From: Crocinitomix sp. | GTDB lineage: Bacteria; Bacteroidota; Bacteroidia; Flavobacteriales_D; Crocinitomicaceae | Assembly: GCA_044361315.1 (NCBI GenBank) | Contig: JBIKJA010000012.1 | Location: 380 to 64,379 of the forward strand | Reading direction: 5' to 3' | Length of the DNA: 64,000 bases | Shown here: piece by piece, positions 1-64,000 of the stretch | Numbering within the stretch: position 1 is the first letter of the stretch | How the letters are laid out: each line of letters begins with the position of its first letter | Made by a program: the position numbers and the translations under genes | The notes under the pieces: model-generated | Database searches by the model: none | Seen by the model: only the letters and a program-made list of their open reading frames with translations | What the model was told of the DNA's origin: nothing

Positions 1-121
1 TCGATTGGATTGCTTAGTTGAAATGGGATATTCTTAAATTAGCATAGACATCTGCAGATAATTTGAGGTGTTTTATCAAAAATTTGCTTGATAGTTAAGT
101 TAAATTTTGAAGCAGAAAGCC

Positions 122-208
122 GCAAAAGGGATGATAGTGGCAGCTCCCAGATAATGCCGACGTTGGTTGGGATTGTCTGGGACTATAACGAACAGCCCGG
201 TGGTTTGT
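122..208 (+). repeat. Structured intergenic element, copy E0 (Flavo-1-like; last hairpin missing)
   Basis: GCAAAAGGGAT...GTGGCAGCTC[hairpin 145-155/172-182]...ACGAACAGCCCG...TTTGT. 117-132 is identical to 41111-41126, and GGACTATAACGAACAGCCCG resembles GGACTTGTAACGGACAGCCTG in the copy at 17940. Confidence 0.65.
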
Positions 209-272
209 GGTTGACGCACGCAACCTCTAAGCATTTGCCCAAAAGAAAAATAGAATACAAACCGTTAATTTA

Positions 273-750
273 TTAGTTCGATAATTTTACAATTGCATGA
301 TAGGCACCATTGATGACTTCTGCCATTTTAATAAAATCTAGGGTTTCGATGGTGTCGGATTTTAAATGATAATGTGGATTTCTGAGAAAAGAAGTATTGT
401 TAATCATTAAAGCTTGGTAACCGAAATACCAATAATTGCGTTGATCCGACATACCTGCAAGCTGATTTTCTGATGGAAAGCTTATTAATTGTACGTCAAT
501 AGCCGAATTTGAAGCCATTAATTTTTGGACTTGACTGATAAATTCCGATGACATTCGTATATTCTTCCTTGCCAACCATCCATTTTTGTTCGCTTACCGT
601 AATCCCAGCAGCTAAAAAAACTTGTTTGATATGTTCGCATACTTTTTTAAGACTCTCTTTATTTTGATAGTTACGGTAAGGTCTTAATTCAGTTAGGAAT
701 TTGACATCTTCGTACATCCGTTCTTTTTCTGCCTTCATTTTTTGCAACAT
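273..750 (-). pseudogene. M28 family peptidase with internal deletion and frameshift
   Basis: N-terminal ORF 496-750 (ERMYEDVKFLTELRPYRN...) joins at ~545, in another frame, to a C-terminal part with SDQRNYW...RNPHYH..SDT. The central HYD/DDNAS/EE metal-binding segment is absent. Confidence 0.75.
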
Positions 751-786
751 GATTTATTTGGCTAAGTTAGTGATTCAAAAAAAACC

Positions 787-2100
787 TCACCCCTCCCGAA
801 TCAAAACCACTCGCTTGCTCGAGTGGTCCAGTTTAAATTGCTCGGAAATCATTAAATCGAGGATGGCGATTAGTCTGCCGTCGGCGTTTTGTAGAACGTG
901 GATGTTGGGCTTGGCATGATTTCTTATTTTTTGGTCGATCAAAATGTCTGAAATTAGTTTGCTCCCTTTTTCCATACCTAAAGGTGAGATTCGATCGCCT
1001 TTTTGCCAAGGTCGAATGTTTAACGGAAATTGAATTTTATCGCGGTCTATTTGCTGTAGTTGAGTGGTGTTAAATGGTTCGACTGTGGTTTGTTGCGTAA
1101 ATGTATATTTATTTCCGGCTATTTCACCTTGAAAGGGCAGGCGATCGATTTGAATTTCCGTAGCGGATTGCGTGAGTTTTTCTGTGACAATAATTTGAGA
1201 CGAATCGGGGTAAAAAACATGCGAACTTGTAATGAATTTTGCCCCAGTTTTAGCCTTCATGGTTTTTATGAATTCTAAATAGTTTGATCGATGGATTCCA
1301 TATTCTTTTAAGGAAAATTCGACAAGTACTCGGTGTTCATTTAACAGGTTTTTTTTATTGATGGTTTCGTAATCGTGGAATTTTTTGAAATTTTGTTGTT
1401 GAAATTGGTTGGCCTGAAGACGCAAATAATCCGCTGTTTCTGAGAGTGAATTCATCGTTTCAGACATTTTTTTAACCAATTGTGGGCTTTTGAGCGTCAA
1501 CCCTGGGATAATTTCATTGCGTAAATAATTACGTAAATAGTCGTTTTTAAAATTACTTTGATCTTGCCGAAATTCGATGGCGTATTTTTTTGCGTATTCG
1601 TCTATTTCTTGGCTCGAAAAGATCAAAAGTGGTCGTGCGATTTCTGCAGTTTTTTCTGAAATCCCTGCTAATCCAGAGAGACCAGTGCCTCTTAGAAGGT
1701 TAATAAAAAAAGTCTCCACGGCATCGTTTTGATGGTGCGCGGTCAATAAAACATGATTTTGCGTGGTAAGAAATTGATTAAACCAATCATAGCGCAAATT
1801 CCGAGCGGTTTCTTGAAGACTTAATCCCGATGTTTTCAAAATTTCAGAAGTATCGAAAGTTTCAATGAAACAGGTTAATCGATGTCTTTCAGCAAATTCT
1901 CGGACAAAATTGGCGTCTAAATCGGATTCGGTTCCACGTAATTGAAAATTGCAATGTAAAAGGGTTGGTTTTAGATTGATGGCCATTAAGAGATGCAAAA
2001 GCACCATTGAATCTTTCCCGCCGCTGCACGCCAAATAGAGTTCTTTTTGGGTTAAATCACCAAAATGTTCCTCAACGTGTTGTTTGAATTTGTCTAACAT
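787..2100 (-). CDS. tilS: tRNA(Ile)-lysidine synthase
   Basis: SGGKDS PP-loop, ARNLRY, TAHHQND, RN.LRN motifs and C-terminal IRPWQKGDRI. Confidence 0.95.
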   Translation of the reverse strand: MLDKFKQHVEEHFGDLTQKELYLACSGGKDSMVLLHLLMAINLKPTLLHCNFQLRGTESDLDANFVREFAERHRLTCFIETFDTSEILKTSGLSLQETARNLRYDWFNQFLTTQNHVLLTAHHQNDAVETFFINLLRGTGLSGLAGISEKTAEIARPLLIFSSQEIDEYAKKYAIEFRQDQSNFKNDYLRNYLRNEIIPGLTLKSPQLVKKMSETMNSLSETADYLRLQANQFQQQNFKKFHDYETINKKNLLNEHRVLVEFSLKEYGIHRSNYLEFIKTMKAKTGAKFITSSHVFYPDSSQIIVTEKLTQSATEIQIDRLPFQGEIAGNKYTFTQQTTVEPFNTTQLQQIDRDKIQFPLNIRPWQKGDRISPLGMEKGSKLISDILIDQKIRNHAKPNIHVLQNADGRLIAILDLMISEQFKLDHSSKRVVLIREG

Positions 2101-3347
2101 AAGGTTTTTTTAACGGCGTTTAATTTCAAAAGACACTCCTCATATTCTTTTTTAGGAATGGAGTTAATGGTAATAGCACCACCAACGCTACATGTTACTT
2201 GTTTTGCTTTTTGATGTACGATAATCGAACGAATAACGACATTAAAATCAAAATTTCCGTTCGGATCAATGTAGCCAATTGCACCAGAATAAATTCCCCG
2301 ATTAAAATTCTCAAAGCGATGAATTTGTTCCATCGAACTAATTTTAGGAGCACCTGTCATCGATCCCATCGGGAAAAGCGCTTGAAGAATTTCTGAAAAT
2401 GTCTTTTCGGGCTTCAACTCACATTGGACCGTCGAGATTAATTGGTGAACCGTTTTAAAAGAATACGGTTCACAAAGTTCGGTTACTTTCACTGAATTTT
2501 TTGTGGCTACTTTCGAAAGGTCATTTCGCACCAAATCAACGATCATTACATTTTCAGAAATTTCTTTCGGATCGGTAGTTAAATTTTCTAAAATCACATC
2601 ATCCTCATGCTTATTTTTACCTCGTTTAGCAGTGCCTTTGATCGGTTGGCTAATAAGCGTCTGTTGTTTTTTTTTCAAAAACCTTTCCGGTGATGCGCAT
2701 AAAACAGTGTTGATTCCATCATTGACAAAGGCGGCAAAAGGAGCTTGGGAAAGTGCTACTAATTTTTTATAGGTGTTACTCAAATTCAAGTGTTTATAGT
2801 TCGCGTTGAATTGAACACAATAATTCATTTCGTAGATCGTACCGTTTTGAATTTCGTTTTTAATCGCGTTCACATTTTGAATGTACTCATCTTGCGAAAT
2901 TTCTGTTTTAAGATCGATTTCTTCTGACAAGAATTCGTTTGTCTCTGAATGTTGAAATTTGACAATTAATGATTTAATTTCTAAAGGATTTAACTCACCA
3001 AAATAAATTGCTTGCCCTGCTTTTTGAATAATTACGTGTTTCGGAACAAATAGAAAAAGTGTGTCTACTTCTAAATTTTTGTCATCGGATAATTTACCTC
3101 TCATTTCATTATTCAATAAATCATACGACAGGTATCCGAAGAGAAATTCGTGTTGATGATTTCTAATAAATGATTGTAATGAATCAACGGAAAAAGTATG
3201 TTTTTGAAGGGTGACAACATCTTCAACTTCCCAACCTAAAACAAAATCGGTATTTGGATGATTTAATAGCACCATTTTTTCATCTACCAAATGAGGTAAA
3301 AAATCTTGCCAATTTAAAGAAGTATTTAAGGACTGGTATTTTTTCAT
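2094..3347 (-). CDS. pabB: Aminodeoxychorismate synthase component I / anthranilate synthase component I family
   Basis: SPERFL, PIKGT, ENVMIVDLVRNDL, FPMGSMTGAPK, RGIYSGAIG chorismate-binding motifs. Confidence 0.8.
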   Translation of the reverse strand: MKKYQSLNTSLNWQDFLPHLVDEKMVLLNHPNTDFVLGWEVEDVVTLQKHTFSVDSLQSFIRNHQHEFLFGYLSYDLLNNEMRGKLSDDKNLEVDTLFLFVPKHVIIQKAGQAIYFGELNPLEIKSLIVKFQHSETNEFLSEEIDLKTEISQDEYIQNVNAIKNEIQNGTIYEMNYCVQFNANYKHLNLSNTYKKLVALSQAPFAAFVNDGINTVLCASPERFLKKKQQTLISQPIKGTAKRGKNKHEDDVILENLTTDPKEISENVMIVDLVRNDLSKVATKNSVKVTELCEPYSFKTVHQLISTVQCELKPEKTFSEILQALFPMGSMTGAPKISSMEQIHRFENFNRGIYSGAIGYIDPNGNFDFNVVIRSIIVHQKAKQVTCSVGGAITINSIPKKEYEECLLKLNAVKKTLC

Positions 3348-3479
3348 TAATATCTATTCTTTCACATCTTATGATCAAATAAAGGTCATAAATTCAGTTT
3401 AAATTAGGAGCATCAAAGATACACAATCACATTTAAGGAAGGATTTAGCAAGGATGATTTATTTAGACTTATTTTAACT

Positions 3480-3487
3480 TATCTTTG
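3480..3487 (+). promoter_or_regulatory. Bacteroidota primary-sigma -7 element (TAnnTTTG)
   Basis: TATCTTTG 18 nt before the ATG at 3506. Similar boxes at 5007, 10563, 17057, 34652, 41284, 59241 (+) and 54448, 62775 (-). Confidence 0.65.
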
Positions 3488-3505
3488 TATTCATAATTTA
3501 AACGC

Positions 3506-4915
3506 ATGAAAGTAGAACAAATCTATACGGGATGTTTGGCAGAAGCTGCTTATTATATCCATTCTGAAGGGGAAGCTGTGGTGATTGATCCGTTGAGAGA
3601 GACGAGTCCATATATTGAAAGAGCCGAAAAAGATCAAGTACAAATAAAATATATTTTTTTAACTCATTTTCATGCTGATTTTGTTTCTGGACAAGTTGAT
3701 TTAGCAAAAAAAACAGGGGCAACTATCGTTTTTGGACCATCTGCAAAGGCTGGATATGAATTTCATGAAGCCACCGACGGCGAGATTTTTAAATTGGGTA
3801 AAGGATCTTTTAAATGGATTCACACTCCTGGCCATACCCTTGAATCGAGTACAATTTTAATGCGAGACGAAGCAGGAAAAGATCAATGTATTTTTACTGG
3901 TGATACACTTTTTATTGGAGATGTTGGCCGCCCAGATTTAGCGGTAAAACAAGGTGAATTAACGGAGCTTGATTTGGCGGGAATTTTATACGAATCCTTG
4001 CATTCAAAAATTATTCCTTTGGCGGATGATGTGATCGTTTATCCTGGACATGGCGCAGGTTCGGCTTGTGGAAAAAAGATGAGTAAAGAAACTTTTGATA
4101 CCCTAGGTAATCAAAAGAAAACGAATTATGCCTTGAATGTGAATTTGACCAAAGCTGCGTTTGTGGATGAATTATTGTCAGGTCTTTCTGCTCCTCCGCA
4201 ATATTTTCCTAAAAATGTACAAATGAACAAAGGAATTAACACGACCATTGATGCAATTTTGGAAAAAGGAACCCAAGGGTTGGATGTAGAAATGTTTAAA
4301 AAAGCCCATGCTGATGGGGCACTAATTTTAGACGTTCGCAGTCAAAATGACTTTATAAAAGGCCATATTCCTGGGTCAATTTTTATCGGTTTGGATGGAG
4401 CTTTTGCTCCTTGGGTGGGTGCCTTAATTGTAGACATTAACCAACCAATTATTTTGGTTGTCGATAAAGCTAGGGTGGAAGAGGCGGTAACTCGTTTGTC
4501 ACGAATTGGCTATGATCATTCAAGAGGATATTTGATTGGTGGAATGAATGCTTGGTTGGCTGCAGGAAATGAGCAAGATCAAATTGAATCGATTACGGCG
4601 GATACGTTTGAGAAATTGACCAAAGAAAAATCGTTGACAATACTTGATGTTAGAAAATCGAGTGAATTTGAAGCCGAACATTTAGTGGATGCAACGAATC
4701 AACCATTGGATTTTATCAATGACTCCATGGATGCAATTGACGGAAATAAAACCTATTACATTCATTGTGCAGGAGGTTATCGTTCTGTTATATTTGAATC
4801 AATTTTAAAAGCAAGAGGGTTTCACAATTTTGTGGATGTAGCAGGTGGTTTTGCAGCGATTAAAAAGGATACTTCATTGCCTGTCACGGCGTTTGTATGT
4901 CCTTCAACATTATAA
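3506..4915 (+). CDS. MBL-fold metallo-hydrolase with two rhodanese-like domains (persulfide dioxygenase-like)
   Basis: THFHADF, HTPGHT, FTGDTLF.GDVGRPDL, PGHGAGSACG; C-terminal HCAGGYRS rhodanese loop. Confidence 0.9.
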   Translation: MKVEQIYTGCLAEAAYYIHSEGEAVVIDPLRETSPYIERAEKDQVQIKYIFLTHFHADFVSGQVDLAKKTGATIVFGPSAKAGYEFHEATDGEIFKLGKGSFKWIHTPGHTLESSTILMRDEAGKDQCIFTGDTLFIGDVGRPDLAVKQGELTELDLAGILYESLHSKIIPLADDVIVYPGHGAGSACGKKMSKETFDTLGNQKKTNYALNVNLTKAAFVDELLSGLSAPPQYFPKNVQMNKGINTTIDAILEKGTQGLDVEMFKKAHADGALILDVRSQNDFIKGHIPGSIFIGLDGAFAPWVGALIVDINQPIILVVDKARVEEAVTRLSRIGYDHSRGYLIGGMNAWLAAGNEQDQIESITADTFEKLTKEKSLTILDVRKSSEFEAEHLVDATNQPLDFINDSMDAIDGNKTYYIHCAGGYRSVIFESILKARGFHNFVDVAGGFAAIKKDTSLPVTAFVCPSTL

Positions 4916-5031
4916 TTTGATTGAGTTTATTCGTTGATTGGCGGATATTAGAGCGATTTTAGTTCAAATTGAATTTGTTCAATAATCATTTGACTTAAAA
5001 TCCAGTTATCTTTGTTAAAAAATTCGAGCTG

Positions 5032-6384
5032 GTGAAATTTGAATTGACAAAAAAATACCTAGAAGAACTTCAAATTTATATTGAAGAAGCTAATGGTGGG
5101 TCAATTCGAGACTTGATCAATCCTTTGCACCCTGCTGATATTGCTGATATTCTCGAAAATTTGTTGGTAGAAGATGCCAAATTCGTTTACGAAACCTTGG
5201 ACGAAGAAAAAGCAGCTGAGGCACTTATGGAGCTGGATGACGATTATCGTCAAGAGTTCTTACGGCTTTTTTCATCGTTAGAGATTGCCGAGCAAGTTGA
5301 CCTATTAAATACGGATGATGCGGCGGATTTGTTAGGAGAATTGGAGGATTCTGACGTCAAGGAGGTCATAGCACAAATCGAGGATCAAGAACATGCTTCA
5401 GAAATTATCGAACTTTTGCGTTATGATGAGGATTCGGCGGGGGGATTGATGCAAACAGAATACATCGTTGCCAAAGAAAATTGGCCTGTGCGAAGATGTG
5501 TGATTGAAATGCGCAAACAAGCCGAAGAAGTTGAAAAAGTGTATTCTATTTACGTCATTGATGATGAAGATCGGTTGTTAGGAATATTGTCCTTACGACG
5601 TTTACTTTTTGCTGAACCAACGACCTTGATTCGTGAAATGTTTAAGAAAGACCGGATTCATTCCGTCCGGACAGACGATTCTAAAGAAAAGGTGGCAGAA
5701 ATTATGGAACGTTACGATTTAATTGCTGTTCCAGTTGTGGATCCATTGAATCGACTTGTTGGACGAATTACCATTGATGACGTTGTTGATGTCATTCGTG
5801 AAAGAGCAGAAAAGGATTTCCAAATGGCATCAGGGATCTCCGAAAATGTTGAGTCTAATTCGAGTATTTTAAAAAACACCCGTTCGCGATTACCATGGAT
5901 TTTAATTGGTTTGGCCGGTGGAGTGATGAGCTCGCAAATTATTAAGGGGTACGAAAACACCTTGTCAATTATTCCAAGTTTAGCATTTTTTATTCCGTTA
6001 ATCGCATCCACTGCAGGAAATATTGGGGTGCAATCTTCGGCAATTGTGGTGCAAGGTTTGGCCAGTAATGATTTCCAAATGAAAGGAATTTTGACACGTG
6101 TGGGCAAAGAAGCGGTTGTGGGTATGATCGTAGGAATTATATGTGCTTTGGTGATATTTTTAGTAGGTTATATTTTTGCTGATGAAACTAAATTAGCGCT
6201 AACCTTGGCAATTTCGCTTTTTATTGTTGCGCTTTTCTCAGCCATGCTTGGAACATTTATTCCTTTAGCATTGGATCGATTGAAAATAGATCCTGCTCTG
6301 GCCACAGGTCCTTTTATCACAACGGCTAACGACATAATTGGGTTGTCAATTTATTTCGTGATTGCTTACCTCGTTTATTTCTAA
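5032..6384 (+). CDS. mgtE: Magnesium transporter MgtE
   Basis: LHPADIA, SAGGLM, CBS pair, GRITIDD, GNIGVQSS, DPALATGPFITTAND. Confidence 0.95.
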   Translation: MKFELTKKYLEELQIYIEEANGGSIRDLINPLHPADIADILENLLVEDAKFVYETLDEEKAAEALMELDDDYRQEFLRLFSSLEIAEQVDLLNTDDAADLLGELEDSDVKEVIAQIEDQEHASEIIELLRYDEDSAGGLMQTEYIVAKENWPVRRCVIEMRKQAEEVEKVYSIYVIDDEDRLLGILSLRRLLFAEPTTLIREMFKKDRIHSVRTDDSKEKVAEIMERYDLIAVPVVDPLNRLVGRITIDDVVDVIRERAEKDFQMASGISENVESNSSILKNTRSRLPWILIGLAGGVMSSQIIKGYENTLSIIPSLAFFIPLIASTAGNIGVQSSAIVVQGLASNDFQMKGILTRVGKEAVVGMIVGIICALVIFLVGYIFADETKLALTLAISLFIVALFSAMLGTFIPLALDRLKIDPALATGPFITTANDIIGLSIYFVIAYLVYF

Positions 6385-6398
6385 TTCAAATTAAGCGA

Positions 6399-7349
6399 AT
6401 GAAAAAAATTGCATTTCTTGATACCGTTCATGACGTTTTACAAATTGGGTTGGAAAAGCTTGGTTGGCAATGTGATGATTTATCGCAAATGCCTCAATCC
6501 GAAGTCGAATCGATCATTCATTCTTATCAAGGGATTGTTATTCGAAGTCGTTTTCCGATGAACGAAGCTTTTTTGAAACATGCCACCCAACTCGAATTTA
6601 TTGCACGTTCGGGTGCAGGCATGGAAAATATTGATATTGATTATTGTAATCAAAGAGGAATTATACTTTTTAATTCGCCCGAAGGAAATAGAAATGCGGT
6701 GGCCGAACATGCGTTAGGAATGCTGTTAAGTCTATTCAATCAATTAAAAAAAGGAGATCAAGAAGTACGTCAATTAGTTTGGGACCGTGAAGGGAATCGT
6801 GGAGTGGAATTGGATGGACGAACGGTGGGGATTATTGGGTATGGAAATAACGGAAGCGCTTTTGCCAAAAAATTGAAAGGGTTTGATGTTAAAGTTTTAG
6901 CGAATGATTTGTACAAATCGGGATTTGGAACCGACACCATCATTGAAGCAAGTATGGATCAGATTTTTGAAGATGCCGATGTGGTTAGTTTGCATATTCC
7001 TCAAACTTCTTTAACAAAAGGCATGATTAATCGCGATTTCATTCATAAGATGCGTAATCCGTTTTATTTGATTAATCTTTCTCGAGGTGCCATATTGAAT
7101 ACGACTGATTTAGCAGAAGCTATGCAATCAGGAAAAGTATTGGGTGCGTGTCTAGATGTGCTTGAATACGAAAAATCATCCTTCGAAAATATGTTTCAAG
7201 ATCGCACGGAATTGCCCGCTCCATTTACTTATATTTTGAATTCTTCAAAAGTTCTACTTTCCCCGCATGTCGGTGGTTGGACCAATGAATCTTACTTTAA
7301 ATTAAGTGATGTTTTGCTGCAAAAGATTAAGCAACATTATTTGAGTTAG
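6399..7349 (+). CDS. D-isomer-specific 2-hydroxyacid dehydrogenase (SerA-like)
   Basis: RSGAGMENID, NAVAEH, GIIGYGNNG, SLHIP, INLSRG, LDVLEYE, SPHVGG. Confidence 0.9.
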   Translation: MKKIAFLDTVHDVLQIGLEKLGWQCDDLSQMPQSEVESIIHSYQGIVIRSRFPMNEAFLKHATQLEFIARSGAGMENIDIDYCNQRGIILFNSPEGNRNAVAEHALGMLLSLFNQLKKGDQEVRQLVWDREGNRGVELDGRTVGIIGYGNNGSAFAKKLKGFDVKVLANDLYKSGFGTDTIIEASMDQIFEDADVVSLHIPQTSLTKGMINRDFIHKMRNPFYLINLSRGAILNTTDLAEAMQSGKVLGACLDVLEYEKSSFENMFQDRTELPAPFTYILNSSKVLLSPHVGGWTNESYFKLSDVLLQKIKQHYLS

Positions 7350-7562
7350 ATAAATCTATCTTTTTTATAGACTTATTAACACTAATTCAATGAATTAATG
7401 TTAGGTCTTAAAACGATTTAGGAATTTTATTTCCATAGTTCTCAAAAAATAATTGTTGATTAATTAACAAAATATGTTTGCACAGACAATATATTTTTTA
7501 TATTTTCGTTCTCAGCATTACGTGAGGTAATACAAAGAAATCAAAAACCGAAAAATTTTAGT

Positions 7563-7733
7563 ATGAAAAAAGCAGTATTAGCAGGAGTAGTTGGAGCGGT
7601 AGCTCTTTTATTCGTAAGTTGTGGTGGTGGACATGGGTCATGTGATGCCTATAGAAAATCTGATTATACAAAGTATAAAGCAGACAAAACTTTAAAAATG
7701 GAAGTTGTTGACTTTATTAAGTCAAAAAAATAA
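7563..7733 (+). CDS. Small 56-aa lipoprotein (below the ORF-track cut-off)
   Basis: MKKAVLAGVVGAVALLFVSCGGGHGSCDAYRKSDYTKYKADKTLKMEVVDFIKSKK: signal peptide with FVSC lipobox, candidate TATTTTCG promoter box at ~7501, and a downstream terminator. Confidence 0.8.
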   Translation: MKKAVLAGVVGAVALLFVSCGGGHGSCDAYRKSDYTKYKADKTLKMEVVDFIKSKK

Positions 7734-7755
7734 ATAAGACATTTTTTAAAAAATT

Positions 7756-7788
7756 AAAGAGGCTGCCCGTTGGACAGCCTCTTTTTTT
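7756..7788. terminator. Bidirectional intrinsic terminator between the small lipoprotein gene and clpB
   Basis: AAAGAGGCTG(7756-65)/CAGCCTCTTT(7775-84) stem with flanking A and T tracts. Confidence 0.85.
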
Positions 7789-7799
7789 ATCCGGTTAGT

Positions 7800-10406
7800 T
7801 TAGTTTGCAACTGGCAACCGATTTTCAAAAACCAATTTTCCTTCTTCCATGTCGATTAAGACATGACTATCGGCGACTATTTTACCAGACAAAAGTGCTT
7901 TGGAGAGTTCGTTTAAAACCACTTTTTGCATGATTCTTTTAATAGGACGTGCTCCAAATTGAGGATCATATCCTTCAAGTGCGATCCATTCTAATGCTTC
8001 TGGAGTCGCTTCAATGGTAATTTGTGATAATTTCAAATGTGCTTTTAATTGTTCGAATTGAATGTTCACAATTTCTAGCACATCTTTTCGAGATAATGGT
8101 TGGAACATAATCGTCTCATCAATTCGGTTTAAAAACTCAGGTCGAATCGTTTTACGAAGTAATTCAAAAATTTGCTCTTTTGTTTCTTCGACAATTTTCT
8201 CTTTGTTTTTATCCGTCAAATGTTCGAAATTATCACTAATAATATGTGCTCCCAAATTTGAAGTCATAATGATAATCGTATTTTTGAAATTGACCGTTCT
8301 ACCTTTATTATCGGTCAATCGTCCATCATCTAACACTTGCAAAAGGATATTAAATACATCCGGATGCGCTTTTTCAATTTCATCTAACAATAAAATCGAA
8401 TAGGGCCTTCTGCGAACAGATTCGGTTAATTGTCCACCTTCTTCGTATCCAATGTATCCCGGAGGTGCTCCAACTAAACGACTGACTGAATGTTTTTCTT
8501 GGTACTCACTCATATCAATTCGTGTCAAGGCATTTTCATCGTTAAATAAATAACCAGCCAATACTTTTGCCAACTCAGTTTTACCAACTCCTGTTGTTCC
8601 TAAGAAAATGAAGGATCCAATCGGTTTTTTCTCATCTTGTAAACCCGCTCTGCTTCTTCGCACTGCATCAGAAACGGCAACAATGGCATCACGCTGACCG
8701 ACGACATGTTTGCTTAACTCGTCTTCCATTCGTAATAATTTACTGCGCTCACTTTCTTGCATTTTTGAAACAGGAATCCCGGTCCATCTTGAAACAACCG
8801 CTGCGATTTCCTCCGAATCCACCTCTTCCTTAATCATTTTGGAATTCAAGTGAACCTTGGCCAAATTATTTTTTTGAAGCAGGATTTCAGCTTCGGTGTC
8901 TTTGATTCTTCCGTAACGAATTTCAGCTACTTTTTCGTAATTTCCTTCTCTTTCAGCTTGCTCTGCTTCAAATCTTAACTTTTCAAGCTGTTCATTTCCT
9001 TCTTGAATTTTATCAATAATGTTTTTTTCCGCTTGATATTTTGCCAAAAACTCAGTTCGCCGTTCGTTTAAAACACTTAATTCGTCTTTTAATTGATCCA
9101 ATTTTTTTTGATCCTTTTCCCGTTTAATTGCTTCTCGCTCAATTTCAAGTTGCATTACTTTTCGGTCAATTTCATCCAATTCTTCTGGCTTACTGTTGAT
9201 TTCCATTCGTAAACGCGAACACGCCTCATCAATTAAATCAATTGCTTTATCTGGTAATTGGCGTTCGGTAATATACCGTTGTGAAAGCTCAACCGCCGAA
9301 ATAATCGCTTCATCCTTAATCAATACCTTGTGATGGGCTTCATATTTTTCCTTGATTCCTCTCAAAATTGAAATGGCATCTTCGGCAGATGGCTCGTCGA
9401 TTAATACGGGTTGAAATCTTCGCACCAAAGCCTTATCTTTCTCAAAATGTTTTTGATATTCATCTAAAGTGGTAGCGCCTACAGCTCTTAATTCACCTCT
9501 CGCTAAGGCAGGTTTTAGGATGTTTGCCGCATCCATTGCACCTTGTCCGCCGCCAGCTCCCACCAAGGTGTGAATCTCATCAATAAATAAAATAATTTCA
9601 CCATCGGAGGCTGTCACCTCTTTAATAACTGCTTTTAAACGTTCTTCAAATTCGCCTTTATATTTGGCGCCTGCAACCAAAGCAGCCATGTCTAACGAAT
9701 AAACAATTCGTGATTTTAAATTTTCTGGAACGTCGCCATTTACAATTCGGTGCGCAATTCCTTCGGCTATTGCAGTTTTTCCAACACCAGGTTCACCAAT
9801 TAAAATCGGGTTGTTTTTTTGACGTCGGGTTAAAATTTGTAGTACCCTTCTAATTTCTTCATCGCGCCCAATAACTGGATCCAATTTACCGGACTTTGCA
9901 AGCTCATTGAGGTTATTTGCATATTTTTCTAATGAGCGGTAAGTTTCTTCTTGGCTGTCTGAAGTCACGCTTTCCCCATTTCTTAATTTCATAATCGCTA
10001 ATTTTAATTCTTTTTGTTGAACACCTGCATCTCTTAAAAATGCCGAAATCGAATCATTTAACCCAAGCATCGAATAAAAAAGGACCTCTAAAGACAAAAA
10101 TTCATCTTTGAATGCTTTCATATTTTCAAATCCAGCCACAAAAAGTTTATTGGTTTGGTTTGACATACTCAATTGTCCTCCTTCAGCTTTTGGATACGAT
10201 GACACAATACTGTCCACGGTTCTTCTCATTAAATCTTCATCCAAGCCAACTTCTGAGGCTAAAAAAGGAATCACACTCGCTTGAATTTCAATAATTGCTT
10301 TGAATATATGTCCTGGCTCGAGGAGTTGATGCCCCTTCAATTTTGCGATTGATTCGGCATTCTTTAATGCTTCAATTGATTTGGTTGTTAATTTTTCGAT
10401 GGTCAT
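7800..10406 (-). CDS. clpB: ATP-dependent chaperone ClpB
   Basis: 868 aa; two AAA+ modules ([16 protein letters not shown]), [11 protein letters not shown], coiled-coil middle domain, GARPIKR. Confidence 0.97.
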
Positions 10407-10436
10407 ACTTGTCGCTTTTAACGCTTATTTTAGTGC

Positions 10437-10453
10437 TGCAATCCTAAGTCCAA
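10437..10453 (-). promoter_or_regulatory. Possible sigma54-type -24/-12 promoter upstream of clpB
   Basis: Minus strand reads TTGGACTTAGGATTGCA = GG-N10-GC with TTGCA, 30 nt before the start. It deviates from the TGGCAC consensus. Confidence 0.35.
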
Positions 10454-10586
10454 AGTGCATTTTATAGTTTAAATCGGTAATTTTGACAGGATTAAATCTG
10501 TAAACTGACAATTTAACCGATAAATCTCTCGAAATATCACTTGATATGAAAGGGAAAATTGGTACTTTTGTAAAAAAAATATAGAC

Positions 10587-11117
10587 TTGGTTTTAGTTCA
10601 CGATAAAATTTTTGTACCTTACCTTTCATCAGTTGAGATAGACAACTGTGTGGATGAAGTTGCAGCGGCAATCAACCAAGATTATAAAGACAAACAACCA
10701 ATTTTCATCGGAATATTAAACGGTTCGTTTATGTTTGCTTCCGATCTATTAAAAAAAATTACTGTTCCTTGTCAGTTGAATTTTGCGAAATTTGCTTCTT
10801 ATCAAGGAACACAAAGTTCGGGAGAAATCAACGAATTAATTGGTTTTAATAATGATATTGAAGGAAGAGATGTAATTGTGGTAGAAGACATTGTAGACAC
10901 GGGGCAGACGATGGAGAAAATTTTAGACATTCTTGGTTCGAAGGGAGCAAAAAGTGTTCGAATTGCAACGCTTCTCTATAAACCAGATGTTTTTGACAAA
11001 AAATTTGAAATACATTATATTGGTAAAGCGATTCCTAACAAGTTTGTAATCGGATATGGATTGGATTACAATCAATTAGGACGTAATTTCAGCGAGATTT
11101 ACCAATTGCAAGAATAA
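10587..11117 (+). CDS. hpt: Hypoxanthine phosphoribosyltransferase
   Basis: GILNGSFMF, VEDIVDTG PRPP motif, FVIGYGLDY; TTG start. Confidence 0.93.
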   Translation: MVLVHDKIFVPYLSSVEIDNCVDEVAAAINQDYKDKQPIFIGILNGSFMFASDLLKKITVPCQLNFAKFASYQGTQSSGEINELIGFNNDIEGRDVIVVEDIVDTGQTMEKILDILGSKGAKSVRIATLLYKPDVFDKKFEIHYIGKAIPNKFVIGYGLDYNQLGRNFSEIYQLQE

Positions 11118-11128
11118 ATAAGAAGCGT

Positions 11129-11701
11129 ATGTTAAATATTGTACTATTTGGACCTCCAGGCGCAGGAAAGGGCACACAAGCCGAACGTTTATTGGAGAGA
11201 TATGGATTGTTCCATTTGTCAACAGGTGATGTTTTTCGTTATAATATGAAAAATGAAACAGAGCTTGGAAAACTAGCGAAAAGTTATATTTCTGAAGGGA
11301 AATTAGTACCGGATGAAGTAACGATTAAAATGCTTATTTCCGAAGTTGATCAACGCCCCGATTCGAAAGGGTTTATTTTTGATGGTTTTCCGCGAACAGA
11401 GGTTCAAGCCACGGCTTTGGATGAAATTTTAGCAGCTCGTGGAACATCAATCAACAAAATGGTAGCGTTGGATGTGGAGGAAGAAGAGTTGCGCGTGCGT
11501 TTGCTTGAACGGGCTAAAACGAGCGGTCGTACAGATGATGCTGACCCCGTAGTGATTCAAAATAGAATTGACGTTTATAAGGCAGAAACTGCGCCGGTTA
11601 AACTTTTCTATCAAAATCAAAATAAGTTTTTAAAAATAGATGGAAATGGTTCCATTGATCATGTTACTAAACTGTTATTTGAAGCGATTGAAGGCGCTTA
11701 G
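11129..11701 (+). CDS. adk: Adenylate kinase (short LID)
   Basis: GPPGAGKGTQA, HLSTGD, FDGFPRT, R.DD. Confidence 0.96.
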   Translation: MLNIVLFGPPGAGKGTQAERLLERYGLFHLSTGDVFRYNMKNETELGKLAKSYISEGKLVPDEVTIKMLISEVDQRPDSKGFIFDGFPRTEVQATALDEILAARGTSINKMVALDVEEEELRVRLLERAKTSGRTDDADPVVIQNRIDVYKAETAPVKLFYQNQNKFLKIDGNGSIDHVTKLLFEAIEGA

Positions 11702-11730
11702 TCTGATCGTTCAACTACACCATTATAAAG

Positions 11731-12714
11731 ATGTCTAATTTCATTGATTACGTTAAAATTCATTGTCGTTCTGGAAAAGGTGGGGCAGGTTCTCATTATA
11801 TGCGACGCGAAAAGTATGTTGCACAAGGAGGACCAGCCGGAGGAGATGGAGGCCGGGGGGGGCATATTATTTTAAGAGGGAATGCACAAATGTGGACATT
11901 GTTACATTTAAAGTATCAAAAACACATCAAAGCTGACCACGGTGAAATGGGTGGCAAAAATCAAAAATCAGGAAAAGAAGGGAAAGACATGTACATGGAA
12001 GTACCTTTGGGTACTATTGTTCGTGATGCCGAAACGGGAGAATTCGTGGCGGAAATTTCTACAGATGGTGAAGAGTTTATTTTGCTTGAAGGGGGCAAAG
12101 GTGGACGTGGAAATGTCCATTTCAAAACCTCTACCAATCAAGCCCCACAATACGCGCAACCTGGTATTCCTGAAAAAGAAGGTTGGTTTATTTTAGAGTT
12201 AAAAGTATTGGCAGATGTTGGATTAGTAGGTTTTCCAAATGCTGGTAAATCAACACTTTTATCGGTGGTTTCTGCAGCAAAACCTGAAATTGCAAATTAT
12301 CCTTTTACAACTTTAACACCTAATATTGGGATTGTGCCATACCGCGATTATCAGTCGTTTGTGATGGCGGATATTCCTGGAATTATTGAAGGGGCACACG
12401 AAGGAAAAGGTTTGGGTTTACGTTTTTTAAGACATATCGAAAGAAATTCATTGTTGCTTTTTTTGGTACCCGCCGATTCGGATGACATTAAAAAGGAGTA
12501 TGAAATTTTAGTGCATGAATTGGTTCAATACAACCCCGATTTGGCCGATAAACCACGAATTTTGGTGGTCTCAAAGTCCGATTTATTGGATGATGAATTA
12601 AAAAAAGAAATTAAAAAAGGATTGCCTAAACTCCCGTTTCTATTCATTTCTGGGGTAGCACAAACGGGTTTAGTTGAATTGAAAGATTTAATTTGGGAAA
12701 AGTTAAATGCATAA
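11731..12714 (+). CDS. obgE: GTPase ObgE
   Basis: Gly-rich Obg fold, [26 protein letters not shown]. Confidence 0.96.
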
Positions 12715-12748
12715 TTTTTTTGACTAACTTTAGTTCTCTAAATTGTCA

Positions 12749-13624
12749 ATGAAGCGATACATCCTCATATCATTATGTGCCTGTTTTTTGTTCATTTCAT
12801 GTCAAGATAAAAATCGTCACGAAATAATTGGTGGTGGATATGGAATTGGAGAGGTGATTGATAAAAAAAGAGAAGGCAATTGGACATTTTATAGTCAAGC
12901 TGGGCATAAAATAGCGAAAGGAATTTTTAAAAATGACCTAGAAGAAGGAAGTTGGACCTATTGGTTTGATCACGGGGTTATTGAACAAGTTGCCGAATGG
13001 AAAAACGGTGAATTGAACGGAAAGTTTAAGGATTATTATAAAAATGGACAACTCAAAAACGATGGATTTTTTGATAAAAATTTGAGAGTTGGTTATTGGG
13101 AAACCTATTCTGAAGCTGGAATATTGCAGCGAAAAGGCGATTTTTTAGCAGACAATAAAATAGGCCACTGGCAGTTTTTTTATCAAAATGGTGATAAAAA
13201 ATTGGATGTAAATTATGTCAACGGACAATTGGATGGCGAATTTATCACTTGGCATGAAAATGGAAAACATAGAGAGACTGGGACTTATCTAAACGAATTA
13301 AAACATGGTGTTTGGTTAATTTATCATGACAATGGCAACCTGCGCGATTCGGCAGTATACGACCACGACCAGTTAAATGGACCTTATAAAACTTATTTTT
13401 TAAATGGGCGCGTGAACATCGACGCTTATTATACAAACGACGAATTGATGGGGAATTACACGCTTTATCGTTCGAATGGCGCATTGGAAGAAGAGTGTAT
13501 TTATGTAAATGGAAAAAAAGAAGGAATTTATAAATATTACGATGTTTTTGGCAATTTGAAAAATACAGCCTATTTTAGGAACGATCAACTTGTAGATAAC
13601 GAAGAACTAACGCAGACAGAATGA
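12749..13624 (+). CDS. Lipoprotein with MORN-variant (YwqK-like) repeats
   Basis: FISC lipobox; tandem ~24-aa G.W..YY.NG repeats; stop overlaps the bioB start. Confidence 0.8.
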   Translation: MKRYILISLCACFLFISCQDKNRHEIIGGGYGIGEVIDKKREGNWTFYSQAGHKIAKGIFKNDLEEGSWTYWFDHGVIEQVAEWKNGELNGKFKDYYKNGQLKNDGFFDKNLRVGYWETYSEAGILQRKGDFLADNKIGHWQFFYQNGDKKLDVNYVNGQLDGEFITWHENGKHRETGTYLNELKHGVWLIYHDNGNLRDSAVYDHDQLNGPYKTYFLNGRVNIDAYYTNDELMGNYTLYRSNGALEEECIYVNGKKEGIYKYYDVFGNLKNTAYFRNDQLVDNEELTQTE

Positions 13625-14715
13625 AAATTAACTTGAAATACGCCTCAAAACAAGCGGCTTTGGATTTGTATAACTCTCCTTTAATGGAATTAATGTACCA
13701 AGCTGCAACTGTTCACAGAGAATTCCACAATCCTTTAGAAGTACAAATGAGTACGCTCATTTCAATTAAAACAGGTGGGTGTCCTGAAGATTGCAGTTAT
13801 TGCCCTCAATCAATGAAATACCACACTGACCTTGAAGTGCAAGCCTTAATGCCAGTGAAAGAGGTGGTTGATTTGGCTAAAAATGCTAAAATAAACGGCT
13901 CATCACGTGTGTGTATGGGAGCAGCTTGGCGAAATGTGCGCGATAACCGTGATTTTGACAAGGTGATTGAAATGGTACAAGAGATTAATGGCATGGGCAT
14001 GGAAGTGTGCGCCACGCTTGGAATGTTAGACGAAAAACAAGCCGAGCGATTAAAAAATGCTGGACTTTACGCCTATAATCACAATTTAGATTCTTCTCAA
14101 GAATTTTATAAAGACATTATTTCTACTCGTCAATACCAAGAAAGAATTGATACGATTGCCAATGCACGTAAAGCTGGTATTTCAGTTTGTTCGGGTGGAA
14201 TTATCGGAATGGGTGAATCTGTCGAAGATCGGATCGGGATGTTGATGACCTATGTACACATGGAGCAACCACCTGAATCAATTCCAATTAATGCCTTGGT
14301 GGCGGTGGCAGGCACACCTTTAGAGGATCAAAAAACTGTTCCTGTTTGGGACATGGTTCGAATGGTAGCCACTTCAAGAATTTTATTTCCACAATCTATT
14401 ATTCGATTGTCAGCTGGCCGAACAGAAATGTCGCAAGAAGGACAAGCTTTGTGTTTTATGGCAGGGGCTTCTTCTATTTTTGCTGGCGATAAATTATTGA
14501 CTACACCAAATCCAGAATTTAATGAAGATGCTGATTTGTTCAAAATTTTAGGACTTACGCCAAAAGCACCTTTTCAAGATGGGGAACAACCAGAAACAAA
14601 AGTGGACGAACGTGTTGAACAAGCTAAATTAATTCGCCAAAAAAGAGAGACCGAAAAAGCAAATGCTAAACCTGCAAGCGCTGATTTCGAACCTCGAAAA
14701 ATTACGGTTGAATAA
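13621..14715 (+). CDS. bioB: Biotin synthase
   Basis: CPEDCSYC radical-SAM motif, YNHNLD, CSGGI.GMGE, PINAL, RLSAGR. Confidence 0.96.
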   Translation: MKINLKYASKQAALDLYNSPLMELMYQAATVHREFHNPLEVQMSTLISIKTGGCPEDCSYCPQSMKYHTDLEVQALMPVKEVVDLAKNAKINGSSRVCMGAAWRNVRDNRDFDKVIEMVQEINGMGMEVCATLGMLDEKQAERLKNAGLYAYNHNLDSSQEFYKDIISTRQYQERIDTIANARKAGISVCSGGIIGMGESVEDRIGMLMTYVHMEQPPESIPINALVAVAGTPLEDQKTVPVWDMVRMVATSRILFPQSIIRLSAGRTEMSQEGQALCFMAGASSIFAGDKLLTTPNPEFNEDADLFKILGLTPKAPFQDGEQPETKVDERVEQAKLIRQKRETEKANAKPASADFEPRKITVE

Positions 14716-14728
14716 GGTTGGGTGTTTC

Positions 14729-15811
14729 ATGAAAACCCCTGAACGGATTTTAAAGAAATTGGCAGAGCGGGTCGAACAAAATTCGTTGCGCTCGCTTTCA
14801 ACATTTTCTGCAGGAATTGATTTTTATTCGAATGATTACCTCGGCTATGCTAAAATTCGTTTTGAATCGAATTATTCAGAAGGTTCCACAGGATCTCGAT
14901 TAATTTCTGGTAATAGTGAATTAACCAACCAAATTGAAGTTGAATTGGCGTCTTTTTTCAAGCAAGATGCAGGCTTGGTTTTTAATTCGGGTTACGATGC
15001 CAATCTTGGTCTTTTATCATGTGTGCCACAGCGTGGAGATACGATTTTATATGATGCTTTATGTCATGCTTCTATTCGTGATGGAATTCAATTGAGTTTT
15101 GCTAATTCTTTTAGTTTTCGGCACAATGAGTTGGAAAATCTCAAAAAAAGATTATTCGAAGCAAAAGGTACCGTTTATGTGGTTGTTGAGTCGATTTATT
15201 CGATGGATGGCGATCAAGCACCGTTGGTAGAATTGGTAGAATTGTGTCAACAATTTGGTGCTTTTTTAATTGTAGATGAAGCCCACGCAGGTGGAATTTA
15301 TGGCGATCAAGGTCAAGGTTTAGTGAGTCAATTGAACTTGGATTTTGGCGTTTTTGCAAAAATTATTACGTTTGGAAAAGCATTCGGCAGTCATGGAGCT
15401 TGTGTGCTCGGTAGTGCTGATTTAAAGTCTTATTTGATTAACTTTTCCCGTCCGTTTATTTATACCACAGCCATTCCCCCCACCTCCCAAGCACGCATTT
15501 TAGCCATCGTTCGCCACGCACAAGCGGAAACACACTCTCGGGCAAATCTTTTTAAAAACATCCAATTCTTTAAATCGCTACTAACGGAATACAAACTCCC
15601 TTTTTTAGAGAGTAATTCGGCCATTCAAGGTATTTTGATTCCTGGAAATGATAAGGTCAAAGAAAGAGCCAATCAACTCATTGAAAAAGGATTTTTCGTA
15701 AAACCAATTTTATCGCCAACGGTTGAAAAAGGCAAGGAACGTTTGCGGATTTGTTTGCATAGTTTTAATACCGAAGAAGAAATCACCTCCTTAATTGAAG
15801 CATTGATATGA
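14729..15811 (+). CDS. bioF: 8-amino-7-oxononanoate synthase
   Basis: FYSNDYLG, GSRLISGN, SGYDAN, DEAHA, TFGKAFG PLP lysine. ATG at 14729 preferred over the upstream ORF-track start. Confidence 0.9.
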   Translation: MKTPERILKKLAERVEQNSLRSLSTFSAGIDFYSNDYLGYAKIRFESNYSEGSTGSRLISGNSELTNQIEVELASFFKQDAGLVFNSGYDANLGLLSCVPQRGDTILYDALCHASIRDGIQLSFANSFSFRHNELENLKKRLFEAKGTVYVVVESIYSMDGDQAPLVELVELCQQFGAFLIVDEAHAGGIYGDQGQGLVSQLNLDFGVFAKIITFGKAFGSHGACVLGSADLKSYLINFSRPFIYTTAIPPTSQARILAIVRHAQAETHSRANLFKNIQFFKSLLTEYKLPFLESNSAIQGILIPGNDKVKERANQLIEKGFFVKPILSPTVEKGKERLRICLHSFNTEEEITSLIEALI

Positions 15812-16440
15812 ATCCGACTTTTCCCAGAACCATTTTTGTAACAGGCATCGGAACAGAAGTTGGAAAAACGTTCTGTTCGGCAGTTATCGTAGAAGCCTTA
15901 AAAGCCGATTATTGGAAACCAATTCAAGCCGGCGATTTACATCAACTAGATGCCGATTTTGTGAAAAAAGTGAGTTCAAATCCTTCTATAAAAATTCATC
16001 CATCGCGGCATTTATTGAACGAGGCCATGTCACCACATGCTGCTGCTGTTTTGGATGGTATCAATGTAACTTTGACTGATTTTGAACTACCAATAACCGA
16101 AAATCACTTGATTATTGAAGGCGCAGGAGGATTGATGGTTCCGTTGAATGTGCAAGGCGATTTAGTGGTGGATTTAATTCAAAATCTTAAAACCGAAGTT
16201 ATTTTGGTGGTAAAAAATTACTTAGGCAGTATCAACCACACCTTATTGAGTATTGAATTGTTGAAACAGCGAAATATCAAACTGTTGGGACTTATTTTTA
16301 ATGGAGAGACCAATGAGTTTTCGGAAGCCATTATTTTGTCAAAAACAGGCGTTAAATGTTTGGCGCGAATTCCTCAATTAACCGGCGATTTAAATGAATT
16401 TGTGGTTGAGCAAGCAGAGAAAATTAGAGAATCTCTTTAA
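15808..16440 (+). CDS. bioD: Dethiobiotin synthase
   Basis: VTGIGTEVGKT, YWKPIQ, IEGAGG, YLGSINHT. Confidence 0.95.
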   Translation: MNPTFPRTIFVTGIGTEVGKTFCSAVIVEALKADYWKPIQAGDLHQLDADFVKKVSSNPSIKIHPSRHLLNEAMSPHAAAVLDGINVTLTDFELPITENHLIIEGAGGLMVPLNVQGDLVVDLIQNLKTEVILVVKNYLGSINHTLLSIELLKQRNIKLLGLIFNGETNEFSEAIILSKTGVKCLARIPQLTGDLNEFVVEQAEKIRESL

Positions 16441-16879
16441 TCGTAATCTTCAAGTCGTTAAATTTGGCTGAATCCCCAGCTTTTTTATCCATTAAAACTT
16501 GTCCCATGGGTGAAAAAGGTGAAACTGCAAAAAAGACCGCGCCTTCAAGTTCTATTTTACCGGCGCTAATGGCAATATAAAAATTTCCATTGGAAGCAAT
16601 TACCAAACTTCCCAAGCGTGATGTTGTGTGTTTTTCAGCTGGATCAATTGGCAAAAGCGACTGTTTCAACTTGGTGGCTTCAGACAGTTGTTTCGAAATT
16701 TGTTCGGCTTCTAGTTGCATCATTGCCAAGGCAGTATCGTGTTTGTCACCCGCAGTGCTCTTGGTTTCAGAATCAAACGATTCTTGCACCTCGTTTAAGG
16801 CAATTGTAGTATTGTTAATCCGTTTTTCTACAAAACGCATACACTCTTGAAAGAGTGCCATTTTTATGTCTTTTTTCAC
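16424..16879 (-). CDS. GreA/GreB-like protein
   Basis: N-terminal coiled coil with KSTAGDKHDT; C-terminal SPFSPMGQVLMDKKAGD resembles the GreA C-domain. Confidence 0.65.
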   Translation of the reverse strand: MKKDIKMALFQECMRFVEKRINNTTIALNEVQESFDSETKSTAGDKHDTALAMMQLEAEQISKQLSEATKLKQSLLPIDPAEKHTTSRLGSLVIASNGNFYIAISAGKIELEGAVFFAVSPFSPMGQVLMDKKAGDSAKFNDLKITIKEIL

Positions 16880-17080
16880 CTTGTCCGTTTGAGGGGATGA
16901 ATTTACGAAATTGGCACGTTTTACAAATCAAAAATTTATTTTTTTCATAAAAATTAATAATATGTTTGAACAAACATTAATTGAATACGTTCTCTAATGA
17001 TGGTGTAATGATCGGAGAAACTTCCCGACAAATAGCCAAGAACGAAATTATCTTATTAAATTTGCAACAATTAAAAAAGC

Positions 17081-17752
17081 ATGGAAAACGGATTAGACAT
17101 AATTGACGAGGTAGGGGACAATCACTACATGTCCTCAGGAGATACGCCTATGCGCGCGGACGCCTTTGAACTGTCAGATGACGAAAAAATAGCAAAAATT
17201 GAATCTCATTTTACGGCAATAATGGACACCCTGGGCCTTGATTTGTCGGATGACAGTCTAAAAGGAACCCCAAAAAGGGTAGCAAAAATGTACGTAAAAG
17301 AAATCTTTGGCGGCCTCGATCCAAAAAAGGCACCCACCTCTTCCGATTTTGAGAATAAATACCAGTATGCAGAAATGTTGGTGGAAAAAGACATAACGCT
17401 GTATTCAACTTGCGAGCATCATTTTTTGCCAATTGTTGGTAAAGCACACGTGGCTTATTTCTCAAAAGGAAAGGTAATTGGTTTGTCAAAAATGAACCGA
17501 ATTGTGGAGTATTACGCCAAACGTCCGCAAGTGCAAGAGCGTTTAACCATGCAAGTGGTGCGTCATTTACAAAAATATTTGGGTACTGACGATGTTGCTT
17601 GTGTTATTGACGCCAAACATTTGTGTGTGAATTCACGCGGAATCAAAGATATTCAAAGTAGTACGGTCACCAGCGAATTTGGTGGCAAGTTCAATGATAT
17701 TGAAGTGCGAAAAGAGTTTTTGAACTACCTACAAATGAAAGTAGGGATTTAA
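17081..17752 (+). CDS. folE: GTP cyclohydrolase I
   Basis: TPKRVAKMY, STCEHH, GLSK..R, RPQVQERLT, HLCV..RG. Confidence 0.96.
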   Translation: MENGLDIIDEVGDNHYMSSGDTPMRADAFELSDDEKIAKIESHFTAIMDTLGLDLSDDSLKGTPKRVAKMYVKEIFGGLDPKKAPTSSDFENKYQYAEMLVEKDITLYSTCEHHFLPIVGKAHVAYFSKGKVIGLSKMNRIVEYYAKRPQVQERLTMQVVRHLQKYLGTDDVACVIDAKHLCVNSRGIKDIQSSTVTSEFGGKFNDIEVRKEFLNYLQMKVGI

Positions 17753-17789
17753 ATCAATCATTAATTCAATATAATACCCCCGTAGTTTT

Positions 17790-17900
17790 TGTCGTTCATG
17801 TCGAGAGCTCGTCTCTCAATATGAACGACAACCACCCAACAATAACTGCAGCCACTCAACAACCACCCAAAAAAAACGGTAACCACCCAACCGCAGCGGC
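17790..17900. repeat. Hairpin followed by three AACCACCCAA direct repeats
   Basis: TGTCGTTCAT(17790-99)/ATGAACGACA(17821-30) perfect stem with inner GAGAG/CTCTC; AACCACCCAA at 17830, 17861 and 17881. Confidence 0.75.
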
Positions 17901-17939
17901 AACAAACAAAACGATTAAAATTTAAAATGCCGATTCCCC

Positions 17940-18068
17940 GCGTTAAGGATGGAAGAGAAAAGCCCACAGTACGCAATTTAATTGGGGACGAGGACTTGTA
18001 ACGGACAGCCTGCCCCTGACGATTACTTAACGACTTTTCGGTCTGGACGGAATCGTCAGGGAACGCCC
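17940..18068 (+). ncRNA. Structured intergenic element, copy E1 (Flavo-1 RNA motif-like)
   Basis: GCGTT..AACGC closing stem, AGG..CCT pair, ACGGACAGCCTG, 11-bp stem 18014-24/18051-61, 3' GCCC. The Flavo-1 resemblance is from memory and needs cmscan. Confidence 0.6.
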
Positions 18069-18105
18069 TAAAAAAAAATAAAATTATTGTAGCCTAAAAC
18101 AGCGA

Positions 18106-18813
18106 TTAATTTACTGATTGCAACACGCCATCTTTCCAAATTCCTTTTTCGGTGACACCAATAGCGTATTTCATTGTGCCTTTCCCAGTGATAGCGCCAT
18201 CTAACCATTGTCCAGTGTATTTGTCAGCATTAGGCCAAACAATTGTACCTTTTCCATTTTCATTATCGTTGATCCAAGTACCTGTATAGGTTGTCCCATC
18301 CGCCCAAGTCATACTTCCTTTGCCATTTTTAGCATCGTTGCTCCAAGCACCAGTATATGTGTCGCCACCGCTATATTTGAGTGTGCCTTTGCCTTGTTGT
18401 TTATCTGCAAACCATTCACCTTCATAGGTACTGCCATCTGCCCAATTGAACTTACCTTTTCCTTGGCGAGCGTTATTTACCCAATTGCCCTCGTAACGGT
18501 TTCCATTTGCCCACTTCAATTCACCAAATCCTTCCATGACACCATTTTTCCAATTACCCATGTATTTGTCGCCGTTTGTCCAGTTCATTGTTCCGTACCC
18601 TACAATATAACCATCCACCCAATCACCGGTGTAAGAATCGCCTGCAACCCAAATCATGGTGCCTTTTCCATTTGGTTGACCATCAACTAATTGTCCACAG
18701 TATTTATCACCAGAATCGTAATAAAGGGTATCGCCTGCTAGAGAGGTGAATGAAAAAGTAAATAAAAAGAATAAGATAGTTAAAGGGCCTATTTTGAATA
18801 AATTAGTGTTCAT
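18106..18813 (-). CDS. Secreted MORN-repeat protein
   Basis: Signal peptide then ~8 tandem 23-aa Y.G.W..G...G.G repeats; ATG at 18813 preferred. Confidence 0.85.
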   Translation of the reverse strand: MNTNLFKIGPLTILFFLFTFSFTSLAGDTLYYDSGDKYCGQLVDGQPNGKGTMIWVAGDSYTGDWVDGYIVGYGTMNWTNGDKYMGNWKNGVMEGFGELKWANGNRYEGNWVNNARQGKGKFNWADGSTYEGEWFADKQQGKGTLKYSGGDTYTGAWSNDAKNGKGSMTWADGTTYTGTWINDNENGKGTIVWPNADKYTGQWLDGAITGKGTMKYAIGVTEKGIWKDGVLQSVN

Positions 18814-18883
18814 TTTGATTAGTTTTTTACACAAATTTAAACTATTTTGTTGGGATTTTGACCTTATTTTTTTTTAAGATTAT

Positions 18884-20125
18884 TTAAAAAATTCTGCAGC
18901 TTAGAATTGCAGTATCATCTACATAATTTCGAGGGCCACGCCAGTCATCTAATTTACTGAAAACAATTTCGTTGAGGTCTTCCATGGACAAGGGATAGAA
19001 ATTTTGAACGATCTTAGTTAAGCGTTCGGTTTCAAATTGTTCGGAAGTATTGTTTTCTAATTCCACCACACCATCCGTGTACAAAATTAAGGTAGTATTG
19101 GTTTGAATGTCCACCTCTGCACTTTCTAAAAATGGCAATTCGCGCAACATACCCAGGCCAATACACCCTTTGTTTAAAAACTGCGAATTTTTTCCACGAA
19201 TCAACAATGGCCAATTGTGCCCAGCATTAATGTATTTTAATTTTCGAGTAACTGAATTATACTCGGCAATAAAAAAGGTGATAAATTTTTCGCCATTTGC
19301 GCTGGTAAAAACCTTGTCATTGAGCACGGTTACCAATTCTTCCAGTTCTAATCGCTGATAATTGTATAAGGTACGCACGGTGGCTTGGAAATTTGCCATC
19401 AGCATGGCTGCCGAAATTCCTTTGCCGGACACATCGGCAATACACACCATAAATTCGTCGTTGTTTAGCCGAATGTAATCATAATAATCCCCGCTTACTT
19501 TGTGGTGTGAAAGGTATTTTGCCGAAATATCAATAATGCCATTTGACGGTAAATCAGAAGGAAAAAGCAAACGTTGCATTTCGGATGCCACTTCCAATTC
19601 TTGTTTAATGCGTTGTTGTTTTAAACTCTCATTCGCCAATCGTTTATTTTCGATGGCCACTACAATAATGTTGGTGAGGGTTTGAATAAAATTTAAGTTG
19701 CCAAAGTTGTGCGCCTTGTCTTTTTTATTGTCAAAAATACCAGCAATAAATAAAAAGGCCAAGGGTCGGTCCTTGTGCAATACAGGAATTATTACATCAA
19801 AATTATTTAACGACTTTTTGTAAGACGATTCAATGACCGTGATTTCTTTAAATTTAAGAATGTCACGTTCGATATTAAGGTCTTTTATTTTGCCTTTTAC
19901 ACCAATTTTTGCAATAATATTCCAATCGTCCACCAAATTGTAAAGCACAAATTTGCGGATTCCAAGTTGTTCACGCAAGATAAAATTATAGATTTCGATG
20001 AGTTCTGAAACGGGCTTATTGAAGTTGATTGATTTAGTAATTTCAAGCAATGAGTTTAATTTAAACTCATTTGACATGAGTTTATGTTCTAAATCAAAAA
20101 GTGCCGTTTCAGGAACGAGTGTCAT
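18884..20125 (-). CDS. PP2C/SpoIIE (RsbU-like) phosphatase with N-terminal GAF-like region
   Basis: VSGDYYD, IADVSGKGISAA, NAGH, LYTDGV.E, DDTA. Confidence 0.9.
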   Translation of the reverse strand: MTLVPETALFDLEHKLMSNEFKLNSLLEITKSINFNKPVSELIEIYNFILREQLGIRKFVLYNLVDDWNIIAKIGVKGKIKDLNIERDILKFKEITVIESSYKKSLNNFDVIIPVLHKDRPLAFLFIAGIFDNKKDKAHNFGNLNFIQTLTNIIVVAIENKRLANESLKQQRIKQELEVASEMQRLLFPSDLPSNGIIDISAKYLSHHKVSGDYYDYIRLNNDEFMVCIADVSGKGISAAMLMANFQATVRTLYNYQRLELEELVTVLNDKVFTSANGEKFITFFIAEYNSVTRKLKYINAGHNWPLLIRGKNSQFLNKGCIGLGMLRELPFLESAEVDIQTNTTLILYTDGVVELENNTSEQFETERLTKIVQNFYPLSMEDLNEIVFSKLDDWRGPRNYVDDTAILSCRIF

Positions 20126-21048
20126 AGGTTTTCTATAATGCCTGGCAAGCGTTTAAAGGCGGCTAATTCTTTCATTTTTACTCGAGCTTCGCCGCAAGGC
20201 GAACCAAAATAAGATTTTCCTTCTTCTAAATCCATTCCCACACCAGATTGTCCTAAAACAGTGACATTGTTGTGGATAGTAACATCGCTTACCACGCCAA
20301 CTTGCCCCCAAAGAGTGACATTGTTTTTTATGACCACGCAACCTGCAATCCCAACATTGGCTGCAAAGAGGCAATTTTCACCAATTACGGTATCGTGTCC
20401 AACATGAACTTGGTTATCGATTTTAGTTCCTTTTCCAATAATTGTGTCGCCTGTTACACCACGGTCGATGGTAGAAAGGGCGCCAATCTCTACATTGTCC
20501 TCTAAAATTGTTCGACCACAGGTGTGCATTCTGTTAAAACCATCAGGCTTTTTCTTGTAATAAAAAGCGTAATGCCCAATCACCGAATTTGGCCCGATGA
20601 TGACGTTATCCTTGATAATGGTATGGTCGCAAATAACCACACCGGCATGAATAACACAATTGTTTCCAATTTTTACGTGATGTCCAATTGTGACATTCGG
20701 GTAAATTGAATTGTTTTCACCGATTTCAAAATGATCGCCTGTTGGATGTGTCCAAGGTTTATCGGGTGAAAAATGGCGGGTGATTTTATTAAACGCATCA
20801 AAAGGAGCAGCACATACAATGATTCCTTTTCCAGCGGGTACTTCAACATCTTGATCGATAAGAATGACATCAGCAGCGCTTTCCAATGCTTTTTTGTAAT
20901 ATTTCGGATGATCTACAAAAACAATCTCGCCTGGTTCAATTTTATGAATTTCATTGATCCCAGTAATTTTTAAATTTTCATCTCCTTGAAATGGACTGTT
21001 AAGGAATTCGGCTATTTCTTTAAGTGTGTATGTGCGTTCAAATTTCAT
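20122..21048 (-). CDS. lpxD: UDP-3-O-acylglucosamine N-acyltransferase (LpxD family)
   Basis: LpxD N-domain plus hexapeptide repeats; IDRG...DT.IG.GTKIDNQVHVGH. Confidence 0.8.
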   Translation of the reverse strand: MKFERTYTLKEIAEFLNSPFQGDENLKITGINEIHKIEPGEIVFVDHPKYYKKALESAADVILIDQDVEVPAGKGIIVCAAPFDAFNKITRHFSPDKPWTHPTGDHFEIGENNSIYPNVTIGHHVKIGNNCVIHAGVVICDHTIIKDNVIIGPNSVIGHYAFYYKKKPDGFNRMHTCGRTILEDNVEIGALSTIDRGVTGDTIIGKGTKIDNQVHVGHDTVIGENCLFAANVGIAGCVVIKNNVTLWGQVGVVSDVTIHNNVTVLGQSGVGMDLEEGKSYFGSPCGEARVKMKELAAFKRLPGIIENL

Positions 21049-21129
21049 TTTTATATTCAATTATCCGAATATAAAAGTAGTCTATTTAAAGGCTGTTTTT
21101 TAGGTCGTTTGAAAGGACTTATGAATGGT

Positions 21130-21696
21130 CTATTGTTGATGATTTATTTCATCCACCGCAAGGGGTGGTTTTTGCTTTGTTAAAACGAGCCCTATAACAA
21201 AGGTAAGAACAGAGAACCAAGCTACGAGATTAACAACCGTTTTGAGGCCATGATAACTCCATTCTGCAATAAAAAAAACGATCAAAAAACTGTTACAAGC
21301 AATCACAATTACCGCAAGAATTTTGATGAATAATCGTTTGTCAATTCCCCAATTAAGAAGCTGAATTTGAACAAAAATAAGGTATGAAATTCCACCAGCT
21401 AATAACCAATTATAACTTCCTAAAAAAGGGATGATATTAAAGCTGCTTAACCCGGTTAAAATTACTAAAACACCTCCAAAAGTTGCGATTAAAAACAAGT
21501 TCCGAGGGGTAGTAGAAGGGGAGTGGTTTTTTAACAAGTAAACACCGGTAATAATCACCGTGAAAGCAATAAGAACAATCAGCAACTTTAGGTTAGCAGC
21601 GCTAAAAAATTCGCCTGCCACACCAATACTTATGGCAAGAATAATCACTAAGACGTAACTTGTGATGGTTAAAATGCCGATTAATTTTTGTTTCAT
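21130..21696 (-). CDS. Hypothetical multi-pass membrane protein
   Basis: About six hydrophobic segments; start at MKQKLIG preferred. Confidence 0.65.
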   Translation of the reverse strand: MKQKLIGILTITSYVLVIILAISIGVAGEFFSAANLKLLIVLIAFTVIITGVYLLKNHSPSTTPRNLFLIATFGGVLVILTGLSSFNIIPFLGSYNWLLAGGISYLIFVQIQLLNWGIDKRLFIKILAVIVIACNSFLIVFFIAEWSYHGLKTVVNLVAWFSVLTFVIGLVLTKQKPPLAVDEINHQQ

Positions 21697-21729
21697 AGTT
21701 AAAAACGCTTCGTTGCTGTAAATATACAC

Positions 21730-23268
21730 TTATTCAAGTAAAGGCCGTATTGGCTTGCGATTAATTTGCCAGGTAAATCCTTTAAAAAAAAGTTCCTTTT
21801 CTGGAATTTGATCGATAGGATAAAAAATACAGGTTGGTTGTTCAAGAAATGAAATTGTTTGAATTTCACCACTTTTGAAGCGGATAAAAATTTCATTGCA
21901 ATCAATGCGATTCATCCCCGACAGGTTTTTTGTTTCATTCCCAAGGCTATCTTTTTGAGTTTCTTCTGGATAATAGAGGGTTTGTGCATTTTGTTCGATG
22001 TGAACTTTACTAATCTTACTTGAATCCAAGGTTGCCGTCATGAATTTTCCTTTGAGTTGGTCGTAATGCACTGAGTCGGATTGATGTTCGGATACAATCA
22101 TGGCATTATGATACATGGTCATTTTGTGAAATTCGTTGTTGTAATAGGTGGTCAAAACAGAATCGGCTGTAAGTTGACTGGTAGTATTCCAAATAATCGG
22201 TTCCTGATGTAATTTTAGTATAGAATCTTTTTCGCTAAAATAAGCCGAATCGCATCGAATAAATAGTTCACCCTTAATGATTTCAACATTGTTTTCTAGG
22301 ATGGATAATTTTAGATCGGTTAAGGTATCTAAAAAATACGAGATTGTGTCGCCACTTAAATACAAGGTGTCAACTTCAGTAAATTGATAAATGCGGGCAT
22401 TTTTTTTCAGAATGACTTCTTCATTGTTTGGCTTCTTTAACATGTAATCGGAGAAAAATTTAACTTTTTCAGTCGAATCATACATCATGACATTATAAAA
22501 ACCTTCGCCAATATCTGTTTTTTGATTGTAAAGTAAACTGTCAGAGTAAAATATTCGGCCAGGTTCGTTAATCGTTGCACCTTTCCATAATTTTACGCGA
22601 TCTTCTTTTGAATAATAAATCCCTTTTCGGCAATCGACACTTGACGAATCAAAAATAATTTTTGTTGGGCCATGAAAGTGAGCACTTGAGGGAATCGTTC
22701 GAAATTCGAGGGTGTCTGAAAAAAGTTCGTATTTAGGATCCTCTACATGGACACTATCTTTAAAATAAAAAGTTTTTGATTTTGAATAATAGTAGCCTTT
22801 TACCGAGGTTAATTTTAATTCAGAATTAATGCTGGTGATTTTGGCGTGATTGGTATAATAGCCAATTGAACGTTTTCCATCGTAATTCATGGAGTCTGTG
22901 AGCATTAAATATTCACTGTCACGAAATCGAACATGGCCTTGTAATTTTGATAAACTGGTTTTACCGTTATATTTTAACGAATCACAAAATAGATTTACGG
23001 TGTCACCTTGGTTGATTTGTACATTTCCGTAGGCATACACAAGGTTATAATCTCTAAAAAACAAGGCAGAATCACAGAAAAGGCGGTTTCTCCCGTTCAT
23101 AAATTCGACATTCCCTTTTGCTACGGTGGTATTTAAATGTTGTATTGAGTTAGTTACGGTCTCGGCAAAAACTAGTCGGATCGTCTCTTTTTGGGCATAA
23201 TTAGCCTTAGGAATGAAAACGGCGCTTAGTAAAAGCGCCGTTAGCAATATGTAAATCCGTTTTCCCAA
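21730..23268 (-). CDS. OstA/LptA-like beta-jellyroll protein
   Basis: Signal peptide; repeated L.CDSA, YAYGNVQI.QGDT, L.TDS beta-strand motifs; directly downstream of purA. Confidence 0.75.
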   Translation of the reverse strand: MGKRIYILLTALLLSAVFIPKANYAQKETIRLVFAETVTNSIQHLNTTVAKGNVEFMNGRNRLFCDSALFFRDYNLVYAYGNVQINQGDTVNLFCDSLKYNGKTSLSKLQGHVRFRDSEYLMLTDSMNYDGKRSIGYYTNHAKITSINSELKLTSVKGYYYSKSKTFYFKDSVHVEDPKYELFSDTLEFRTIPSSAHFHGPTKIIFDSSSVDCRKGIYYSKEDRVKLWKGATINEPGRIFYSDSLLYNQKTDIGEGFYNVMMYDSTEKVKFFSDYMLKKPNNEEVILKKNARIYQFTEVDTLYLSGDTISYFLDTLTDLKLSILENNVEIIKGELFIRCDSAYFSEKDSILKLHQEPIIWNTTSQLTADSVLTTYYNNEFHKMTMYHNAMIVSEHQSDSVHYDQLKGKFMTATLDSSKISKVHIEQNAQTLYYPEETQKDSLGNETKNLSGMNRIDCNEIFIRFKSGEIQTISFLEQPTCIFYPIDQIPEKELFFKGFTWQINRKPIRPLLE

Positions 23269-23269
23269 T

Positions 23270-24580
<1,311 letters not shown>

Positions 24581-24649
24581 TCAAATTTCGATTGAAAAAT
24601 GATGCCGATTCCTTCTTGTGTCTTTTTTTATAAACTGCCTTTAAGAAAT

Positions 24650-24691
24650 AAAAAAAAAACACCGTCTCATTGGAAGTCCAATTTGAAACGG
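24650..24691 (-). terminator. Probable intrinsic terminator after the STAS gene
   Basis: Imperfect stem 24662-24691 followed on the minus strand by a 10-T tract. Confidence 0.55.
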
Positions 24692-24717
24692 GCGTCTCTT
24701 GGTTTTTGAAATTTCTA

Positions 24718-25068
24718 TTAATTTAAATTAAAATTTTCTTCTGCCTCGGCAGTTGAATTTGCAATATTAAGAACTGTATTTAATTTAGTAAGCAAAAGTA
24801 CTTGATTAATTTTTTCAGAGATATTAACAATGTACAGATCACCGCCGTTATTTCTACATTTTGTAAAAATTTTAATGAGTGAATTTATGCCCAAACTATT
24901 TAAAATTTTAATTTCAGCGAGGTTTAAAATCAAGTTTGGTTGATCTTTGACCATTTCAGCTTCTACAACTGCGTGCAATTCGTCAAAATCCACTTCAGAA
25001 AGAGGCGAACCTTGGAGTTTGATTTCACTGCAATTTTTCAGAACTTTTAACGACAATGTTAGGCTCAT
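24718..25068 (-). CDS. STAS-domain anti-sigma factor antagonist
   Basis: [19 protein letters not shown] (phospho-Ser region), GGDLYIVN. Confidence 0.85.
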
Positions 25069-25523
25069 ACTTCCTTTTTGGCTGGTGTTACAATTCTCTC
25101 ACCATAAAAATATAACGAATGGTGGTGTATTTTAATATTAAAAAGTTCTTCGACGGTTGCTTTGATTTTTTCGATACGTGGGTCACAAAATTCGATTACG
25201 TCCCCAGTATTTGTGCAAATAATATGATCGTGTTGCTGAAATCCGTGGGATTTTTCAAATTGTGCGTTATTGCCCCCAAATTGATGTTTTCTGACCAAAT
25301 TTGAATTTAGGAGTAATTCGATAGTATTGTACAGTGTTGCCCGACTAACTCGATAGTTTTTATTTTTCATTTTAGCATAGAGAGACTCCACGTCAAAATG
25401 TCCTTTTTGCGAATAAATTTCGGCGAGTATAGCAAATCTTTCAGGGGTTTTACGGTGCCCTTTTTCTTCAAGAAAGTTACTAAAAATGTCTTTTACGCGG
25501 TCATGTATCAGTTCTTTTTCCAT
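25065..25523 (-). CDS. fur: Fur family transcriptional regulator
   Basis: [33 protein letters not shown]. Confidence 0.88.
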
Positions 25524-25616
25524 ACTGGAATTATAGCTGTGTAAAGATAGCCATTTTTCGTAAATTGAAGATAAGCATCGAGTTTTATTTAATTTGTATC
25601 GATTTATATCGATGTT

Positions 25617-27833
25617 TTAAACTCGATCAACGGTTTTCACACCATTAATTTGTTCAAATTTTAAAATCAACTCGTCTAAATGTTCTGTATCAAATACATA
25701 TAACATGATTTTACCTTCAAATACGCCGTCATTTGTTTCGAAACTAATTGACTTCATGTTGATTTCGTGTTGCTTTGAAATAATGTTTGTGATACTGTTT
25801 ACAATCCCTATGTCATCAATACCGGTAATTATTAATCCGCACAAACGTTCGCGGATCCGGTCGCTTTTCCAAGTCGCTCGTAAAACGCGATAAGCGTAAT
25901 TAGACATCAATTGGGTTGCATTCGGACAATTGGATCGATGAATTTTTATTCCCTCCGAAACTGTAATAAAGCCAAATACTCGATCGCCAGGGATTGGATT
26001 ACAACAATTTGCGAGTTTGTATTCAAATTCTTTAAAGTCATCGCCAATCACAATGGTATCTTTTTTAATATCAACGCCGGCAATTATTTTTTTGTAATCT
26101 ATTTGTTGCGTCTCGGTTTTGATGGCTTTTGGCGCAATAAAATTTTTGTTTTCAATTTTTAATTCTTTTAAGCGGGATAAGTTGATTTTACCTTTAGCAA
26201 TTTGGTAATACAACTCCATGGTGCCTATGATGCCAAAGAGTTTTTCGATAATGTGAATATTCTCTCCTAAAAAATTAACCTTCATTTGGTTAAGTTTCCG
26301 TTTCAAGATTTCTTTCCCGTCAGCAGCAATTCGTTTTTGCTCCTCTTTAAGTGCAGTATTAATCTTAGATTTAGCACGTGCGGTCGCCACAAATTTTAAC
26401 CAATCCTCTTTTGGTTTTTGCTTTTTAGAACGCAAAATCTCTACCTGGTCGCCACTTTTAAGCACGTGACTGAGCGGCATCAATTTCCCATTTACTTTTG
26501 CTCCGATACAAGACAAGCCAATGTCTGTATGAATGTCGAAAGCAAAATCGAGGGTGGTGGAGTTGGTTGGTAATACCCTTAAATCTCCTTTTGGTGTAAA
26601 AATGTAAATTTCGTCACTAAATAAATTGAGCTTAAATTCATTGATAAATTCTTCGGCGTCGGTATCGGGATTTTCAAGTAGATCTCTGATTTCGCCTACC
26701 CAACGGTCGAATGTGCTTTCAATGGTTCTATTTTCTTTGTATTTCCAATGCGCCGCGTAGCCCATTTCAGCGACCTCATCCATTCGTTTGCTTCGAATTT
26801 GCACCTCCACCCATTTTCCGGAAGGACTCATAACGGTGGTGTGCAACGATTCGTATCCATTGGCTTTTGGAATTGAAATCCAATCTCTTAAACGATCAGG
26901 ATTTGGTTGATAAAAATCGGTGACAATACTGTAGATTTTCCAAGCATCCGATTTTTCTTTTTCAATTGGGGTATCGATAATAATACGAATAGCAAAAATG
27001 TCGTAAATTTCATCGAAGGTGACATTTTTAGTATGAATTTTATTAAAAATAGACGGAATACTTTTTGTTCGTGCTTTGATGCTAAAATCATACCCTTCAC
27101 GTTCCATCGCAATTCGAATAGGGTGGGTGAAGTGTCGAATAAAACGATTTCTGACTGCAGCTGTTTTTTCGAGTTTTTTTTCTAATTGCTCATAAATAGC
27201 AGGTTCTTTGTATTTAAAGATAATGTCTTCAAATTCATTTTTGATAGCGTTAAATCCAAACCGATGGGCAAGGGGAGCATAAAGAAATTCAGTTTCAGAA
27301 GCAATCTTTAATTGTTTATCTGGGCGCATCGATTGAAGGGTTCGCATATTGTGCAACCGATCAGCGATTTTAATAAATGCCACCCTTAAATCGTCTGAAA
27401 TAGTGAGAATTAATTTTCTGAAATTCTCTGCTTGGATCGAAATATTATCATCAAATACCTCAGGGATTTTTGTCAATCCATTGATAATGGTTCGCGTTTT
27501 TAATCCAAATAATTCCTCAATATCGTGTAATGTAATGTGCGTGTCTTCAACGGTATCGTGCAAAAGCGCTGCGACAATTGCTGTGGTACCTAGCCCCATT
27601 TCTTCGGCACAAATTCGTGCCACTGCAATCGGGTGAAGTATATACGGTTCTCCCGATTTTCGTCGCATATCTTTGTGCGCATCTACTGCCACATGAAAAG
27701 CTTTCCGAATCAAACGGGTGTCTTTCCGATTTCGAATTTGTTTACTCGCTCTCAATAATCCTCTGTACGCATTTAAAATTTCAATGCGTTCTTGTTCAAG
27801 ATCAATCTGTTCAATTTTTTGTTCCCCTTGCAT
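25617..27833 (-). CDS. rel: Bifunctional (p)ppGpp synthetase/hydrolase (RelA/SpoT)
   Basis: HD hydrolase (LLHDTVED), ADRLHNMRTL, synthetase (NGYESLHTTV, EVQIR), TGS and ACT domains. Confidence 0.95.
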   Translation of the reverse strand: MQGEQKIEQIDLEQERIEILNAYRGLLRASKQIRNRKDTRLIRKAFHVAVDAHKDMRRKSGEPYILHPIAVARICAEEMGLGTTAIVAALLHDTVEDTHITLHDIEELFGLKTRTIINGLTKIPEVFDDNISIQAENFRKLILTISDDLRVAFIKIADRLHNMRTLQSMRPDKQLKIASETEFLYAPLAHRFGFNAIKNEFEDIIFKYKEPAIYEQLEKKLEKTAAVRNRFIRHFTHPIRIAMEREGYDFSIKARTKSIPSIFNKIHTKNVTFDEIYDIFAIRIIIDTPIEKEKSDAWKIYSIVTDFYQPNPDRLRDWISIPKANGYESLHTTVMSPSGKWVEVQIRSKRMDEVAEMGYAAHWKYKENRTIESTFDRWVGEIRDLLENPDTDAEEFINEFKLNLFSDEIYIFTPKGDLRVLPTNSTTLDFAFDIHTDIGLSCIGAKVNGKLMPLSHVLKSGDQVEILRSKKQKPKEDWLKFVATARAKSKINTALKEEQKRIAADGKEILKRKLNQMKVNFLGENIHIIEKLFGIIGTMELYYQIAKGKINLSRLKELKIENKNFIAPKAIKTETQQIDYKKIIAGVDIKKDTIVIGDDFKEFEYKLANCCNPIPGDRVFGFITVSEGIKIHRSNCPNATQLMSNYAYRVLRATWKSDRIRERLCGLIITGIDDIGIVNSITNIISKQHEINMKSISFETNDGVFEGKIMLYVFDTEHLDELILKFEQINGVKTVDRV

Positions 27834-27834
27834 T

Positions 27835-29181
27835 TTAATAAAATCTCGATCCTACATATTTCCCATTCGCGTCATAGTCTTTCCATTCGCCAAAAGCTTC
27901 GCCATTTCGGTATTGCCCTTCTTCACGTTTTGCACCATTTTGATAATAAAACAACCATTTCCCACTATGTAGAGCATTTGTCCAATAGCCTGTCTCTTTT
28001 AATTTTCCATTTTCGTAATAGTACATCCACTCTCCATTTTGAACTCCTTCTAACCAATTTCCTTGTGTTTTTAATTTACCGTTGGGGTGATAATAAAGCC
28101 AAACACCATTTTGAATACCATTTGTCCAAAAACCTTCTTCGTTCAATATGCCATTTTCATCGTAATAACTCCATTTGCCTGTTTTATATCCGTCTTTCCA
28201 ATCTCCAGTTTGACTGAGTTTTCCATTTTCGTGGTAGATTTTCCAAGGGCCAATTTTTTCTCCTTTTTCATTATATGCGCCTTCTTCTTTGATATTTCCA
28301 TTTTGATGATAATAAATCCATTTCCCTATAAAAAAACCATTGCCACTGGACCCTTCTTGTTCAATTTTACCATTTTCAAAATAATAGAACCAAACTCCTA
28401 ATTTAACTCCATTTTCCCACCTTCCTTTTTCGGCAACAAAGCCATTTTCATAATAATAAGTCCATTCGCCAATATGGTGGCCATCCAACCATCGTCCAAC
28501 TTCTTTAATCTTTCCATTAGGATAATAATATTCCCACATCCCTTCTTGATTTCCAGCCTTCAATTCACCTCGCTCAGTCATTTTTCCTAATTCATCGTAA
28601 TAAGTCCAAAGGCCGTTTTGCACACCATTAACCCAAGTACCAATTTTTTTTAGTGTCCCATCAGTATAATAAAATTTCCAAACTCCGTGTTTCAAATTTT
28701 TTGACCATTCGCCCAATTCTTGAATTTGACCATCTTCATAATAATAAATCCAAGCCCCAGTTTGTTCTCCATCTAAAAAACTTCCTTCGTTTTGTATTCT
28801 GCCATCTCGGTAATAATACATCCAAATCCCTGATTCTTTGCCGCTTTCATAATTTCCGGTGCTGTAGATTTTTCCATTGTCGTGATACGACGTCCATGTT
28901 TCCGTTTTTTTTCCATCTACATATAAACCAGATTGAAATAAGCTTCCGTTTTCATAAAACGATTCCCAAATTTCGATTTTATTACCATCTTTGAATTTTC
29001 CTGTTGAGGATATTTGGCCATTTTCGTAATAAAAAATCCATTTCCCAACCTCTTTTTGATTTTTGAACTTGCCTATTTCTTGTAGTTGGCCGCTCGAATA
29101 ATAAGCTTTGTGTTTTTGGGCATAGGAAAGGTTTAAACTGCCAAAAACAAGTAGAAATGTCAGAATTCGAAACATAGTCAT
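27835..29181 (-). CDS. Secreted protein of ~17 tandem MORN-variant (YwqK-like) 24-aa repeats
   Basis: Signal peptide; near-perfect 24-aa periodicity G.W.YY..NG.....G.... Confidence 0.85.
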   Translation of the reverse strand: MTMFRILTFLLVFGSLNLSYAQKHKAYYSSGQLQEIGKFKNQKEVGKWIFYYENGQISSTGKFKDGNKIEIWESFYENGSLFQSGLYVDGKKTETWTSYHDNGKIYSTGNYESGKESGIWMYYYRDGRIQNEGSFLDGEQTGAWIYYYEDGQIQELGEWSKNLKHGVWKFYYTDGTLKKIGTWVNGVQNGLWTYYDELGKMTERGELKAGNQEGMWEYYYPNGKIKEVGRWLDGHHIGEWTYYYENGFVAEKGRWENGVKLGVWFYYFENGKIEQEGSSGNGFFIGKWIYYHQNGNIKEEGAYNEKGEKIGPWKIYHENGKLSQTGDWKDGYKTGKWSYYDENGILNEEGFWTNGIQNGVWLYYHPNGKLKTQGNWLEGVQNGEWMYYYENGKLKETGYWTNALHSGKWLFYYQNGAKREEGQYRNGEAFGEWKDYDANGKYVGSRFY

Positions 29182-29293
29182 TAATTTAATTTTGTACTTC
29201 TGTAAATAATATGGAAAAGTATTTAAAATAGCAAGAATTAAATCATTTGATAATGCTTATTTTTAACAAATTTAAAGTTAATAAACATATCTT

Positions 29294-29863
29294 TTGCAAA
29301 CGATCAAAAATAAAATATGGCTAGGTTGGTGCGCGTTTTTGTTTGTTGTTTTTCATTTTACTTGTCTCTTTTTTAGTGCTTTACCCTCAAGGTTTTCAAA
29401 TCAAAAAATGAAGCAAGTTGCAGATTTTTATATCGAACCGGTTTTTTCACAATCGTGGGGAATGTTTGTTCCAACGCCTATCATTGATGGCCATGTGGAA
29501 ATTAAATTTTATTTTGAACAAGATTCGACTGATTGGATTGCTCCGACTGAAGATGCAAGGAAAATTCATTCATTTTTTCCCGGCACGTGGAATGAAGAAT
29601 TGATTATTGGAGAATCGAATCTTATTTATTATTTAAATGTTGATTTGGTTGAAATGGGTTGGGAAATGGGAGAACCTTTTCCGGATGAATTAATGGAGAG
29701 ATTTCACAAAGGGTATAGTTTCTTTAAAATTAAATATTACATCCAAGGTTATGGTCGGTATTTGTTCGATAGAACTCCTTCGAAAGCTCTTTTTAGATGT
29801 TATTTAAGGGATGTTGTGGCTAAAAAAAGCGGATTAGTTGAACTTCCAATGTTTGAGTTTTGA
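29294..29863 (+). CDS. DUF5819 / SdpA-like protein
   Basis: N-terminal TM helix (FVVFHF) then YIEPVFSQSWGMFVPTP, like the family Q.W.LFAP motif. TTG start uncertain. Confidence 0.65.
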   Translation: MQTIKNKIWLGWCAFLFVVFHFTCLFFSALPSRFSNQKMKQVADFYIEPVFSQSWGMFVPTPIIDGHVEIKFYFEQDSTDWIAPTEDARKIHSFFPGTWNEELIIGESNLIYYLNVDLVEMGWEMGEPFPDELMERFHKGYSFFKIKYYIQGYGRYLFDRTPSKALFRCYLRDVVAKKSGLVELPMFEF

Positions 29864-30804
29864 TGTTAAAAAAGATTCCGCAAATATTTCTCCGACCTTT
29901 TCCTTTTTGGGATCAGATTGATTTTTTTCGAAAGACACTCTATCTATTTCTTTTAATTAATGCATTGATTTTATTACCTATCGTAAATGAAATTTATGGG
30001 TATCATGGAATAATTGGAGGTGTTGGTTGGGATTTGGCAGAACCTTGGTACAAAATGGGGAGCCATGCTTTTTTGTTTTTCCTCAATCACCCTATCAACA
30101 GTGGTCATCCTTGGATTATGTATGGATTTGTCATCGGGCAAATCCTATCACTTGTTGCAGGTATATTTAATTTTTACCCAAAACTGGCTTCTGTTTTCGT
30201 TTACTTTTTTACTGCAAATTTATTTAATCGGGCATATTTGGTTTTTACGGGTGGAGAAGTGTTGATATCATTATTACTTTTTTACTTGATGTTTATCCAT
30301 AAAAGTAATTCGAAAACGCCACAAAATGAAGTTCCAATTTTCAGCGAAATACAAACGGTTTTAAATAATACGTTTTATTGGATCTTATTGCTTCAAGTGG
30401 TGGCTTTATACTTTTTTTCGATACTTTACAAACTGACCGATCCACTTTGGGTAAACGGTACTGCCTTGATGTATATTTCTGAACTTAGTTTTTTTTCAGG
30501 GGATACAATGTCGTATCTTTTTTCTGATAACCTATTTATCTCTCAGTTATTTACCTATTTAGTTTTGTTTTACCAAGGATTATTTCCAATATTAGTTTGG
30601 GTGAAACGAATCAAAATCCCATACTTACTACTCGGAGTTGCGATTCATTTGGGAATTGCTTGGTGGATGGGGATTTTCACCTTTGGAATAACCATGTGCA
30701 TTTCATATCTATTGTTTTTGACACCTGCTCAAATCGTTAAATTAAAAGGGTTTTTGTCAAAAAATTGGAGTCGGTTATTCTTTAAAAGAAGCAGATCCGA
30801 ATAA
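29863..30804 (+). CDS. HTTM-domain membrane protein (SdpB-like / vitamin K-dependent carboxylase-like)
   Basis: Multi-TM; GGE, QVVALYFFS..YK..DPLW.NGTA, GVAIHLGIAW.MG..TF; TGATG coupling to the upstream gene. Confidence 0.8.
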   Translation: MLKKIPQIFLRPFPFWDQIDFFRKTLYLFLLINALILLPIVNEIYGYHGIIGGVGWDLAEPWYKMGSHAFLFFLNHPINSGHPWIMYGFVIGQILSLVAGIFNFYPKLASVFVYFFTANLFNRAYLVFTGGEVLISLLLFYLMFIHKSNSKTPQNEVPIFSEIQTVLNNTFYWILLLQVVALYFFSILYKLTDPLWVNGTALMYISELSFFSGDTMSYLFSDNLFISQLFTYLVLFYQGLFPILVWVKRIKIPYLLLGVAIHLGIAWWMGIFTFGITMCISYLLFLTPAQIVKLKGFLSKNWSRLFFKRSRSE

Positions 30805-31731
30805 TTACATCGGCTTAAACCGTTTGACTTGAATTAGTTCGATGTCAAATACCAAAGTAGAGAATGGTTCGATTGGTCCACTTCCTTTATCTCCATAAGC
30901 CAAATTAAATGGAATAAAAAACCTACTGCTTCCGCCTTCTTTCATCAACATTAAACCTTCTTGCCAACCTGGTATCACACCCATTAAGGTCATTTGCGCA
31001 GGAATTCCAGAAGGAATTGTTGATTCGAAAGTACGGCCATCTATAAAACGACCTGTATAATGAACCCGCACGCTATCGGTTAAATTTGGTTTAATTCCAT
31101 TGCCTTCTTTAATCACCTCGTATTGAAGACCACTTTCAGTGACAATTATTCCAGGATTTTCTTTATTGTTATCTAAGAAACTCTGCCCCATTAATTCGTT
31201 CATTTCCATATAATAATCCGAAACTTCTTTGCGTGCTTCAACCAAGGACAAAGAACTTTGTCGATTGTGCATGCCGTCTTGTAGCCCTTTCAACAATATA
31301 TCAATCTCCATTTTCTGATCAATTCCTCGACCAACTAATGATGCCACTAAGGTTTGACCTTCAATTAAGCCGATCGCATAACTTGCATCCGATTTGGACA
31401 CAAATTCTTCACTTACTCCGCCATTTTCAATTAAATATAAATCTAAAATACTGTCTACTGCTGAAAGTTCAATTTTGAGTTTTCCATCTCCTAAATAATC
31501 CAAAATCCCGCTTTCAACATTTAACATGTCAAATTTACCAGCAGTTTGTTCGCCGTTATAAACTTGTTGTAACGTAAATCCATTGTCCAAACCAATTGCG
31601 TAGCTAATTTTTTCTTCAAAACTTTTAAATTTAATTCCTTTATCAACAAGAATTTCTTTCTCAGCAGGACGGTCTTGGCCACAAGACAAAAAAACGAAGC
31701 CTACAAATAAAAATTGAAAATAACGCACCAT
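30805..31731 (-). CDS. FKBP-type peptidyl-prolyl isomerase lipoprotein with two N-terminal dimerisation-type repeats
   Basis: FLSC lipobox; SYAIG occurs twice; TESGLQYEV, VHYTG, VIPGWQEGL, LAYG. Confidence 0.85.
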   Translation of the reverse strand: MVRYFQFLFVGFVFLSCGQDRPAEKEILVDKGIKFKSFEEKISYAIGLDNGFTLQQVYNGEQTAGKFDMLNVESGILDYLGDGKLKIELSAVDSILDLYLIENGGVSEEFVSKSDASYAIGLIEGQTLVASLVGRGIDQKMEIDILLKGLQDGMHNRQSSLSLVEARKEVSDYYMEMNELMGQSFLDNNKENPGIIVTESGLQYEVIKEGNGIKPNLTDSVRVHYTGRFIDGRTFESTIPSGIPAQMTLMGVIPGWQEGLMLMKEGGSSRFFIPFNLAYGDKGSGPIEPFSTLVFDIELIQVKRFKPM

Positions 31732-32330
31732 TAATTAAAAGAAATAAGTTCAACCTCAAAGATCAACGCCATATAAGGTTTAATTGGGCCTCCTGGATGT
31801 GGTGTAGCACCATAAGCCAAATCATGTGGAATATATAAACGCCATTTTGAACCTGAAGGCATTAATTGGAGGGCTTCAGTCCAGCCTTTTATTACTTGAG
31901 TGACACCAAATGTTGCAGGTTCACCTCGGCTAACACTGCTGTCAAAAACAGTTCCATCGGTTAGTGTACCATGATAATGTACGGTTACTTCAGAAGAAGG
32001 ACTTGGTTTGTCGCCATTCCCTTGTTCGATAATTTCGTATTGTAAACCAGAAGGAAGTGCGACCACCTCTGAACGTTTTGAATTTGATGAAAGAAATTGT
32101 TCACCAGCATCTTTAAATTCAGCATAAACTAGTGAATTCATGGCGTCAACATAAGCACCAATTTTACTATTTGCTTCTTGTGGTGTAAATTTTAAGGGCT
32201 TGTTTTGAAAGGTCGCTTCAATTCCTTCTAAAAAACTAGCTAAATCTAGTTTATCTAAATTTTGCTCTTGAAGGCTGTGACCTATACTCATTCCGACGCC
32301 GTAACTAGCATCTTTTCTTAATTGATCCAT
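31731..32330 (-). CDS. FKBP-type peptidyl-prolyl isomerase (FklB-like)
   Basis: ASYGVG, LPSGLQYEI, VHYHGTL.DG.VFDSS, VIKGWTEAL. Confidence 0.92.
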   Translation of the reverse strand: MDQLRKDASYGVGMSIGHSLQEQNLDKLDLASFLEGIEATFQNKPLKFTPQEANSKIGAYVDAMNSLVYAEFKDAGEQFLSSNSKRSEVVALPSGLQYEIIEQGNGDKPSPSSEVTVHYHGTLTDGTVFDSSVSRGEPATFGVTQVIKGWTEALQLMPSGSKWRLYIPHDLAYGATPHPGGPIKPYMALIFEVELISFN

Positions 32331-32389
32331 GATTTTATTTTTTGCTAAGATACGATAAAACTAAAATGTGAAGAAGTTTTTACAGCAGG

Positions 32390-32806
32390 TTATTTTTGTT
32401 CCAAGACAAAGAAAGCAGTTCGTCGATTTCTTTGATGCGCCACTTCGCGTTCAGCTTTGGTTGCTAAATCAGCGATGTATTCAATGGTCATAATTTCAAC
32501 CACACCTGCTTCGTTTGTGATTTCCGCCGGCATTGTTTCTCCATAGCCTTTTGGTTTTAATCGTTCGATAGGAATGTGGTGTTCCACCAAATAATCGACA
32601 ACACTTTGTGCTCTTCTTTCAGATAATTTTAAGTTGTAATCGTCGTTTCCTCGCTGATCCGTGTGTGATCGGATTTCAATCACCAAGTTATCGTTTAATT
32701 CTAAAAATTCGATAAGGTTTTCTAAAATCAACATCGACTCAGGACGAAGGTTTGCGCTATCAAAGTCGTATTCAATCCCCTCGATTGTGATCTCTCCTTT
32801 CGGAAT
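32390..32806 (-). pseudogene. 3' fragment of an OmpA-family (PorE-like) gene
   Basis: The frame reads IPKGEITIEGIEYDFDSANLRPES...SHTDQRG...NLKLSERRAQSVV...GYGE...NRRT. There is no signal peptide or N-terminal region; the sequence runs straight into an opposite-strand fragment. Confidence 0.75.
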
Positions 32807-32812
32807 TTTTTC

Positions 32813-33172
32813 ATGGAAATTGGGCTGAACGGAGAGTATTGGGTTGTTTACACCAATGATGATGGTTGTTCTGTTACTACTGATAGAATTGATAGCCAGA
32901 TTATTATTACCGATGTTAGTGTAAAAGAAAACGAATTACCACTTTTGGTGAAAGTTTATCCAAATCCTGCAACATCAACCGTTTTTGTTGAGTTTGATGG
33001 GCAATTAGATGCGATTCTTATGTACGGTATGGATGGTAGTTTGATTTACAAACCCCAAAATATCGATACCGGAATTACTCAAATGGATTTAGACTTTTTA
33101 CCAGCAGGAACGTATTTACTTCAATTGTTAAAGGATGATCAAGTGGTGATTAAAAAAATCATCAAACAATAA
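32813..33172 (+). pseudogene. 3' fragment of a T9SS cargo gene (type A C-terminal sorting domain)
   Basis: VYPNPA...G.YLL....KKIIK CTD preceded only by ~45 aa of an Ig-like stub; no signal peptide or promoter space. Confidence 0.7.
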
Positions 33173-34444
33173 TTAACTTTTAACAAACTCATCAACAGTT
33201 TCCAAAAAAGCATCAATTTCTTGATAAGTGTTGTAAATATGGGTTGAGATTCTCAAACAATTTATATTGTTCTCCGGCACGTAACGTGTGGTGATTAATT
33301 TATCTGAACATTTTTTTTGCAATTCGCTTAAATCTCGGTTCTTTATTTTAAATGAAACTTGTGCACCTCTCGACTGAGCTTCTGTTGGCGTCAACATTTG
33401 AATGGCGGGATTTAAGTTGATTAAGTGGTCTTGTAAATAAGTCGCTAATTTTCGAACACGAGCTTCGATATGATTTCTTCCTATCTGGTTTTGAAAATGG
33501 ATGGCTGCGGAAATGCCTTTAAACAATGCAGCGTTTTGAGTGCCATAATAATACCGATGCCCGTTATCGACGTACCCTTTTAATTGAGGATTTTCTGCGT
33601 GCATATCCCAACCTGTGTCCATGCCACCCCCACCATAATAGGCTTGTACTTCATTTCTTTTGGCTGCAGAAATATATAAAAATGCCGTTCCTTTTGGACC
33701 ATTCATCCATTTATGGCAACAACTCGCATAGAAATCACATCCTAAATCTTTCATGTCAATAACAATCATTCCAGGAGGATGAGCCCCATCAATGAAGCTA
33801 TAAATACCAAGTTCCTTCGTAATTTGACAGATTTCTTTAATGGGCAATATTTGCCCGATGGTACATGGAATATGAGGTAAACTAATTGCTTTTGTTTTCT
33901 TAGAGATTATTTTTTTAAAATTTTCAATCGTCTCTTCTGCCGTAAAACCTAAATCGAACGTTTTGATCACGATACCATCAATTTTTGCACGGTTAAGCCA
34001 TGGTCCAGCGTTCCCTACGTGTTCATGTTTGGTCAGAATTACTTCATCTCCTTTTTTTAAATTTAATCCCCAACAAATGATATTAATTCCCTCGGTTACA
34101 TTTCTCGTCAAGCTGATTTCGTCCGTTGCACTGCCAATAAATTTTGACAAGGATTCGATTGCCTCTTCTTCGTTTCCTCCATATCGCCCCGTTGATTCGA
34201 TTAAAAACATTTCATCTTGAAGTGTATTTAATACTCGAAATGGAGACGGTCCCATGGTGCCATTGTTCAAAAAGATTCTCTCAGAAGTTAAGGGAAATTG
34301 AGCGCGTACCGCTTTCCAGTAATTTTCATCATCCGAAAAAATAGCAGGCAGTTCGTCGTTTTGCCCCTTCAGGTTAAATTGAGGAAGGGTGATTGCTCCA
34401 GCCATTAAGAAACTGTTTCGTATAAATGATCTTCGGTTTGACAT
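33173..34444 (-). CDS. Aminotransferase class V (PLP) enzyme with Tat signal
   Basis: SNRRSFI twin-arginine leader; FLNNGTMG, DGAH, CCHKW. Confidence 0.85.
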   Translation of the reverse strand: MSNRRSFIRNSFLMAGAITLPQFNLKGQNDELPAIFSDDENYWKAVRAQFPLTSERIFLNNGTMGPSPFRVLNTLQDEMFLIESTGRYGGNEEEAIESLSKFIGSATDEISLTRNVTEGINIICWGLNLKKGDEVILTKHEHVGNAGPWLNRAKIDGIVIKTFDLGFTAEETIENFKKIISKKTKAISLPHIPCTIGQILPIKEICQITKELGIYSFIDGAHPPGMIVIDMKDLGCDFYASCCHKWMNGPKGTAFLYISAAKRNEVQAYYGGGGMDTGWDMHAENPQLKGYVDNGHRYYYGTQNAALFKGISAAIHFQNQIGRNHIEARVRKLATYLQDHLINLNPAIQMLTPTEAQSRGAQVSFKIKNRDLSELQKKCSDKLITTRYVPENNINCLRISTHIYNTYQEIDAFLETVDEFVKS

Positions 34445-34622
34445 GGTTGTAATTTTCTGTGATGGAACAAACTTAAGAGAAAATATTAATTTTCAACCAA
34501 CTCAATCAAACTTCCTGTTTTTAGATGCAAAAAAAGGAATAAGTTTGTGGTCAATTCTCCCCAAAGTTCTTTCTATCAATTTTGACTCATCACCTAAAAA
34601 ATAAATTAAAAAATATTTAATA

Positions 34623-34638
34623 ATTATGCTTGCATAAT
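34623..34638. promoter_or_regulatory. Palindromic operator overlapping the marR-fad promoter
   Basis: ATTATGC-TT-GCATAAT perfect inverted repeat covering the -33 TTG; TAACTTTG -7 box at 34652-59. Confidence 0.7.
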
Positions 34639-34679
34639 AAATTATAAATAATAACTTTGAAGAAATACAACTAGTTTAA

Positions 34680-35153
34680 ATGAATAAAGAGCAACTTTTC
34701 GAGTTTCACGTTAGAAATAATTGGTTTAAAATATCGCGTTATTACAATCAAGTTGCTGCGGAGTATGGGATGACATTTTCTTGGGGTTTTATTTTGCTTA
34801 ACATTGAAAAGGGAGGCACGCCAAGTACGGCTTTAGGGCCAAAAATGGGTATGGAACCAACGAGTTTGTCAAGGACGTTAAAAAATATGGAGGAGAGTGG
34901 GTTGATTATCAGACAAGGTGATGATTCGGATAAAAGAAAGGCCTTGGTTTTTTTAACTCCTGAGGGCGTTGAGAAAAGAAAATTGGCAAAAAATGTGGTG
35001 CTTGATTTTAATGAAAAAATTTATGAAAGTTTACCAAAAACAAAAATTAAAGCATTTTTTGAGGTAATGCAAAAAGTAGATGATTTATTGTGTAACTTGT
35101 TGGAAGATAAACGAAGCGTTTTAAAAAATAGCGCCAAAATTATAGAAGAATAG
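34680..35153 (+). CDS. MarR family regulator
   Basis: Winged HTH: TSLSRTLKNME..GLI.R....DKR. Confidence 0.9.
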   Translation: MNKEQLFEFHVRNNWFKISRYYNQVAAEYGMTFSWGFILLNIEKGGTPSTALGPKMGMEPTSLSRTLKNMEESGLIIRQGDDSDKRKALVFLTPEGVEKRKLAKNVVLDFNEKIYESLPKTKIKAFFEVMQKVDDLLCNLLEDKRSVLKNSAKIIEE

Positions 35154-35174
35154 CGATTTGTAAAAATTACTGAT

Positions 35175-37577
35175 ATGAATAAAAAAATTAGGAAAGTAGC
35201 GGTGTTAGGTTCAGGTGTGATGGGATCTGCGATTGCTTGTCATTTTGCGAATATCGGATGCAGTGTTTTACTGCTAGATATGGCTCCAAAGGAGTTGACC
35301 GATGAAGAAGTAAAAAAAGGATTGACATTAGATCACAAGTCGGTTAAAAATAGATTAGTGAATAATTTTTTTAATGCTGCTTTGGTATCCAAACCTTCTC
35401 CAATTTACCGAAAATCCTTTGCTTCTAGAATTGAAATAGGAAATTTTGACGATGATTTTTCTAAAATCAGTGCCTGCGATTGGATTATTGAAGTTGTGGT
35501 TGAGCGCCTTGATATTAAAAAAATCATATTTGATAAGGTTGACCAATATCGCTCAAAAGGAAGTTTGGTCAGTTCAAACACTTCTGGTATTCCAATTCAT
35601 TTGATGTTAGAAGGCAGAAGTGAAGACTTTCAAAAACACTTTTGTGGGACCCACTTTTTTAATCCGCCAAGGTATTTGCGCTTGTTAGAGGTGATTCCAA
35701 CGCCCAAAACAGCACCAGAAGTTGTTGACTTTTTTATGCATTACGGCGCACGTTTTTTAGGTAAAAAGACTGTGCTTTGCAAAGATACGCCAGCTTTTAT
35801 TGCCAATAGAGTGGGTGTTTATTCAATTATGTCGTTGTTTCATTTGGTTGAGGAAATGAATTTATCGATTGATGAGGTGGATAAATTAACTGGACCCGTG
35901 CTTGGAAGACCAAAATCGGCGACGTTCAGAACGTGCGATGTGGTAGGATTGGATACCTTGGTTCATGTGGCAAATGGGGTGCGAGAAAATTGTCCGAATG
36001 ATGAAGAAAATGCTCAATTTTTATTGCCAACCTACATTACAAAAATGGTTGAAAATGGCTGGCTTGGATCAAAATCTAAACAAGGTTTTTATAAAAAGGA
36101 TACCGCTTCAGGAACAGGTGAAATTTTGTCGCTGAATTTAAAAACGCTTGAATATGGACCAAAACCAAAAGTTGATTTTCCAGTAATGGCTCAAACCAAA
36201 TCAATAGACGATTTAGCGCAACGGACTAGAGTTCTTTTTGCTGATAAAGGTAGAGCTGGGGAATTTTACAGAAAAGCATTTTCGGGGTTGTTTTCATACG
36301 TGTCATATCGAATTCCAGAAATTTCAGATGAATTATACAAAATTGATGATGCAATGAAAGCTGGTTTTGGATGGGAATCGGGTCCATTTGAAACATGGGA
36401 TTTAGTTGGGGTAGAGAATTTTGCAAGTAGCATAAAAGCGGAAGGAAAAAATGTCGCTGGTTGGATTCAAGAAATGTTGACAGCAGGAATTAAATCTTTT
36501 TATAAAGTAGAAAATGGCGTGCGCTTTTTCTATGACATTCCTTCAAAGGCTTACAAAATTATTCCAGGAACTGAAAATTTAATTTTCTTAGACAATTTAA
36601 GATCTACAAATACGGTTTGGCAAAATAATGATTGTCATTTGATTGATTTAGGAGATGGCATTTTGAACTTAGAATTCCATACCAAAATGAATACCATTGG
36701 CGGTGGCGTGCTGCAAGGAATAAATAAAGGAATTGAGTTAGCAGAGCAATCATATAAAGGCTTGGTGATTTCAAATACGGGTCAAAATTTTTCGGCAGGT
36801 GCCAACGTAGGACTCATATTTATGATGGCAGTGGAGCAAGAGTATGATGAGCTGAATTTTGCCATCAAACAGTTTCAAGACACCATGATGCGAATTCGGT
36901 ACTCGGCATGTCCAGTAGTCGTGGCTCCGCATAATATGGCTTTAGGTGGCGGTTGCGAAATGTCAATGCATGCTGACAAGGTAGTGGCTCATGCAGAATT
37001 ATATATGGGATTGGTGGAGTTTGGTGTTGGTTTAATTCCAGGCGGCGGCGGTACAAAAGAATTTGCCAAACGATTTTCTGACAATTTGAGAGAAGGAGAT
37101 GTACGAATTAATGCCTTTAGAACGAGCTTTTTGACGATTGGACAGGCACAAGTATCCACATCTGCTTACGAAGCATTTGATTTAGGGTATTTAAGAAAAG
37201 GCATCGATGAGGTAGTGATTGATCGGGATTATCAATTAACACGTGCTAAAGAAGCCTGTTTATCGCTTTATAATGCAGGGTATACGCAACCAGTTAAGGA
37301 AAAAAACATCACCGTTTTGGGACAAGAAGGGCTTGGAATTGTATACGTGGGGGCAGACACCATGGCGCATGGAAATTACATTTCGGAACATGACAAGTAT
37401 ATGTCGGAGAAACTTGGGTTTGTATTAGCTGGCGGCGATTTATCCGAATTAACGTTGGTAGACGAGCAGTATTTACTCGATCTTGAACGCAAAGCATTTT
37501 TGGATTTATGTACAAAGAAAAAAACGCTCGAACGCATCCAGTCGATTGTAACAAAAGGAAAAATATTAAGAAATTAA
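35175..37577 (+). CDS. 3-hydroxyacyl-CoA dehydrogenase / enoyl-CoA hydratase (FadN-like)
   Basis: GSGVMG, EVVVE, SNTSG, HFFNPPRY; C-terminal crotonase ALGGGCE, GLVEFGVGL.P. Confidence 0.92.
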   Translation: MNKKIRKVAVLGSGVMGSAIACHFANIGCSVLLLDMAPKELTDEEVKKGLTLDHKSVKNRLVNNFFNAALVSKPSPIYRKSFASRIEIGNFDDDFSKISACDWIIEVVVERLDIKKIIFDKVDQYRSKGSLVSSNTSGIPIHLMLEGRSEDFQKHFCGTHFFNPPRYLRLLEVIPTPKTAPEVVDFFMHYGARFLGKKTVLCKDTPAFIANRVGVYSIMSLFHLVEEMNLSIDEVDKLTGPVLGRPKSATFRTCDVVGLDTLVHVANGVRENCPNDEENAQFLLPTYITKMVENGWLGSKSKQGFYKKDTASGTGEILSLNLKTLEYGPKPKVDFPVMAQTKSIDDLAQRTRVLFADKGRAGEFYRKAFSGLFSYVSYRIPEISDELYKIDDAMKAGFGWESGPFETWDLVGVENFASSIKAEGKNVAGWIQEMLTAGIKSFYKVENGVRFFYDIPSKAYKIIPGTENLIFLDNLRSTNTVWQNNDCHLIDLGDGILNLEFHTKMNTIGGGVLQGINKGIELAEQSYKGLVISNTGQNFSAGANVGLIFMMAVEQEYDELNFAIKQFQDTMMRIRYSACPVVVAPHNMALGGGCEMSMHADKVVAHAELYMGLVEFGVGLIPGGGGTKEFAKRFSDNLREGDVRINAFRTSFLTIGQAQVSTSAYEAFDLGYLRKGIDEVVIDRDYQLTRAKEACLSLYNAGYTQPVKEKNITVLGQEGLGIVYVGADTMAHGNYISEHDKYMSEKLGFVLAGGDLSELTLVDEQYLLDLERKAFLDLCTKKKTLERIQSIVTKGKILRN

Positions 37578-37618
37578 CGAATTGGATAATCAACGCCTAA
37601 CTAAAAAAGAGTAAACGT

Positions 37619-38797
37619 ATGAAAACAGCCTTCATAGTAAAAGCATATCGAACGGCAGTTGGGAAAGCCAGCAAGGGAGGATTTCGTTTTTCCCGTCCAG
37701 ATGATTTAGCAGCCGAAGTAATTAAACATATATTGTCCGAAGTTCCGGAATTAGACCAAGAATTAATTGACGATGTGATTGTTGGAAACGCAATGCCTGA
37801 AGCCGAGCAAGGGTTAAATGTTGGGCGTTTTATTTCGTTGATGGGATTAAATACCAACAAGGTGCCAGGAATGACTGTTAACAGGTATTGTTCGTCAGGA
37901 ATTGAAACCATGGCCATTGCAAAGGCAAAGATTGAAGCCGGTTTGGCAGATGTAATCATTGCAGGTGGAACAGAATCCATGTCGGCAATTGCCATGGGGG
38001 GATGGCGAGTGGTACCAAATGCAAAAATTGCAAAGGTTCACGCCGATTGGTATTGGGGAATGGGAAATACAGCTGAAGAAGTTGCCAAACAATTTGGAGT
38101 TTCGCGCGAAGCGCAAGATGAATTTTCAGTTCAATCGCATTTAAAAGCTCTAAAAGCCATTAACGAAGGCAAATTTGAAAGTGAAATTGTGCCCATTCAT
38201 GTAAACGAAGTTTATATTGATGAAAATGGAAAAAGAGCAGAACGAATAACCATTATTAAAACAGACGAAGGCCCACGTATAGGAACTTCGATGGAAGGGT
38301 TGTCGAAATTGCGACCAGTTTTTGATGCAAAAGGAACCGTAACAGCAGGAAATGCTTCTCAAATGTCAGATGGGGCAGCTTTCTGTTTAATGATGTCGGA
38401 AGAAATGGTAAAAAAGTTAAACCTACAACCGATAGCGCGCTTGGTTTCGTATAAAGTGGTAGGTGTTGAACCTCGAATTATGGGAATTGGTCCTGTAAAG
38501 GCGATTCCTGGTGCAGTGGAAATGGCTGGTTTAAAATTGAATGATATTGATTTGTTTGAATTAAATGAAGCCTTTGCATCACAATCGTTAGCAGTAATCA
38601 AAGAAACTGGCATTGATCCGACAAAAGTGAATGTAAATGGAGGCGCCATTGCATTAGGGCATCCACTTGGATGCACAGGAGCAAAATTGTCGGTTCAGAT
38701 TATGAATGAATTAAAACGAACAAATGGCAAATATGGCGTTGTGACAATGTGTATTGGAACTGGTCAAGGAGCTGCTGGTGTGATTGAATTATTATAA
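37619..38797 (+). CDS. fadA: Acetyl-CoA C-acyltransferase (thiolase)
   Basis: NRYCSSG, NEAFA, GGAIALGHP, MCIGTGQG. Confidence 0.92.
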   Translation: MKTAFIVKAYRTAVGKASKGGFRFSRPDDLAAEVIKHILSEVPELDQELIDDVIVGNAMPEAEQGLNVGRFISLMGLNTNKVPGMTVNRYCSSGIETMAIAKAKIEAGLADVIIAGGTESMSAIAMGGWRVVPNAKIAKVHADWYWGMGNTAEEVAKQFGVSREAQDEFSVQSHLKALKAINEGKFESEIVPIHVNEVYIDENGKRAERITIIKTDEGPRIGTSMEGLSKLRPVFDAKGTVTAGNASQMSDGAAFCLMMSEEMVKKLNLQPIARLVSYKVVGVEPRIMGIGPVKAIPGAVEMAGLKLNDIDLFELNEAFASQSLAVIKETGIDPTKVNVNGGAIALGHPLGCTGAKLSVQIMNELKRTNGKYGVVTMCIGTGQGAAGVIELL

Positions 38798-39252
38798 TGA
38801 TTAAGGAAGCAGTTACCATACGAAAGGCACGTGTTGAAGAAATTAAATCGCTTCGTCATTCGGTTTTATGGCCACATTTGGAAAGTATAGATCAATGCGA
38901 AATTGCACCGGATCGGTTAGAAAGTACTTTTCATGTTGCGGCGTTTATTGGCGATAAAATTGTGGGAACATCCACTTTTATAGTTGATATCAATGCGAAT
39001 TTTGAGGAGAAAAATCAATATCGGTTACGCGCAATGGCAACGGCGCCTGAAGTAAGAGGTTGGGGGGTAGGCGCGCGAATTATTGAAGAGGCAGAAAAAG
39101 AATTAAGACAGAAAGCAATAAAATTACTGTGGTGTGATGCACGGTTGATTGCCACAGGATTTTACGAAAAGCAAAATTTTAAAATGAAAGGTGAGGTTTA
39201 CCAAGTGCCTAAAATAGGACCACATAAATTAATGTATAAAGAAATTAAATAA
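38797..39252 (+). CDS. GNAT family N-acetyltransferase
   Basis: RLRAMAT....RG.G.G, LWCDAR, FYEK. Confidence 0.85.
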   Translation: MIKEAVTIRKARVEEIKSLRHSVLWPHLESIDQCEIAPDRLESTFHVAAFIGDKIVGTSTFIVDINANFEEKNQYRLRAMATAPEVRGWGVGARIIEEAEKELRQKAIKLLWCDARLIATGFYEKQNFKMKGEVYQVPKIGPHKLMYKEIK

Positions 39253-39258
39253 ATTGAT

Positions 39259-41058
39259 ATGGAAGAGAATAAGGCAATAAAAGGTGGAGAATTTATTATT
39301 CGAGAAACAAATTATAAAGCAATTTTTACGCCGGAAGATTATAACGAAGAACAACGCATGATTGCGCGGACGTGTCTTGATTTTATTCGGCAAGAAATTG
39401 ATCCAATATTGGACAGAATTGATGGAATGGAAGCTGGTTTAATGCCTAGCTTAATTGAAAAAGCTGGCGAACTTGGGGTGTTAGGGATGTCGGTTCCAGA
39501 AGAATATGGTGGAATGGGAGCTGATTTCCCAACGTCGATTTTGGCGACGGAATATTTAGGAAGAGGTCATTCTTTTTCTGTGGCGTATGGCGCACACACA
39601 GGAATTGGAACTTTACCGATTTTGTATTACGGTACCGAGGCACAAAAACTAAAATATATCCCAAAATTGGCAAGTGGCGAATGGAAAGCAGCCTATTGTT
39701 TGACAGAACCTAGTTCTGGTTCGGATGCAAATTCAGGTAAAACCAACGCCAAATTGTCTGCTGATGGGAAAAATTATATTTTGAATGGCCAAAAAATGTG
39801 GATTACAAATGCAGGTTTTGCCAATGTATTTACCGTTTTTGCTAAAATTGATGGGGATGAAAATTTAACCGGTTTTATTGTGGAAGCAAATTCGGCAGGA
39901 ATAACCTTGAACCCAGAAGAAAAAAAGATGGGAATTAAAGGATCATCGACCCGCCAAGTGTTTTTTAACCAAGTGGAAGTGCCAGTTGAGAATTTATTAG
40001 GCGAGCGAAACCAAGGGTTTAAAATTGCCTTGAATATTTTAAATATTGGACGAATTAAACTTGCTGCGGGTGTTTTGGGTGGTGCAAAGGAAGTCATCAA
40101 TCATTCGATTAAATACGCGAATGAACGAGAACAATTTGGCAGATTAATTTCAAAATACGGCGCAATTCGTCATAAAATTGCCGAACAAGCCATTCGTACG
40201 TTTGCCCTAGAATCAGCAGTTTATCGTGCTGCGGCCGATATTGACCATGCCATTCATACAAAAATTAGTGAAGGCATGGACAAACAAAAAGCGACTTTGA
40301 AAGGAATTGAAGAGTTTGCGGCTGAATGTGCGATGTTAAAAGTTGTTGGATCTGAAGTATTAGATTTTTGTGCAGACGAAGGGGTTCAAATTTTTGGTGG
40401 AATGGGCTATTCGGCCGAATCAACAGTTGAGCGAGCTTACCGCGATTCGAGAATTAACCGAATTTTTGAAGGCACTAACGAAATTAACCGCTTGTTGACA
40501 GTGGATATGATTTTAAAGAAAGCCATGAAGGGAGAACTTGATTTAATGGGACCTGCCATGGCCGTTGCCAATGAATTAATGAGTATTCCTGATTTTGATG
40601 AAGGAACAGGCGCTGCTTTTGAAAAAGAGAAAAAATACATTAGCAATTTCAAAAAAACCTTGATGATGGTGGCAGGAACGGCTGCGCAAAAATTGATGAT
40701 GCAGCTCACAAAAGAGCAAGAAATTTTGATGAACATTGCAGACATTGCGAATGATATTTATGTGGCAGAATCATTGTTACTAAGGGTTGAAAAAATGGTG
40801 CATGCCAAAGGATTAGAGCAAAGCCAAGTTTATGTGGCCATTTTAAATACCTATATTTTTGACGCAGCAGACCGAATTAACAAAGCAGGAAAAGATGCCT
40901 TGATTAGTTTTGTGGAAGAAGATGAATTGCGCATGATGTTGATGGGCTTAAAACGCTTTACAAAAGTTGATCCGTTTAATATTAAAACTGCCCGCCAGTT
41001 AATTGCCAGTAAATTAATTGATAAGGGCGATTATTGCCTTTCAGATGCAATTAACTAA
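39259..41058 (+). CDS. Acyl-CoA dehydrogenase
   Basis: YCLTEP.SGSD, NGQKMWITN, KMGIKGSST, GGMGYS.E, RIFEGTNEI. Confidence 0.93.
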   Translation: MEENKAIKGGEFIIRETNYKAIFTPEDYNEEQRMIARTCLDFIRQEIDPILDRIDGMEAGLMPSLIEKAGELGVLGMSVPEEYGGMGADFPTSILATEYLGRGHSFSVAYGAHTGIGTLPILYYGTEAQKLKYIPKLASGEWKAAYCLTEPSSGSDANSGKTNAKLSADGKNYILNGQKMWITNAGFANVFTVFAKIDGDENLTGFIVEANSAGITLNPEEKKMGIKGSSTRQVFFNQVEVPVENLLGERNQGFKIALNILNIGRIKLAAGVLGGAKEVINHSIKYANEREQFGRLISKYGAIRHKIAEQAIRTFALESAVYRAAADIDHAIHTKISEGMDKQKATLKGIEEFAAECAMLKVVGSEVLDFCADEGVQIFGGMGYSAESTVERAYRDSRINRIFEGTNEINRLLTVDMILKKAMKGELDLMGPAMAVANELMSIPDFDEGTGAAFEKEKKYISNFKKTLMMVAGTAAQKLMMQLTKEQEILMNIADIANDIYVAESLLLRVEKMVHAKGLEQSQVYVAILNTYIFDAADRINKAGKDALISFVEEDELRMMLMGLKRFTKVDPFNIKTARQLIASKLIDKGDYCLSDAIN

Positions 41059-41115
41059 AAGCCGAACAGCCGATTTAAAGTTTAGGCTCTAAAAGTATAT
41101 TAATGCACTCAAGCC

Positions 41116-41227
41116 GCAAAAGGGATATGAGTGGAGCTCTTTTTTATCATAAAAAAAGCGGGAACGATAGCCCGACCTCCTTTCTTACCCAATGTTTCAA
41201 CATGGGGTAAGAAAGGAGGATTTGCCC
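41116..41227 (+). ncRNA. Structured intergenic element, copy E4 (Flavo-1-like)
   Basis: GCAAA..TTTGC closing stem, GGG..CCC pair, GAGCTC[T6/A-tract hairpin]AGCG, AGCCCGACC, perfect 13-bp stem 41178-90/41205-17, 3' GCCC. Confidence 0.65.
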
Positions 41228-41300
41228 GAAAAATAAAAAAATCAACTTTAATTTGTCCAATTCTTTAAATAGTAAAATGTCCTTATCTTTGGAACCAACT

Positions 41301-41678
41301 ATGTCAGATTTGAACCTCCAAATAGATGCAAATGAGTGGGTGGATGCTTATGCAGACTCTTTATTTAATTACGCTAATTTGCGTGTAAATGATGTTGATT
41401 TAGCGAAGGATTTGGTTCAAGACACGTTTGTTGCTGGCTTAAATTCAATTGCTAATTTTAAAGGTGAAAGTTCGATTAAAACTTGGCTCTTTTCTATTTT
41501 AAAACGAAAAATCATTGATCATTGGCGAAAACAAGAATCGCGAAAAACATCACCAATTAGCTTTTTTGAAAAATCAGGCTTAAAAAAAGGAGGGTTTTTA
41601 GAAGGACACAGTCCGCAAGGTTTTGCCTTGAGTTTTGTCTTGATTTTTACTTATTATTGTGTTTTCAATTATACTTAA
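41301..41678 (+). pseudogene. ECF sigma factor truncated after region 2, ending in a hydrophobic tail
   Basis: AKDLVQDTF, WLFSILKRKIIDHWR sigma2 motifs; no sigma4 HTH. After ~41620 the frame reads FALSFVLIFTYYCVFNYT-stop. Confidence 0.65.
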
Positions 41679-41689
41679 ACCATTAAAAT

Positions 41690-43327
41690 ATGCCGATTAA
41701 AGTTCTTTTTCCCGCGTTAATTCTACTGCTATTTTCAAGTTGTTATCAAGGAGAAACCGCTGATTTAATTATACACAATGCGCAAATTTATAGTTGTGAT
41801 GAAGAGTTTTCAATTTTTGAAGCGATGGCGATTAAAGATGGAAAAATCATTCAACTAGGCCCAGAACGTGAAATTTTGAATGGGTATGATTGTGACAATA
41901 TTGTGGATGCTCAAATGCGACCCATTTACCCGGGATTTCAAGATGGGCATTGTCATTTTTTGGCTTATGCTCAAACCTTGGCAGAAGTGGATTTGACAAG
42001 ATCAAAATCGTTTGATGAAGTCATTGAACGCATTGAAAAATATGCAGAAACCAATGAAAGTGAATGGATTGAAGGAAGAGGTTGGGATCAAACTTTGTGG
42101 GCATCTGATTCTTTTCCAACAAATTCTAAATTAAACGAATTGTTTCCAACTACCCCAATTCTCATTCGCAGGGTAGATGGACATGCTGCACTCGCCAATG
42201 CAAAGGCCTTGGAAATTGCAGGAATTACGCCTGAAACTAAAATTGAAGGTGGATTTATTGGGGTTGAAAATGGGATTTTAACGGGACTTTTGTTAGATAA
42301 TGCTTATTCGAAAGTGGCCAGTTATATCCCTTCTTGGACACCAAAGAAAAAATTGGACTATTTGAAAAAAGCAGAATACACCTTGTTTGAAGCCGGTTTG
42401 ACGTCGATAAATGACGCCGGAATCAATGCTGCAGATCGCGAATTATTTATTGAATGGTATGGGAAAAACGAATTAAAAATTAAGAGTTATGCCATGTTAT
42501 TTCCTGAAAGTGAGAACATGGCTTTTGCCACCAAAAACGGGATTTATAAAAAAGACAATTTGCATATTCGCTCGTTTAAAATTATCGCTGATGGTGCGTT
42601 GGGATCGCGGGGGGCTTGCCTGCTCGAACCCTATTCGGATGAACATGGGCATTATGGTTTAATGTTAGTGGACACTACCAGTCTTTTAGAAATCGCTAGA
42701 TTGGCTAAAGAAATTGGTTATCAAATCAATACGCACTGTATTGGCGATTCAGCAAATCATAGTTTATTAAATATCTATGCCCAAGTCATTCAAGATGTGG
42801 AAGACCATCGTTGGAAAATTGAACATGCTCAAGTTTTATCGCCAGCTGATTTTGAGTTTTTTCAAACGATTCGGATTTTGCCTTCTGTTCAACCAACACA
42901 TTGTACCTCGGACATCCGCTGGGCTGAAAAAAGATTAGGGAGCGAACGAATTAAATATGCCTATGCGTACCAAACTCTCTTGAAAAAAGCTGGTAAAATT
43001 GTTTTAGGAACAGATTTTCCAATCGAAAACATTTCGCCAATTGAAACCTTTTACGCCGCAATCACACGCATGGATAAAAATGGAAGTCCAACTGGTGGAT
43101 TTTATCCCGAAGAAAAACTCAGTCGAAAAGATGCTCTTTTAGGAATGACCAAATGGGTTGCTTTCTCTAATTTTGAGGAGCATGAAAAGGGTTCCTTAGT
43201 TCCCGGAAAAGCAGCCGATTTTGTGATGCTCACCAAGGATATTATGACCATTGAAGAAAAAGAAATCTTAACCACTTTTGTGGTCAAAACCTACCTTAAC
43301 GGACAATTAGTTTTTGATGGGGAGTAA
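41690..43327 (+). CDS. Amidohydrolase family 3 (YtcJ-like) lipoprotein
   Basis: FSSC lipobox; PGFQDGHCH, RVDGH, DGALGSRGA, HCIGD, RWKIEHAQ, GTDFP. Confidence 0.9.
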   Translation: MPIKVLFPALILLLFSSCYQGETADLIIHNAQIYSCDEEFSIFEAMAIKDGKIIQLGPEREILNGYDCDNIVDAQMRPIYPGFQDGHCHFLAYAQTLAEVDLTRSKSFDEVIERIEKYAETNESEWIEGRGWDQTLWASDSFPTNSKLNELFPTTPILIRRVDGHAALANAKALEIAGITPETKIEGGFIGVENGILTGLLLDNAYSKVASYIPSWTPKKKLDYLKKAEYTLFEAGLTSINDAGINAADRELFIEWYGKNELKIKSYAMLFPESENMAFATKNGIYKKDNLHIRSFKIIADGALGSRGACLLEPYSDEHGHYGLMLVDTTSLLEIARLAKEIGYQINTHCIGDSANHSLLNIYAQVIQDVEDHRWKIEHAQVLSPADFEFFQTIRILPSVQPTHCTSDIRWAEKRLGSERIKYAYAYQTLLKKAGKIVLGTDFPIENISPIETFYAAITRMDKNGSPTGGFYPEEKLSRKDALLGMTKWVAFSNFEEHEKGSLVPGKAADFVMLTKDIMTIEEKEILTTFVVKTYLNGQLVFDGE

Positions 43328-43329
43328 TT

Positions 43330-44481
43330 TTATTGTTTAATAAATTTTTCCTTTTGAATGCCTTGGTTTGAAATTGAGGTGAAGATATAGCATCCTGTTT
43401 CGAGAGTAGAAATGTCAATTCGTTGATTTACCACCACTCCTGCCTGAACCAAAGTACCGGCCAAATCATAAATTTGATACTCCTGATTTTGAACCAATTG
43501 AACCAATTGAATCGACTCATTTACAGGATTTGGATAAATCAGTTGTTGAGCTGTGGTGGTTTCATCAGAAAGTCCTAATGTTGGTGGATTCGCACAGATA
43601 ATGTCGAAAGTGTAATTGGTGCCAGTTCCAGTTAATTCTTCGACGGTTGCCCAAGTTTCACTTGATTGATACAACCATGTTTCAAGCCAAGGAGTTAACA
43701 CTTCTAAAATTGCGGTGTGTTGTGCTTCTTCTGAAATCGTTTCGACCCCAAAACAAATAAGTTCGCCCAATTCACAAACTGCATTAGAATTCGCAAATTG
43801 GCAATGACTTCCTCCTAAAATAGTCACATATCCCTTGCATGGTGTTAAATTTTCATACATATCCAATTGATTCCCCACGGCTGGGGTCACACAATCTTCG
43901 TCTCCACTAAAAGTCAAGGTTGGCATAGTAATGTCATTAGCAGCGTCAATTGCAGAAGGATCGGTTTCAGCGGCAGCTAGACTAACCATGGTCGAAAGAG
44001 AACTCGTTGCAGCTGCAGCCAAAAATGCGGCACCACCACCCATCGAATGGCCAATAATTCCTGAAGTTGGTTTTACATTATCGTAAAAAATGGATGCCTC
44101 ACTCGCTCCGGCTTCTTGCAATTCGTTGATCACAAAAGCCAAATCCAAAGCAAAATCTTCATGAGACACTGTTACAAAATCCGTTTCAGTAGTTGGTAAA
44201 GCGACAATATAGCCAAGAGGAACCAAATGTTCCCACAAATAGGCATACGAATCATAATTCATTGCAAAACCATGCCCAATAGAAATCACTGGAAATTTTC
44301 CTTCGGACACGGCAACTCCTTCTCCTGCAGCTAAAGCGGGGTAGAAAATACGTGTTTCGATAGCTCGGTCGCGGGATTCATCCGTAAATAAAATCACAGT
44401 TGAGCCTATTTCAAATTGAGCAAAAAGACCTTTTGAACCAGTCAAAACAACACAGATTAAGAATGTTTTAAACAATTGCAT
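43330..44481 (-). CDS. Secreted alpha/beta hydrolase (dienelactone hydrolase/chlorophyllase-like) with T9SS CTD
   Basis: Signal peptide; GHGF, GHSMGGG nucleophile elbow, D.VTP, GGSHC; IYPNP...KEKFIKQ CTD. Confidence 0.85.
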   Translation of the reverse strand: MQLFKTFLICVVLTGSKGLFAQFEIGSTVILFTDESRDRAIETRIFYPALAAGEGVAVSEGKFPVISIGHGFAMNYDSYAYLWEHLVPLGYIVALPTTETDFVTVSHEDFALDLAFVINELQEAGASEASIFYDNVKPTSGIIGHSMGGGAAFLAAAATSSLSTMVSLAAAETDPSAIDAANDITMPTLTFSGDEDCVTPAVGNQLDMYENLTPCKGYVTILGGSHCQFANSNAVCELGELICFGVETISEEAQHTAILEVLTPWLETWLYQSSETWATVEELTGTGTNYTFDIICANPPTLGLSDETTTAQQLIYPNPVNESIQLVQLVQNQEYQIYDLAGTLVQAGVVVNQRIDISTLETGCYIFTSISNQGIQKEKFIKQ

Positions 44482-44504
44482 AGCTATTTTTTTTTCGAAG
44501 ATAA

Positions 44505-44543
44505 TAAAAAAAGGCGATTCACCAATTGGATGAATCGCCTTTT
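44505..44543 (-). terminator. Intrinsic terminator after porP/sprF
   Basis: AAAAGGCGATTCA(44509-21)/TGAATCGCCTTTT(44531-43) 13-bp stem with a T tract on the minus strand. Confidence 0.8.
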
Positions 44544-44628
44544 AAAGCAAAGAAACCAAATTAGGGAACCACCCCTACTTGTCCTTTCATTTTAGATTCA
44601 ACAAATTAAATCCAAAACACTCTTTATT

Positions 44629-45603
44629 TTAAAACGATGGACAAGAAATCGTTCTAAATCTTTTTGGTGTCTCTTGACAGGCAAAATTAAACCCGAGAGA
44701 CAATTCATGCGATCCTCCTGATGCATTTGTTAATGGCGAAATGGTAATATCATAACTATAACCTACTCTAAAAACCCCTGCATCAATTCCAACAGACATA
44801 ATAAACGCATCTCTTGGACGCCACCAAGCACCTGCTGTAAATGCTCCATATTTAATATAGGTACCGACATTTAACTGCATAAACCCGTCTTGATATGTAT
44901 AGATAACGTTGGGAGAGATAGAAGTTACATTTGCGTATTGAGAACCTCCTCCAAATTTAATATTAGCTCCCATATGTCCTGTAAAACGCATTGGCATTCT
45001 TGAATTTCCTAAGATCAAGGTTTCTTGTGGCGTATTTAGATGTTTGGCAGCAAATCCAAAGTAGAAATTTTCAGAATAACCAACTAATCCAGCTGAAACA
45101 TCGAAAAATCCGCGGGTTCCCCATCCGTTTTCTAACAATTGTCCACGTGGCAAATCTCCTGTTTGGTAGATAAATCCTCTTCGTGGATCAATTTGATCTC
45201 CAAAAGTTAATTTAGACCAATCTAAAAACTTTTGATTCCATGTCGCTTGTGCGCCAAATAACAAAGTGAACTTTCTGGTAACTTGTAAATGATAAGAATA
45301 CGCTAAGTTGATCGTTGACCAATTGAGTGTATTCTTGCCAGCCATATCGTTTGTTACCATCAACGCAACACCGCCTTGAAGAACATTGACAAATCGATCG
45401 TACGAAACACTGTTCGTAACAAAAGCTCCTGAGATATTAGCCCATTGATTTCGGTAATTCATGTTTAGTCGAGGACATCCATGAGTGCCCGCCATCGCAG
45501 GGTTTAAATAAATAGGATTCGCATAAAATTGTGTAAATTCAGGATCTTGTGAAAATCCATGGAATGAGCACAAAACGATTAATATTGTGGTTATTTTTTT
45601 CAT
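44629..45603 (-). CDS. PorP/SprF family T9SS membrane protein
   Basis: QDPEFTQFY..P.YLNPAMAG, YRNQW, SYDIT...L...SGGSHELS. Confidence 0.92.
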   Translation of the reverse strand: MKKITTILIVLCSFHGFSQDPEFTQFYANPIYLNPAMAGTHGCPRLNMNYRNQWANISGAFVTNSVSYDRFVNVLQGGVALMVTNDMAGKNTLNWSTINLAYSYHLQVTRKFTLLFGAQATWNQKFLDWSKLTFGDQIDPRRGFIYQTGDLPRGQLLENGWGTRGFFDVSAGLVGYSENFYFGFAAKHLNTPQETLILGNSRMPMRFTGHMGANIKFGGGSQYANVTSISPNVIYTYQDGFMQLNVGTYIKYGAFTAGAWWRPRDAFIMSVGIDAGVFRVGYSYDITISPLTNASGGSHELSLGFNFACQETPKRFRTISCPSF

Positions 45604-45608
45604 TTTTT

Positions 45609-47276
45609 TTATTTAAATCGTGCACTTTTAAATTCGCTATTAAACCTTATCCCAATGTTGTGGGAGTATAATTGTGATGCTGCTATCATTGATGTTGTTC
45701 GGTCTAGTTGATAAAAGCATTTAAATTTTTTAAGTTTCATCCCCATAGCAGCAGTAAAATCCTGATTTGTTGAGTACGACCCTCCTAATGTAAATCGGTT
45801 AATCTTAAAATTTAGACCTGCCCATGCTTCTGCATGTTCACCAAATTTACGTGCTGAAACGAATGGACTAAACACCATCTTTTTATTGGAAGATTCGATA
45901 TCTGTTCCTAAAATCCCATTAAATAGAATTGGCGATTTCATTGGCTCTAGTTTGCCTTCTTCAAGATATCCCGTTGCATAATGGCGATTCAAATTATCTG
46001 CACTTAATCCGAAATAAAAATTCTCAGTGTTCAATACAAATCCTAGTGCGATGTCTTTATACCATAATCTATCATAAAATGTGCTAGGTTCGTCATAATC
46101 GATAGCTATTGGCAAGCCTCTGTCTAATTCATACGTTTTTGCACCTTTTAAATTAAATGTATTCCCAGTTAACATTCCAAGTGTCACCTTTACACCTGTT
46201 TCTAAAACGACTTTATTTGATAATTTAATTTTAGGAGAATAAACAAGATCAATTGAATAATCTGCGACCCCATTTCCGTTGTATATTTTCGAATTTACAA
46301 TCATCCCAATTCCACCTCTAAATTCCGGCACATATCCATCAATACTAATCTGGGTGGTTTGACTACTATAATTTGAACCTAGCCATTGGTTACGGTGCTT
46401 AAATTCGACCCGTGACGCCAACATACCTCCGGCAAATGCTGGATTGAAAGAAAGTAGGTCATTTTCCGGTAAAAGCATTTGAGGATCCCGAAGGTTAATC
46501 AATCCAACTGGATAACCAAACATTTTTTCGACTTTACGATAAATACGTTTTGTTTTATTGGCAAAGGACGAAGGACTCACTTTACTCTTTTTACTCAAAT
46601 CGATTTTACGTTCGGAAAATCCTGGATTCGCTGCATATTCGGATAAATAATTTTTTTGCAGTAATTTATCTTGCTCCTGTTGTTTAGCTTTATTTTTCTT
46701 AACAGTTGATGATGTAAAATTCCGTGAACCATTTTGCTCTTGATCATCCACCTCGTATTGATTGGTGGCAGCTAAATTTTCTACTCGATTCATGCTGACA
46801 GGATTTGAAACATTCATCACCCCGTAGTTTGATCTAATTAATAAATTAGCTTGTGAACCTAATTGTGCAGTTGAGTATGGTTGATTTTGTCCTTTTAGAT
46901 TTTGTCTCGCTGTGCTGCTTTGTTGACTGTTTTCATAGTTTAATTCTCCCGTGTTTTTATAGTTTGAAGAAAAATCACCCGATTTGATAGAATTATCATT
47001 AAAATAAACTCCACCAACCACTGCAATAAAAATTGCAACAATTGCGGCTGCACTCCAACTATACCAGCCAGCAAATCTTCGTTTACGTTCGAGTTTGTGT
47101 TGATTTGTATAAATTACATTTTCATCTTCGATAGTAGCATGTTGCCATGCCTCGGCATCCATTTCAAATTCTGGATGATCTTCAAGAAATTGTTCAAATG
47201 TTTCGGCTTCGGAGGCGGTGAGATTTCCTTCCAAATAATCGAACATCCACCTGTCAAAATTTTCAGGTATATTCAT
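45609..47276 (-). CDS. Anti-sigma-like N-domain + TM helix + low-complexity linker + PorP/SprF-like beta-barrel
   Basis: FDYLEGNL...F..FL..HP..., basic patch then TM WSAAAIVAIFIAVVGGVYF; ~165 aa S/N/Q/K-rich linker; then FNPAFAG...HRNQW...GGIG, paralleling the neighbouring PorP. Confidence 0.75.
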   Translation of the reverse strand: MNIPENFDRWMFDYLEGNLTASEAETFEQFLEDHPEFEMDAEAWQHATIEDENVIYTNQHKLERKRRFAGWYSWSAAAIVAIFIAVVGGVYFNDNSIKSGDFSSNYKNTGELNYENSQQSSTARQNLKGQNQPYSTAQLGSQANLLIRSNYGVMNVSNPVSMNRVENLAATNQYEVDDQEQNGSRNFTSSTVKKNKAKQQEQDKLLQKNYLSEYAANPGFSERKIDLSKKSKVSPSSFANKTKRIYRKVEKMFGYPVGLINLRDPQMLLPENDLLSFNPAFAGGMLASRVEFKHRNQWLGSNYSSQTTQISIDGYVPEFRGGIGMIVNSKIYNGNGVADYSIDLVYSPKIKLSNKVVLETGVKVTLGMLTGNTFNLKGAKTYELDRGLPIAIDYDEPSTFYDRLWYKDIALGFVLNTENFYFGLSADNLNRHYATGYLEEGKLEPMKSPILFNGILGTDIESSNKKMVFSPFVSARKFGEHAEAWAGLNFKINRFTLGGSYSTNQDFTAAMGMKLKKFKCFYQLDRTTSMIAASQLYSHNIGIRFNSEFKSARFK

Positions 47277-47761
47277 ATAAGTACCGTTAGATCGTTTAAC
47301 TGCTTTTTAATTTTATTTCGAGCCCTGAATAAATAGACTTTTACTTGTGCCTCTGACAGCTCGAGCATATCGCCTATTTCTTTGTAATTATATCCTTCAA
47401 GATCACGGAGCAAAACAATTGATTTTTGAACTGGAGGAAGCATAGCGAGACTTTTCTCGATTACTTCTTTCATTTCCATTTCACGCGAATGGCATTCGGC
47501 GGTATCTTTAGAAGTATTATTTTCTGTATAAGACATCCGACTATTTTTCTTAATTAAATTTATCAACGCATTGTGTGCGCACGTAAATAACCAAGCTTTT
47601 GCTTTTTCGACTTCAATTTTTTTTCTGTTTTTCCATAGTTTTTCAAAGACATCTTGCACAATATCATCTGCATCCTCGGCACTTTTTAAGTACTTCAACG
47701 CATAGCCATACAGTCTTCCGGAGAATTCTTTAACGGCGATATTGTATTCTTTTCTTGTCAA
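47273..47761 (-). CDS. ECF RNA polymerase sigma factor
   Basis: DADDIVQDVF, WLFTCAHN, LRDLEGYNYKEIG, VKVYLFRAR; TTG start; stop overlaps the anti-sigma ATG. Confidence 0.92.
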   Translation of the reverse strand: MTRKEYNIAVKEFSGRLYGYALKYLKSAEDADDIVQDVFEKLWKNRKKIEVEKAKAWLFTCAHNALINLIKKNSRMSYTENNTSKDTAECHSREMEMKEVIEKSLAMLPPVQKSIVLLRDLEGYNYKEIGDMLELSEAQVKVYLFRARNKIKKQLNDLTVLI

Positions 47762-47948
47762 TTGAAGGATATTAATTAAAATTTCAGTTCCCTTTTTAAA
47801 CAGTTAAAACAATCTCACTACTCTAAAAGTTACACCTTCTAAAATTCATATACGATTATTTTTTTACAAGTTACAAATAATATTAGGAATCACCGTTGTA
47901 TTGGATAAATTTACTATCTTTCAACACAAGATATAATTCAAAAACACT

Positions 47949-49709
47949 ATGGAGATTAAACGTTTATTTGACCTGCCTTATTATCAATTGGAAAATTTTC
48001 CACAACCAGACGCTTTTGCGGACAAAATTAATGGAGAATGGATAAAAACTTCTACTAAATCCTATGTAGATCAGGCAAATGCTTTGAGTCGTGGTTTATT
48101 AAAGTTAGGAATTCAGGACGGAGATAAAATAGCCATGATTTCCAATAATCGGTCTGAATGGAATATTTGTGACATTGGGATTCAACAAATTGGTGGCATT
48201 TCGGTTCCTGTTTACCCAACGATTAGTGCAGATGTTTATGATTATATATTCAATGATGCCGAAGTGAAAATTTGTTTTGTTTCTGATCAGGAATTATATG
48301 ACAAGGTTTTATCAATTAAAGACAAAGTAAGCAGTTTGACGCATGTTTTTACTTTCAACGACGTTGAAGGAGCTATCTCTTGGAAAACTTTACTCGAAGA
48401 CGCCGACTCGAGTTTAGATTCCGAAATTGAAAAAAGAAAATACGACATTTCGTATGAGGATTTGGTTACGATTATCTACACCTCAGGAACAACGGGCAAT
48501 CCGAAAGGAGTAATGCTGTCGCATAAAAACTTATTAAGCAATGTGATTGCGTGTAAACCAAGACTTCCAGTTAGCCCTGGAGCAAGATCTTTAAGTTTTT
48601 TACCCGTGTGTCACGTGTATGAACGCATGTTATTGTATCTATACCAATATACTGGTGTGGCTGTCTATTTTGCAGAATCTATGGATACCATTGGGGATAA
48701 TTTGAAAGAAGTAAAACCTCATGTTTTTACTGCAGTACCAAGGTTACTTGAAAAAGTCTACGATAAGATAATGGCTAAAGGTGAAGCCCTGACAGGAATT
48801 AAACGGAAGTTGTTTTTCTGGGCAGTTGCTTTAGGTGATGAATACGATGTAAAAGGAAAATCAAGCTGGTACCTATTCAAGTTAAAAATCGCACGGAAAT
48901 TAATTTTTAGTAAATGGAAAGAGGCACTAGGTGGAAATACCTTGGCGGTTGCCTCGGGAAGTGCTGCCCTTCAACCTCGTTTGGCTAGAATCTATTTAGC
49001 TGCTGGAATTCCTGTAATGGAAGGATATGGATTAACAGAAACATCTCCTGTAATTAGCGTAAACTACGAAGAAGGCAACAACGTGCGCATTGGAACTACC
49101 GGAACGGTGATTGATGGAGTGACCGTAAAAATTGCAGAAGATGGAGAAATTTTAGTGAAAGGACCAAATGTGATGATGGGTTATTATAAATTACCTGAAA
49201 AAACAGCCGAAGATATTGATGCGGATGGTTGGTTTCACACAGGTGATATTGGAACGTTTGAAGAAGGAAAGTTTCTTAAAATTACCGATCGTAAAAAGGA
49301 AATGTTCAAAACCTCTGGCGGTAAATATATTGCACCACAGGTGATGGAAAATAAGTTTAAAGAATCGCGCTTTATTGAACAAATAATGGTGATTGGAGAA
49401 AATCAAAAAATGCCTGCGGCCTTTATTGTTCCTGCCTTTGATTTTATTCGCGAATGGGCGAAAAAGAAAAACTATTCAATTGGTACAACGAATGCTGAAA
49501 TTTCGGCCAATGAACTTGTTCGTGCACGAATTGAAAAAGATGTAAATACCCTCAACCAAAGTTTTGGTCAATGGGAGCAAATTAAACGATTTGAATTGGT
49601 TGATCATATTTGGACACCAGAAGCAGGTGAACTTACTCCAACGTTAAAACCAAAAAGAAGAGTTCTTATGGAAATTCATCAAGATTTATTTAAACGAATT
49701 TACGGTTAG
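47949..49709 (+). CDS. Long-chain fatty acid--CoA ligase (AMP-binding)
   Basis: YTSGTTGNPKGV, EGYGLTETSP, FHTGDIG, DRKK. Confidence 0.92.
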   Translation: MEIKRLFDLPYYQLENFPQPDAFADKINGEWIKTSTKSYVDQANALSRGLLKLGIQDGDKIAMISNNRSEWNICDIGIQQIGGISVPVYPTISADVYDYIFNDAEVKICFVSDQELYDKVLSIKDKVSSLTHVFTFNDVEGAISWKTLLEDADSSLDSEIEKRKYDISYEDLVTIIYTSGTTGNPKGVMLSHKNLLSNVIACKPRLPVSPGARSLSFLPVCHVYERMLLYLYQYTGVAVYFAESMDTIGDNLKEVKPHVFTAVPRLLEKVYDKIMAKGEALTGIKRKLFFWAVALGDEYDVKGKSSWYLFKLKIARKLIFSKWKEALGGNTLAVASGSAALQPRLARIYLAAGIPVMEGYGLTETSPVISVNYEEGNNVRIGTTGTVIDGVTVKIAEDGEILVKGPNVMMGYYKLPEKTAEDIDADGWFHTGDIGTFEEGKFLKITDRKKEMFKTSGGKYIAPQVMENKFKESRFIEQIMVIGENQKMPAAFIVPAFDFIREWAKKKNYSIGTTNAEISANELVRARIEKDVNTLNQSFGQWEQIKRFELVDHIWTPEAGELTPTLKPKRRVLMEIHQDLFKRIYG

Positions 49710-49730
49710 ACGAATCGTAGTCAGCTATTT

Positions 49731-49762
49731 AAAAAAAGCTATCCTAAGGGATGGCTTTTTTT
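49731..49762. terminator. Bidirectional terminator between the acyl-CoA ligase gene and nadC
   Basis: AAAAAAAGCTATCC/GGATGGCTTTTTTT inverted repeat. Confidence 0.8.
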
Positions 49763-50625
49763 TATGAATAAAACTCTGCTTTTAGACTAAGATCTAAGCT
49801 TTTATAGGAATGAGTAATTGCTCCAGATGAAATAAAATCAACCCCAGTTTCGGCATACGCCACGATGGTCTCTTCCGAAATGCCTCCTGATGCCTCCGTT
49901 TCATAGACCGATTGATCGATTAAGGCCAAAGCTTCAACAATTTGTGAAGGAGAAAAATTATCCAGCATAATTCGATCTACATTTCCACACGCAATTACTT
50001 GCTTCACTTCGTCAATATTGCGGGTTTCAATTTCAATTTTAAGCTGTTTGCCTTTTTCTTTGAGGTATGAATTTGCCCGTTCAATCGCTTGTGGAATTCC
50101 ACCTGCGTAATCAACATGATTGTCTTTTATCATAATCATATCATACAGCGCAAACCGATGATTTGAACCACCTCCAATTTTAACCGCCCATTTTTCCATT
50201 AATCGGATGCCGGGTGTTGTTTTTCGGGTATCCAATAATTGCGCATGCGTATGTTTAATTAGTTTGGCCAATTCATGTGTCTTCGTGGCAATTCCACTCA
50301 TCCGTTGCATAAAATTTAAGACTAATCTTTCAGCACTTAAAATCGAACGAGAAGAACCCTCAACATGCAATACAATTTGCCCCTTTTTAACAGCCTCCCC
50401 ATCCCGAATTAAAATTTCTAATGTTAAACTCGGATCTAATCGATGAAAAATAATTTCTGCCAATTCGACTCCTGCTAAAATTCCATCTTCTTTAACAATT
50501 AATTGAGCTTTCCCTTTTGCATTTTCAGGAACCGTAGCTAAAGAAGTATGATCTCCATCTCCAATATCTTCGTTCAAAGCGTTGTCAACAATCTTAAGTA
50601 TTTCTTCTTTTTTAAGAAAATCCAT
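49762..50625 (-). CDS. nadC: Nicotinate-nucleotide diphosphorylase (carboxylating)
   Basis: EDIGDGDHTS, AERLVLN..QRMSG, LDTRKTTPG, HRF.L.D, IKDNH, MLDN, EASGG; ATG at 50625 preferred. Confidence 0.95.
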   Translation of the reverse strand: MDFLKKEEILKIVDNALNEDIGDGDHTSLATVPENAKGKAQLIVKEDGILAGVELAEIIFHRLDPSLTLEILIRDGEAVKKGQIVLHVEGSSRSILSAERLVLNFMQRMSGIATKTHELAKLIKHTHAQLLDTRKTTPGIRLMEKWAVKIGGGSNHRFALYDMIMIKDNHVDYAGGIPQAIERANSYLKEKGKQLKIEIETRNIDEVKQVIACGNVDRIMLDNFSPSQIVEALALIDQSVYETEASGGISEETIVAYAETGVDFISSGAITHSYKSLDLSLKAEFYS

Positions 50626-50633
50626 TGTACAAT

Positions 50634-51803
50634 TTATTTTAAGCCTACAAAGGTCTTTACATCGTCGCCTGTGATTTCGCTGCCACAAAGAATGATTAAA
50701 CGTTCTACGATATTTCGCAATTCACGAATATTACCTGTCCAATTTACTTCTTGCAATGCAATTAATCCTTCCGCGTTAAATGTTTTTTGCGCCATTCCAT
50801 GTTCTTGACACAATTTTTCAATAAAATAATTTGCCAAAATAGGAATATCATCTTTTCGATTATTTAGCGAAGGAACATTAATCACAATTACGCTTAATCG
50901 GTGATACAAATCCTCACGAAAAGTACCTTCTTCGATCATTTTTCGTAAATCCTTGTTGGTCGCTGCCACCACTCGTGGGTTGACTTTAATGTCTACTTCT
51001 CCCCCGACCCGTGTAATTCTATTTTCTTGTAAGGCTCTTAGCACTTTGGCTTGCGCAGAAGCGCTCATATCTCCAATTTCATCCAAAAATAAGGTGCCTG
51101 TGGTTGCCAATTCAAATTTACCTTTCTTTTGCTTTATTGCTGATGTAAATGCGCCTTTTTCGTGTCCAAAAAGTTCAGATTCAATCAATTCAGAGGGAAT
51201 AGCTGCACAGTTCACCTCAATAAAAGGCTCCTTATTTCTTGCGCTATGCTCGTGTAATTGACGGGCAACTAATTCTTTCCCTGAACCATTTGGCCCAGTG
51301 ATTAACACCCGTGCTTCGGATGGCGCAACTTTTTCAATCATATCGCGGATTTTAGCCAAAGGCTCAGAGTTTCCAATGATATTATAATTTTTTGAATGCT
51401 TTTTTATTTGATTTTTTAAGACTTTCGTTTCTTCAACTAAGTTGGTTTTTTCAAGGGCATTTTTAATGGTAACTAAAATACGGTTCAAATCAAGTGGTTT
51501 TTCAATAAAATCATACGCACCATTTTTAATTGAATCAACGGCAGTTTCAATATTACCATGTCCAGAGATCATAATAATAGGAGTTTCAAGACCATCATTT
51601 TTGAGTGTGGTCAATACTTCAATTCCGTCCATTTGCGGCATTTTGATGTCGCAAAAAATTACATCATAGGTATTTGTCTTGGCTTCAAGAATTCCAGACA
51701 TTCCATCTTCGACTGTTTCTACCGTGTAATTTTCAAATTCAAGAATTTCTTTTAATGTCCTTCTGATGCTTCTTTCGTCATCAATAATTAAAATTTTTGG
51801 CAT
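50634..51803 (-). CDS. Sigma54-dependent response regulator (NtrC/NtrX-like, no C-terminal HTH visible)
   Basis: Receiver (CDIKMP), ITGPNGSGKE, ESELFGHEKGAFT, LFLDEI, WTGNIREL. Confidence 0.9.
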   Translation of the reverse strand: MPKILIIDDERSIRRTLKEILEFENYTVETVEDGMSGILEAKTNTYDVIFCDIKMPQMDGIEVLTTLKNDGLETPIIMISGHGNIETAVDSIKNGAYDFIEKPLDLNRILVTIKNALEKTNLVEETKVLKNQIKKHSKNYNIIGNSEPLAKIRDMIEKVAPSEARVLITGPNGSGKELVARQLHEHSARNKEPFIEVNCAAIPSELIESELFGHEKGAFTSAIKQKKGKFELATTGTLFLDEIGDMSASAQAKVLRALQENRITRVGGEVDIKVNPRVVAATNKDLRKMIEEGTFREDLYHRLSVIVINVPSLNNRKDDIPILANYFIEKLCQEHGMAQKTFNAEGLIALQEVNWTGNIRELRNIVERLIILCGSEITGDDVKTFVGLK

Positions 51804-52012
51804 AGTATTCCTATTTTATAATCAACCGCAATCATGGGTAAAGATATTAATTTTTAATTGATTCATCCCTTCCAAATGAAAGGATGAATGTTTAATAAAT
51901 AAATATTATTTGTGCGAGTAATCGGTACTGCAATTATTGTACTATTTTCGCTCTTAGTTGCCTTTCAAAAAAGGGAGAAAAGATATATTGTAAAACTATA
52001 TAATAAAGTATA

Positions 52013-53392
52013 ATGTCAAAATCCGCGTTCACGGTCATAGGAAATCAAGAATGGTGTACATTTCCTGAATTAAAAACTCCCGCTATTAGAGCGAGAATTG
52101 ACTCAGGAGCAGGCACTTCATCAATTCATGCCTCAAACATTAAACTTTTTACACGAGATGGTGAAAATTGGGTGAAATTTGAAATTCATCCTTTGCATGA
52201 ATCACCAAAGATTGTCTTGCGCAATGAAGCGAAGATAGTTGGGGTAAGAAAAGTCAAAAACACAGGTGGTACTAGTGAAAGAAGATATGTAATTAAAACA
52301 CCGATTAAAATTGGGGAATTTGTTTACGATATTGAATTGACGCTGGCCAACCGTGATTCGATGGGATTTAGAATGTTGCTTGGAAGAGAAGCCATGAAAA
52401 ATCGATTTGTGGTTGATCCGGGCGCTGTCAATTCGTTGGGTGATTATACTAAGCAGGAGATTCAAGAAATGTACCAAATGGTTGAAAAAAAGACGGGTGG
52501 TTTAAAAATTGGTGTCTTGGCGACCAACAGAGATTTGTACAGCAATATTCGAATAATGCAAGCGGGGGAGGAGCGCGGCCATGACATGAAATTTTTAAAC
52601 GCCGAATTGTGTTACATGAAAATGGACGCGGATGCACCTGAAATTCGGTATCGCGACGGCACAAAATTAGAAGAATTAGATGCCATTATTCCAAGATTAC
52701 GTCCGTCAATGACCCATTATGGTTGTGCATTGATTCGCCAATTTGTTTCGATTGGCACATATAGTTTGAATGGATCTGATGCCATTATGCAATCACGCGA
52801 TAAATTATTTTCATCACAAATATTTTCTAAAAACGGCATAAATACGCCGATCACAGGTTTTGCGAAGTCTCCTTTAGACACTAAAGGATTAATTCAAATG
52901 GTGAACGGCGCTCCTTTAATCGTAAAGTTGTTGGAAAGTACCCAAGGAAAAGGCGTCGTTTTAGCCGAAACGAATAAAGCAGCTGAGAGTGTAATTAACG
53001 CATTTAAAAGTCTAAAAGCAAACATTTTAGTGCAAGAATTTATCAAAGAAGCAGGTGGTAAAGATATTCGTTGTTTTGTGGTAAATGGAAAAGTGGTGGC
53101 AGCAATTCAACGCGAAGCACAAAAAGGAGAATTTAGATCGAATATCCACATGGGAGGTATTGCCAGTGTAATTAAGATAACTGCCGAAGAACGTAAATTA
53201 GCTATAAAAGCCGCGAAAGTATTGGATTTACCTGTTGCGGGAGTAGATATTATTCGCTCACACAAAGGTCCGATGGTACTTGAAGTGAACTCGTCCCCGG
53301 GATTGGAAGGTATTGAAGGAGCCACTGGAAAAGACATTGCAGGAATGATGATTGCGGCTGTGGAAGCTAAAGTAGGCTACGTGCCAGAATAA
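52013..53392 (+). CDS. rimK: RimB-like aspartyl protease fused to RimK ATP-grasp glutamate ligase
   Basis: N-term EW..FPEL...ARIDSGA.TSS.HA and [12 protein letters not shown]; C-term [37 protein letters not shown]. Confidence 0.88.
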
Positions 53393-53471
53393 TTAAAAGG
53401 TCGCGGTTCAAAACACCTCTATATTATCGTTAAGTCTGACTGTTGGACTTTTTTTACAGGTTCAAAAAGCG

Positions 53472-54012
53472 CATTCTCAAATCGAAAAATGTGAATCCTA
53501 TCAGGTGAATTGATTATTCATAGACACGTTGAGTTCATTGACGATGGTTTCTTGTAACTTGTCTGAACTCCCAAAGGATTTAATTCAGTTTGTCTCACTT
53601 AAATATGTAGATGCGAGTGATAATGAAATAAGGTATGCCACGTTTGAATTTTTACCTGATTTAATTGGACTTGATTTAAGCTACAACAAATTAGTAAGTT
53701 TCCATAAGTCCATTGATAAAATGAAATCTTTGCAGTTTTTATACCTCGATCACAATGAATTGAGAAAAATACCGGAGACGATAGAGGCGATAAATCAATT
53801 AAAAGTGTTAAACCTAAGCAATAACTATTAACCTCAACTTTGGAATTTTCCTTCTTTAAATTATTTATATTTATCTAGAAATCAATTAAAAAAACTTCCT
53901 GAATCGATTGGAAAGGTGAAAAACATTAAGTACCTATCGATTTCCAAAAAACTCTTTTCGATTGAAGCACAAAAAAAATAAAGAATTGATTCCAGAAAAC
54001 TGTCAACTAATT
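53472..54012 (+). pseudogene. Decayed leucine-rich-repeat protein gene
   Basis: LRR units (LDLSYNKL, LYLDHNEL, LYLSRNQL) continue in frame across TGA 53511 and TAA 53829; the tail (KELIPENCQL) is frameshifted. Confidence 0.75.
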
Positions 54013-54439
54013 ACGCTTTAGACTTCATCCTTTTCACAACAATTTCATTTCCTAAACTCTGAGTTTTCCATTCGTTTGGAGAAAAAACTTTCGGTAAATA
54101 ACGTAAATACAATAATGTTCGCTGTGAAATACTGTCAGGCATTCCATTCTCTCTTAAAATTCCATTGAACTCAAAAATTTCGGTGTGCGGATGTTCGTTT
54201 AAAAACAATTTGATAATTTCGGCAATTGTGGTCATTACTCGGAATACATCTCCTTTATTCGTGACGACATATTCCTCGCCTTCGTATTCATCGTTTAGAA
54301 CGCCGAACACGACAATAACATGAAGGATATTATCCTTTTTACGTCCAAATCTTACCTCATACTCAACGTCAAATTTGGTGGTAAATTTATACACATCTCC
54401 ACTAGGAATATCGGGCGCTATGATTGGATAAGGTGTCAT
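54011..54439 (-). CDS. Hypothetical protein (possibly DUF6934-like)
   Basis: 142-aa ORF with TNKGDVFRVMTT; CAAAGATA (minus-strand TATCTTTG) box at 54448-55. Confidence 0.6.
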   Translation of the reverse strand: MTPYPIIAPDIPSGDVYKFTTKFDVEYEVRFGRKKDNILHVIVVFGVLNDEYEGEEYVVTNKGDVFRVMTTIAEIIKLFLNEHPHTEIFEFNGILRENGMPDSISQRTLLYLRYLPKVFSPNEWKTQSLGNEIVVKRMKSKA

Positions 54440-57400
54440 TTAATTACCAAAGATAACATAATCTCTGCTAATATTCTCCTCCCTTGCCGAAGGAATTTGT
54501 TTCCCATTTGACATTTCACTAACATTTGTATTAACATATGCACGAATATAGGATAAGGTAACATCTGATTGATCAAGTTTACTTAACCCTTGTAAGAAAA
54601 CATAGGTGAAAAGTCCATTTTTCCATTGATCACTTTCAATTGCATATTCGCCTCCACCCGCACTCGAAATCACCGTAGCACCCGATCCTTTAATTACCGA
54701 AGAAAACTCATACGAAGTCAATTTTGAAACATTTTCGGCACCAAGCCCTTCCTTTTCTCGCACTCCAACTCCTGCCCCCCTAAATTTTACATCTCCCTCT
54801 CCATTTAACGCATTAGTGTCTTCCTCTATCTCCTCTTTGTCTAACTCACCGGAATGACAAGTATCCATCACCAATAATTTTTGATAGGCTCGAATCCCAT
54901 TTAAAATACTTGTAATTCTACTGTAAGATAGTCCTCTTAACTCCGGCGAATCAAAATCCATGTCATGTGTTCCAAAAAAATAATCATAATCCACATTTAA
55001 CACTCCATGTCCTGCAATAAATAGAATTGCCATATCTTCGTGGGTGCAATTTTTGAAAAACTCACTTAATGAATTGATGTTTTCGAGGGTTACCTGTTCA
55101 TTGGTAAGTAACTTTGAATGAATGGTATTATACCTATTTTTAGATTCGCCAAATTTGGCTAAAATATCAGTCGCATCCTTTGCTGCATATTTGAGGTTAA
55201 ATCGCGCATCTTTATAAGACGAAACCCCAACCGTAGCGATGTACAAATCATGCTTTATCTCATCACTATTTCGGACTATTTCAATTGTTTCGTATAATGA
55301 TTCGGTGCCATTCACGTTCATACAGGTAATCAAAATCTTGTTTTTATCGCGAATCAAGGGAACGTTAATTTCTGTGCGATAAGACTTTACATAAGGTGGA
55401 ATTGTCATCCCGTTTTCGCCATAAATTGGCACATTGTTCACATAAACATCAATTCGTTTGAGGGCATAATTGTCATCCCATGCTTTGATCCAAAATTTTT
55501 GTTCCCCATTGGTGGTGACGATGTCATAAGGCGTTTCATTTACCAAATTCGGGATTTTATAATCTATTTTTAATTGCCCTTCATCTAAATTTAATTTTTT
55601 CACCCGCTTTTGATAGAGGTAGTAGTAAGCCCGAATTAACTCCTCAGAACTCTTTCCAATTCGCCTAGCAACGATGTCAGGTCGATTTAATTGCAAATCA
55701 AATTGCTCAAAAGGCACCAATTTATCCGCAATTCTAAACGCAATTCCACTAAGCGCATTACGAGAGGAAATATAATAACTATCGGGTGTATAAATCATAA
55801 ACTCCTTACTTCCTATCGCTAAGTAAGAAACAACCAATTCGCAGGTTGAATAATCTGAATAATTGACGATGCCATCAGTTGAAGCAGAATAAAAGCGATA
55901 CGTATTCGGATCACAAATAACTTTAATAACCTCTCCCTTATGACTGCTAAATTTACATTTTAATTTACCTGTTTCTGTGTCCCAAGCAATGAGTGAATTA
56001 TCTGAAGTGGCCACCTCCGAATTTCCAGCGCCGGAGACTAAAAATTTTCCATCACTTGAATAATCAACTGTATTTACAATATTAACATGTCCAATTAATT
56101 GATGTTCAGTTTGCCAAGTGGTGGTATTTCTTAAAAATATAGTTTTGTCCCAAGCTGCTGTGGCTAATTGATTTCCAGAAGGGCTGAATTTGACATCGTG
56201 TATAGAAATGGTTTGATCTTCAAATCGTTTGATTTCCTTTTTCGTATTCAAATCCCAAATTCTGGTGGTTTGATCCAAGGATCCAGTAGCAAGCCAAGGT
56301 TTTGTTGGATGAAAATCCAAACCTAAAATTCCACCTGTGTGTCCGTCAAACTCCATGATTTTTTTTGCCGTTGATAAATCCCAAATTTTAACTTTATTTA
56401 AATACCCCGCTCCCGCTAATTTTGTTCCATCTTTAGATACCGCCAACGATTGAATTAATTCGTAATCTGTGTCAAATCTCTTTATTTGTTGGCCTGTTTC
56501 CACATCAAACATTCCTAGTTCAACTTGGTAAGTCATGGCAATTATTGATTTTCCATCTGGCGTAAACTGACAAGGAAAAAATGCTTGAATACTATCCGTT
56601 ACTCGATTCAATTCTAAGTCCCAAATTTTTAATTGTAATTTGTCCGTGGCTACCGCTAGATATCGCCCTGTAGGATCATAGGCCATGTTATAAATTCGAC
56701 TCACCCTTGATTTTAATTGGCGGAAAACAGACTTTTTTTTGTAGTCGTAGAGCGTGATTACATTATGATTGCCAATCACCACAATATGCCCTAGAGGGTG
56801 AGAAGTTAGGCATTGGGCCCGCATATCCGAAATATCAGCCATTCCGCCATTGCTGGTGTTAATGACTTTCCGTTCGATGATTTTTTTTGTCCCATAATCA
56901 AAAAGAACCACCTCTCCTGAATGTAATGTAAAATAAAGTACAGTTTGTTTTCGGTCAAAAGATAGACTTAAAATTTTGGTGTCAAGCGATTTAGATTCGT
57001 ATTCAAAATTGCCCGTTTCGGTATTTAAGATTCTTATCACATCATCGTTAAAACCATACGCAACAAATTTTCCATCCATGCTCAAATCTGAATTACTAAA
57101 TGGAGAGTTGAATTCTTTAAATAATTGTTTGGTATAAACTAACGATCTAGTTTCCAAATTAATTTTGAAAAGTCTCCCTAAATGATCCAACGAATAAGCC
57201 ATTTTTTTAATTGGATCAACCACCAAGTTCATCGAATATGTATCGTAAATCACCTGTTTGGTTTGGTTAAAAACGTCTAATTCAGCAATTCTTGAATCTT
57301 TATCCACAAAATAAATCAATTTTCCGTCGGTAGAAAAAGCCATCCCACGACCAGAACTGGCGGCGCCTTTATAGATTACTTTGTTCGTATAGACATCCCA

Positions 57401-57703
57401 TACAAGTAATTCACCCGAAGATGTCGTACTGGCAATATGTTGATTATCTGGAGAAAAAGCAATTTCTTCAGGACGCCCATCCATACCAGAGATACTCGTA
57501 AATTCCATTCCTAACGAAATATCCCAAATTTTAAGTTGTTTATCGTTCGATCCACTGGCAAGAAAACGTGCATTCGGAGACACCGCCAAGGCTTCTATTT
57601 GTTCATTGTGCCCAACTGTGAGCATGATTTGGGGTTTAGCCTGAGCAAAACCACCAATCGAAAAAAGGATACCAAGCGATATGAAAAGGAAAAATTTGAG
57701 CAT
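54440..57703 (-). CDS. Secreted WD40-repeat protein with C-terminal caspase (peptidase C14) domain
   Basis: Signal peptide; many GH...WD repeats; AGHG His and DTCHSG Cys dyad. Confidence 0.88.
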   Translation of the reverse strand: MLKFFLFISLGILFSIGGFAQAKPQIMLTVGHNEQIEALAVSPNARFLASGSNDKQLKIWDISLGMEFTSISGMDGRPEEIAFSPDNQHIASTTSSGELLVWDVYTNKVIYKGAASSGRGMAFSTDGKLIYFVDKDSRIAELDVFNQTKQVIYDTYSMNLVVDPIKKMAYSLDHLGRLFKINLETRSLVYTKQLFKEFNSPFSNSDLSMDGKFVAYGFNDDVIRILNTETGNFEYESKSLDTKILSLSFDRKQTVLYFTLHSGEVVLFDYGTKKIIERKVINTSNGGMADISDMRAQCLTSHPLGHIVVIGNHNVITLYDYKKKSVFRQLKSRVSRIYNMAYDPTGRYLAVATDKLQLKIWDLELNRVTDSIQAFFPCQFTPDGKSIIAMTYQVELGMFDVETGQQIKRFDTDYELIQSLAVSKDGTKLAGAGYLNKVKIWDLSTAKKIMEFDGHTGGILGLDFHPTKPWLATGSLDQTTRIWDLNTKKEIKRFEDQTISIHDVKFSPSGNQLATAAWDKTIFLRNTTTWQTEHQLIGHVNIVNTVDYSSDGKFLVSGAGNSEVATSDNSLIAWDTETGKLKCKFSSHKGEVIKVICDPNTYRFYSASTDGIVNYSDYSTCELVVSYLAIGSKEFMIYTPDSYYISSRNALSGIAFRIADKLVPFEQFDLQLNRPDIVARRIGKSSEELIRAYYYLYQKRVKKLNLDEGQLKIDYKIPNLVNETPYDIVTTNGEQKFWIKAWDDNYALKRIDVYVNNVPIYGENGMTIPPYVKSYRTEINVPLIRDKNKILITCMNVNGTESLYETIEIVRNSDEIKHDLYIATVGVSSYKDARFNLKYAAKDATDILAKFGESKNRYNTIHSKLLTNEQVTLENINSLSEFFKNCTHEDMAILFIAGHGVLNVDYDYFFGTHDMDFDSPELRGLSYSRITSILNGIRAYQKLLVMDTCHSGELDKEEIEEDTNALNGEGDVKFRGAGVGVREKEGLGAENVSKLTSYEFSSVIKGSGATVISSAGGGEYAIESDQWKNGLFTYVFLQGLSKLDQSDVTLSYIRAYVNTNVSEMSNGKQIPSAREENISRDYVIFGN

Positions 57704-57708
57704 TTTAT

Positions 57709-58797
57709 TTAACTAAAATAACGGAAATCCTGTTCATTCTTTACGGCTAAAACTGCTTCATAAATTAACCGAATTCCATTTTCAACATCTTCTTTGTGCG
57801 CCATTTCAACTGTCGTATGCATATAGCGTAAAGGTGTCGAAATCAACACCGAAGGAACGCCCGAATTTGAATAAGCAAATGCGTCGGTATCAGTTCCTGT
57901 AGCTCTTGAAACAGCAGCTCGTTGGAACGGAATTTTATTTTTTTCAGCCACGTCAATTACCAATTTCAATAAATTGTTTTGAACTGCAGGGCCATAGGTT
58001 AGAACTGGACCTAAGCCACTTTTTAAATCTCCTTGCTCTACTTTATTGATCATTGGCGTCGAAGTATCGTGACATACATCCGTAACAATTGCTACGTTGG
58101 GTTGAATACTTTGAGCAACCATTTCAGCGCCCCGAAGGCCAACTTCTTCTTGCACTGCGTTGACAATATACAATCCAAATGGCAGTTTGTTTTTATTTTC
58201 TTTAATTAAACGAGCTACTTCGGCAATCATAAATCCACCTATTCGATTATCTAACGCTCTTCCAACCAAGCGATTATTATTTAAAACGATAAATTCATCC
58301 TCATAAGTAATCACACAGCCTACATGTACACCCATTTTTTCGACTTCTTCTTTCGAATCGCACCCACAATCAAGAAAGATATTCTTTAAGGTAGGGGTTT
58401 CTTCTTTTGAGTCACGAGTATGAATTGCTGGCCATCCAAAAACTGCCTTCACAATTCCTTTATCCGTGTGAATATTCACCCGCTTTGATGGCGCAATTTG
58501 ATGATCAGATCCGCCATTTCGACGCACATAAATGAACCCTTCTTTAGTAATGTAGTGAACAAACCAAGAAATTTCATCTGCATGGGCCTCAATCACTACT
58601 TTATACTTCGCTTTTGGATTGATAATTCCAACCACCGTGCCATAATTATCAACACGATAATCATCAATATATGGTTTTAAGTAATCCAGCCAAATTTTCT
58701 GACCTTCTTGTTCAAATCCAGTTGGCGAAGCATTGTTTAAATACTTCTCCATAAAAAGCATTGATTTTTTTGTAATGATTTCTTTGTTCTTAGCCAT
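57709..58797 (-). CDS. M42 family aminopeptidase
   Basis: AHADEI, RALDNR.G, QEEVGLRGA, DVCH, GTD, LRYMHT. Confidence 0.9.
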   Translation of the reverse strand: MAKNKEIITKKSMLFMEKYLNNASPTGFEQEGQKIWLDYLKPYIDDYRVDNYGTVVGIINPKAKYKVVIEAHADEISWFVHYITKEGFIYVRRNGGSDHQIAPSKRVNIHTDKGIVKAVFGWPAIHTRDSKEETPTLKNIFLDCGCDSKEEVEKMGVHVGCVITYEDEFIVLNNNRLVGRALDNRIGGFMIAEVARLIKENKNKLPFGLYIVNAVQEEVGLRGAEMVAQSIQPNVAIVTDVCHDTSTPMINKVEQGDLKSGLGPVLTYGPAVQNNLLKLVIDVAEKNKIPFQRAAVSRATGTDTDAFAYSNSGVPSVLISTPLRYMHTTVEMAHKEDVENGIRLIYEAVLAVKNEQDFRYFS

Positions 58798-58988
58798 CGC
58801 TTTAAATTAATTTTTTTGTTTGAAATTATCCTTGCATAAATGTCTGTTTATTTTCAATAAAATCAAAGTTTATACTCAAGAAAGTATCAACCTTTTTCAA
58901 TTTAATAGATTTTATTAGATTTAGCTAATTAAACTCGATTCGCTTTTTGAAATATTTCAAAGCTTCCGATTGGTGAGAATTGTGATGA

Positions 58989-59183
58989 CCAAGAAAAAAT
59001 CTCATATTCAAGCTTTTAAAGCTTGTTTCAAAAGGAATTGACACAGACCGAATAAAAACAACTGGACATGGTGCGTCACTTCCATAAGTGTCTGTTGAAA
59101 ATTTTAAAAAATTAAAATCGAAAGACGAAAAAGAAAAACCCCATCAAAAAAATCGAAGAACCGCAGTTACTATTTTATCTTGA
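58989..59183 (+). pseudogene. Remnant of an OmpA C-terminal domain
   Basis: Frame reads LVSKGIDTDRIKTTGHGASLP*VSVENFKKLKSKDEKEKPHQKNRRTAVTILS*; no start codon and an internal TAA. Confidence 0.7.
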
Positions 59184-59277
59184 TCATTCATCAATTTCTA
59201 TTCGTTCTATAAAAACCGCTAATCCGTCTTCGTATTTTGTTAACTTTGGTAAGACTTTTGAATTAAAATCTTCAACT

Positions 59278-60351
59278 ATGAAACATTTTGCGCTGTTGAT
59301 CACTTTATTTTGCTGCTTGCCCAGTTTCGGACAAAAATATTCCTTGGCCGATTTTTTTATTTATGACGCCGATTTGGAACAAAAAATAGATGAAATATTC
59401 GATGATTTAAACGACACCAGCCGTGTTGGACAGATGATTATTCCTGCAGCAGGAAAATCGGGCAAACCTGATGAGCATATCAATTACTTGATTCAAAAAA
59501 AATACATCGGTGGGATGATTTTACTGAATGGTACGAAAGAGGGGTTTATTGAAATGGTAAAACGATTTAACGCATCAAATCCTGGACTCCCATTTATTTA
59601 TTCGGCAGATGCTGAACCTACCTTGATTGGATACAAAATAAAAAATTGTACACCTGTTAAAAAGGCCAATGAAATGATCAGTCGGGATGAAGTTCGATTT
59701 TTTGCTTCGAGTATTTGTAAGGATTTAAAAGAAATCGGAATTCAGTACAATTATGCTCCTGTGGTTGATATGTCGCCGAACGAAGCGATTTCGAATCGAG
59801 CATTCGGGAACAATGCAGATACAGCTCAAATCTGGTCTCGAATTTTCATTGAAGAAACACAAAAAAATGGATTGGTAGCCACAGCTAAGCATTTTCCTGG
59901 ACATGGTTATGTGATTGGCGATACCCATAAAAATCTTGTGTATATCGACGGTGAAATGAAGGAATTAAATAACTATTCACCGCTAATTAAAGCAGGTGTT
60001 TTGTCAATAATGATTGGACACATTGCGGTTAAAAATAATCCGACCTATAATACCAATAATTTACCTTCTTCGGTTTCAAAGAATATTGTGACTGATTTAT
60101 TAAAAAATGAGATGAATTTCAAAGGATTGGTGGTTACAGATGCTATGAATATGGGCGGAGTTGCCTCCATTCCTGATTGCGAATTAAAAGCGGCAAAAGC
60201 AGGTTGTGATTTAATTTTAATGCCTGTAAACGAAGAAAAAGCAATTTTCGACATTCTAACTTCAATGAGTACCGAACCAATTTTTAAGAAACAAATTTAT
60301 GCTTCAGTTCGCAAAATTATTCGTTTAAAAATTTGTTTGGGGCTGATTTAA
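59278..60351 (+). CDS. GH3 beta-N-acetylhexosaminidase (NagZ-like, single domain) with signal peptide
   Basis: NYAPVVD, NRAFG, KHFPGHG....DTH NagZ signature, TDAMNM. Confidence 0.8.
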   Translation: MKHFALLITLFCCLPSFGQKYSLADFFIYDADLEQKIDEIFDDLNDTSRVGQMIIPAAGKSGKPDEHINYLIQKKYIGGMILLNGTKEGFIEMVKRFNASNPGLPFIYSADAEPTLIGYKIKNCTPVKKANEMISRDEVRFFASSICKDLKEIGIQYNYAPVVDMSPNEAISNRAFGNNADTAQIWSRIFIEETQKNGLVATAKHFPGHGYVIGDTHKNLVYIDGEMKELNNYSPLIKAGVLSIMIGHIAVKNNPTYNTNNLPSSVSKNIVTDLLKNEMNFKGLVVTDAMNMGGVASIPDCELKAAKAGCDLILMPVNEEKAIFDILTSMSTEPIFKKQIYASVRKIIRLKICLGLI

Positions 60352-60412
60352 TTGAATTGTTTGTAGCTCCTTGAGTGTCTTTCAAAAGACGAACTTGAAA
60401 ATCTTTAGTACC

Positions 60413-61351
60413 TTATTCAATAGAAATTCCTCGTTCAAGAATAGCAATTCTTTTTTCAATTGGAGGATGTGTTGCAAATAATCCACCTATAAATGAGAAA
60501 AATCCAGCTTTAGGTTTATTTTCGATGAACATTTGTTTCATGTCATCACTCTTTATATTTTCAACTTCACTTTGTCCTGAAATTTTGCGAAGTGCTGAGG
60601 CCAAAGCACCAGCATTCTTGGTCATTTCCACAGCACCTGCATCAGCCAAATATTCTCTTTTTCGCGAAAGGGCAAATTTAAAGAGCAAAGACAAGCCATA
60701 GACCACTGCTGCAATTAACAATGCAACAATTATTAATTTTCCATCGGTTTTTTTGTTATTTCTATTCCCCGCACCATATAATAATGATCGAAATAGCACC
60801 GAAACAATGAAGGAAAAAATTCCTACGAAAATGATAGATATTATCAACAACCGCACATCTTTATTTCGAATATGCGCCAATTCATGTGCCATCACGCCTT
60901 CCAATTCTTCATCATCGAGCGTATCAATTATCCCTCGTGTCAACGTCACTGCATACGACTTTTCATCGATTCCACTTGCAAAAGCATTTAAAGCATTTGT
61001 TTCAATGACAAATAACTTGGGCATTTTCATCCCTTTAGAAATACATAAGTTTTCTAAAAGGTTATAAATCCTCATATTATCCTTACGATCAAGTGAATGC
61101 GCTCCTGTCGAAAGCCGAATCATCGTCGAATTAGCGAAATAAGCAATCAAAAACCAGATGAGTACACCTGCCAACACAAATGGAATTGCATACAGAAAAT
61201 CCTTATTCGCTTGTTCTAAATTGGACAGCCCAATCGTAAAATAAAAAAAGGCGTAGACCCCAACTAAAATTAATCCTGGAAAGGCACATAACAATAGAAA
61301 GGATCTAATATTGTTCCTCCGAATTTGTTTATTGAGACCGATAAAGCGCAT
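60413..61351 (-). CDS. htpX: M48 zinc metalloprotease (HtpX family)
   Basis: NAFASG, HELAH, SRKREYLAD, THPP...RI. Confidence 0.88.
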   Translation of the reverse strand: MRFIGLNKQIRRNNIRSFLLLCAFPGLILVGVYAFFYFTIGLSNLEQANKDFLYAIPFVLAGVLIWFLIAYFANSTMIRLSTGAHSLDRKDNMRIYNLLENLCISKGMKMPKLFVIETNALNAFASGIDEKSYAVTLTRGIIDTLDDEELEGVMAHELAHIRNKDVRLLIISIIFVGIFSFIVSVLFRSLLYGAGNRNNKKTDGKLIIVALLIAAVVYGLSLLFKFALSRKREYLADAGAVEMTKNAGALASALRKISGQSEVENIKSDDMKQMFIENKPKAGFFSFIGGLFATHPPIEKRIAILERGISIE

Positions 61352-61369
61352 ACGAAAAATTTAAAACAA

Positions 61370-61403
61370 CAAAACCAATTGATCGTTTAACCAATTGGTT
61401 TTG
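61370..61403. other. Perfect 12-bp inverted repeat between lemA and htpX
   Basis: CAAAACCAATTG / CAATTGGTTTTG with a 10-nt loop. Confidence 0.6.
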
Positions 61404-61413
61404 ATTTTTATGA

Positions 61414-61974
61414 TTAAAATTTGATCTCTGGAGCAACCTCGAGTCGCTCTCTTTGTTCAACACCTAGGTCAAACATCGGTTCTCTACCATATTTTTTAAA
61501 ACCAGCAATAACACTTGATGGAAATTGTTCAATTCCATCGTTGTACTCTTTTGTAGCTGAATTAAAATAACGTCTTACGGCAGATAATTTATTTTCAATA
61601 TCTCCTATTTCTGTTTGTAAGTGCATAAAATTTGCACTTGCCTTTAAATCTGGATAAGCTTCAACTTGCAATCTAAAGCCAGACATCGCAGATGCCATCA
61701 TGCCTTCTGCGGCAATTTTATCTGGTATTGTTTGCGCCGACATCGATTGATTTCTAGCTTCGGTGATGCGGGTAAGTACCTCGCTTTCGTGGTTCATATA
61801 TCCCTTAACTGCTCCCATTAACTGAGGAATCAAATCATTTCGTTGTTTTAACTGAACATCAATGTCTGCAAACGCATTTTCTCTTCCATTTTTCAACGAA
61901 ACCAAACGGTTATTTATTGATACAATCCAAATAATCATCAATAATACGCCTAAACCAATAAGTAAACCCACCAT
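61414..61974 (-). CDS. lemA: LemA family protein
   Basis: N-terminal TM, IDVQLKQR.DLIP, EAYPDLKAS.NF, RRYFN; ATG at 61974 preferred. Confidence 0.92.
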   Translation of the reverse strand: MVGLLIGLGVLLMIIWIVSINNRLVSLKNGRENAFADIDVQLKQRNDLIPQLMGAVKGYMNHESEVLTRITEARNQSMSAQTIPDKIAAEGMMASAMSGFRLQVEAYPDLKASANFMHLQTEIGDIENKLSAVRRYFNSATKEYNDGIEQFPSSVIAGFKKYGREPMFDLGVEQRERLEVAPEIKF

Positions 61975-62049
61975 AATTTTATAAATTTTATTATACAAAA
62001 GTAAAAATAGTATAATAAATAGAATAATCTTAAAAAAATTCAAACAAAA

Positions 62050-62078
62050 AAAAACCACCCATTTTAAGGGTGGTTTTT
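62050..62078 (-). terminator. Intrinsic terminator after the transaldolase gene
   Basis: AAAAACCACCC/GGGTGGTTTTT stem with a long T tract on the minus strand. Confidence 0.8.
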
Positions 62079-62096
62079 AAGTCAAACATTTATGGT

Positions 62097-62753
62097 TTAT
62101 TGGTTTCCTTTTTTATAATCAGCCAAAAATTGGGCTAAACCTGAATCTGTTAAAGGGTGCTTTAACAATCCTGTAATCGCGCTTAAAGGCCCTGTCATTA
62201 CATCAGCCCCAATTTCTGCACAGCCAATAATGTGCATCGAATGTCTGACTGACGCAGCAAGAATTTGCGTTTCAAACATATAATTGTCGTAAATCAACCT
62301 AATTTGTGCAATTAAATCGAGTCCGTTCGAAGAAATATCATCCAAACGACCAACAAAAGGTGAAAGATAGGTTGCGCCTGCTTTCGCAGCCAAAATAGCT
62401 TGACCTGCCGAAAAAACAAGCGTACAATTCGTTTTAATTCCTTTATCTGAAAAATATTTAATCGCTTTAATTCCGTCTTTTGTCATCGGAATTTTCACCA
62501 CAATATTTGGGTGTAACGAAGCCAAGTTCTCGCCTTCACGAATCATTCCTTCCAAGTCAGTAGCAATTACTTCGGCACTTACATCGCCGTCCACAATATT
62601 ACAAATGTCCACATAATGTTTTAGAATTCTGTCAGTTCCAGTAATTCCTTCTTTCGCCATTAATGAGGGGTTGGTGGTCACACCGTCCAAAATCCCTAGG
62701 TCATTAGCTTCGCGAATTTCATCCAAATTTGCCGTGTCAATAAAAAATTTCAT
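62097..62753 (-). CDS. fsa: Transaldolase / fructose-6-phosphate aldolase family
   Basis: [39 protein letters not shown]. Confidence 0.9.
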
Positions 62754-62911
62754 TTTAAGCCGTTTTAGTTTTTGCAAAGATACACTTTGAAAAGCCTTTT
62801 CTTCGAAAAATTATTAACAGAATATACACGGAATCAGCCTTAAAATCTTTTCAAGGATCTTCTTCTAAAAAATATTGTTTTTAGGTGCTCGAGTTAGGTG
62901 TGGTGTTTTTT

Positions 62912-63037
62912 GGGCGCCCCCAGACATTCCGTCCCCAACGAGTTGGGAATCGGGATGGCTGGGTCAGGCTCGCCGGCCTCGCTTTATTGCCGAAATCGGA
63001 CAATAAGAGCTCAAACAATGCCTCTGATCCTTGGCGC
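62912..63037 (-). ncRNA. Structured intergenic element, copy E2 (Flavo-1-like)
   Basis: Minus strand: GCGCC AAGGAT...TTGTTTGAGCTC TTATTG..CAATAA AGCGAG...AGCCTG ACCCAG..CTGGG GGCGCCC. Confidence 0.65.
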
Positions 63038-63124
63038 TCCTCCCTATTCGACTTCGCAAATCCCTGACCATTTAAATTTGCAGGATCAATATTTTGGATT
63101 TTCTTCCTTTAACCGTCACGATCT

Positions 63125-63688
63125 TTATTGATTAATTTGAAATTTATCCTTGTTCCAATTTAAAGGATTGTTTGCAATATAGGTCTGTATCCGCTGAAAT
63201 GACTCGTTATCGCGAATAATATGGTCGTGAAAACGCGATTGCCAGGCAAAATCTGCATGAATTTTTCGGGCGTTTATTGTCACAATTCGTTTGAATTGGT
63301 TAATAATGGAACCAATCGAATTGGGTTTCCATTTTTCGTTTTTTCCACCATTTTTTTTAATGGGTGGGGTTGGGGTAGAGACGCCCAAATTGGGCGTCTC
63401 TAAGGGCGGGGGGATGGATTCATTTATAATTAATATTCCATGAAAATGGTTAGGCATTACCACAAAATTACCCAATTCCACAAATGGGAAATGGGCGGGT
63501 ATTTCCATCCAAAATTTTTCGGCCAATTGTCCTGTTTCATTCAAATGCATTTCGTTGCCTATAATTTCACCAAATAAATGTGCCCTGTTATGGGTGCAAA
63601 TGGTTATAAAATAGGCGCCTTTACTACTATAATCCCAATTTTGAAATCGGGCAGATGGTATCCGATATTTATTTTTGAATTTATCCAT
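63125..63688 (-). mobile_element. REP-associated tyrosine (Y1, HUH) transposase, RAYT / IS200-like
   Basis: YFITICT, VMPNHFHGI (HUH), WQSRFHDHIIR, YIANNP catalytic Tyr. Confidence 0.9.
63375..63402 (+). repeat. GTAG-type REP palindrome inside the RAYT coding sequence
   Basis: GTAG start; TAGAGACGCCCAA-A-TTGGGCGTCTCTA perfect 13-bp arms; encodes LETPNLGVST. Confidence 0.85.
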
Positions 63689-63930
63689 TTCTGTAGCGAT
63701 ACACTAAAATAATGAAATATTGTGAGATTTACGTTTTACTATTTGCAGAAAACCTTTTTAATTGGTTTATGCCGAATTAGAATGTTTATTTGGTTTCTTG
63801 AAACATCCGATGCTTCTTATAGTATCAAAGAAATAACGCGGTGGTTTAATTATAATTTGGTGATAAATTTCACTGAATTTAGAATTGGAATTGGTGCTGA
63901 ACGAATTTATTGGGCTGGGATGTGCGGGGC

Positions 63931-64000
63931 GCGTTAGTGGTTGTACTGTTGTTTGAGTTCCTTTCGTCAAGAAAGAACGAGCAGGGAAAACACGTTAAAA
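63931..64000 (+). ncRNA. Structured intergenic element, copy E3 (5' part; cut by the window edge)
   Basis: GCGTT AGTGGT...TTGTTTGAGTTC CTTTC..GAAAG AACGAG...AACACG; shares TTGTTTGAGYTC with E2. Confidence 0.55.

Follow-up and report, generated by a model that had tools for sequence, protein, structure and literature searches.

The Flavo-1 motif (Rfam RF01705) is among the more abundant bacterial entries of the Rfam sRNA families, and its function is not known (PMC9029176). Its model consists of helix P1 (xxG/Cxx), a bulged A, P1b, a 3x3 loop, P2, a second loop and a hairpin of variable length, with the conserved nucleotides GAU...AGYGG...AGC, and it ends at AGCCCGA. The REP/BIME/REPIN and RAYT systems of Proteobacteria (E. 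coli TnpA-REP, PDB 4ER8; Pseudomonas REPINs) are based on simple hairpins of 20-40 nt with a 5' GTAG, which are found in hundreds of intergenic copies. The MITE-like ERIC/IRU, pneumococcal BOX/RUP and Neisseria Correia elements are folding intergenic repeats of ~100-150 nt that are often co-transcribed and strain-variable, with host effects that are secondary or not known. The ends of IS200/IS605 elements and PATEs, finally, fold in a strand-specific manner and insert beside a short fixed motif without target duplication.

The window, i.e., the whole stretch of 64,000 nucleotides that was analysed, derives from a 3.27-Mb genome (G000) whose nearest protein homologs are those of Crocinitomix sp. 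Five of its intergenic stretches are real, diverged copies of the Flavo-1 motif in a longer, three-armed form. They belong to an extended, three-way-junction branch of this already known orphan motif, which is best read as a REP/BIME-like structured repeat. All five copies of the original prediction were found at their coordinates and on their strands. The extents of copies 2-4 were retained, whereas copy 1, with the second hairpin and the closing stem counted in, ends at position 240 instead of 208, and copy 5 continues past the end of the window. The features are as follows.

122..240, + strand: copy 1, with closing stem GCAAA/TTTGC, P1 GGG/CCC, hairpin 1, AGCCCG, a weak hairpin 2, GCCC and an A-rich tail
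17940..18068, + strand: copy 2, the copy under study, a full element from the closing stem through GCCC
17940..17944, + strand: 5' strand of the copy 2 closing stem, GCGTT, with 18062-18066 (AACGC) as partner
17946..17956, + strand: 5' side of the copy 2 core, with P1 AGG, bulged A, P1b TG, loop GAA and P2 GA, fitting the Rfam Flavo-1 consensus positions
17962..17999, + strand: copy 2 hairpin 1, with a conserved base and a variable, partly decayed tip
18001..18012, + strand: 3' side of the copy 2 core ('AGCCYG' box), with P2' AC, G, loop GA, P1b' CA, G, P1' CCT and G
18013..18061, + strand: copy 2 hairpin 2, of variable sequence, stacking directly on the 3' strand of the closing stem
18062..18077, + strand: 3' strand of the copy 2 closing stem, AACGC, followed by CC and an A-rich tail, the same in the nearest relative (G013)
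41116..41227, + strand: copy 3, with closing stem GCAAA/TTTGC, P1 GGG/CCC, a T/A-run hairpin 1 and an 18-bp hairpin 2
62912..63037, - strand: copy 4, with closing stem GCGCC/GGCGC and P1 AGG/CCT, on the same strand as the RAYT-like ORF and 88 nt downstream of it
63125..63688, - strand: RAYT-type (Y1/HUH) transposase-like ORF of 187 amino acids, bracketed by copies 4 and 5
63931..64000, + strand, and on to ~64027 outside the window: copy 5, with closing stem GCGTT/AACGC, P1 GTG/CAC and no hairpin 2, 243 nt upstream of the oppositely oriented RAYT-like ORF

The pairings described earlier for the closing stem (GCGTT/AACGC, GCAAA/TTTGC, GCGCC/GGCGC) and for the next helix (AGG/CCT, GGG/CCC, GTG/CAC) were confirmed. 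The proposed layout of two variable hairpins and an AGCCYG box is likewise shared, except for copy 5, which is without the second hairpin and contains ACACG in place of AGCCYG. The copies share a closing stem that covaries, the helices of the Flavo-1 core, a GCCC-AAA tail and either one or two variable hairpins. Four window copies are recovered by the covariance model R1 with E-values from 3e-15 to 6e-11, namely copy 2 (79.4 bits, E = 2.7e-15), copy 3 (E = 1.6e-13), copy 1 (C16:497-625, E = 1.2e-12) and copy 4 (E = 5.6e-11); copy 5 is not among the R1 matches. The 5' half of copy 1 is duplicated together with its 5' flank at G000:C12:285-413, where the second hairpin differs.

The earlier match to Flavo-1 holds at the level of the family. 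In the cmscan search against Rfam, none of the window copies reaches the gathering cut-off of 42 bits; copy 3 scores 34.1 bits (41108-41181) and copy 2 scores 25.4 bits (17932-18019), the other three giving no match. Copy 3 covers all 76 positions of the model, four other copies in the genome pass the cut-off (42.1-64.7 bits), and one copy of an Arenibacter genome scores 45 bits. The core helices P1, P1b and P2, both internal loops and the GAU / AGYGG / AGC nucleotides are present with covariation, and the taxonomic range (Flavobacteria / Bacteroidota) is the same. The GCGUUAGGGAU subtype was already contained in the 2010 Flavo-1 seed, in which the rows of the window subtype begin GCGUUAGGGAUA and later show AUAGCCCG, as in 'GCGUUAGGGAUA.GUAGU.GGUUA...UAUAGCCCGG' and 'GCGUGAGGGAUU.GUAGC' (Weinberg et al. 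2010, PMC2864571, Additional file 5). Three parts of the window elements are outside the Rfam model, namely the covarying closing stem, the second hairpin and the GCCC-AAA tail, which together turn the element into a three-way junction; a model extended by these parts recovers copies that are missed by the Rfam model.

In the complete element, a closing stem of 5 bp (GCNNN/NNNGC) encloses the irregular Flavo-1 hairpin, in which P1, P1b and P2 are split by two purine-rich 3x3 loops and followed by a variable tip. A second variable hairpin is usually present and stacked on the closing stem, and an invariant CC and an A-rich tail close the element; in the profile of 103 copies, GC-CC-AAAWAA is nearly invariant at the 3' flank. 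The predicted covariation was seen in sets of 19, 42 and 61 copies. According to RNAalifold, 10 of 14 pairs show double-sided changes among 19 copies. In alignment A2, the closing-stem pairs (5-9/181-185) are 100% paired, with double-sided changes in four of the five. Among 42 copies, a set partly chosen for pairing, 98% of the cells pair, compared with 28-46% when the partners are slid, and none of 500 shuffles is as high; for 61 further copies outside the model, aligned by sequence only, 651 of 693 cells pair versus 38-44% upon sliding. Single-sequence folding gave z-scores of -2.9, -1.6, -5.6, -2.8 and +0.1 for copies 1 to 5. Since these values are modest and copy 2 is unremarkable by energy, the structural support is comparative.

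The sense strand is the better folder in 35 of 39 copies. With GU pairing disallowed, the mismatches comprise 62 G.T versus 31 A.C and 103 purine-purine versus 19 pyrimidine-pyrimidine oppositions, and 27 G.T versus 11 A.C if only the conserved helices are considered; from these mismatch types it follows that one strand is the folded one. The idea that the hairpin modules are independent mobile palindromes was rejected, because they are found almost solely within elements. A tRNA-like reading (G1-C pair, CCA after the stem), derived from the sequence alone, is unsupported, with no Rfam match of tRNA or RNase P type.

About 100 copies are present in the genome, as determined by the genome-wide search with R1 (102 matches at E < 1e-3). 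In an nhmmer search, which is independent of the first-look filter of the R1 tool, agreement was obtained on 98 of its 103 hits. Hand-written regex/base-pair descriptors were too noisy (172 matches versus 114 in the reversed genome for the first version; 2473 versus 1886 for a later one, with recovery of only two of the five window copies), so the census was based on the covariance model and nhmmer. The two most similar copies in the genome share 88% identity, with a median of 65% for the best match of a copy. There are, thus, no near-identical copies and no sign of current movement in this genome.

The copies are intergenic, without preference for the direction of the flanking genes. Convergent spacers hold 32% of the copies versus 17% of all spacers, divergent ones 16% versus 24%, and in co-directional spacers 20 sense copies stand against 27 antisense copies. 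Full-length pairs less than 1 kb apart are head to head in eight of eight cases, the closest spacings being 11, 21, 29 and 58 nt. A strict rule that copies within 7 kb always have opposite orientation was softened, as inclusion of nhmmer fragments gave ~4-5 same-orientation pairs versus ~17 opposite ones. No link of orientation to the local GC skew, as a measure of replication direction, was seen (13/13 and 8/6), the skew being noisy in these contigs.

These data bear on two RNA-based readings. According to the present Rfam label, Flavo-1 would be a family of independently transcribed sRNA genes; the covarying structure with its conserved unpaired nucleotides and the Rfam entry type 'Gene; sRNA' speak for this, yet it is very improbable. 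The flank profile of 103 copies shows no promoter motif at -7/-33, no TAnnTTTG-type box and no other conserved motif of this kind at fixed distance, and no terminator is recognised. In four of the eight head-to-head pairs the spacers of 11-58 nt leave no room for two promoters, and the reading further has to accommodate ~100 diverged copies per genome with turnover of sites as well as the near-identical bursts in Arenibacter described below. The present data fit an interspersed repeat better.

Alternatively, the elements could serve as cis-acting RNA modules in mRNAs, acting as 3'-end protectors or processing sites, and such use by the host would explain the conserved cores. REPs of E. coli stabilise upstream mRNA. 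Enrichment at convergent gene ends, the strand-specific fold with G.A-rich loops and the conservation of the core between orthologs are in accordance with this reading, as is the finding that relatives have a hairpin-plus-T terminator at the sites of copies 2 and 3, where the present genome carries the element but lacks a terminator. In addition, a metatranscriptome contig from a relative runs from the upstream gene into copy 3, so that the element can be transcribed, carry-over of DNA still being possible; the metatranscriptome contigs of the relatives are unstranded and broken inside the element and, therefore, not decisive as RNA evidence. Against this reading, the 27 antisense copies in co-directional spacers, as opposed to 20 in sense, imply that for many copies transcription would yield the strand that does not fold. 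A U-tract is lacking next to the element in both directions, as at copies 2, 3 and 4, and the 3' flank is A-rich instead of U-rich. Placement in sense upstream of one gene class, as for a riboswitch, was not seen, contexts and orientations being mixed. In a published transcriptome of F. psychrophilum, Flavo-1 hits were located sense, antisense or outside transcribed regions, with many in the last group (PMC9723704). A role as cis-acting RNA is, on balance, considered improbable, albeit less so than a family of sRNA genes.

Of 121 Flavobacteriales genomes, 39 contain R1-type elements, as do 23 of 62 genera. Fixation of orthologous positions across species had been named as the observation that would contradict mobility. 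Upon comparison of occupied and empty sites in relatives, the positions turned out not to be orthologously fixed across the genus. Of the tested sites, those of copies 2, 3 and 4/5 are filled only in the nearest relative, G013. Copy 2 is absent from G004 and G006. The orthologous spacer of copy 3 is shorter by 64-113 nt in G004, G006, G008, G011 and G012 and there contains an ordinary terminator. The spacers of copies 2 and 3 in congeners are too diverged for alignment base by base, so exact insertion boundaries were not obtained. Copy 4 is kept in G013 (L023, 64.7 bits) and also in a relative with a 92%-identical RAYT, where it carries a nested insertion of 147 nt. Neither G013 nor L113, the two closest relatives, has copy 5, and the breakpoint falls exactly at the 3' end of this copy. 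Copy 5 was gained after the split of G000 and G013, its arrival being accompanied by ~235 nt of other DNA. A clean empty/filled pair in which both junctions are known was not obtained. Four lake metagenomes gave no read or contig that bypasses copy 4 or copy 5; the contigs end at the repeat.

Resident copies keep their core. When the copy 2 orthologs of G000 and G013 are compared, 66 of 70 positions are identical across core, closing stem and tail, and 18 of 20 on the 'AGCCYG' side, as against 62-68% identity for the spacer and the hairpin tips (hairpin 1, with its tip replaced, 62%; hairpin 2, 68%) and 83-89% for the flanking genes. That the resident cores are under purifying selection speaks for the retention of some function. 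The strong conservation of the orthologous cores and the purine-rich loops, a typical RNA trait, are as compatible with an RNA or DNA function selected by the host as with a selfish element.

A recent amplification to more than 100 near-identical copies has taken place in an Arenibacter genome, with at least 133 matches in a census limited to 150 scored candidates. Twenty randomly picked copies are near-identical over ~90 nt and have unrelated flanks; the identity extends to GCGTT at the 5' side and to GCCCAAA at the 3' side and no further, and no target duplication is found in these 20 copies. Among the scored matches, pairs less than 1.5 kb apart are head to head in nine cases, tail to tail in two and never in the same orientation.

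The ORF between copies 4 and 5 raises the possibility that the elements are REPs in the strict sense. As substrates of the RAYT-type Y1 transposase, they would be bound through their folded strand and cleaved at the closing-stem foot (near YGC|CC), and the enzyme would spread the copies in trans. The ORF is RAYT-like by NCBIfam (NF047646, E = 2e-14, 53.7 bits, under the cut-off of 80), by its sole PDB match, 4ER8 (TnpA-REP), which aligns across the HUH and Tyr motifs, and by its homologs, which carry the name RayT (JGI); Pfam gave no match. Its bracketing by an inverted pair of family members, each turned with the 5' end to the gene, resembles REP-RAYT-REP, the classical layout. The same bracketing is found at a 48%-identical RAYT of Arenibacter sp. 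6A1 (L076), where one flank scores 45 bits, above the Rfam cut-off, in a genome that also shows the recent burst. The missing target duplication in Arenibacter fits an HUH enzyme, and Flavo-1 and RAYT show a weak co-occurrence in 121 genomes (odds ratio 2.6, p = 0.039, uncorrected for phylogeny).

The strict REP reading is nevertheless unlikely. At 79 of 80 RAYT loci from public genomes no R1 match lies within 1.5 kb, and 20 further Flavobacteriales loci, 14 of them in Flavo-1-positive genomes, are without a Flavo-1/R1 match; inverted family copies surround a RAYT in the window and at Arenibacter L076 and not at 99 other RAYT loci. A 68%-identical RAYT (L033) is unflanked while the 48%-identical one is flanked, hence flanking does not track RAYT relatedness; in Arenibacter, the RAYT with the best score lacks such flanks. 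No elements flank the four or five additional RAYT paralogs of the window's genome, one of which has its own, different palindrome, and the RAYT ORFs of the window ORF's family carry a GTAG-type palindrome, unlike Flavo-1. No RAYT is detected at E <= 1e-10 in 16 of 30 Flavo-1-positive genomes, nor even at E <= 1e-3 in G004, a congener whose genome is 99% complete and has at least 24 elements. The upstream flank of the ORF is copy 5, i.e., the copy missing in the two closest relatives. Because head-to-head doublets are the usual close arrangement, a gene landing in the spacer of a doublet would give the same picture. The ORF is a neighbour of the repeat family and only doubtfully its partner. 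Separately, the GTAGAGACGC palindrome within RAYT genes was considered as a dispersed REP family and rejected here, as there are only two copies, both inside RAYT ORFs.

Summarizing, the family is probably a REP/BIME-like interspersed repeat, scattered and slowly moving, with a folded core that is kept by selection, and not one sRNA gene or riboswitch. The original prediction of a dispersed selfish or structural element instead of a single sRNA or riboswitch is thus borne out by the ~100 copies, the independence of orientation, the lack of a promoter motif, head-to-head spacings of 11-29 nt, the non-fixed sites and the Arenibacter burst. With REP/BIME/REPIN repeats the family shares the high intergenic copy number, the enrichment at convergent ends, inverted doublets, the maintenance of structure rather than sequence, insertion without target duplication and, in the window and in Arenibacter, one RAYT-like gene between two inverted copies. 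It differs in that the elements are branched and 80-190 nt long, with no conserved GTAG across subfamilies, and in that RAYT presence correlates weakly with the elements, one congener having many copies and no RAYT. The terminal inverted repeats and target-site duplications of MITEs are both lacking in the 20 near-identical Arenibacter copies, and the divergence of Flavo-1, with compensatory changes, is far deeper than that of MITE-like repeats. The strand-specific fold, the lack of target duplication and the short motif CCAAA/TTTGG, which abuts the element and in one case is already present in empty alleles, are reminiscent of IS200/IS605 ends and PATEs; unlike these, the element folds as one closed junction and not as two subterminal hairpins, and no IS200/IS605 transposase or TnpB is linked to it.

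In the interspersed repeat scenario, spread and loss of the elements take place at the level of DNA, over times that match genus divergence in this lineage and through recent bursts elsewhere. Copies occupy intergenic spacers either way relative to transcription, close copies forming head-to-head doublets. One particular strand would fold as single-stranded nucleic acid, presumably DNA, and a putative protein would recognise the conserved junction and loops, so that fold-keeping copies would be those that are propagated or retained. This would account for the covariation between copies, the conserved resident cores and the freely changing hairpin tips. Insertion, apparently without target duplication, would occur beside a pyrimidine-rich 5' flank and a CCAAA-type 3' flank, in the style of single-strand (HUH-type) transposition. 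A further-reaching interpretation is put forward tentatively, as being possible more than probable. Flavo-1, for 15 years a candidate small RNA, would represent a distinct class of structure-dependent mobile DNA, in which a three-way-junction element moves as one folded single strand, without target duplication, beside CCAAA/TTTGG, and makes head-to-head doublets and alternating neighbours over a few kb. Its junction core would be held by selection, either through host use or through an addiction-like dependence, and the putative enzyme would be of Y1/HUH type, from a RAYT subclade or something not yet recognised.

If Flavo-1 is an interspersed repeat and not a gene, hundreds of loci per genome are given a wrong label by annotation pipelines. 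In addition, metagenome assemblies are interrupted at the repeats, as contigs of the nearest relative end at elements. The burst in a cultured Arenibacter, the head-to-head rule and the breakpoint that coincides exactly with the closing-stem foot would provide experimental handles on both the spread of the elements and the conservation of resident copies.

With respect to the five copies predicted in the window, all places and strands are retained, and the pairings quoted for the closing stem and the next helix are correct on reading the copies. Two ends have to be revised, as copy 1 extends to 240 instead of 208, and copy 5 runs past the window. The copies and the two neighbouring genes are the following:

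122-240, plus strand: copy 1, read from the sequence
17940-18068, plus strand: copy 2
18106-18834, minus strand: ORF of 242 amino acids, next to copy 2
41116-41227, plus strand: copy 3
62912-63037, minus strand: copy 4
63125-63688, minus strand: ORF resembling a REP-associated tyrosine transposase (RAYT), between copies 4 and 5
63931 to about 27 nt beyond the window end, plus strand: copy 5, seen in the source contig (G000:C16, of which the window covers 380-64379)

An element opens with a 5-bp closing stem whose first bases are GC. Next come an unpaired A and a helix of 3 bp with G as its last base, after which a bulged A precedes a helix of 2 bp. An internal loop (3x3), another 2-bp helix, and a second loop lead to a variable hairpin; the return strands finish with AGC and the bases that pair with the 3-bp helix, and are followed by G, a second variable hairpin (absent from copy 5), and the return strand of the closing stem. 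The 3′ end is CC, then an A-rich run, and across 103 copies the flank profile is TTTY followed by GCRWW A RGG AU ... WWYGC CC AAAWAA.

Since single-sequence folding energies are unremarkable for copy 2 (z = -1.6) and copy 5 (z = +0.1), the case for this structure rests on comparison between copies and not on thermodynamics; copies 1, 3, and 4 have better folding energies than these two. From 19 copies of the source genome, G000, RNAalifold predicted 14 pairs, 10 of which have changed on both sides with pairing kept. In the alignment of 42 G000 copies underlying our covariance model R1, 98% of the cells pair in a 12-pair structure specified by us, versus 28-46% with slid partners, and none of 500 shuffles matched the observed pairing. 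Because these 42 copies were partly picked by a pairing-requiring descriptor, the count was repeated on 61 further copies, which the covariance model had retrieved and whose alignment used sequence only. Of their 693 cells, 651 pair (38-44% with slid partners), with several pair types at most positions. The closing stem is present in at least 12 distinct Watson-Crick versions across G000.

At gathering thresholds, Rfam gives no match anywhere in the window. In a relaxed-threshold search, copies 3 and 2 score 34.1 and 25.4 bits, respectively, against Flavo-1 (RF01705; cut-off 42), while elsewhere in G000 four loci pass this cut-off and about 20 are slightly under it. Some rows of the published seed alignment start with GCGUUAGGGAUA and end with AUAGCCCGG (Weinberg et al. 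2010, PMC2864571), which is exactly the window subtype. Sub-threshold matches, passing loci, and seed rows together identify the window elements as a Flavo-1 branch, in agreement with the match to Flavo-1 made in the original prediction; as a new variant, they extend an orphan motif that was already known, without being a novel kind of element. The Rfam model stops just past AGCCCGA, takes the 5′ GCGUUA as unpaired flank, and has no second hairpin, no closing stem, and no GCCC-A tail. The closing stem described in the original prediction is thus a genuine gain over the published model. In G000, a variant with a shorter stem (about 10 copies, 128-nt interior) closes likewise, by ACC/GGT or GCC/GGC. 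This subfamily, often found head to head with a standard copy, has the standard outer helices and a conserved interior, …GCGGCAGCTTG…GACCAGCGGAAAC…AGCG; examples, besides about seven more, are:

G000:C16:133130-133257
G000:C1:4581-4708
G000:C10:39528-39655

In 35 of 39 copies, the sense strand, that is, the strand as written for the element, gives a more stable fold than the complementary strand. With G-U disallowed, which puts the two strands on an equal footing, there are 62 isolated G.T and 31 isolated A.C mismatches (p = 0.002), and purine-purine mismatches outnumber pyrimidine-pyrimidine ones by 103 to 19; for the 61 independent copies, G.T and A.C number 27 and 11 in the conserved helices. 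Folding bias and mismatch types thus indicate that one strand, be it RNA or single-stranded DNA, is the folded species. Between G000 and G013, the nearest of the relatives compared, the copy 2 orthologs compare as follows:

closing stem, core (the Flavo-1 helices and loops inside the closing stem), and tail: 66 of 70 identical
hairpin tips: 62% and 68% identity
upstream spacer: 68% identity
flanking coding DNA: 83-89% identity

Copy 4 likewise starts with 66 nt that are identical in G000 and L113, a metagenome relative with a RAYT of 92% identity. These identities mean that resident cores are under purifying selection or otherwise protected, with the tips free or replaced. Tip families recur in either hairpin position and hardly ever outside elements, which speaks for exchange among the copies.

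One of the main rival explanations is an RNA module that acts in cis and is of use to the host. In the 3.27-Mb G000, R1 finds 102 matches at E < 1e-3, and an nhmmer scan, free of the candidate filter of the covariance tool, concurs on 98 of its 103 matches. Judged against crude ORF calls, 29 elements lie in convergent, 15 in divergent, and 47 in co-directional spacers (20 sense, 27 antisense), compared to 17%, 24%, and 59% of all G000 spacers; there is thus no orientation preference to transcription, and an approximately twofold excess at convergent gene ends. Element strand shows no link to local GC skew in G000. In a published F. psychrophilum transcriptome, Flavo-1 matches were reported as sense or antisense to transcribed regions, with many lying outside them (PMC9723704). 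R1-type elements occur across the order in 39 of 121 genomes and 23 of 62 genera.

Independent sRNA genes are the least supported of the three main rivals; the flank profile of the 103 copies contains no promoter-like box at a fixed distance, and no U-tract follows the element in either direction. Full-length pairs less than 1 kb apart in G000 are head to head, with 5′ ends facing, in eight out of eight cases (spacers of 11, 21, 29, 58, 165, 248, 734, and 886 nt), and where 11-29 nt separate facing 5′ ends, a pair of promoters could not fit. At 1-7 kb, the full-length pairs comprise eight tail-to-tail and one same-orientation pair but no head-to-head pair. With weak nhmmer fragments added, G000 has about 4-5 same-orientation versus about 17 opposite pairs below 7 kb, so that opposite orientation is a strong bias, not a law. 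Among the matches listed for Arenibacter sp. 6A1, from 150 scored candidates, head-to-head, tail-to-tail, and same-orientation pairs number 9, 2, and 0 below 1.5 kb and 4, 11, and 1 at 1.5-7 kb; beyond 7 kb, about half of the pairs share orientation.

Occupancy of sites differs between genomes. Copies 2 and 4 are at the same sites in G013, which is 83-94% identical to G000 in the window region; the 242-aa ORF accompanies copy 2 in both genomes. In other congeners, with flanking genes 73-80% identical, the copy 2 site has neither the element nor the 242-aa gene (in G004, for instance, both are missing at the same junction), and the upstream gene has an ordinary hairpin-plus-T terminator behind it instead. 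Other congeners carry inserts at this junction that differ and are 0.8-6 kb long, which characterizes the junction as a variable hotspot between two conserved genes. In G000, the spacer 5′ of copy 2 (window 17800-17935) consists of degenerate repeats of CAACCACCCAAC, which in G013 are more clearly a tandem with a 20-nt unit, ATGAACGCCAACCACCCAAC; the repeats are preceded by a small hairpin that has no T-run, with no ordinary terminator after the upstream gene. Five congeners have a copy 3 spacer that is shorter by 64-113 nt, there too with an ordinary terminator. Beyond the transaldolase-like gene, the region of copies 4 and 5 has no counterpart in congeners other than G013. Copy 5 is absent from both G013 and the metagenome relative, which share a 95-nt segment at this site; G000 has about 330 nt instead, starting exactly at the 3′ end of copy 5, the other junction not being at the element's 5′ end. 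Because TTTTTTTGGG, the complement of CCCAAAAAAA, is already contained in the empty alleles, the CCAAA tail may, in this single case, be target sequence or microhomology and not part of the moving unit. At the window start, about 200 nt plus the first (5′) half of copy 1 have a duplicate close to the beginning of contig C12 (window 1-240 versus G000:C12:1-413). There, similarity stops inside the element, directly past AGYCCGG, and the second hairpins differ, which places a duplication or conversion boundary within the repeat.

G000 contains no near-identical copy pairs; the best pair (88% identical) lies within a larger duplicated segment, and the median best match between copies, as identity times coverage, is 65%. 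Arenibacter sp. 6A1 has at least 133 matches among 150 scored candidates, and 20 copies from the listed matches are almost identical over about 90 nt in unrelated flanks, with identity falling off sharply before GCGTT and past GCCCAAA and with no target duplication. This is a signature of recent amplification and the strongest evidence here that the family is mobile now or was recently. About half of these near-identical copies are preceded, 10-35 nt upstream, by a shared motif, ATTGNTTATTGTTNATTG, which either extends the element on its 5′ side or constitutes a second module (loci L137-L156 and the Arenibacter RAYT locus L076). An identical insertion of about 50 nt (TTAGTTCGAWWWATAATT...TTCTCATGAATTCGCTNNGCTCAT), seemingly a nested small insert targeting the element, occupies one fixed point, directly past the bulged A of the core, in three copies:

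G000:C13:223857-224034
G000:C22:108368-108543
G000:C11:36809-36942

The copy 4 ortholog of the metagenome relative (L113:2245-2391) is intact except for a 147-nt insertion in the core, between GCGAGGCC and GGCGAGCC.

The ORF at 63125-63688 matches the NCBIfam REP-associated tyrosine transposase (E = 2e-14, under the curated cut-off); its sole PDB match, aligned over the HUH and tyrosine motifs, is E. coli TnpA-REP, and many of its thousands of homologs are named RayT. A functional link to the elements, that is, a RAYT-driven REP system proper, would correspond to the inverted repeats on both sides of the gene, a classical REP arrangement, and to a 48%-identical Arenibacter RAYT flanked likewise, one flank of which passes the Flavo-1 cut-off. 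Such a link is nevertheless unlikely. R1 has no match within 1.5 kb of 79 other RAYT loci from public genomes, neither Flavo-1 nor R1 matches 20 further Flavobacteriales RAYT loci, and flanking does not track RAYT relatedness; neither the other RAYT paralogs of G000 nor the best-scoring one of Arenibacter are flanked. One congener, with a genome 99% complete, contains many elements but lacks a RAYT, and across the 121 genomes the two co-occur weakly (odds ratio 2.6, p = 0.039, no phylogenetic correction). Moreover, this RAYT family has a GTAG-type palindrome inside its own ORF, and the upstream flank, copy 5, is a recent arrival. As close elements normally form head-to-head doublets, a gene landing in a doublet spacer would give the same picture. 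The near-perfect palindrome GTAGAGACGCCCAAATTGGGCGTCTCTA (window 63375-63405) belongs to the segment that links the HUH and Tyr motifs; in homologous RAYT genes, the same place has GTAGAGACGC....GCGTCTCTAC with a variable centre, and the palindrome looks more conserved than the encoded peptide. In G000 it occurs only inside two RAYT genes. At G000:C17:69700-70900, both flanks of a RAYT paralog with one in-frame stop carry another palindrome, GGAGACGTTGCGGTGCAACGTCT, and after it short tandem repeats.

Such repeats fragment short-read assemblies; contigs of G013 (C486, C382, and others) end exactly at elements, for example, both of those flanking the copy 3 site. The best-supported explanation of the elements is a REP/BIME-like, structure-dependent interspersed repeat, and the proposal of a dispersed element instead of a single-function RNA is upheld as a reading. 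The repeat would be slowly active in this lineage, bursts have occurred elsewhere, and its junction core is conserved at resident sites.

Follow-up and report, generated by a model that had tools for sequence, protein, structure and literature searches.

The described systems closest to the locus analyzed here are the dual-membrane anti-sigma factors of the Dma type. In Dma1, the first 40 residues, Dma1(1-40), bind Das1, and proteolytic fragments of the protein have been seen; both Dma1 and Dma2 carry a plain 8-strand barrel of the OMP_b-brl_2 family, and the signal proposed for them is perturbation of the outer membrane (PMC10927553). PorP and the secretion system of type IX (T9SS) are mentioned nowhere in the Dma papers. 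Proteins of the PorP/SprF family are type-B shuttles and include an orphan shuttle (PMC12618676); the named cases are SprF-SprB, Fjoh_3951-Fjoh_3952, the orphan Fjoh_1667/1677, and PorP-PG1035-PorE of P. gingivalis (PMC9143113, PMC12618676, PMC12635249). SprF is disulfide-linked to GldK, using a Cys-x-Cys motif (PMC12635249). Control of T9SS genes by a sigma factor has been described for the PorXY-SigP system of Porphyromonas gingivalis, in which SigP is stabilised by the response regulator PorX and no anti-sigma factor takes part (PMC4800418, PMC7712824). None of the papers in the literature that we searched combines PorP, an anti-sigma factor and type IX secretion, which agrees with the statement of the preliminary description of this locus that the PorP/SprF barrel class had not been described in an anti-sigma factor.

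The window, that is, the entire 64,000-nt stretch of DNA from the freshwater bacterium Crocinitomix sp. that was analyzed, contains three consecutive genes that encode an ECF sigma factor, a fusion protein with an anti-sigma-like N-terminal domain and a C-terminal PorP/SprF-type barrel, and a stand-alone PorP/SprF protein, here denoted PorP2 (Table 1). The tight coupling of these genes and the terminator after the third one, both claimed in the preliminary description, are borne out by the coordinates: the sigma and fusion reading frames overlap by 4 nt (47273-47276), and 5 nt (45604-45608) separate the fusion from PorP2. From this layout, translational coupling of the sigma factor to the 555-aa fusion protein is predicted. 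Metatranscriptome contigs cross both gene junctions, and one RNA contig stops at 44536, within the terminator; the operon is transcribed in nature. The gene for an alpha/beta-hydrolase with a type-A CTD that follows (43330-44481) was rejected as a member of the operon because of the strong intervening terminator, and has no match within the ~500-nt downstream flanks of 13 related loci.

Table 1. Features of the three-gene operon and its upstream region, with positions in the window
Feature	Position	Strand	Details
P1, ECF-type promoter-like element	47851-47875	minus	TGTAAC (47875-47870), 15-nt spacer, CGTA (47854-47851)
P2, conserved element	47805-47834	minus	-35-like TGTAACTTT (47834-47826); -10-like ATTGTTTTA (47813-47805)
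ECF sigma gene	47273-47761	minus	162 aa, TTG start
Fusion gene	45609-47276	minus	555 aa
Fusion aa 1-50, cytoplasmic three-helix anti-sigma-like domain (predicted)	47127-47276	minus	AF2, BLAST link, sub-threshold HMMs
Fusion aa 70-92, single TM helix, N-in (predicted)	47001-47069	minus	Conserved hydrophobic window; AF2 helix 70-92
Fusion aa 93-262, N/S/T-rich disordered periplasmic tether (predicted)	46491-47000	minus	AF2, family linker statistics
Fusion aa 263-555 and stop codon, 14-stranded PorP/SprF-type barrel	45609-46490	minus	Pfam, NCBIfam, AF2, Foldseek
PorP2 gene	44629-45603	minus	324 aa
Intrinsic terminator, end of operon	44509-44543	minus	15-bp stem, 6 GC pairs, T-run after

The product of the first gene consists of Sigma70 regions 2 and 4 only (Pfam Sigma70_r2, 1.2e-17; r4_2, 1.2e-15) and exceeds the equivalog cut-off of the NCBIfam model NF058625 (138 bits against 130), so that by sequence it belongs to the PG0214 (SigCH)/GFO_1088 family of ECF sigma factors. 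Orthologs of this sigma factor were detected in 4 of 4 fusion-bearing genomes compared and in none of 8 fusion-less ones. The 4-nt overlap with the fusion gene is kept in 13 of the 13 loci of the family Crocinitomicaceae and in other families, six families in all. As judged from this distribution, gain and loss of the sigma factor and of the fusion go hand in hand from genome to genome.

The N-terminal domain of the fusion (hereinafter N-domain) is more diverged. Direct identification was attempted with Pfam and NCBIfam on the protein from the window and 29 homologs: the best two NCBIfam matches are anti-sigma models, both sub-threshold, and the domain from the window stays below the curated anti-sigma thresholds (12.9 against 22.2 bits for zf-HC2 and 17 against 100 for NF052375). 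A profile of the domain retrieved nothing relevant among the PDB sequences. The AF2 model consists of three helices (residues 7-15, 21-33 and 35-47; pLDDT ~92), and of its nine Foldseek matches, none of them significant, five are anti-sigma domains in complexes with sigma factors, the fold matches including RsiW, ChrR and RslA. BLAST links the domain (E ~3e-9) to the partners of the orthologous sigma factor at the loci L030 and L031, and the L031 partner scores above the Pfam zf-HC2 threshold (28.5 against 22.2 bits). In an exhaustive profile search for relatives, zf-HC2 was the sole recurrent Pfam family among the 81 relatives found, and the relatives that pass the zf-HC2 threshold are always encoded beside a sigma factor of the same family. 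Members of the N-domain family also form 3-6 tandem repeats in many proteins, an arrangement that is unusual for anti-sigma domains. Residues 1-50 of the fusion contain no Cys or His corresponding to the zinc ligands (H-x3-C-x2-C) of zf-HC2 (PF13490, ZAS). Given that the relatives pass zf-HC2 but the domain itself has neither a threshold score nor the ligands, we classify it, on sequence grounds, as a diverged, zinc-less relative of zf-HC2 that falls outside ZAS membership. With the direct HMM, PDB and Foldseek results all sub-threshold, the assignment of an anti-sigma role to the N-domain, which we consider probable, is based on transitive homology through L030 and L031 together with gene context. 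In this form the anti-sigma-like N-terminus of the preliminary description is retained.

Two other elements of the protein that had been proposed from its sequence, one TM helix and a low-complexity linker of ~165 aa, are recovered with little change. The helix is predicted by AF2 and conserved among the homologs, with a cluster of K/R residues preceding it (aa ~70-92) in every full-length homolog. The linker corresponds to a predicted disordered tether of ~170 aa, with AF2 pLDDT <50 for residues 93-187 and two conserved helices toward its end (residues 190-206 and 238-253, the latter being KRIYRKVEKMFGY); a basic helix just before the barrel is conserved across the fusion family. The family linkers have a median length of 187 aa (range 153-268), consist of N, S and T to ~33%, and contain no Cys.

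The C-terminal region, for which similarity to PorP/SprF had been suggested, carries the NPAFAG, RNQW and GGIG motifs in its translation and aligns over residues 275-545 with positions 17-273 of the 273 positions of the Pfam PorP_SprF model (PF11751; E 8.8e-31; 107.9 bits against a cut-off of 22.3); it also passes the NCBIfam model TIGR03519 (110.5 against 90.55) and has no OMP_b-brl_2 match. AF2, which models the barrel as one chain with the tether, confidently predicts 14 strands (pLDDT >90), and Foldseek matches this model to OmpG, FadL and PorV. The family motif DP...NPAFAGG occupies the place of the mature N-terminus of PorP; the barrel begins at aa ~263, and a Sec signal peptide directly before it is absent. 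The nearest relatives of the fused barrel are in the core PorP clade (148 bits, against 56 for the next paralog); from its sequence, the barrel can be described as a strongly diverged, cysteine-less derivative of that clade. Within the family it shows 39-49% identity, compared to 74-88% for PorP2, and its evolution is far more rapid than that of the adjacent stand-alone protein. No Cys was found within the last 30 aa in any of the 114 fusion homologs; this absence is suggestive only, because many PorP paralogs lack tail cysteines as well. There is no type-B CTD gene beside the operon.

PorP2 (Pfam PorP_SprF, 1.5e-59; NCBIfam TIGR03519, 4e-70) is a stand-alone PorP/SprF protein with an ordinary signal peptide and a C-x10-SCPSF tail that it shares with core PorP. 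It is 89% identical to the core PorP, which is encoded between porU/porV and gldJ (C4:141007-141981), so that the second porP noted in the preliminary description can now be specified as a duplicate of core PorP. A recent tandem duplication of the fused barrel as the origin of PorP2 was rejected, as the two share only ~25% identity, whereas PorP2 and the core copy share 89%. In the phylogenetic tree, the operon copies and the core copies cluster by genome; this topology rejects an ancient independent divergence, and the two copies are kept nearly identical by concerted evolution. PorP2 is located 3' of the fusion in 13 of 13 loci of the family and in 6 of 7 loci from other families. Because PorP2 evolves in concert with the core PorP beside porU, porV and gldJ, of which it is a duplicate, the link to T9SS is stronger than was apparent when the locus was first described.

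The taxonomic survey detected the fusion, in uninterrupted reading frames, in 84 of the 151 genomes of the Crocinitomicaceae and, with the same synteny, in at least 5 other families of the order. A phylum-wide distribution was rejected: in an even sample of 400 genomes, the full-length fusion was found only in the genome from which the window is derived. By these searches, the fusion is confined to one order, with at least 6 families of mostly aquatic Bacteroidota.

Two promoter-like elements precede the sigma gene. P1 is present in 12 of 14 loci of the Crocinitomicaceae, the exceptions (L018 and L019) lacking the CGT -10 box, and is absent from the loci of other families; just 3' of its -10 box, at 47846 and 47842, metatranscriptome contigs stop. 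A genome-wide regular expression scan for P1-type motifs gave 13 occurrences compared to ~15 in shuffled sequences, that is, no enrichment, and a large regulon of the sigma factor was rejected on this basis. The pattern of P2, TGTAACTTT-N12-13-ATTGTTTTA, is conserved in 14 of 14 loci of the family and likewise lies 5' of the sigma gene in each of the 7 loci that represent five other families. The same pattern was found in 11 of 14 fusion-bearing and 0 of 6 fusion-less genomes, with no matches for a reversed control. We regard P2 as the probable ancestral promoter through which the module regulates itself. An orthologous gene for a ~130-aa lipoprotein that belongs to no known family is also preceded by P2 in six genomes, which represent at least 3 genera. 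The predicted regulon is thus small, comprising the operon itself and the lipoprotein, with PorP2 as the sole T9SS gene, and does not obviously resemble a T9SS or cargo regulon. Genes for DUF5686 proteins were considered as regulon members and assigned instead to a paralogous sigma system (C9), because the conserved motif 5' of them closes with (C/T)GTC, as does the promoter of that sigma factor, and is also found in fusion-less genomes. The -35 box of a paralogous sigma factor of the same genome is very similar, which makes cross-talk possible.

The explanation that we favor, and consider fairly probable, is that the three genes form a signaling module built on the Dma plan but equipped with a T9SS PorP/SprF barrel and exerting feedback on the supply of PorP. 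The N-domain would retain the sigma factor at the inner membrane in the manner of Dma1(1-40) and Das1, and the barrel would sit in the outer membrane, so that in the predicted topology the envelope is spanned by a single polypeptide. If something changed at the barrel, the tether could be cut, intramembrane proteolysis could follow and the sigma factor could be released. The triggering change might be the loss or gain of a PorP-type partner, such as a substrate with a type-B CTD, the exit of the SprA translocon or the GldK/GldJ track; alternatively, it might be failed assembly of the barrel. The freed sigma factor would transcribe its own operon, which would yield additional core PorP shuttle, and the lipoprotein gene. 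The preferred reading of such a circuit is a feedback loop that would match the supply of generic type-B shuttle to demand, given that the genome encodes ~43 type-B substrates but only ~12 PorP paralogs, 8 of them dedicated to a neighboring substrate gene. An unlikely mechanism is that the cysteine-less barrel acts as a decoy shuttle that takes the docking places of genuine PorP shuttles, on type-B CTD substrates as they leave the SprA translocon or, transiently, on the moving GldK/GldJ track; with the barrel bound through the tether to the inner membrane, such engagement would pull or expose the tether, resulting in cleavage and release of the sigma factor. Were this the case, unmet shuttle demand or movement of the track would be measured mechanically and answered by more core PorP, and the protein would act as an anti-sigma factor gated by force or occupancy, coupling secretion and gliding directly to transcription.

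The architecture might also be explained without a T9SS-specific signal. In what we regard as a possible, if rather doubtful, reading, the protein is a Dma-type anti-sigma factor for generic envelope stress in which the PorP barrel serves as a mere outer-membrane anchor that reports general outer-membrane or BAM perturbation, and neither the barrel family nor the neighboring PorP has any T9SS-specific signaling meaning. Dma1 and Dma2 function with a plain 8-strand barrel and have outer-membrane perturbation as their proposed signal, and the same genome, as well as its relatives, possesses a paralogous unfused system that consists of an anti-sigma factor and a separately encoded, ordinary OMP_b-brl_2 barrel of the Dma type. 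The low conservation of the fused barrel relative to PorP2, its missing tail cysteines and the scarcity of T9SS genes in the predicted regulon point in the same direction. However, it is the core PorP clade in particular that gave rise to the barrel, which has kept the PorP-family motifs and a full-length HMM match, and the irrelevance of T9SS is hard to reconcile with the retention, directly downstream in nearly all the loci compared, of a core PorP duplicate that is homogenised with the porU/gldJ-linked copy.

The role of the N-domain can be questioned as well: the fusion might instead belong to T9SS itself and have a structural or shuttle function there, as a PorP anchored in the inner membrane that could, for example, hold a site of secretion or adhesion in place, with the N-domain binding some other cytoplasmic partner and the sigma factor regulated otherwise. 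The sub-threshold HMM and structural evidence for this domain in the window and the tandem repeats of its family are compatible with such a role, but the overlap with the sigma gene kept across six families, the strict co-occurrence of the two genes, the zf-HC2-passing relatives invariably beside the same sigma family, and best family and fold matches that are all anti-sigma factors make it very improbable. The last concern, that the fusion is unique to this assembly and results from a stop codon that was missed, from a frameshift or from the chimeric joining of porP to an anti-sigma gene, is already refuted and retains virtually no probability. In three independent lake metagenome runs, contigs cover positions 44400-48000 with 0 differences and 0 gaps, a fourth run differs by substitutions only, more than 100 clusters of full-length homologs exist, and the reading frames are intact both within the family (84 genomes) and in families beyond it, in line with the AF2 model of barrel and tether as one chain.

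If the favored feedback module is real, it would provide the first example, outside PorXY-SigP of P. gingivalis, of a dedicated sigma/anti-sigma circuit with a connection to T9SS and gliding components. For the barrel family, type-B CTD cargo, the exit of the translocon and the GldK track are established partners, which provides a short list of candidate signals, and the concerted evolution of the inducible and core PorP copies suggests that shuttle dosage is a regulated quantity. The hosts are abundant freshwater and marine bacteria of the Flavobacteriales type in which regulation of T9SS is essentially unstudied, and the presence of the module in the cultured relatives Crocinitomix algicola and Paracrocinitomix mangrovi makes experiments feasible.

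Taken together, the module looks like a variant of the Dma-type dual-membrane anti-sigma factors that is tied to T9SS by its gene content, a combination for which we found no published description. Like the PorP/SprF shuttles, the fusion matches the family HMMs end to end with its C-terminal 290 aa, which form a predicted 14-strand barrel; unlike them, it has an anti-sigma domain, a TM helix and a tether in place of the signal peptide, lacks an adjacent type-B CTD substrate gene, and has no cysteine in its C-terminal tail, where SprF has Cys-x-Cys and core PorP has C-x10-CPSF. With PorXY-SigP it shares the connection of an ECF sigma factor to the expression of a T9SS component, but SigP belongs to another ECF group, whereas here a sigma factor of the PG0214/SigCH family is combined with a membrane-spanning partner that carries a T9SS barrel. 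As in the FecA-FecR-FecI system and the SusC-like transducers of Bacteroides PULs, a signal would pass from an outer-membrane barrel via an inner-membrane anti-sigma factor to a cytoplasmic ECF sigma factor; in those systems, two proteins, a TonB-dependent transducer and a FecR-type anti-sigma factor, touch in the periplasm, in contrast to the single polypeptide here, and neither the fusion nor its neighbors have Pfam or NCBIfam matches to FecR or DUF4974 domains or to a TonB-dependent transducer. The resemblance to the Dma systems, assessed on architecture, includes the ECF sigma gene directly upstream, a short N-terminal cytoplasmic region, one TM helix, a long disordered tether, a C-terminal barrel, and restriction to Bacteroidota, the sigma factor here being placed by NF058625 and not by ECF group; in both cases, the main output includes lipoproteins, NigD for Dma1 and the ~130-aa protein here. 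The module differs from Dma in that its barrel is of the 14-strand PorP/SprF type (PF11751) rather than the 8-strand OMP_b-brl_2 type, its operon includes a second copy of the core PorP of T9SS, and its known range is one order (at least 6 families), compared to the nearly phylum-wide spread of Dma.

The three genes of the operon are coupled exactly as the preliminary description stated: the open reading frames of the ECF sigma factor and the 555-aa fusion protein overlap by 4 nt, those of the fusion and of PorP2, the third gene, are separated by 5 nt, and a strong intrinsic terminator follows PorP2 (see the table). The sigma factor contains sigma regions 2 and 4 (Pfam) and passes the NCBIfam equivalog model NF058625 ("sigma_PG0214 / GFO_1088 family") with 138 bits against a cut-off of 130; PG0214 is the P. 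gingivalis factor SigCH, and the hypothetical genes PG0215-0218 are co-expressed with it. Metatranscriptome contigs of closely related strains, from three runs, cover the sigma gene and enter the fusion gene, and one contig of a closely related strain spans the whole of PorP2 together with the 5-nt gap to the fusion. Because these RNA contigs cross gene junctions, the operon is expressed in nature and is at least partly co-transcribed. A gene for a PETase/chlorophyllase-like alpha/beta-hydrolase with a type-A T9SS C-terminal sorting domain lies just downstream (43330-44481, minus strand) and does not appear to be part of the operon because the terminator stands between them.

Features of the operon and of the fusion protein (nucleotide positions in window coordinates; aa, residues of the fusion)
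Feature	Position	Strand	Basis or occurrence
ECF sigma, 162 aa, TTG start	47273-47761	-	ORF
Fusion, 555 aa	45609-47276	-	ORF
PorP2, 324 aa	44629-45603	-	ORF
Strong intrinsic terminator, 15-bp stem and T-run	44543-44509	-	sequence
Promoter-like element P1, TGTAAC-N15-CGT(T/A)	47875-47851	-	12 of 14 family loci; L018 and L019, loci of related genomes, without CGT
Promoter-like element P2, TGTAACTTT-N12-13-ATTGTTTTA	47834-47805	-	14 of 14 family loci
Three short N-terminal helices	aa 7-15, 21-33, 35-47		AlphaFold2, pLDDT ~92
TM helix	aa 70-92		AlphaFold2
Low-confidence stretch	aa 93-187		AlphaFold2, pLDDT <50
Two tether helices	aa 190-206, 238-253		AlphaFold2
14-strand barrel	aa 289-546		AlphaFold2, pLDDT >90

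The fusion is a real protein and not, as the preliminary description had allowed, the product of a missed stop codon or a misjoin confined to one assembly. The locus recurs nearly verbatim in about 20 lake and freshwater metagenome runs; single contigs of three independent runs span positions 44400-48000 with 0 differences and 0 gaps, and the contig of a fourth run shows substitutions only. Full-length homologs of 537-658 aa form more than 100 clusters, with names indicating Crocinitomix, Crocinitomicaceae and Paracrocinitomix; the cultured carriers include Crocinitomix algicola and Paracrocinitomix mangrovi. A taxonomic survey of whole genomes detected the fusion in 84 of the 151 genomes and 19 of the 29 genera of its own family, nearly always as a single copy, and in at least five further families of the same order, where the open frames encode 566-700 aa; in an even, phylum-wide sample of 400 genomes, it was found only in the window's own genome.

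The domain architecture proposed for this protein is also borne out by prediction. Residues 275-545 match the Pfam PorP_SprF profile (positions 17-273 of 273, E = 8.8e-31), the barrel scores 110.5 bits on NCBIfam TIGR03519 (cut-off 90.55), and the AlphaFold2 model of the fusion (86-sequence alignment, mean pLDDT 77) contains the expected TM helix, a long, largely low-confidence linker and a confidently predicted C-terminal barrel. The best structural matches of this barrel are the 14-strand OmpG, the FadL/TodX family and PorV of the T9SS translocon structures, with no solved PorP among the top 50. The TM helix is kept in all full-length homologs and is always preceded by a K/R cluster, so that the N-terminus is predicted to be cytoplasmic. 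Across the family, the median tether length is 187 aa (range 153-268); N, S and T make up about one-third of its residues, and cysteine is absent. Its last part is conserved, with a basic helix (K.KR.YRKIEKM.GYPVGL) directly before the motif NLRDP...NPAFAGG, which corresponds in the alignment to the N-terminus of mature, stand-alone PorP (QDPEFTQFYANPIYLNPAMAG); in effect, an anti-sigma domain, a TM helix and a tether take the place of the PorP signal peptide.

The anti-sigma-like character attributed to the N-terminal domain stands on the evidence of its relatives but not on its own match to the zf-HC2 family, which reaches only 12.9 bits in the window's fusion (Pfam threshold 22.2) and is sub-threshold in 9 of 29 homologs. 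The two best NCBIfam matches of the domain are anti-sigma models aligned N-terminus to N-terminus, with E ~0.01. A profile search against PDB sequences found nothing, and Foldseek with a separate model of the domain (pLDDT 82) returned no significant match; five of the nine listed entries are anti-sigma domains from structures that include their sigma (RsiW, ChrR, RslA). At two loci from another family, L030 and L031, a sigma ortholog (41% identity) is followed by a protein of ~375 aa with N-terminal repeats that align with fusion residues 5-102 (E ~1e-9 to 3e-9), and the L031 partner passes the zf-HC2 threshold (28.5 vs 22.2 bits). An exhaustive profile search with the domain (proteins P0121-P0258) showed a very large family of 5,986 cluster representatives, 1,697 of them at E <=1e-10, many with 3-6 tandem copies of the domain; among 81 of these representatives, zf-HC2 was the sole recurrent Pfam family. 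The 4-nt overlap of the sigma and fusion genes is kept across six families, and the sigma ortholog is present in four of four fusion-bearing genomes tested vs none of eight fusion-less ones, seven of which hold a paralog only and one of which gave no match. Given the L030 and L031 partners, the presence of zf-HC2 among the relatives, the conserved overlap and the co-occurrence with the sigma, these comparisons lead us to conclude that the N-domain is related to the class I anti-sigma domain, though diverged and zinc-less, and it presumably binds the sigma.

In many unfused proteins, the tandem copies (3-6) stand before a TM helix, an unusual arrangement among anti-sigma domains. All unfused proteins inspected finish with a short C-terminal tail, whose last part looks like a beta-strand in three of the four examined at full length; in the L030 and L031 partners, a basic helix also stands ahead of this strand-like end. 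The tail might dock onto a separately encoded barrel.

PorP2, as initially proposed, is a second, canonical PorP/SprF protein (Pfam E = 1.5e-59). It shares only ~25% identity with the fused barrel; within the family, identity to the window's copies is 74-88% for PorP2 and 39-49% for the fusion. Outside the fusion-bearing genomes, PorP2 orthologs (47-56% identity) are located, at three of four inspected loci, between divergent porU-porV and gldJ-murF, the identities of these neighbours being confirmed by NCBIfam. The window's genome carries a second copy, the core PorP (contig C4, 141007-141981), that shares 89% identity with PorP2 and has porV, porU and gldJ as its neighbours. Most fusion-bearing genomes have both copies and several fusion-less ones have a single copy. 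A maximum-likelihood tree does not separate operon from core copies into two clades; instead, the copies group according to genome or genus (for example in genomes G499 and G512, at 100/99 support), and the "operon" label requires 7 changes, the same as shuffled labels. This pairing and the shuffled-like number of changes are the signature of concerted evolution (gene conversion), which implies that the operon copy is kept functionally equivalent to the core PorP.

Both PorP2 and the core PorP end in a two-cysteine tail, C-x10-SCPSF, that is conserved in other families too. The Cys-x-Cys in the C-terminal tail of SprF forms a disulfide with Cys343 of GldK on the moving track (PMC12635249); by analogy, C-x10-SCPSF may link the core PorP to the track. 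The fused barrel is closest by far to the core PorP clade, with a profile score of 148 bits vs 56 for the next paralog. The last 30 residues are free of cysteine in all 114 fusion homologs, and in 96 of these no cysteine occurs past residue 100.

Two promoter-like elements, P1 and P2, precede the sigma gene. P1 is not conserved at seven loci from other families and P2 is present at all seven, 56-83 nt upstream of the sigma start; for this reason, P2 probably represents the ancestral promoter of autoregulation. The RNA contigs stop immediately downstream of the -10 box of P1, at 47846 and 47842. The exact P2 pattern was found in 11 of 14 fusion-bearing vs none of six fusion-less genomes, and a reversed control never matched. 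Besides the operon, six genomes from at least three genera contain a second P2 site, in all six upstream of an orthologous lipoprotein gene (~127-135 aa; no Pfam family matched) that is followed by a SUFU-like gene (contig C9, 53369-54083 in the window's genome; related loci L078, L081, L083, L085 and L095). A third P2-type site, found in the window's genome only (contig C17, 86373-89301), lies 34 nt upstream of a gene for a 226-aa OMP-like protein, followed by genes for a WD40 protein with a type-A T9SS sorting domain and for a 301-aa protein with an N-terminal CxxCxC. From this distribution of sites, the output of the sigma is predicted to be small, comprising the conserved lipoprotein and its own operon, which would thereby supply additional core PorP.

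The lipoprotein gene has a long leader (140-330 nt) with conserved A-rich stretches after the P2-type element. The octamer TGTAACTT is ~2.5-fold under-represented genome-wide (83 occurrences vs ~215 in shuffles). A related motif, TGTAACTTT-N12-13-(C/T)GTC, precedes a paralogous sigma gene and two paralogous DUF5686/CarboxypepD_reg genes (contigs C13, 177706-180252, and C7, 60168-62696; related loci L054-L077) in nearly all relatives, including fusion-less ones. The DUF5686 genes were rejected as targets of the fusion-linked sigma because their motif matches the promoter of the paralogous sigma on C9 and also occurs in fusion-less genomes; they are probably the regulon of the split, Dma-like system of that contig.

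PorP/SprF proteins act as shuttles: they pick up type-B CTD substrates where these leave the translocon, and they set the surface fate of the substrates; most are dedicated to a neighbouring substrate gene, and an orphan shuttle serves several orphan substrates (PMC12618676). The window's genome encodes ~43 type-B CTD substrates above threshold and only ~12 PorP/SprF paralogs, eight of which adjoin a substrate gene. Neither the core PorP nor PorP2 is paired in this way and, amid so many substrates and so few paralogs, both are good candidates for a generic shuttle of many orphan substrates. Another unpaired PorP adjoins gldK (C4, 209004-209993).

We infer that the fusion spans both membranes: with its barrel in the outer membrane, it would keep the sigma bound at the inner membrane. 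Changed contacts of the PorP-like barrel, or failure of its assembly, could set off proteolytic cleavage of the tether and thereby free the sigma, as has been proposed for Dma1. The freed sigma would then transcribe the operon, with PorP2, and the lipoprotein gene at a higher rate. The main rival explanation sees the fusion as a generic sensor of envelope stress, with the barrel serving merely as an anchor. Two findings speak against this rival: the fused barrel originates from the core PorP clade, and a core PorP copy has been retained and homogenised in the operon across six families.

We classify the fusion as a variant of the Dma-type dual-membrane anti-sigma factors for which gene content suggests a specific link to the T9SS. 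In the literature searched, we found no account of a PorP/SprF barrel in an anti-sigma factor and no paper combining SprF or PorP with an anti-sigma factor in such a sense; the ECF reclassification and a review of non-canonical ECFs contain no such protein, and the Dma papers nowhere mention PorP or T9SS, in agreement with the initial impression that this barrel class had not been described in an anti-sigma factor. Dma proteins consist of an N-terminal sigma-binding region, of which 40 aa are enough, a TM helix, a disordered tether and a C-terminal barrel (PMC10927553). The fusion follows the same overall plan but, whereas the Dma barrel is an eight-stranded OMP_b-brl_2 domain, its own is a 14-strand PorP/SprF barrel. 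At L030 and L031, a separate OMP_b-brl_2 barrel gene follows the partner gene, and the window's genome itself encodes a split system (C9, 64905-67337) that comprises the paralogous sigma (NF058625 score 121.9 bits), an anti-sigma-like protein of 348 aa that shares the N-terminal motif of the fusion, and a 291-aa OMP_b-brl_2 barrel, and looks like an unfused counterpart of Dma1. Because the split arrangement is found at L030, L031 and C9, the PorP fusion represents a paralogous branch of an older module of the Bacteroidota that combines an anti-sigma factor with an outer-membrane barrel, the two being either fused, as in Dma, or separately encoded.
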